Notes under the pieces: generated by a model
What the model saw: only the letters and a program-made list of their open reading frames with translations
What the model was told of the DNA's origin: nothing
The model's database searches: none
Part shown: in pieces, positions 1-14,885 of the stretch
How positions within the stretch are numbered: position 1 is the stretch's first letter
Layout of the letters: the number at the start of each line of letters is the position of its first letter
Position numbers and translations under genes: made by a program
DNA from: a bacterium
GTDB lineage: Bacteria > Babelota > Babeliae > Babelales > RVW-14
DNA: 14,885 nt
Direction of reading: 5' to 3'
NCBI GenBank assembly: GCA_043822925.1
Contig: JBDRBF010000029.1
Span: 1 to 14,885 of the forward strand

Positions 1-333
1 TTGTTATTTCAGTTAACTTATTAAACAAAAGACAAAGCGCTTTTTCATCAGCGTCAATTAGACTTATACTGGGATTTTCATTGAACTCTTTTAATTTTAT
101 TTCCTTCTTCTTTCCAGAACCCGCCGGCCCAGAAAGCCCGCTAATTCCCCACGCACCTCACCAAACTTCTCGGCCAACGAAACATACTTACCCTTCAACA
201 CTGTCAGCGATTTTGTTAAACTACCGACCTGCGCCGTAAGATCTGCTTTAAGCGCCGGCAGCATAAAAATAAAGCCCAAAACACAAAGCACCTGGCGTAC
301 AAGAACTTGACGCACCACAAAACCATTCTTCAC
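1..333 (-). pseudogene. Exported protein with the shared N-terminal helix, apparently frameshifted near 137-139. ORF 97..333 is the 5' part; a second frame stays open from 157 to the window edge.
   Basis: GTG start at 333 with GAGG upstream. Hydrophobic signal peptide ending LKA, then DLTAQVGSLTKSLTVLKGKYVSLAEKFGEVRGELAG. The annotated frame stops at 97-99, but the -1 frame reads LSGPAGSGKKKEIKLKEFNENPSISLIDADEKALCLLFNKLTEIT without a stop to position 1. It could instead be an intact 78-aa protein or a sequencing error. Confidence 0.55.
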
Positions 334-521
334 AATCTCTTCTGCCTCGCTTAAATAAAAACCCCAAAAATACTATTTTTTGAGCATTAACAGTTGGAAT
401 TAAAGCCTAAAACAGATTTCTAACCATTTTCAACAGTATGCTTTTTTTGCCGGTATGATATGTTCTAACTTATTCTGAAACAAAAACACATAGGTTCTCA
501 ATTTAATAAAGGGTTCATGCC

Positions 522-1181
522 ATGAAAATTTTTTTAGATACAGCCAATAGAGAATTAATCCAAAAATGGGTACAGACAGGCCTGGTCGATGGCGTTACAA
601 CTAATCCATCGCTACTAAGCAAAGAAGGCAGAAACAGCAAAGAAGTATTGCTTGATATTTGCAGCATAGTTCCAGGAGACGTGAGCATAGAAGTTATAGA
701 AAAAACGCCGGACGCCGTCTATAAACAAGCGCTCGAAATTTCAAAACTTGCACCCAATGTTGCCGTCAAGATCCCGTTCGCTCAAGAATATTTGCCCGTG
801 ATAGCACAACTGGCCAAAGAAGGCGTCAAACTTAACATCACCCTTATTTTCTCCCCCCTACAAGCTCTGGCTGTCGCCAAACTTGGTGTCACGTATATTT
901 CCCCATTTATTGGCCGACTGGACGACATAGGCGTTAATGGACTTGAAATTGTCGACGAAATTTTAACGATCAAAGATAACTATGGCTTTACGTCTGAAAT
1001 TATCGCAGCATCAATACGCAGCATGATCCATTGGAAAGAAACAGCACTTTCTGGTGTTGATATCGCAACAGTCCCCCCACAACTTATGGACCAACTTATG
1101 ATTCACCCACTCACAGAAAAAGGCATCGAGATTTTTGATCGTGATTGGAAAAAATTAGGCAAAGAAAATTTACTTGATTAA
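522..1181 (+). CDS. tal: Transaldolase (small TalC/FSA-family type)
   Basis: Motifs MKIFLDTAN, GVTTNPSL, Schiff-base Lys83 in VKIP, NITLIFS, YISPFIGRLDD and AASIR. Glu57 and Phe129 match the transaldolase signature rather than the Gln/Tyr pair of fructose-6-phosphate aldolase. Confidence 0.95.
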   Translation: MKIFLDTANRELIQKWVQTGLVDGVTTNPSLLSKEGRNSKEVLLDICSIVPGDVSIEVIEKTPDAVYKQALEISKLAPNVAVKIPFAQEYLPVIAQLAKEGVKLNITLIFSPLQALAVAKLGVTYISPFIGRLDDIGVNGLEIVDEILTIKDNYGFTSEIIAASIRSMIHWKETALSGVDIATVPPQLMDQLMIHPLTEKGIEIFDRDWKKLGKENLLD

Positions 1182-1221
1182 CCCCTTCGACAAGCTCAGG
1201 GTGAGCGCAATCTGGGATAAC
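1182..1221. repeat. Short REP-like intergenic element CCCTTCGACAAGCTCAGGGTGAGCG followed by a half-copy (TCTGGGATAAC) of the GTCATCCCAG palindrome
   Basis: GC-rich imperfect hairpin directly after the tal stop. 1211-1221 matches 3480-3490 at 10/11. CTTCGACAAGCTCAG is a widespread bacterial intergenic repeat motif (from recall, not searched). Confidence 0.6.
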
Positions 1222-1303
1222 AATAAAAAAACATAAATTATCTTGAAATATTATAAAAGCACATTACGATGAAGACAGATTAAAGAGAGTAGTAATGAAG
1301 AAG

Positions 1304-1341
1304 ATAAAAAACCCAGGAATTTAAATTCCTGGGTTTTTTAT
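1304..1341. terminator. Bidirectional intrinsic terminator (perfect 38-bp palindrome)
   Basis: ATAAAAAACCCAGGAATTT|AAATTCCTGGGTTTTTTAT with A6 and T6 flanks, between convergent tal and the 644-aa gene. Confidence 0.9.
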
Positions 1342-1387
1342 TTAAACACTCATGCGCTTTTAAATTAACGTTACGCACACTTTTTTA

Positions 1388-3322
1388 CTAATGTTTTGAC
1401 CATCCCCCATCTTTAACAAGCTTGCCCCATTTCTTAAAAGTTGCGTTCACTTTAAAATCATCAAAAGATGCATGCTCGCCTATTTTTTCAAGAACAGCAA
1501 AACCACCATTATTCTTAACTTGAGATACTGCAACTTGCCCGTTAATATTATTTATTCGTTGCCATTCATACAAAATAAGTTCTATCGACTCATCTTTTAT
1601 TAATTGATTTCGTTCTGACTTTCGTTCTTTATCAAAGAAAAATAAAAGAGCCTCTTTATTAAGTGTTTTTTCAAACATGGGAAATAACACGTCATTAATA
1701 AGTTTTCCACATGGTTCAGCAGCTATTCCTTGTAAATTTACATCAAGAGCCGTAAAAAGATCCGCCTTCAACCCAGGATTGTCTTCACATGCCTTTATAT
1801 AAGCCTCGGCTGAACTCCACAGATAAATTTCCACATTATCAAACCATTCAGCAATAGCATAACACCCATGCATATAATAATGCTTTTCCTCTGTCGTTCC
1901 GAACACTTGCCCTGGAATTTTATATGTTTCTTTTGTCTCACAGTCAAAAAGGGAATCTCCGAGCTTTTTTAATTCACTTTTAAAGTCACCAAAACCCTCT
2001 TGTATCCATTTAACACCACAAGTCTCCATTGTTTTTATATAATCAAAAACATCTTTATAAGAGAGATCTATAAAATTTAATCTAAATGTTTTAAAACCTT
2101 TTTTTCTTAATTTTAAAAGAACCTGAAATACCGGCCTAAACTTTCCACTCGCAAAATCTGTAAAAACAAAGCGCTTATCTTTATCTTTAAATATCTCGTC
2201 TGTTTTCTCCGCCACATGATTTTCAAACAACTCCCGCACATAACCATATTCCATTGTCAAAGTATCAGGTTTATACGCAGATCTCGTAAATGGACACCAC
2301 TTTTGCGTGCATTCTTTTAATGCTCGTAAATAATACGGATCTTTGCCGTCAAAATTTTCTTCATTTCCAACGTTCTCAATTTCCGTAAAAAATGTATCAA
2401 AAAATGTATTTATATACGGCGTCTTAATCTCTATTTTATTTTCGACTGGAAATGTCCAGCCTTCAAACTCAGAATCTTCTCTAAACTTATCATAAAAAGT
2501 TTTGTATATTCCTAGTGTTTTTTTAGCGGATTCTTTACCAAGTTCTAAATCAGTCTTAAAAACCAATTTTGCGCCAACATAAACTTCTTCCTTCACGCCC
2601 CCTTTTTCTTCGATTCCTTTAAATAGTTTATCGATGCGAACCCGAGGCATCGTTTTGTCTTTTTCTTCTCCAAGTCGCCTCTTTCTTTCTTCCTCTCTTT
2701 TTCTCGCTTCTTCTTCTTCTATTCGATCAGCCTCTTTCCAATACGGCTTTGAAGTTTCAAGTTCGAGTTTACGCCTTAAATCATCAAGATTTCCTAATAA
2801 CTTATCACAAGCAGGTTTCAATTTTTCATCATCTAGGAAGAGGCTAAACCATTGAACATTATAATATCCCGGTATTGTGTAGTTTAAAAAACTTTTAATG
2901 ACACCTCTGCTTGGTTTTTCTTTTGCTAATTCTATGCCTACATCTATAAATAGTTTTTTAAATTTATCTGGCCACCAATCGTTATTAATAGCCATCATCT
3001 GTCGTTTTTGGGTCCCTTGGGCATCGTTAGGCAAGTTTTCAACAGCATCTTGAATTGTTTTTATCGCCGAATCCATATCTGTTACTTCAAGCAAGTCTTT
3101 CTTGCCCGCAAGATTACCCTTAACCGTGTTCAAATTAGTCGCCAAAAGTATAAGTTTAGTTTTAAGTTGCGTTAAAGAGGCTTGAAGTTTGCCAATTTGC
3201 TCAGGCAAGTCAGCTTGCAAGCATGTTTGCCCACCAAAAATAAAGAGAAAACACAAAACAATAAAAATGTATTTTTTTGAATGATCGTACAGGTCAATAT
3301 GCGAATTGATTGAACATTTCAT
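1388..3322 (-). CDS. Exported hypothetical protein (644 aa): signal peptide, shared N-terminal helix, charged linker, C-terminal class I SAM-methyltransferase-like domain
   Basis: Long ORF. Signal peptide ending CLQA; shared helix aa 38-73; E/R/K-rich stretch EEEEARKREEERKRR. FVFTDFASG (motif I-like, D389) is followed by a helix and RLNFID (acidic end of beta2, D419), and later KADLFTALD. The function call is tentative. Confidence 0.8.
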   Translation of the reverse strand: MKCSINSHIDLYDHSKKYIFIVLCFLFIFGGQTCLQADLPEQIGKLQASLTQLKTKLILLATNLNTVKGNLAGKKDLLEVTDMDSAIKTIQDAVENLPNDAQGTQKRQMMAINNDWWPDKFKKLFIDVGIELAKEKPSRGVIKSFLNYTIPGYYNVQWFSLFLDDEKLKPACDKLLGNLDDLRRKLELETSKPYWKEADRIEEEEARKREEERKRRLGEEKDKTMPRVRIDKLFKGIEEKGGVKEEVYVGAKLVFKTDLELGKESAKKTLGIYKTFYDKFREDSEFEGWTFPVENKIEIKTPYINTFFDTFFTEIENVGNEENFDGKDPYYLRALKECTQKWCPFTRSAYKPDTLTMEYGYVRELFENHVAEKTDEIFKDKDKRFVFTDFASGKFRPVFQVLLKLRKKGFKTFRLNFIDLSYKDVFDYIKTMETCGVKWIQEGFGDFKSELKKLGDSLFDCETKETYKIPGQVFGTTEEKHYYMHGCYAIAEWFDNVEIYLWSSAEAYIKACEDNPGLKADLFTALDVNLQGIAAEPCGKLINDVLFPMFEKTLNKEALLFFFDKERKSERNQLIKDESIELILYEWQRINNINGQVAVSQVKNNGGFAVLEKIGEHASFDDFKVNATFKKWGKLVKDGGWSKH

Positions 3323-3463
3323 AACAAAGCCCCCCGGCTTAACAAGTATCCCCTATTTTCAGCACCACTCACGCATGCAAAGCCAATATCTGTTTTATAT
3401 TAATAGATTACGTTGGATGGATAGATAAATTCAAGAACAAGAGAAATTGGGGGAATTTGGACT

Positions 3464-3490
3464 TGGATCCCAGATCACGTCTGGGATGAC
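3464..3490. repeat. 27-bp palindromic intergenic repeat (reverse complement GTCATCCCAGACGTGATCTGGGATCCA)
   Basis: Stem ATCCCAGA/TCTGGGAT with a 5-nt loop. A near-identical interrupted copy lies at 9085-9144. Confidence 0.85.
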
Positions 3491-3540
3491 AAAATAAAAA
3501 CAAGCGCCTGTATACGGGCTCCGAGTTATTTCACAAACTA

Positions 3541-3570
3541 TTGCACTCAAAAACTTAAATTATCCATACT
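3541..3570 (+). promoter_or_regulatory. Putative sigma70-type promoter TTGCAC-18-CATACT for the 381-aa gene
   Basis: Hexamers at 3541-3546 and 3565-3570. GGAGG RBS at 3611-3615 before GTG 3622. A 10-bp palindrome TAGTGCACTA lies at 3587-3596. Confidence 0.5.
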
Positions 3571-3621
3571 GAAAACAATAAAACACTAGTGCACTAAAAT
3601 ACTGATACACGGAGGGACGCT

Positions 3622-4767
3622 GTGTTAGTCAAAACAATTAATAAAAAATTTTCTTGGTCCAAAACGGTCAATAAAAGCCAGTTAATACTGTTTCTCTTAA
3701 TATTTTTTATTACTTTTTTACCTAATCAACAATGTCTATATGCAGCCAAAGAACCACTCACCACAAATGTTAACCAACTGACCCAGTCTTTAACTCTTCT
3801 GCGCAATAAATTAATAGAACTTGCTACACAGTTACAAAAAACAAAAGACGCTTTCGGAGAAGAAGAACTCGCCTCAAAAACTTTTTTTGGACAGATTTTA
3901 GTAAATAAGGGAGCCGTAGAACAAGAAGACACTGTTAATAATACAAAATTTTATAAAATAAAAGTACTCGCTCAAAACGGAAATCAACCTAACTACAATA
4001 CCCACGGAGCACAAGAACTTGACGCGCTCAAAAAAGGGTACGGCTGCAGCTTCCACGCACAAAAAAATGCACTCTATATTTGCAAAATACTCTTAGAACA
4101 GGGAGACATCAATACAAACAGAGAAGCACTCTCTTCAGTGCCAATTTTTTTACATCTCTTTGAAGCGCCACTCAAAACGCTGCTTCCCCCTGAAACGAAA
4201 AGCACAGAAAAAACATATTGGAAATATAGATGGCCAAATGACAGAGGCGCCCAATCATGGTTCCCTGTATCAAGCGCTTTTCGCGTAAAACTGCCCCATT
4301 TAAGCGTGGTAAAAAAATGGTGGGATCTCTCCAAGCACGGCCCACCCGCAACAGAAAAATCAGAAATAGATAATCTCATAGAAAAGATTAAAGAAGGCCA
4401 AGCCCTGGCCCCAGACGAAGCCTCAATTAAGATAACAAAAAACATAAAAGTTATTCAAGCCGTTCCATACATTCTCTCGAACTCATATGCAACAGAGAGA
4501 AAAAAAAATTTTTATCCACCATTACAAAACGAAGATATAAATAAAAGCAAAGAAGCACTTAAAGATGCAAAAGAAAAACTCAAAAAGAATAAATCACTTC
4601 TCATGCCACTACTCATCTCGTGGGAACATGTTGAAGGTAGACACTGGGTTGCCGTTATTATTAATAAAATTGATGAAAAATTCGAAATATTTTATGCAGA
4701 CTCGTGGGTTGGAAGCCACCCCTTAGATAGAATAACCCCTCTCATTAAACATCTCACTGACAATTAA
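3622..4767 (+). CDS. Exported hypothetical protein (381 aa): signal peptide, shared N-terminal helix, putative papain-fold cysteine protease (Josephin/deubiquitinase-like)
   Basis: GGAGG RBS. Signal peptide ending CLYA; shared helix aa 45-79. GCSFHAQKN (C142) precedes HWVAVII (H341) and FEIFYADS (D360), in Cys-His-Asp order. Confidence 0.8.
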   Translation: MLVKTINKKFSWSKTVNKSQLILFLLIFFITFLPNQQCLYAAKEPLTTNVNQLTQSLTLLRNKLIELATQLQKTKDAFGEEELASKTFFGQILVNKGAVEQEDTVNNTKFYKIKVLAQNGNQPNYNTHGAQELDALKKGYGCSFHAQKNALYICKILLEQGDINTNREALSSVPIFLHLFEAPLKTLLPPETKSTEKTYWKYRWPNDRGAQSWFPVSSAFRVKLPHLSVVKKWWDLSKHGPPATEKSEIDNLIEKIKEGQALAPDEASIKITKNIKVIQAVPYILSNSYATERKKNFYPPLQNEDINKSKEALKDAKEKLKKNKSLLMPLLISWEHVEGRHWVAVIINKIDEKFEIFYADSWVGSHPLDRITPLIKHLTDN

Positions 4768-4771
4768 CTTT

Positions 4772-5521
4772 TTATTCCCCAAAAAGATCTTTTAAAAAAT
4801 CTGGGAGCATGCGCCAAAACATAGCGCCGATATCGTTTACTGCTTCTGGGGTTGCCCACGGCCCAGGCTTTGGGCCAGCACCAGGCTTGCCATAAGAAGA
4901 ACTGTTTTGAGCCGCACTATTTTGAGAAATATCACCATGAACAGGTGTGCAATATTGGGTCTTTAATTCAAAAAAACGAGCATCGTATTTTTCACCGACA
5001 TCTTTGTCATCTAAAATAATTACATTTTCTTGGTTACGCTGGGCTGATTTTGTCCAATTAAAAGATCCGGTCCACGTTGTACCATCAATTATCGCAAACT
5101 TATTATGCATAAGCGGCTCAGACCCGCCAAAGCCTTTTGATGTATCATGAGAATGATACTCAAAAACCTGAACACCATTGCCCCTCATATACGCACCTTT
5201 ACCATACGAGCTATCAACAGAAATTTTATCTGTTACTACTTGCACGTCAACACCGCGTTTTTTGGCATTAATTAACGCATCAGCAATATGCTTATCAGTA
5301 ATCATGTATACAGCTGCGTGAATTTTCTTCTGTGCCCCATTTATCATAGAAATAAGCATGGTTGCTGGATGGTCTTTTGGGGAAAATAAAACAATAGGCG
5401 AAGTGGCCAGTCCAAACGATCCCCAAGACAAATAAACTAAAACAAAAAATACTGTTTTTGTTAAACGAAAAAATACTTTTAAATGCTTTTTTATGCCAAA
5501 AGAAAATGTCATATATACCAA
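4772..5521 (-). CDS. Phospholipase D / Nuc-like (PLD6/Zucchini-type) single-HKD enzyme with N-terminal hydrophobic segment
   Basis: Motifs FSPKD, IHAAVYMITD, ALINAKKRGVDVQVVTD, MHNKFAIIDG (HxKxxxxD), WTGSFNWT and NQEN. The start may be ATG 5512 rather than TTG 5521. Confidence 0.92.
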   Translation of the reverse strand: MVYMTFSFGIKKHLKVFFRLTKTVFFVLVYLSWGSFGLATSPIVLFSPKDHPATMLISMINGAQKKIHAAVYMITDKHIADALINAKKRGVDVQVVTDKISVDSSYGKGAYMRGNGVQVFEYHSHDTSKGFGGSEPLMHNKFAIIDGTTWTGSFNWTKSAQRNQENVIILDDKDVGEKYDARFFELKTQYCTPVHGDISQNSAAQNSSSYGKPGAGPKPGPWATPEAVNDIGAMFWRMLPDFLKDLFGE

Positions 5522-5659
5522 CTCTGTTTATAAAATTCTTTTTATTAGCTTCTTTACTTTTTTTTCATCCTGTAATAGTACTTTACTTATCACGTACAAG
5601 ATAAAGCTAGTGTATAAAAACAAAAACGTTTTTGTAACAAATTCAGGAGAAAGCGAAAA

Positions 5660-6202
5660 ATGAAGATCAATTATTCTCGTTATTTTCTATTTGTACTGGC
5701 ACTTATATCGGGAAAAACATATGGAGCCGACCCCGCAGAAGTACAAAAAATATACAAAAGTATTGAAGAACAACTGGTCGAAATTAGAAAAGAACACCCA
5801 ACAACACAACAAAAAATTTACACAATTCTTGATCAAGTTAATAGGCTATCGTCACTTGCCAGTTCTTCAGGAACAAGAATTCAACATCTAGAAAAAGAGA
5901 TTAAAACAAAAGAATCAGAATTCAACATAATTCAAGACGAACTCATAAAATCAAAAAAATCAGCCCAAGAAACAGAAGATAAGATTAAAACACTAGCCAA
6001 TAATTTTGAACAAGAAAAAAAACTAGCTCAGCAACTCGCTCAGGAAAAGAAAAAAACAGAATTACTCGCAACACAGCAAAAAAAAGATTACGCACAAGAA
6101 CAAGCTCATAAACAAGAGCATGCAAATCTTCTAGAGAAACTGGGACAAAACCAGATTCAAGAATCTGGACCAGACTTTGAACAAAAAAACGGAAAAAAAT
6201 AA
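5660..6202 (+). CDS. Exported coiled-coil hypothetical protein (180 aa)
   Basis: AGGAG upstream, signal peptide (MKINYSRYFLFVLALISGKTYGA) and a Q/E/K-rich heptad-like body. Confidence 0.8.
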   Translation: MKINYSRYFLFVLALISGKTYGADPAEVQKIYKSIEEQLVEIRKEHPTTQQKIYTILDQVNRLSSLASSSGTRIQHLEKEIKTKESEFNIIQDELIKSKKSAQETEDKIKTLANNFEQEKKLAQQLAQEKKKTELLATQQKKDYAQEQAHKQEHANLLEKLGQNQIQESGPDFEQKNGKK

Positions 6203-6211
6203 AACCAAGAA

Positions 6212-9079
6212 TCACATCTTGAATCGTAATTCTACTTCAGAACCAATCTCACCACGCTGGTCTTTGACGAATTTAAGATTAATGTCATCAGAAAGTAGAT
6301 ATTCGACCTGGAAACCAAAGTCGTCTTGTAAATCAAAATTCTTTTGGATTTGGGCATGAAGTTGCTTGCCCAAATCTACAGATATGACCCCTTTGATGCC
6401 TCCACGTCCAGACTGATCAATAAAATTTGGCGTAATTTGAACATATTTTAATGGTCGAGCCAGTTTTTCAAAAAATGCATTTGCTTTGGGAACTACTTTG
6501 TTATTACCCAAAAGAAGTAAGTGCAAATTCTGCATGATCATAGAAGACAGATTTGTTTGCAACGTTGCATTTTCTGACCCGGCCAAAATTAATCCCAAAA
6601 CTTGCTCTTCACGCAACGTCGGAGAAGATTCAAGCAAAATATTCGGCTTCTGCAAAGAACCAGTCGCCTGCAAACTTACGGTATATTTATTAATTCTATT
6701 TTTTGCGATTAAATCAATTAATGGATCATGCAAGTGTGAAGGCACAAACTGAATTTTTCCATATTCAATATATAACTTGTTATCCAAAAACTGCAGAAAC
6801 CCGCCTTCTAAATTAATATAGCCCTCTAATCTTGGCGCTTCATCATTGTTTAAATATTCTATGAACATATCAAGATTTGCATGGGTATCAAGCACTCCTG
6901 TTTGTACGTGTATAGGCTTATCACAACGTACACGCAAGCTAAAATCGAAACCATTCTCATGAGAGCTACCAAACTTAAACGGCCGATCAACTAAGCTCTC
7001 TACATTATCTTGAGCAAACGGGTTATTTTTTAATAGCGACTTTTGTAATAAAATATCACCATCTATCCGAACAAGACTTCTTGAGTTCTTGGAACACATA
7101 AATGACCCACTAATAAACCCATAAAAGTCATTTTTCCAATTAACAAATAGATTCTTAAATTCAATAGGAGCATGCACTGAACTGAGTGCGTAATTATCAT
7201 CAAATTGTGCAACTATTTTGGCACTATGTGCATGCCCATTAAAAAAAGATACATAGGGTTCTTCTAATTCTATTTTTTTTGATACAGTATGAATTTTAAA
7301 ATTCGCTTTAAAGCTTTTAATTATATTACGAGCCTCAGGAACATACAAACGACCCTTATTTAACCAAACCGTTCCCGTTAACGTTTCAATATCATCTTGA
7401 TTAACGCTAATTCCAATATAAGAATGCGATCCTAAAACTGCTCTTTGATAATTTTGACTCAGTAACGACTGAATAAAAGAAAAATGAGCAACGCCAACAA
7501 GCTTTTTATGCTCAAGATCCCCAAGCTGCAAAGAGACGAGTTGTTTACTATTTTTCCAGCAAGAAAAACTTTGTAAGTATGGTTTTGCATTAAGCACCAC
7601 AACGCCATCATAACTTCCCTCAAGCGCCTGGCCATCAAAAGATAAGCTTTTTTTGTCTGGACCCAACGCAAAAGCACCATCTAAACTCATGTGATCGTCA
7701 GATATTTTCTTAAACGCTTTAACTTGATACTTGCCTGATATTTTCTCTTTCTTTCTCATTACCTGAACGCTCACTTTTTTAGGACCAATCTCCCATGATG
7801 ACGCTTTTTTCCCTTGGTCTCCAAAAAAGTTTAATGGTGCATTGTTTGATAAAATAAGCGATTGTTCATCTTTTTTTCTGTTCCAATTAAATTTACCTGT
7901 GCACGCTAGCCCCGGCTTATAAACAGCCGTAACACGTGAAGAAATAGTGTCACCATTTACAGATATCCCATTCAACCCAACTAAAGGCAAAGAAAAACAC
8001 CCATAACGTATCTTTTTAAGATACACATCTGCGTGCGCTGTAAAAACATCACACGCTCTTTGAATATCACACGTAATAGAACAAACACCCCCAAAATCTT
8101 TCGCTGGCGTTTCGTCTATATTGTTTAAAAGTGCATACGCACGATAGATAAGCGCAACCGGCATAGATCCAGAGATATTAATAATATCTTTCTGGAAAGC
8201 GACAGAAATATCAAGATCCCGGCTGGAAAGCCGAAATTTAGGACAATTATTACCCCAAGAACCATTAAGTACATGTGTATCTTTTTTAGGATCAAGAGGC
8301 TCTAAAACAAGAGGCTCTAAAGATGCCCGATCTTTTGTCACAGCTTGTTCTTTTTGTTGTACAATATGCGTAAAACGGTCAGCAATCGTAACGGTCCATG
8401 TCTGATCGAGATCCAATTTGTGAAAATTATTATTTCCAGCTAAATCAGCAATAAGTTTTTTGCCATTAAGAAAAACATCACCCCGCTTAGAAACTAAAGA
8501 TCCACGCCATTCTGGAGAACTTTGTGACAGCTTAGAATCTAAACGACGCAAAATAAAATCACCGACACAATCAAATGCTACTGTTTTATTTTTTTGTATA
8601 CTCTCTTGCCCTGTAACAATATTCGCTTGCACATTAATATTATGAACAGCTATCGATGCACATACAACTTTCAGTCCCTGAGAATCTGTATTAAAAATGT
8701 CCCCAAAATGGGTAATAATATCAAGCCCACTATTCGAATAGCCTGTTATAATCTTGCCATCATTAAACGTCAAACTTAGCGTTAACTGTTTTTTGAAAAA
8801 CAAATCAAATAAAGAAATATGAATATATGCTTTAGAAAATCCCCAATCACAATTTTGCTTACCTGACTTAATTATCCCATTTTCAAACTCTAAGTTTCTG
8901 GTAATAAAATTTATGCGTGCTTCTTGAACAATAATTTGTGCATTCCATTTTGTTTGTAAATAAGTAAGAATTTTTCTCGTCATAGCATTTTGAATACGGT
9001 TATTTGTTTGCAACACAAAAAATGCCGTAATTATGCTTATGATAAAAAATATAACTATATTTTCGAGTACTTTTCTCAT
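6212..9079 (-). CDS. tamB: Translocation and assembly module TamB-domain protein (AsmA-like)
   Basis: N-terminal membrane anchor and a long beta-rich body. The C-terminal TamB/DUF490 pattern reads PRLEGYINLEGG...YGKIQF...DPLIDLIA...VSLQATGSLQKPNILLESSPTLREEQVLGLILAG and ends in beta strands. Confidence 0.85.
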   Translation of the reverse strand: MRKVLENIVIFFIISIITAFFVLQTNNRIQNAMTRKILTYLQTKWNAQIIVQEARINFITRNLEFENGIIKSGKQNCDWGFSKAYIHISLFDLFFKKQLTLSLTFNDGKIITGYSNSGLDIITHFGDIFNTDSQGLKVVCASIAVHNINVQANIVTGQESIQKNKTVAFDCVGDFILRRLDSKLSQSSPEWRGSLVSKRGDVFLNGKKLIADLAGNNNFHKLDLDQTWTVTIADRFTHIVQQKEQAVTKDRASLEPLVLEPLDPKKDTHVLNGSWGNNCPKFRLSSRDLDISVAFQKDIINISGSMPVALIYRAYALLNNIDETPAKDFGGVCSITCDIQRACDVFTAHADVYLKKIRYGCFSLPLVGLNGISVNGDTISSRVTAVYKPGLACTGKFNWNRKKDEQSLILSNNAPLNFFGDQGKKASSWEIGPKKVSVQVMRKKEKISGKYQVKAFKKISDDHMSLDGAFALGPDKKSLSFDGQALEGSYDGVVVLNAKPYLQSFSCWKNSKQLVSLQLGDLEHKKLVGVAHFSFIQSLLSQNYQRAVLGSHSYIGISVNQDDIETLTGTVWLNKGRLYVPEARNIIKSFKANFKIHTVSKKIELEEPYVSFFNGHAHSAKIVAQFDDNYALSSVHAPIEFKNLFVNWKNDFYGFISGSFMCSKNSRSLVRIDGDILLQKSLLKNNPFAQDNVESLVDRPFKFGSSHENGFDFSLRVRCDKPIHVQTGVLDTHANLDMFIEYLNNDEAPRLEGYINLEGGFLQFLDNKLYIEYGKIQFVPSHLHDPLIDLIAKNRINKYTVSLQATGSLQKPNILLESSPTLREEQVLGLILAGSENATLQTNLSSMIMQNLHLLLLGNNKVVPKANAFFEKLARPLKYVQITPNFIDQSGRGGIKGVISVDLGKQLHAQIQKNFDLQDDFGFQVEYLLSDDINLKFVKDQRGEIGSEVELRFKM

Positions 9080-9084
9080 GTTTT

Positions 9085-9144
9085 GTCATCCCAGACTTGC
9101 CAGCCCTTCGTAGCCACCTGGGCGTAGTAGGGATCTGGGATCCA
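9085..9144. repeat. Composite repeat: the 27-bp palindrome interrupted by a 33-bp second element
   Basis: 9085-9098 plus 9132-9144 equal the reverse complement of 3464-3490 at 26/27. The insert 9099-9131 resembles 11291-11337. Confidence 0.85.
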
Positions 9145-9156
9145 TCCTATTTCTTA

Positions 9157-9711
9157 TTATTCCAGTCCCATTATTTCCCACTTCCCAGTACCCCAACGAT
9201 ACTTTCTCACACAGGCAACAGGCGACACAGAACAAGTAACTGCCCCCATAAATTTCTTATGCTTATCAGTTAAATATACAGTACCGGGGGACATTTTGCC
9301 ATCGGGTAAGCATATTGCACAAGAAACACCCCAATTCTCCTGAGAGTTTGACTGAAAAGTTACAGCCTGGCTAATTATTTGGTTTGGACTTGCCGGGGGA
9401 CCCTTTACCGTATCAATAAACCCAATATTTATAGGGTCACTGAGCTTATTTATACACGTTTTACCCCCAAGCCCAATATACGAATACGCATTTTGGCTTA
9501 CATCAAACGTAATTTTTTGAGTCTGCCCAGAAGCCATGGCTTTTTGCTGAACGTATAAAAAACCAATAACAAGCTTATTTAACTCAGAATTAAGCATATA
9601 ATCTGGTGATTTAATAAATAAAGGTGCAACCAAAGCACAGAGTGCAACAAAAACAGCCAAAACTACCATTAATTCGATAAGAGAGAACGCTTTTTTAAAA
9701 CTTTTACCCAT
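9157..9711 (-). CDS. Prepilin-type N-terminal cleavage/methylation protein (GspH/FimT-like minor pseudopilin)
   Basis: MGKSFKKA|FSLIELMVVLAV: class III signal with Glu+5 and a hydrophobic helix. The helix and strand QKAMASGQTQKITF and DGKMSPGTVYL are GspH/FimT-like. Confidence 0.85.
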   Translation of the reverse strand: MGKSFKKAFSLIELMVVLAVFVALCALVAPLFIKSPDYMLNSELNKLVIGFLYVQQKAMASGQTQKITFDVSQNAYSYIGLGGKTCINKLSDPINIGFIDTVKGPPASPNQIISQAVTFQSNSQENWGVSCAICLPDGKMSPGTVYLTDKHKKFMGAVTCSVSPVACVRKYRWGTGKWEIMGLE

Positions 9712-9864
9712 TTATTGCCCTACAAAACTCTACGTTAAAACCTAAAAACTTTAATAACTTTGCTTTATTCCAACTAAGACCATAAGTAAAAGCTAGAACA
9801 TTTTTCAATAAAACCCAAAACTTAAAAAACAAAGCAGGCTAAAAACACCCTTAAGGTAACTATA

Positions 9865-9893
9865 TTGACAAAAAAACAAGCACATTCTAAACT
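9865..9893 (+). promoter_or_regulatory. sigma70 promoter TTGACA-17-TAAACT for the 205-aa gene
   Basis: Consensus -35 at 9865-9870, 17-bp spacer, -10 at 9888-9893, 75 bp before ATG 9969. Confidence 0.7.
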
Positions 9894-9968
9894 CGACGCA
9901 CAAAACTTTAGGCAACATAGTCTTTAGTTCGATTTCTATAATATAATCTCATTACGAAAGCACGTTTT

Positions 9969-10586
9969 ATGAAAAAGACCAGCTTGCTCAAATATGCCCT
10001 ACTTTTATCTCTTGCTTATGGCGCCACACTTACTGCTCATCAATCAAGCTCGGTTCAAAACCTTCGCCCATTCAATCCACAAGAGCTTTCAACTATTACT
10101 GCATCAAATCTAGAAAAAAACACGCCCATAAATTCTCAACAAGATATCCAAAGCTTTATAAACAAACACGAAATAATAAACCAAACGCTTTCTAAATATA
10201 ATGTTACCGGTTGTGCTTCCGCCATTGATCCAAATTTTACTTTTATCGCTGGAACAATAAGTCCAGATTTTTGGATTATTTTTAGCGATCAAAACAATAA
10301 TGCCAAATTAAAAAACTACAAAGCTCAGATAAACACCTTTGGCTTCAAATTTGTCCTCGCTGTTAATATTGACTGCATTTTTTTAGTCAACACAGATCCT
10401 GATTTTTACAATATAAAAAAAGCCATTCGTCTTGGCGTAGGAATAGACTTACGAATGGGCTTAGCAAATATCACCTATGTTCCATTTTCAAATGTTCCAG
10501 GCGGCATACTAATTTTCGGCTTACCTCTTGGTTTCTCAGGGGGCATCAGCATAGTTACCGGCGGACATCTTACACCCATTAATTAA
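9969..10586 (+). CDS. Exported hypothetical protein (205 aa) with Gly-rich beta-strand C-terminal half
   Basis: Signal peptide MKKTSLLKYALLLSLAYGATLTA, its own promoter and a downstream hairpin. Confidence 0.8.
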   Translation: MKKTSLLKYALLLSLAYGATLTAHQSSSVQNLRPFNPQELSTITASNLEKNTPINSQQDIQSFINKHEIINQTLSKYNVTGCASAIDPNFTFIAGTISPDFWIIFSDQNNNAKLKNYKAQINTFGFKFVLAVNIDCIFLVNTDPDFYNIKKAIRLGVGIDLRMGLANITYVPFSNVPGGILIFGLPLGFSGGISIVTGGHLTPIN

Positions 10587-10600
10587 TCTCTTGAAACAAA

Positions 10601-10624
10601 ATAGGGGACAACATTGTCCCCTAT
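10601..10624. terminator. Intrinsic terminator hairpin between the convergent 205-aa gene and ruvA
   Basis: ATAGGGGACA-ACAT-TGTCCCCTAT, with a T-rich tail on the minus strand (TTTGTTT). Confidence 0.75.
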
Positions 10625-10660
10625 ACTTCTCAAACAAAATCTAATACTAAAAAAATACAT

Positions 10661-11266
10661 CTATAGAGCGTTGCCAGAAAGAAACGAAAGCGCAGACCGA
10701 ATTAATTGGTCCAAGCCACAATTTTGGCCCCGGTATTTCTCAGTCAAGTGCGCCATTGCTTTAGAAACTTCCTGATTTGAATAATTAAGCGTAGCAAGTA
10801 CGTCGCCAACATTTTGCCACTGTACAAAATTCTCTTGAGTGTCTGCAATAATCTGACCAGTAGAAAGCATTTTTTGTACTTTGTGTTTAAGCTGCACAAT
10901 AATCTGTTCAGCTTTTTTCTCGCCAACACCAGAAACAGTGCTTAATTTTTTTTCATCATGCATCGTCACAATCTCTAAAAATTGCGAAGGTGAAAACTGA
11001 GACAAAATACCAGTGGCTATAGACGGCCCAATTTTTGAACACGTAATAATTAATAAGAAAATTTTACGCTCAAGCTCTGTCTGAAACCCAAAAAAAGATG
11101 GTCCATTTTCAGCGTTCCAGTGAGAATAAACGTACAGTTTTTTTAAAGTACCTACAGCCAAACCCTGAGTATTAGGCACCTGCAATGCCATCCCAAAAGC
11201 CCCGACTTCGACAATAATAAACTTGTCTCGCAGCTCTGTAATTGTTCCGGAAATATAATCTATCAT
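10661..11266 (-). CDS. ruvA: Holliday junction branch migration protein RuvA
   Basis: MIDYISGTI N-terminus, FFGFQTELERKIFLLI, HhH motifs KIGPSIA and SGVGEKKAEQIIVQLK, and domain III VLATLNYSNQEVSKAM...LIRSAL. Confidence 0.96.
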   Translation of the reverse strand: MIDYISGTITELRDKFIIVEVGAFGMALQVPNTQGLAVGTLKKLYVYSHWNAENGPSFFGFQTELERKIFLLIITCSKIGPSIATGILSQFSPSQFLEIVTMHDEKKLSTVSGVGEKKAEQIIVQLKHKVQKMLSTGQIIADTQENFVQWQNVGDVLATLNYSNQEVSKAMAHLTEKYRGQNCGLDQLIRSALSFLSGNAL

Positions 11267-11290
11267 GGGCTCACTCTTGCTAAAAAATTT

Positions 11291-11337
11291 GCCTGCCCTC
11301 CGTAGCTACAAGCCGTCAGGCGAAGAGCGCAGGAGGG
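11291..11337. repeat. Short imperfect-hairpin intergenic element (CCCTCCGTAGCT...AGCGCAGGAGGG)
   Basis: 11291-11309 matches 9099-9117 at 16/19 and the right arms also correspond. It abuts the mltA stop codon. Confidence 0.7.
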
Positions 11338-12480
11338 TCACTTTTTATACAAGATATAGGCATCTGTAACCGTAGGCAAATTCCCCATAGATTTTCTAAA
11401 ATCTTCCCGGCTAGAAAAAATACCTGCAAAATAATCAAGCTTATACAAGTTCTTCACAAATGCACCGCCAGTATCAGCCATAACGCCAAGGCGCATTTCA
11501 GGCTTTTTTGTTTTGGGATTAAGATACGAAAGCGCAATAATTTTACCGATACCAATATTATAAATATCACCAGCAAAGACAATGCCCTTGCGCTGGATAC
11601 AATGGGTATAAAGTTCTTTAAACTGGTTACCCTTAATTTCACAAAAATAAAAAACTTTTTCACTATCTTTCATTGTTTTATATGCGCTCATTTTTTGGGG
11701 CAAGTGCAACCGAAAGGCTTTGATTGCATTATTTGGACCATTTTGTACCGTTTTACCAACAGGATTACCAGACATTTTAACAAAAACAGTACCTTGCATG
11801 AGGGCATCTTTATACCCAGCCTCAGTAAGCCACGCAAGCACGCCTGAGCGTACAACTTTAAGTTCGTCATCATAAAATGGCAAACTCATAAGCGGCTTAC
11901 AAAATTCTTTTGTTTTTTCATAACGTCCAGGAAACTGGAATACAGCGTATTGAGTAAGACGTATTTTACCCGGCCGAAAAAAAATATCGTTACGTTTAAG
12001 CGCCGTTTCATAATCGCCGGACCACTTTATACACGAAAAATTTCTAGCAATAAAATCAGGGTCATTAATCCTGAATTTGCCTTTTTTCTTATCGTTTTCG
12101 ATCGCTTTTATTATAAACTCAAGCGTTTTTTTCACATTACTTTCACCAAAATAACGCTGACTAAATAAACGCGGGGCAAACACATGCTTATGTGTTGCCT
12201 GAAACCTATTTATATACTCAAGTGTATCGCGCGCCACACACTGCAAATATAATGGATCTGTTTCAATTGTTTCATATTTAAACGGCGCACGAACAAGAGG
12301 CGTAAAACATTTTTCAACGCCATCTTTTTTGACCAATTCTTTTATCTTTTCCGGATCCATTTGACCAGAATGTACCGTTTTCATTTGATCAATAGAAAAA
12401 GCTTGTGACCTTTGACTAAAAAACAGCCAAAAAAACGCCCCTAAACACGTGAGAAATAAAGCCCCTTTTAACTTTTTCAC
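11338..12480 (-). CDS. mltA: MltA-family lytic transglycosylase-like protein (3D domain)
   Basis: C-terminal GVMADTGGAF...KLDYFAG is the MltA/3D catalytic signature. LTQY and ALMQGTVFV resemble the MltA TGYY and QGS motifs. The start is moved from 12585 to GTG 12480, which follows a G-rich SD-like run and begins a signal peptide ending SQA. Confidence 0.8.
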   Translation of the reverse strand: MKKLKGALFLTCLGAFFWLFFSQRSQAFSIDQMKTVHSGQMDPEKIKELVKKDGVEKCFTPLVRAPFKYETIETDPLYLQCVARDTLEYINRFQATHKHVFAPRLFSQRYFGESNVKKTLEFIIKAIENDKKKGKFRINDPDFIARNFSCIKWSGDYETALKRNDIFFRPGKIRLTQYAVFQFPGRYEKTKEFCKPLMSLPFYDDELKVVRSGVLAWLTEAGYKDALMQGTVFVKMSGNPVGKTVQNGPNNAIKAFRLHLPQKMSAYKTMKDSEKVFYFCEIKGNQFKELYTHCIQRKGIVFAGDIYNIGIGKIIALSYLNPKTKKPEMRLGVMADTGGAFVKNLYKLDYFAGIFSSREDFRKSMGNLPTVTDAYILYKK

Positions 12481-12626
12481 GAGTCCCCCCCCTAAAATTA
12501 GCTTCTCCCCTTTTTGTACGTATTTCTTAACTAGTTTAGGCCGATAGAGGGAAAAATAGTCAAGAGCCCTGTTTTTTGCACACAAAACCCGCCTACCACC
12601 AAGTTTTCTATTATTGGGTATTATTA

Positions 12627-12661
12627 GCTTTTCATCCTGGATTGAGCCCAGGATGAAAAGC
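12627..12661. repeat. Perfect 14-bp-stem hairpin in the divergent mltA/AAA intergenic region
   Basis: GCTTTTCATCCTGG-ATTGAGC-CCAGGATGAAAAGC. It shares the TCATCC...GGATGA core with the GTCATCC repeat family. Confidence 0.75.
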
Positions 12662-12677
12662 CTTTATCTCGCATTTA

Positions 12678-12734
12678 TTGCAAAATGGCATCGCTGATGC
12701 CATAATGAGACTCAAAATGGCATTAGCGATGCCA
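12678..12734 (+). promoter_or_regulatory. Promoter TTGCAA-17-CATAAT overlapped by two palindromic operator-like boxes
   Basis: -35 at 12678-12683 and -10 at 12701-12706. Box 1 is ATGGCATC-GCT-GATGCCAT (12685-12703) and box 2 is TGGCATTAGCGATGCCA (12718-12734). GAGG RBS at 12751-12754. Confidence 0.75.
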
Positions 12735-12761
12735 ATATGTAAATCTTAACGAGGAACCACT

Positions 12762-13919
12762 ATGAATTTTATTAAACGTTTTTTTAACAAACCAACCCAA
12801 AGCTTCTTTCTTTTTGGCCCGCGCGGGACCGGAAAATCAACCCTCGTTAAAGCGTGCTATCACAATGCACTCTGGATAGATCTTCTGAATCCAGAAACAC
12901 TCCGCAGTTTCAGCGCACGGCCAGAACGCCTATTTGAGTTTGTTGAAGCAAACCCAAACAAAAAAACAGTCGTCATCGATGAAGTACAAAAAGTACCTTC
13001 GCTTTCGAGTGTCGTACATGCACTTATAGAAAAGGACAAAACAGTGCAATATATTCTAACCGGCTCAAGCTCACGCAAACTCAAACAAATGCAAGGGGAC
13101 TTGCTTGCCGGACGAGCGCTCAAAAAACAACTCCACCCATTTATGGCTGCAGAACTCGGCAGCCTTTTTTCTCTAGAAAAGGCACTACAAATCGGCATGC
13201 TTCCCGTTCTTATGGAGGCACAAGATCCTGCGAGCGCACTACAGGCATATGTTGGGCTTTATCTAAAAGAAGAAATACAGGCCGAAGGCCTTGTAAGAAA
13301 CCTGGAAAGCTTTTCCCGCTTTTTAGAAGTTATCAGCTTTTCACATGCATCAACACTTAACGTCACGAATATATCCAGAGAATGCGAAGTTAAAAGAAAA
13401 ACAGTAGAAAACTATATCGAAATTTTAGATGAACTACTCTTAACCTACAGTCTTCCTGTTTTTACCAAACGCGCAAAGCGCGATCTCAGTTCCCATCCTA
13501 AGTTTTATCTGTTCGATTCTGGTGTTTTTAGAGCCCTGCGACCCAAGGGAATACTGGATAAAGTAGAAGAGATTGAGGGAGCCGCACTTGAGGGACTCAT
13601 TGTGCAACACCTAAAAACCTGGAACGACTACAGTACAGAAAATCACGACTTAGCCTTTTGGCGTACACGGTCAGGACTGGAAGTCGATGTTATTGTGTAC
13701 GGCCCGCTCGGGTTTTGGGCAATCGAAATAAAAAATGCGAAAAAAGTTCACTCAGTCGATATTAAACCACTTGAAGCATTCTTGGAAGATTATCCAATGG
13801 CAAAAGGCCTTCTTCTTTACCGTGGGCACGAACAGCTCATGATCAATAACATCTTATGCATGCCGTGCGACAAATTTCTTATGGACCTAAAACCAGATAG
13901 CCCATTATTGCCAGAATAG
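12762..13919 (+). CDS. AAA_14 ATPase with DUF4143 and C-terminal PD-(D/E)xK-like nuclease motif
   Basis: Walker A GPRGTGKS, Walker B VVIDEVQK, TGSS and LAGR. An HTH-like segment NVTNISRECEVKRKTVENYIEIL is followed by KFYLFDSG and EVDVI...AIEIK. Confidence 0.93.
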   Translation: MNFIKRFFNKPTQSFFLFGPRGTGKSTLVKACYHNALWIDLLNPETLRSFSARPERLFEFVEANPNKKTVVIDEVQKVPSLSSVVHALIEKDKTVQYILTGSSSRKLKQMQGDLLAGRALKKQLHPFMAAELGSLFSLEKALQIGMLPVLMEAQDPASALQAYVGLYLKEEIQAEGLVRNLESFSRFLEVISFSHASTLNVTNISRECEVKRKTVENYIEILDELLLTYSLPVFTKRAKRDLSSHPKFYLFDSGVFRALRPKGILDKVEEIEGAALEGLIVQHLKTWNDYSTENHDLAFWRTRSGLEVDVIVYGPLGFWAIEIKNAKKVHSVDIKPLEAFLEDYPMAKGLLLYRGHEQLMINNILCMPCDKFLMDLKPDSPLLPE

Positions 13920-13922
13920 GCA

Positions 13923-13946
13923 TTGTCATCCTGAACTCGCCATCCC
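13923..13946. repeat. Degenerate left half of the composite repeat
   Basis: TTGTCATCCTGAACTCGCCATCCC matches 9083-9106 at 19/24 and lies directly after the AAA gene stop. Confidence 0.55.
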
Positions 13947-14014
13947 ACCTGTAATCCTAACGCGTTCTTTTAAAGCCTTGCGCTAATCATCCCCCCGATC
14001 TTTCACCAAAACGC

Positions 14015-14044
14015 TTGCGCAACCCTGCGCACTTTTTGCATACT
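14015..14044 (+). promoter_or_regulatory. Putative promoter TTGCGC-18-CATACT for the 213-aa gene
   Basis: Same architecture as 3541-3570, with AGGAG RBS just before ATG 14118. Confidence 0.45.
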
Positions 14045-14117
14045 TGTATCCAGACACCAATAAACACGCAACCAAAGCCAGTAATTTATATGCCCTATTT
14101 TTTACCAGGAGCCTATT

Positions 14118-14759
14118 ATGGAAAAAACACGCGACAAAAAAATACTCCCCCTGTTTACTCTTCTCTCTGCTCTTTTTATTTTTTCCTGCACGAGCTTTAA
14201 CTGTTACAGCATGCAACAGAAAAAAACAGAAGAAGAGGGAAAGATAGAGGAAAAAATGGGGGGAAAGATCCTTTATTTTAATATAAAAACAATAGGCTCC
14301 ATCGCCAAATCTTTATCTGATTTAAAAGAATCCATCCCCAAAATCTACACAGACCTAAAAACTAACGGAGAAGAACAGTTTGGAGACTACCTGGAAAAAT
14401 CTGACACCTGGAAAGAAATAACAAAATTAAAGGAAGAAAGCGACACTTTAATAACAAATTTAGAAACCGAATTAAAAAAAAATCAAAAAGAAGCTGCTAG
14501 CACTGATTTAATAAAAAAAAAAGAAGCCGTCGAAGAATATTTCCATAATTTTTCTAAAATAAAACAAGCAGCAGAAGCCCCTGATAAATGGATAGAGATT
14601 TTTAATAAAAATAATGAAAACATAACACCTATTAACTTTTTAATATTTAAGGGTTTCCTGGAGGGATCAATTTTTGGAATAGAAAATGAAATAAAAAAGC
14701 TTACAGAAGAACAACAAAAAGTAAAGTGCACCCCTTCGTCAAGACCATTTTTACCCTAA
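14118..14759 (+). CDS. Exported helical K/E-rich hypothetical protein (213 aa)
   Basis: AGGAG RBS, signal peptide (KKILPLFTLLSALFIFSCTSFNCYS|M) and a predicted all-helical body. Confidence 0.8.
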   Translation: MEKTRDKKILPLFTLLSALFIFSCTSFNCYSMQQKKTEEEGKIEEKMGGKILYFNIKTIGSIAKSLSDLKESIPKIYTDLKTNGEEQFGDYLEKSDTWKEITKLKEESDTLITNLETELKKNQKEAASTDLIKKKEAVEEYFHNFSKIKQAAEAPDKWIEIFNKNNENITPINFLIFKGFLEGSIFGIENEIKKLTEEQQKVKCTPSSRPFLP

Positions 14760-14885
14760 TCTAAGATAGATTTTGCCATCATTGGTAATACACAACTTTC
14801 TTATTACAAAACCCCATAAATTTGTACATTAACATTGTCGCCATGCTCCAGATGGAGAGGAGGGTGAAGCCCCCGGAGGGCCGCC

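Follow-up and report, generated by a model that had tools for sequence, protein, structure and literature searches.

A leucine-zipper-like helix of 33 residues, made up of five heptads and flanked by lysines, is carried by about 28 genes (roughly 2.5% of ORFs) of the genome from which the 14,885-nt stretch of DNA analyzed here (the window) was taken, and three of these genes are neighbors in the window. Our preferred reading, to which we assign a probability of about 0.4, is that this tag is a modular coiled-coil docking module through which some of the exported effectors would be gathered at one shared partner, the carriers being Sec-exported, eukaryote-like effectors of a single Babeliales-like (Dependentiae) clade of intracellular bacteria.

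Results

A helix family with preferred positions in the protein

The first-pass annotation had pointed to three related helices in the window (A, B and C), and their homology goes beyond chance: an HMM built from the three matched 23 of the 5,237 six-frame ORFs of the source genome at E<=0.01, compared with none in a residue-shuffled copy of these ORFs. The hand count of identities between A and B (18/36) was reproduced, and that between B and C was similar, although we obtained 12/26 and not 13/26. Iterated HMM searches converged on 26 ORFs, and a scan of the whole genome returned 30 matches, corresponding to 28 genes once two 141-nt contig overlaps were removed. The tag motif is nearly palindromic in sequence around column 20. 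Owing to this property, reversed ORFs, which gave 26 matches, were not a valid null, and shuffled ORFs and out-of-family genomes were used instead.

The HMM search that had been proposed recovered many matches with diverse domains, as foreseen, but the expectation that the tag would always stand right behind a signal peptide did not hold. The tag follows the signal peptide in 14 of the 28 genes, lies at the extreme C-terminus in 10, and is placed between domains in 4. N-type copies begin 3–12 residues past the hydrophobic core, and C-type copies end 3–6 residues short of the stop codon. A signal-like N-terminus, judged by a hydropathy heuristic only, was present in 25 of 27 tagged ORFs versus 52% of 1,077 background ORFs; three C-type proteins had no clear signal, and one of these is a broken gene. 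The tagged genes are partly clustered, with three in the window and three on contig C63. For some small tagged proteins (C81/C33 in the source genome, L098 in genome G016), a lipoprotein anchor was considered and rejected, since their Cys segments miss the strict lipobox and an A-x-A-like site before the tag is equally likely.

Conservation follows one face of the helix

The tag consensus is L-x3-I-x2-L-x2-S-L-x2-L-K-x-K-L-x2-L-A-x2-L-x2-V-K-x2-L. Ten consecutive a/d columns are filled by Leu, Ile, Val or Phe, a charged residue is found at a or d in 0 of 52 copies, and the hydrophobic a/d pattern thus runs unbroken over the four or more heptads by which coiled coils are recognized. Mean information was 3.35, 3.44, 2.77 and 2.50 bits at the conserved positions a, d, e and g, compared with 1.73, 1.58 and 1.35 bits at b, c and f, and residues K19, K21, L15 and L25 show an invariance of 90% or more among the 52 copies. 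Copy-to-copy identity was 0.52–0.56 on a/d/e/g but 0.12–0.16 on b/c/f, which points to ancient copies maintained through selection on a single face. This selection acts at the protein level, since all six Leu codons are in use in the invariant Leu columns; tag identity by codon position was 0.47, 0.63 and 0.32, with the third position near random. Across paralogues, e/g residues are 43–48% basic and 3–4% acidic. The helix carries a net charge of approximately +3.6 (range +1 to +6); Lys occupies e and g, and acidic residues, of which there are few, are located at b, c and f.

The peak of hydrophobic periodicity, at 101.5 degrees, falls between 100 and 102.9 and would fit a coiled coil and a plain amphipathic helix alike; the mean hydrophobic moment is moderate (0.31). 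Complex prediction with three tag copies (alignment A4) scored 0.26 and 0.23 (mark, 0.42), and the tool returned no verdict. In an AF2 model of mature C built from a 3-row alignment, copy C of the tag forms one continuous helix (model residues 2–37, pLDDT 66–81) after which comes a linker of low confidence; we take no more from this model than the tag's helical state, since its fold is too poorly defined for a search (mean pLDDT 45.7).

In agreement with the view that the helix is not a named domain, none of the 26 copies reached the gathering cut-off in a Pfam-A scan. The sub-threshold matches were all to generic coiled-coil families (CLZ, PF16526, 7/26; FlaC_arch, 3/26; others, at most 2/26), and the best CLZ match, that of copy B, had an E-value of 0.0023 and 14.9 bits, compared with a cut-off of 26.7. 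A PDB search with the tag profile gave nothing significant, the best match being the CNG channel zipper 3swy at E 0.54. No description of the tag was found in full-text searches of the literature or in searches within PMC6561590, PMC4776705 and PMC4378268, supplementary family tables aside.

Three tagged genes in the window

As had been described, the products of A, B and C each begin with a hydrophobic signal-like segment that ends in L-x-A or L-x-A-A, with the helix directly after it, and their mature starts are D31 (A), D38 (B) and K43 (C). The similarity does stop after the helix, because BLASTP at 1e-3 with the helix masked found nothing in common among the three.

ORF A (97..333, minus strand, 78 aa) consists of the signal-like segment (aa 1–30, nt 244–333), the tag, a 17-residue tail and a stop codon. 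Its tag copy spans 133..249 on the minus strand (39 alignment columns, E 5.7e-15; E=1.1e-23 with the 3-helix HMM), around the core previously placed at 136–243. Rather than a tag with unknown cargo, as had been assumed, ORF A is a leader-only reading frame. It is followed by an LRR-like frame (2..139, minus strand) that is frame-shifted relative to ORF A and runs on into contig C11, the first 141 nt of which are the reverse complement of window positions 1–141. This frame matches Pfam LRR_4 with E 9.7e-6 and 26.1 bits, just below the cut-off of 27. The LRR gene C11:1724-2488 shares its 5′ end with A: over ∼205 nt, upstream region included, the two are ∼93% identical, and the identity stops just past the helix, at a 7-nt indel. 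The frame shift coincides with this indel relative to the neighboring paralogue, and the LRR-like frame is likely the original cargo of A. The arrangement reflects a recent leader swap or duplication, with the breakpoint right behind the helix.

ORF B (1388..3322, minus strand, 644 aa) encodes a signal-like segment (aa 1–37, nt 3212–3322), a tag (3101..3217, minus strand, E 5.7e-16) and an orphan cargo that matched no Pfam family and no PDB relative; a homologue search with residues 80–644 returned the query only. The cargo had been called methyltransferase-like, of which there remains a weak lead from the Atlas, to a fold like that of class I SAM methyltransferases at residues ∼340–620. The best Atlas row had a TM of 0.70 by target and 0.32 by query, and the rows naming methyltransferases had a TM by query of 0.30–0.37, in each case on a model with a pLDDT of 0.44.

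ORF C (3622..4767, plus strand, 381 aa) encodes a signal-like segment (aa 1–42), a tag (3748..3864, plus strand, E 1.4e-14), a linker and a cargo resembling Ulp1-like cysteine peptidases, which matched Pfam Peptidase_C48 with E 1e-5 and 25.9 bits (cut-off 20.7) over profile positions 51–134 of 217 only. The matched part contains the His/Asp pair, His341 (R-H-W) and Asp360 (D-S-W), at 4642..4701 on the plus strand, and the protein ends 21 residues past Asp360. The sole invariant Cys in a 3-sequence alignment, and the candidate nucleophile, is Cys142 (motif G-C-x-F-H; 4045..4047, plus strand), which lies upstream of this pair, so that the order of the predicted catalytic residues is Cys-His-Asp, permuted with respect to the His-Asp-Cys of C48. 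This cargo was found in 2 of 35 family genomes, and a separate homologue search returned the query only. In the paralogue C38:34676-37096 and in a homologue from genome G006, the tag is kept directly upstream of the same peptidase domain.

The cargo is diverse and changes quickly

Recognizable cargo domains in the family comprise ankyrin repeats (3 genes, one of them also with a metallophosphatase), LRR, IBR, UCH, Macro and an Ulp1-like peptidase, and many cargos are orphans. With the tag masked, most cargo in the whole family is without similarity at 1e-3, a few paralogue pairs excepted; the true paralogues are A and C11:1724-2488 (both with LRR cargo), C and C38:34676, C26 and C2, and the three ankyrin proteins. 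The IBR cargo had no homologue in the 34 other family genomes at 1e-8. The cargo is less conserved than the tag and turns over faster. The ankyrin ORFs of the source genome are enriched for the tag, which 3 of the 5 carry, and untagged UCH and ankyrin proteins are also present.

The tag is restricted to one clade

Of the 35 genomes in the family, 13 have the tag, with 1–29 copies each, and a broader profile, run on 177 genomes that represent 19 further families of the phylum, gave no tag match. The lineage label is based on the tag-bearing relatives, which are recorded as 'Candidatus Babeliales bacterium', and on gene content, the source genome having at least 5 ATP/ADP translocase genes; RuvA gave only distant matches in named genome records (27–33% identity). 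Five related genomes together had 26 copies (N-terminal 6, C-terminal 15, internal 5), placed by the same rule as in the source genome. For 37 of 52 copies the nearest tag was in the same genome, in a comparison for which the relatives' rows were picked with a profile trained on the source genome, and the pattern could stem from lineage-specific expansion instead of partner co-evolution. In 22 family genomes similar effector domains occur with no detectable tag, and UCH is present in 28 of 35 family genomes, tagless sister genera included. As the tagless sister genera have effectors of these same kinds, such effectors do not in general require the tag.

Discussion

A proposed docking role for the tag and its alternatives

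If the tag is a docking module, the signal peptide would carry the protein across the inner membrane, and signal cleavage, or a free C-terminus, would leave the helix exposed on a flexible linker. The zipping face, with Leu/Ile/Val at a and d and flanking Lys, Ser and Ala at e and g, would then pair, as a coiled coil, with a partner that all tagged proteins share, either other tag copies or one bacterial or host protein, and unrelated enzymes and repeat proteins would thereby be gathered at one place. Coiled-coil families that need orthogonal pairing vary their e/g positions; these are uniform in all paralogues here, which argues for cross-association or for one receptor. Also in favor of docking are the size and specificity of the family, its placement at free chain ends or between linkers, the protein-level selection on one face, the unrelated and fast-changing cargo, the enrichment on ankyrin ORFs, the tendency of each genome to have its own tag flavor, and the breakpoint behind the helix in A. 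On the other side, a crude positional scan of the genome's own ORFs for an acidic complementary heptad helix gave no convincing candidate, and the periodicity, the heuristic signal calls, the alternative of lineage-specific expansion and the tagless genera described above also count against it.

The first-pass annotation had suggested a helix for second-step export, recognition or oligomerization. The recognition or oligomerization half is now the better supported, with conservation only at a, d, e and g, and nothing specific to second-step export was found. An export signal, recognized in the periplasm by type II-like machinery or an adaptor and marking proteins for passage through the secretin, is in our judgment unlikely, although the tagged proteins are Sec-type, have eukaryote-directed domains that must leave the cell, and carry the tag at a free end, which would suit recognition. 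The source genome (92% complete) encodes Sec, 3 secretins and 3 GspE/PilB-type ATPases, with a pseudopilin in the window, and gave no match to the type III/IV markers VirB4, VirD4 and FHIPEP. The proposed link to a T2SS-like machine is consistent with these type II/type IV-pilus-like parts, but secretin genes are present in all 35 family genomes (2–4 matches, three in 31) irrespective of the tag. Moreover, the carriers are only ∼28 genes, yet a large share of ORFs has signal-like N-termini; UCH and ankyrin proteins go untagged in the same genome; and the 22 genomes with similar effector domains manage with no detectable tag. No linear signal is known for type II substrates. In the excerpted text of the respective reports, type II is the sole secretion system given for Babela (PMC4378268), and Dependentiae genomes are described as having signal peptides on very many eukaryote-like proteins, with only Sec or type II-type export (PMC6561590; PMC4776705; PMC4378268).

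Self-association, in which each protein forms its own dimer or trimer through a helix spread by domain shuffling, with no common partner and no sorting role, also seems improbable. It would account for the heptad pattern across 10 consecutive a/d positions and for the weak, sub-threshold similarity of 7/26 copies (best E 0.0023) to the trimeric CLZ leucine zipper PF16526, and in parallel register the small residues g14 and e26 would face the conserved Lys e19 and g21 and so avoid Lys-Lys clashes. Near-invariant e/g positions over ∼28 paralogues and several genera are however unexpected on this account, because identical zippers would cross-associate anyway, and it does not explain why the tag strongly prefers chain ends and is enriched on eukaryote-like cargo. 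We are more doubtful of a membrane-binding amphipathic helix, whose Lys-bordered Leu face would anchor the protein to acidic lipids of the outer membrane, vesicles or a host organelle. Class A amphipathic helices have Lys at the polar/non-polar border and acidic residues on the polar face, a pattern that the tag matches with its net charge of +3.6 (+1 to +6), Lys at e and g and few acidic residues at b, c and f, and a terminal position would suit a peripheral anchor. The hydrophobic face is nearly devoid of aromatics, F11 excepted, and the strict 3-4 spacing across 33 residues, the conserved Ser14 and Ala26 and the moment of only 0.31 likewise speak against such an anchor. The notion that nothing specific is involved, and that the matches are generic coiled coils, ordinary full-length paralogues or a conserved DNA/RNA element, draws on the true paralogue pairs named above, and we regard it as refuted by the absence of matches in shuffled ORFs and in 0/177 out-of-family genomes, by the dissimilarity of most masked cargo at 1e-3, and by the third-position identity of 0.32.

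The docking reading has a bolder form, which we hold to be quite improbable as a whole. Here the tag would be the address label of a hitherto unrecognized system for handling effectors, in a phylum whose export is limited to Sec and type II/type IV-pilus-like routes. As a Lys-zipper that acts irrespective of its position, it would load chosen eukaryote-like enzymes onto one receptor and so select the exported proteins that arrive, or remain, at the host interface. The receptor might be a coiled-coil protein of the host or a bacterial protein at the surface, on vesicles or associated with the secretin, and in each genus the tag and its receptor would evolve together.

Dependentiae are widespread parasites of protists, and the tag speaks to the question of how, or whether, their many signal-bearing eukaryote-like proteins are sorted and delivered to the host. 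By marking a subset of such proteins it provides a sequence marker by which the effector repertoires of one clade may be predicted, and as a short peptide it is directly usable as bait for the partner; it may also represent a natural case of one targeting module working from either chain end. Even if the tag is only a shared oligomerization helix, it would constitute an unannotated domain family that explains ∼28 'hypothetical' gene starts or ends per genome.

Comparison with known systems

The annotation had likened the three genes to polymorphic toxins and effectors, in which a shared trafficking domain is combined with variable toxin ends. The likeness is apt in that one short conserved module is joined to many unrelated, fast-changing domains and the genes are partly clustered. 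It fails in that the tag may be at either end or internal, whereas the toxin module has a fixed N-terminal position, and in that the tagged proteins have Sec signal peptides and eukaryote-like host-interaction domains, not bactericidal ones; immunity-like genes were not evident beside A, B and C in the window. The cellulosomal dockerin-cohesin system, like our model, uses a small, terminal, linker-borne module on diverse exported enzymes and a common scaffold, but a dockerin is a Ca-binding duplicated loop-helix, unlike the five-heptad helix of the tag, and a crude search of the genome's ORFs found no scaffold with repeated receptor modules.

PEXEL of Plasmodium and RxLR of oomycetes are host-targeting motifs just behind the signal peptide of eukaryotic parasites. 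A conserved element in this place, ahead of unrelated cargo, is shared by 14 of the 28 tagged genes; however, PEXEL and RxLR are linear motifs of 4–5 residues, the former cut by a protease, whereas the tag is a 33-residue amphipathic helix that also occurs C-terminally. The 10 of 28 genes with the tag 3–6 residues before the stop codon recall the type IX CTD, PEP-CTERM and LPXTG sorting signals of exported proteins, but the tag has no beta-sandwich or hydrophobic anchor-plus-motif and is found in N-terminal and internal positions as well. Its Leu at a/d and Lys at e/g resemble the 'K-coil' of Lys-rich/Glu-rich heterodimeric zippers, although no acidic partner helix was found, and the matches to the CLZ of cyclic-nucleotide-gated channels all fell below the cut-off. 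SNARE-like motifs of intracellular bacteria have a heptad region of ∼60 residues with a central polar (Q/R) layer, unlike the 33 residues of the tag, which have no polar a/d layer.

The cargo of ORF C has a possible counterpart in Babela massiliensis, for which circularly permuted Ulp1 (C48) homologues with signal peptides are described in the excerpted text of PMC4378268, a form that the Cys-His-Asp order in C would fit. By description, the C48 His/Asp half, the upstream invariant Cys (G-C-x-F-H) and the signal peptide are alike, whereas the Babela proteins additionally carry a fused AAA ATPase domain and that text mentions no coiled-coil tag on them.

A lysine-flanked heptad helix recurs across the genome

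The three ORFs named in the first-pass annotation were all recovered in the ORF list: A (97-333, minus strand, 78 aa), B (1388-3322, minus strand, 644 aa) and C (3622-4767, plus strand, 381 aa). Each starts with a hydrophobic, signal-like segment ending in L-K-A, L-Q-A or L-Y-A-A, and the shared helix, hereafter the tag, follows immediately. A and B were identical at 18 of 36 helix positions, as had been counted by hand, and the B/C identity was also real, although its hand count of 13/26 became 12 of the first 26 residues on recounting. The similarity does end after the helix, since A, B and C had no common sequence once it was masked (BLASTP, 1e-3). No other ORF of the window contained the tag motif. 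Two further ORFs with a signal and a coiled coil, at 5660-6202 (plus strand, 180 aa) and 14118-14759 (plus strand, 213 aa), gave no match to the tag profile (E 64 and 120), and exported coiled coils in this genome, G000, are thus not all members of the tag family.

An HMM built from the three helices alone matched 23 of 5,237 ORFs in G000 (six-frame, at least 50 aa) at E<=0.01; the same set with its residues shuffled gave no match. The helix, for which the first-pass annotation had proposed such a search, therefore occurs many times in its source genome and not merely in the original three ORFs. Iteration converged in three rounds on 26 ORFs, and a translated scan of the genome returned 30 matches, which represent 28 genes: at C81/C33 and at C10/C35 the contig ends share exactly 141 nt of a tagged gene, and each of these two genes was counted twice. 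Contig breaks often fall at tagged genes (also on C36, C14 and C64), a sign that repeats or close paralogues may have interrupted the assembly.

The 26 copies aligned over 39 columns with zero gaps. Reversed ORFs produced 26 matches against 29 in the forward direction, and reversal offers no usable null, since the motif is almost palindromic around column 20 (within columns 4-36: L18-K19-x-K21-L22, S14/A26, L15/L25). This near-palindrome may reflect heptad symmetry alone, or may be a hint of antiparallel pairing. The helix fell below all Pfam cut-offs and had no PDB relative, in agreement with the first-pass annotation, which had not recognised it as a named domain.

Selection acts on one face of the helix

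The consensus, x3-L-x3-I-x2-L-x2-S-L-x2-L-K-x-K-L-V-x-L-A-x2-L-x2-V-K-x2-L, has ten hydrophobic positions in succession with 3-4 spacing, making five heptads. Mean information at positions a, d, e and g was 3.35, 3.44, 2.77 and 2.50 bits, against 1.73, 1.58 and 1.35 bits at b, c and f. Charged residues never occurred at a and d, while e and g were Lys/Arg in 43-48% and Asp/Glu in 3-4% of cases; the net charge of the tag core averaged +3.6 (range +1 to +6), and K19 and K21 were at least 90% invariant across 52 copies, including those of relatives. Identity between copies was 0.52-0.56 at a/d/e/g versus 0.12-0.16 at b/c/f. All six Leu codons were in use at two invariant Leu columns, and identity by codon position was 0.47, 0.63 and 0.32 for positions 1, 2 and 3. 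The confinement of identity to one face, together with the codon pattern, shows that the copies are old and that what is under selection is one side of a protein helix, and not DNA or RNA. In an AF2 model of mature C, poor overall (pLDDT 45.7), the tag was a single unbroken helix (pLDDT 66-81) that leads into a linker of low confidence.

Tags occupy chain ends or linkers of exported proteins

The first-pass annotation had named a position always right after a signal peptide as support for its reading; this was the case for 14 of the 28 genes only, where the tag lies 3-12 residues past the hydrophobic core of the signal and would form the mature N-terminus. In ten genes the tag is C-terminal, ending 3-6 residues from the stop codon, and in the remaining four it is internal, located between domains with Pro-rich linkers on either side. 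By a crude hydropathy test, 25 of 27 tagged ORFs had a signal-like N-terminus, compared with 52% of 1,077 background ORFs; a clear signal was absent from three proteins with C-terminal tags (on C32, C35 and at C63:6720). One of the three, the tagged UCH gene at C35:5927-7690, has an in-frame TAA between the part encoding the Cys box and the rest, and is either a pseudogene or affected by a sequencing error. A UCH protein of a relative, G006, has a signal peptide, a Cys box and a C-terminal tag.

Cargo is diverse and short-lived

Pfam searches bore out the claim that the helix accompanies diverse domains. Ankyrin repeats were found in three tagged proteins, of which one has a calcineurin-like phosphoesterase domain as well, and others carried LRR, IBR (half-RING), UCH deubiquitinase, Macro or, in C, Peptidase_C48 domains. 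Seventeen of 27 tagged or near-threshold proteins had no Pfam family at E<=0.001, and one more had only a sub-cut-off match to DUF5921. With the tag masked, the remainder of the protein, its cargo, was paralogous in few pairs or groups only (C and C38:34676, C26/C2, the three ankyrin proteins, C77/C32 and C23/C5), so that ordinary full-length paralogy, raised at the outset as a possible refutation, holds for these few and not among A, B and C. Tagged ankyrin ORFs make up three of the five in G000, and untagged UCH proteins are present there as well. The IBR cargo had no homologue in the 34 other genomes of the family (1e-8), and the cargo of C was found in 2 of 35 family genomes. Cargo is short-lived, in contrast to the tag.

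The cargo of B is an orphan, with no homologue, Pfam family or PDB relative. Its earlier description as MTase-like stays a lead, as the Atlas rows that indicate class I methyltransferase folds are based on a low-confidence model. The cargo of C matched only the His/Asp half of the Peptidase_C48 profile, and the protein stops 21 residues past the Asp. An invariant upstream G-C-x-F-H, together with R-H-W and D-S-W, is common to C, its paralogue at C38:34676 and a G006 homologue, which gives C the residue order Cys-His-Asp. Babela massiliensis is reported to have Ulp1 homologues that are circularly permuted and carry signal peptides (PMC4378268). The gene at C38:34676-37096 encodes two permuted Ulp1-like domains with an internal tag between them. 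In this protein and its G006 homologue, P0032, each Ulp1-like domain has the pattern G-C-x-[FY]-H ... H-W ... D-S, and in P0032 a further such domain begins after the first.

The tag was found in one family only

Against 1.84 billion representative proteins, the 26-copy profile gave 31 matches at E<=1e-3, of which 24 came from G000, three were near-copies from elsewhere (91-99% identical) and four were repetitive coiled-coil proteins, each matched over 4-10 stretches, that lack a G000 counterpart. In whole genomes its matches were weaker: 8 of 24 further members of this family had them, and none of 16 genomes representing other families of the order. Five relatives carried 26 tags (6 N-terminal, 15 C-terminal and 5 internal), several coming after UCH domains, and the positional rule of G000 held.

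With a 52-row profile including these relatives, 13 of the 35 genomes of the family proved tag-positive: 29 matches in G000, 17-26 in genus g7, 12-19 in g17, 7-14 in g16, 8 in g15, 3 in g4 and 1 in g19, the last in a genome 58% complete, although one g7 genome with 21 matches is likewise 58% complete. No tag was found with this profile in twelve genera (22 genomes) of the family. The training rows came from five positive genomes, and G015, G041, G046, G047 and G048, which were not among them, still gave 7-21 matches. Of 201 genomes sampled from the phylum, 10 carried the tag, all of them members of this family; the 177 genomes of 19 other families had none.

On a midpoint-rooted tree of one gene, TamB, from 30 family genomes, all 11 tag-positive rows fell within one 19-row side (support 88/87) and none within the other, 11-row side; the pattern requires 3-4 gains or losses. 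Inspection of 30 UCH loci showed that five positive genomes have C-terminal tags there. In three "negative" genomes on the same side of the tree (G001, G004 and G007), UCH proteins end in heptad helices resembling diverged tags, with HMM E-values of 0.014 and 0.036 for two and no match for the third, suggesting that the family may be wider than the profile detects. Tag identity was 0.38-0.70 within a genome versus 0.32-0.47 between genomes, and 37 of 52 copies had their closest tag in their own genome. The top value, 0.70, was seen in genus g15, where G014 tags (L035, L040 and L055) have partly duplicated central heptads, e.g., L-K-D-K-L-V-x-L-R-G-S-L-V-T-L-K-D-K-L-V-T-L.

A possible docking role

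As to the function of the tag itself, we infer, tentatively (probability about 0.4), that it is a coiled-coil docking element for one partner common to all tagged proteins, acting after Sec export. This reading draws on the position at chain ends or in linkers, selection limited to a/d/e/g, uniform e and g positions, cargo that is unrelated and changes fast, and a distribution limited to one clade. Coiled-coil families that must avoid cross-pairing diversify their e and g positions, whereas here e and g are uniform in all paralogues, which argues for one common partner. That partner might be other tags or a single receptor, and docking after Sec export would bring some of the effectors together at a single site. 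A crude scan for an acidic heptad partner helix gave nothing convincing, and no partner was found.

The first-pass annotation had also considered a second-step export signal; its observation has been confirmed and much extended, its interpretation supported in part only. We regard such a signal as unlikely, since secretin genes are present in 35 of 35 family genomes (2-4 matches, three in 31) irrespective of the tag, and since G000 also has UCH and ankyrin proteins that are untagged. Plain self-association, with the module spread through domain shuffling, seems about as unlikely, given the uniform e and g positions. To a membrane anchor, formed by an amphipathic helix with a Lys border, we give still less weight. 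Chance, ordinary paralogy or a nucleic-acid element can be set aside, despite the few paralogous cargo pairs, on the zero matches in shuffled ORFs and in 177 non-family genomes, the mostly unrelated masked cargo and the codon pattern.

A conserved tag on diverse exported effectors is a known kind of arrangement; what is unusual here is a predicted coiled coil that would work from either chain end. As these systems are generally defined, polymorphic effectors likewise have a shared module, but the tag has no fixed position. Dockerins, post-signal-peptide host-targeting motifs and C-terminal sorting domains are similar in their working, but the tag lacks the Ca-binding fold of the first, is no short linear motif like the second, and has neither the beta-sandwich nor the hydrophobic anchor of the third. 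No description of the tag was found in full-text literature searches or in passage searches of the Dependentiae genome papers PMC4776705, PMC6561590 and PMC4378268.

G000 is a 1.52 Mb draft (37% G+C, 86 contigs, 92% completeness) with at least five ATP/ADP-translocase-family genes and three genes each for secretins and GspE/PilB-type ATPases; pseudopilin and TamB genes lie within the window, which covers bases 1-14,885 of contig C29. At this completeness, VirB4, VirD4 and FHIPEP gave no match. The gene content fits that of Dependentiae, which are reported to combine small genomes and ATP/ADP translocases with a type II system in which gspD is duplicated, and to encode numerous ankyrin proteins bearing signal peptides (PMC4776705, PMC6561590, PMC4378268). 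In tag-bearing relatives ("Candidatus Babeliales bacterium"), public product names are "hypothetical", "ankyrin repeat" and "ubiquitin carboxyl-terminal hydrolase". The tag could serve as bait, and gives a concrete handle on how host-directed proteins would be sorted in a phylum whose export routes are limited to Sec and a type II-like system.

ORF A and neighboring genes

About 205 nt at the 5' end of A are ~93% identical to the 5' end of an LRR gene at C11:1724-2488, the near-identity spanning the upstream region, signal and helix and ending at a 7-nt indel just past the helix. Nucleotides 1-141 of the window recur in reverse complement at the start of C11, where the two contigs therefore join. 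LRR-like sequence continues in a shifted frame after the helix of A, from window position 139 to 2 (minus strand) and on into C11 (LRR_4, E 9.7e-6, 26.1 bits, slightly below cut-off). This frame and the indel relative to the paralogue mark A as a broken or mis-assembled gene. The simplest reading is a signal-tag-LRR gene that has undergone a frameshift, or else an error of assembly, at a distance of ~1.4 kb from the paralogue. Between the two, within C11:1-1100, lie overlapping minus-strand genes for DUF5615 (PIN-like, 432-797, E 8.7e-25) and DUF433 (791-1051, E 4.8e-24), which look like a toxin-antitoxin-type pair.

Downstream of C, and converging on it with stop codons 4 nt apart, is a gene for a PLD-like protein (4772-5521, minus strand; PLDc_2, E 3.3e-27) whose N-terminal segment is hydrophobic and whose tail is rich in Gly and Pro, an exported, effector-like enzyme without a tag. 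The effector genes of the window adjoin housekeeping and envelope genes, namely those for TamB (6212-9079, minus strand), a pseudopilin-like protein with a prepilin-type N-methylation motif (9157-9711, minus strand), an MltA-like protein that also matches the 3D domain weakly (11338-12585, minus strand) and an AAA_14 + DUF4143 ATPase (12762-13919, plus strand).

Follow-up and report, generated by a model that had tools for sequence, protein, structure and literature searches.

A predicted Cys-first, Ulp1-like papain-fold protease of Dependentiae: a candidate ubiquitin or ubiquitin-like deconjugating effector

Cysteine DUBs and ULPs fall into a handful of classes, and it is mainly the order of the catalytic residues that separates clans CA and CE. 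Schubert et al. 2020 (PMC7396840) cite a MEROPS and SCOP proposal that relates CA and CE to each other by circular permutation, and they discuss EschOTU—a naturally permuted OTU with a His-first order—as a possible CA/CE intermediate or as the outcome of a second permutation. For OTU enzymes in general, they place the acidic or amide triad residue two positions past the His, on the same strand (PMC7396840). Within the papain-like superfamily, the helix is described as commonly permuted, alone or together with the first strand (PMC10318531). Bacterial Josephin-like enzymes, in turn, were reported as ubiquitin ‘clippases’ (Hermanns et al., 10.1101/2024.07.24.604956); that source gives a His-to-Asp spacing of 16 in PcJOS, PaJOS and BpJOS, and describes an aromatic gatekeeper after the catalytic His of DUBs that acts against ubiquitin Gly-75. 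The literature that we searched describes neither a Cys-first CE-like family nor DUBs from Dependentiae.

The window analysed here is the entire 14,885-bp contig C29 of a Dependentiae genome (G000; 1.52 Mb, 86 contigs, 92% complete), and unprefixed nucleotide positions refer to it. On its plus strand, an open reading frame at 3622-4767 with a GTG start encodes a 381-aa protein (P0001) plus stop. As read from the sequence, a Shine-Dalgarno-like GGAGGG (3612..3617, +) stands 4 nt (3618-3621) ahead of the GTG. The whole ORF (3622..4767, +) is monocistronic: its upstream neighbour, a 644-aa orphan (1388-3322, −), is divergent, and its downstream neighbour, a PLD-like gene (4772-5521, −; Pfam PLDc_2, E 3.3e-27), is convergent with a gap of 4 nt between the two. 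Scanning 3250-5000 for promoters and terminators returned one site in all as compared to 4.2 expected, and no promoter-like site on the plus strand upstream of the protease gene. Beyond the PLD-like gene, the minus strand encodes a TamB-family protein and a protein whose N-terminus has a methylation motif of prepilin type (6212-9079 and 9157-9711), and Pfam identifies an AAA_14 plus DUF4143 ATPase gene at 12762-13919 (+).

The protease gene is near-identical across groundwater and biofilm contigs from four studies, among which we saw no indels. Two runs have three differences in common (4341, 4344 and 4347), all of them at third codon positions and synonymous. In a single 2.3x contig (run X5), position 4729 reads T instead of A, turning codon 370 from AGA into TGA; this change, which may be an assembly error, would cut off the last 12 residues, that is, the C-terminal helix.

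An earlier note on this DNA, made from the letters alone, had proposed a Josephin-like or permuted-CE papain-fold protease with a Cys-first order and about 200 residues between Cys and His. By script, the residues it named proved correct to the nucleotide: Q118 is encoded by 3973-3975 (VLAQ), C142 by 4045-4047 (GYGCSFHAQKN), H341 by 4642-4644 (GRHWVAVII) and D360 by 4699-4701 (FYADSW). The whole protein contains three cysteines, at positions 38, 142 and 154, and thus none after H341. The order is therefore Gln, Cys...His...Asp, as in Josephins, with 199 residues counted from Cys to His and a His-to-Asp spacing of 19.

Structure prediction placed these residues in a papain-like arrangement. The full-length AF2 model reached a pLDDT of 76.8 and a pTM of 0.74. 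As a wide structure search with this model was swamped by its N-terminal coiled coil, the domain was modelled alone (residues 88-381, on the 40-sequence alignment A2 described below; pLDDT 81.2, pTM 0.87). Both models agree on a hairpin at 99-113 leading into Q118, a 23-residue loop of low confidence, the C142 helix, a mostly helical insert, three strands and a last helix. Helix 142-157 starts with C142, H341 begins the second strand and D360 directly follows the third, so that by secondary-structure position the Cys sits at a helix N-terminus with His and Asp on neighbouring strands. Foldseek against the PDB returned zero matches at E ≤ 0.001 for either model. The match list of the domain model consists almost wholly of papain-like proteases, with DUBs and ULPs accounting for many entries and for most of the first ten. 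The alignments to CE-clan structures set in at about model residue 130 and take in the helices plus the C-terminal sheet.

Read along the gene, the catalytic domain begins with the β-hairpin (strands 99-105 and 108-113) that leads to V115 and on to Q118, which is predicted to be the Gln of the oxyanion hole (3916..3975, +). Alignments A1 and A3 reveal a 23-residue insertion between Q118 and C142 (3976..4044, +), modelled at low confidence (pLDDT blocks of 56-63); compact relatives have only 4-5 residues in this gap, with the Gln five or six residues ahead of the Cys. The nucleophile helix, carrying C142 and an invariant N149 in the motif C-[GS]-x2-[AS]-x2-N, occupies 4045..4092 (+) according to alignments and models. 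It is separated from the His sheet by a mostly helical insert of about 165 residues (4093..4593, +), as judged from the models and the relatives. Since the Cys-to-His distance among relatives ranges from 123 to 420 residues, we regard this stretch as a variable insert; it is a candidate substrate-binding subdomain. There follows a three-stranded antiparallel sheet (strands 325-336, 339-350 and 353-359 in the models) with H341, W342 and D360-S361 (4594..4704, +), and, from sequence and model, a C-terminal helix of residues 368-379 (4723..4758, +).

To what extent are these residues conserved? Alignment A1, assembled without motif selection, comprises 10 sequences: the query, both domains of a paralogue and 7 proteins from other genomes found by exhaustive HMMER. 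Its invariant columns are V115, C142, N149, W213, H341 and D360, so the Cys, His and Asp that the earlier note had nominated as a triad hold throughout homologues not picked by motif, a degree of conservation beyond what chance would give. Turning to loci found by profile rather than by motif, we inspected the best 19 from other genomes of the phylum: in 19 of 19, a Gln...Cys-Gly...Asn segment in the hit ORF is followed further downstream by an H[W/A]...D/N segment (16 spotted by regular expression, 3 by eye), and in one of them Asn replaces Asp. The larger alignment A2 (40 sequences) has C142, N149 and H341 invariant and Q118, W342, D360 and S361 conserved to at least 90%; because the regular expressions that selected most of its rows require those very residues, A2 is not independent evidence of conservation. 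Taken as a prediction, P0001 is a real and probably active protease.

With respect to sequence kinship, the only significant matches are to clan CE. Pfam Peptidase_C48 (PF02902) matches residues 292-375 with 25.9 bits (E 1e-5; curated cut-off 20.7), spanning only profile positions 51-134 of 217, which is the His/Asp part. The same profile matches 4 of 10 relatives in A1 (E ≤ 1) and 2 of 40 in A2 (E ≤ 0.01), and a family member from Pseudomonadota lies over the cut-off with 22.7 bits. The A2 profile, when run against the DUB domain of Wolbachia CidB (7fiu), gave E 1.5e-7 over two segments whose order is exchanged between profile and chain: positions 168-228 of the profile (HW...ADS, gapless, 23.4 bits) correspond to chain residues 105-159, and positions 27-68 (V.QQ.DG.NCG.....N, 9.5 bits) correspond, in register, to chain residues 168-204. 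RickCE (5ham) was matched at E 0.008 by the A2 profile, with the layout seen for CidB.

These alignments define what the family shares with CidB and RickCE and where it departs from them. Common to both are the pattern xHW(I/V)xxVxxK...(Y/F)xxADS, with an aromatic residue after the His (H341-W342 here) and the Asp 19 past the His on the next strand, an Asn seven past the Cys and, in compact relatives, a Gln five or six before Cys-Gly. Unlike in CE enzymes, where the strand-Gln-Cys-helix unit comes after the His/Asp sheet, this unit here precedes it; the canonical CE order of His, Asp/Asn, Gln, Cys is absent from P0001 and, given the lack of any Cys beyond H341, impossible. Nor did the Cys half betray its ancestry when taken by itself. 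Among 34 Cys segments run alone against Pfam, one matched C48 at a non-significant E of 0.21 and one matched C39 at E 0.057; CE chains were absent from the PDB search with a Cys-segment profile, hhalign of the Cys segment against CE yielded P 0.24, and a Cys-core HMM scored six canonical CE proteins of the phylum no better than shuffles. At the sequence level, the Cys half thus gives statistical support to neither CE nor Josephin descent. A Cys-first order combined with a CE-type His/Asp half is best described as a Cys-first circular-permutation variant with a Ulp1-like fold. On balance, we favour the view that P0001 is an exported protease of this kind, from an unnamed family, that most likely acts on ubiquitin or ubiquitin-like conjugates of the host.

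The strongest competing explanation, which we consider unlikely, is that the protein is a true but highly divergent Josephin (MJD), akin to the Josephin-type DUBs and ubiquitin C-terminal clippases of the bacteria Simkania, Burkholderia and Parachlamydia, and that its CE likeness reflects no more than the shared HW...[DN]S. The Josephin profile does reach two tandem relatives from genomes G124 and G125 with its His/Asn region, albeit under the cut-off (22.8 and 21.4 bits), implying that HW...[DN]S is ambiguous between Josephin and CE. The two members in G124:C32 are ORFs of 465 and 352 aa at L029:2-1396 (−) and L029:1471-2526 (−), with long poly-Ser tracts and the motifs HCGYYA[VL]F and GHWIT.GA.K...FDS, and with its His region, the 352-aa ORF gives the phylum's best Pfam Josephin match (22.8 bits). 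Josephin membership as such, the other half of the dichotomy drawn in the earlier note, was not borne out, while the fold, the triad conservation and the dichotomy itself stood: Pfam Josephin (PF02099) scores P0001 at 15.9 bits against a cut-off of 26, in an alignment of residues 50-256 that stops short of H341, and none of 261 genomes of the phylum has a match over the cut-off. PDB searches with P0001, A1, A2 and A3 (E ≤ 10) recovered no Josephin chains, a result that leaves distant kinship possible, and neither bacterial nor eukaryotic Josephins show a significant sequence or profile match to the family. Spacing also differs: the Cys-to-His distance is 97-122 in bacterial Josephins (BpJOS 9f5t, PcJOS 9fn4) as opposed to the 199 residues here and the range among relatives given above, and their His-to-Asp spacing of 16 contrasts with the 19 of P0001, which equals that in the CidB alignment. 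Separately, we rejected identity of the family with PcJOS, as a Parachlamydia member of it lacks any PDB match.

Other papain-fold classes fit less well. In P0001, H341 is followed by W342 and V343 and the conserved acid is D360, at variance with the OTU arrangement. The match to Salmonella SpvD/VsdE (5lq6, 5lq7) is not significant, and SpvD has no Trp after the His in the alignment; the match to the herpesvirus tegument USP/VTD class (2j7q, 8add) is likewise not significant. The closest parallel is EschOTU, which is also a bacterial papain-fold enzyme of DUB type whose residue order is opposite to that of the family it resembles by sequence. The two mirror each other: EschOTU is OTU-like and His-first, whereas the P0001 family is CE-like and Cys-first. 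Together with the MEROPS/SCOP proposal and the papain-like permutations, this precedent leads us to favour a permutation variant over a divergent Josephin, with the direction of evolution being our supposition.

A second alternative accepts the fold but not the substrate. It holds that P0001 is a papain-fold hydrolase or acyltransferase acting on neither ubiquitin nor ubiquitin-like proteins, for example, a nutritional periplasmic or surface protease that degrades bacterial or host-derived proteins, a YopJ-like acetyltransferase or a C39-like double-glycine leader peptidase. We judge this improbable. DUBs and ULPs typically combine the conserved aromatic next to the His with the Gln/Cys/His/Asp set, the prominence of such enzymes among the structural matches argues in the same direction, the family has so far been seen only in bacteria living in or on eukaryotes, and the export tag introduced below is also found on a bona fide USP domain of the same genome. 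A C39-like peptidase, moreover, would have a fused ABC-transporter domain, and P0001 matches neither ABC nor C39 (PF03412) in Pfam.

Least credible of all, and effectively refuted as a truncated pseudogene by the upstream Cys segment, the intact gene and the confident model, is the idea of an inactive remnant, left when a canonical CE-clan (Ulp1) gene decayed and its C-terminal Gln/Cys part disappeared: the partial Pfam coverage and a protein end 21 residues past D360 would suit it, but the Gln...Cys-Gly...Asn segment lies upstream in P0001 as in 19 of 19 relatives, many relatives also stop 14-40 residues past the Asp, the opposite-strand gene 4 nt downstream leaves no space for a missing C-terminal exon, independent samples carry the gene intact with synonymous differences only in two, and the pTM is 0.87.

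Returning to the favoured reading of a Cys-first, Ulp1-like protease, the models and alignments suggest a mechanism. C142, at the N-terminus of its helix, would act as the nucleophile and H341 as the general base; from the strand next to it, D360 would orient H341 in the triad geometry that the models predict, and Q118 would supply the oxyanion hole. W342 could be the aromatic residue following the His that, in DUBs and ULPs, acts as a ‘gatekeeper’ and limits access to C-termini of the Gly-Gly type. The conserved Trp, the Gln/Cys/His/Asp set and a match list rich in DUBs thus point to a putative C-terminal isopeptidase for ubiquitin or ubiquitin-like modifiers. Following Sec export and, probably, secretin-dependent release beyond the periplasm, the enzyme would most likely remove ubiquitin or a ubiquitin-like modifier from proteins of a eukaryotic host.

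The export part of this scheme builds on the N-terminal portion of the protein. Residues 1-42 (3622..3747, +), with a Lys-rich n-region, a hydrophobic core from L21 to L33 (a helix at 18-32 in the AF2 model) and a subsequent PNQQCLYA/AKE, form a presumed export signal that, from its letters, reads as a Sec signal or anchor. Next comes an amphipathic coiled-coil tag of 36 aa (residues 43-77; 3748..3852, +), detected by HMM and lying within a helix of residues 36-78 in the model, whose consensus is K..L..QI..L..SLT.LK.KLI.LAT.L..VK..L. An iterated HMM over the 2,276 ORFs of the genome found the tag in 27 ORFs (28 matches in the phylum genome search): 13 behind an N-terminal signal, 10 at the extreme C-terminus and 4 internal. 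Besides the copy in the protease gene, the HMM placed two others in the window, at 142-249 and 3110-3214 (both −), and further ones elsewhere in the genome, for example, at C11:1820-1927, C20:28900-29004 and C35:7577-7684. The tag occurs in 12 of 261 genomes, namely G000, 10 of the 34 further members of its GTDB family and 1 of the 226 genomes beyond that family. Its cargo includes both protease paralogues, a USP-type DUB, an ankyrin-rich protein of 1,309 aa and many orphans. The tag has the appearance of a sorting or anchoring device, specific to this lineage, for exported proteins that resemble effectors.

The tagged USP-type DUB is a 540-aa ORF at L005:13-1632 (+), corresponding to G000:C35:6068-7690 (Pfam UCH PF00443, E 3.4e-35), with the tag at its extreme C-terminus. 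As its UCH match starts from profile position 60 and a single TAA stands at the 3’ end, the USP gene is possibly truncated, although that stop could also be its natural one. In a related genus, a 334-aa ORF at L036:808-1809 (+) (G144:C24) appears by eye to be a small USP-like protease (NWCWMVAALQCL ... HHRALVKYGGKWILFDS) and ends in the tag, suggesting that tag-plus-DUB combinations recur in the family. As for secretion genes, G000 encodes three secretins and three T2SS-E-type ATPases, while VirB4 and FHIPEP were not found in this genome. Delivery of the protease to the host is plausible.

The tagged paralogue in the same genome is an 806-aa protein (L002:283-2700 (+), G000:C38) with two copies of the protease domain, about 290 residues apart including an internal copy of the tag. 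Its N-terminal domain is compact (VLVQGASHCGYHAIKN ... DKHWMGISFVKIKDKKYAFCFDS), and its C-terminal domain carries inserts and is 32% identical to the query. Relatives, too, have two-domain proteins, with a length of about 745 aa (L011, P0013-P0015). In circular permutation, a tandem of domains is the classical intermediate. Directly downstream of the paralogue, an ORF at L002:2916-3992 (+) has a P-loop, GPRQSGKTT, at its start and by eye resembles the AAA_14 plus DUF4143 gene of the window; both protease paralogues may thus adjoin such a gene.

We next consider how far the family extends. Exhaustive HMMER across 1.84 billion representatives yielded 9 proteins at E ≤ 0.001, including the query. 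A word-index protein search with P0001 recovered itself only (1 of 3,723 candidates), and the same search with A2 recovered 7 proteins, none of them named. Within the phylum (species genomes of 0.7-1.9 Mb), the A1 profile matches 41 of 261 genomes; as G124, G125 and G151 match by the N-terminal tag only, the protease domain is present in about 38 of 261. Scanning one genome per species with a degenerate DNA pattern for CGYHALKN returned 34 loci. Those with a His/Asp segment belong to Dependentiae/Babeliales, five Parachlamydiales records, one Pseudomonadota MAG and one ‘Epsilonproteobacteria’ MAG, the rest being chance or out-of-frame matches.

A possible link to giant viruses emerged from structure-based comparison. 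Foldseek of the domain model against BFVD gave three matches at E ≤ 0.001, with probabilities of 0.99-1.00 but rmsd values of 10.8-14.3 Å: A0A1V0SFN0 (Hokovirus), A0A3G4ZWX5 (Edafosvirus) and A0A3G5ADB8_2 (Hyperionvirus), all large, uncharacterised proteins of Klosneuvirus-type viruses. ESM Atlas feature neighbours were likewise Nucleocytoviricota proteins, at 0.82-0.84, under the lead level of 0.9. Viral contigs contained no match to the CGYHALKN pattern and no relative of the paralogue by tblastn. We take these BFVD and ESM Atlas hits, the sole sources of the link, as a lead to apparent structural look-alikes.

A bolder hypothesis, which we regard as rather unlikely, would tie these threads together. 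The family would be the reciprocal of EschOTU, that is, a CE lineage re-threaded to Cys-first, or else an intermediate showing Josephins and CE enzymes to be permutants of one ancestor; the tandem-domain proteins would be relics of duplication, and the whole would constitute a separate class of DUB/ULP effectors in protist-associated bacteria (Dependentiae, Parachlamydiales) and Klosneuvirus-type viruses, which the lineage of G000 would deliver by means of its dedicated 36-aa sorting tag.

A widespread family that is CE by sequence and yet CA/Josephin by threading bears on the kinship of those classes, and it adds candidate enzymes whose specificity is possibly unusual. It also illustrates how an automatic Peptidase_C48 label would mislead, suggesting a truncated, Cys-less and inactive enzyme when the predicted nucleophile lies 199 residues upstream of the His. 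To our knowledge, almost no effectors have been characterised in Dependentiae, a phylum of protist parasites. With two paralogues plus a tag-bearing USP-type DUB in a single genome, the family offers a handle on host manipulation by these bacteria, and P0001 is a candidate for a new kind of ubiquitin or ubiquitin-like deconjugating effector.
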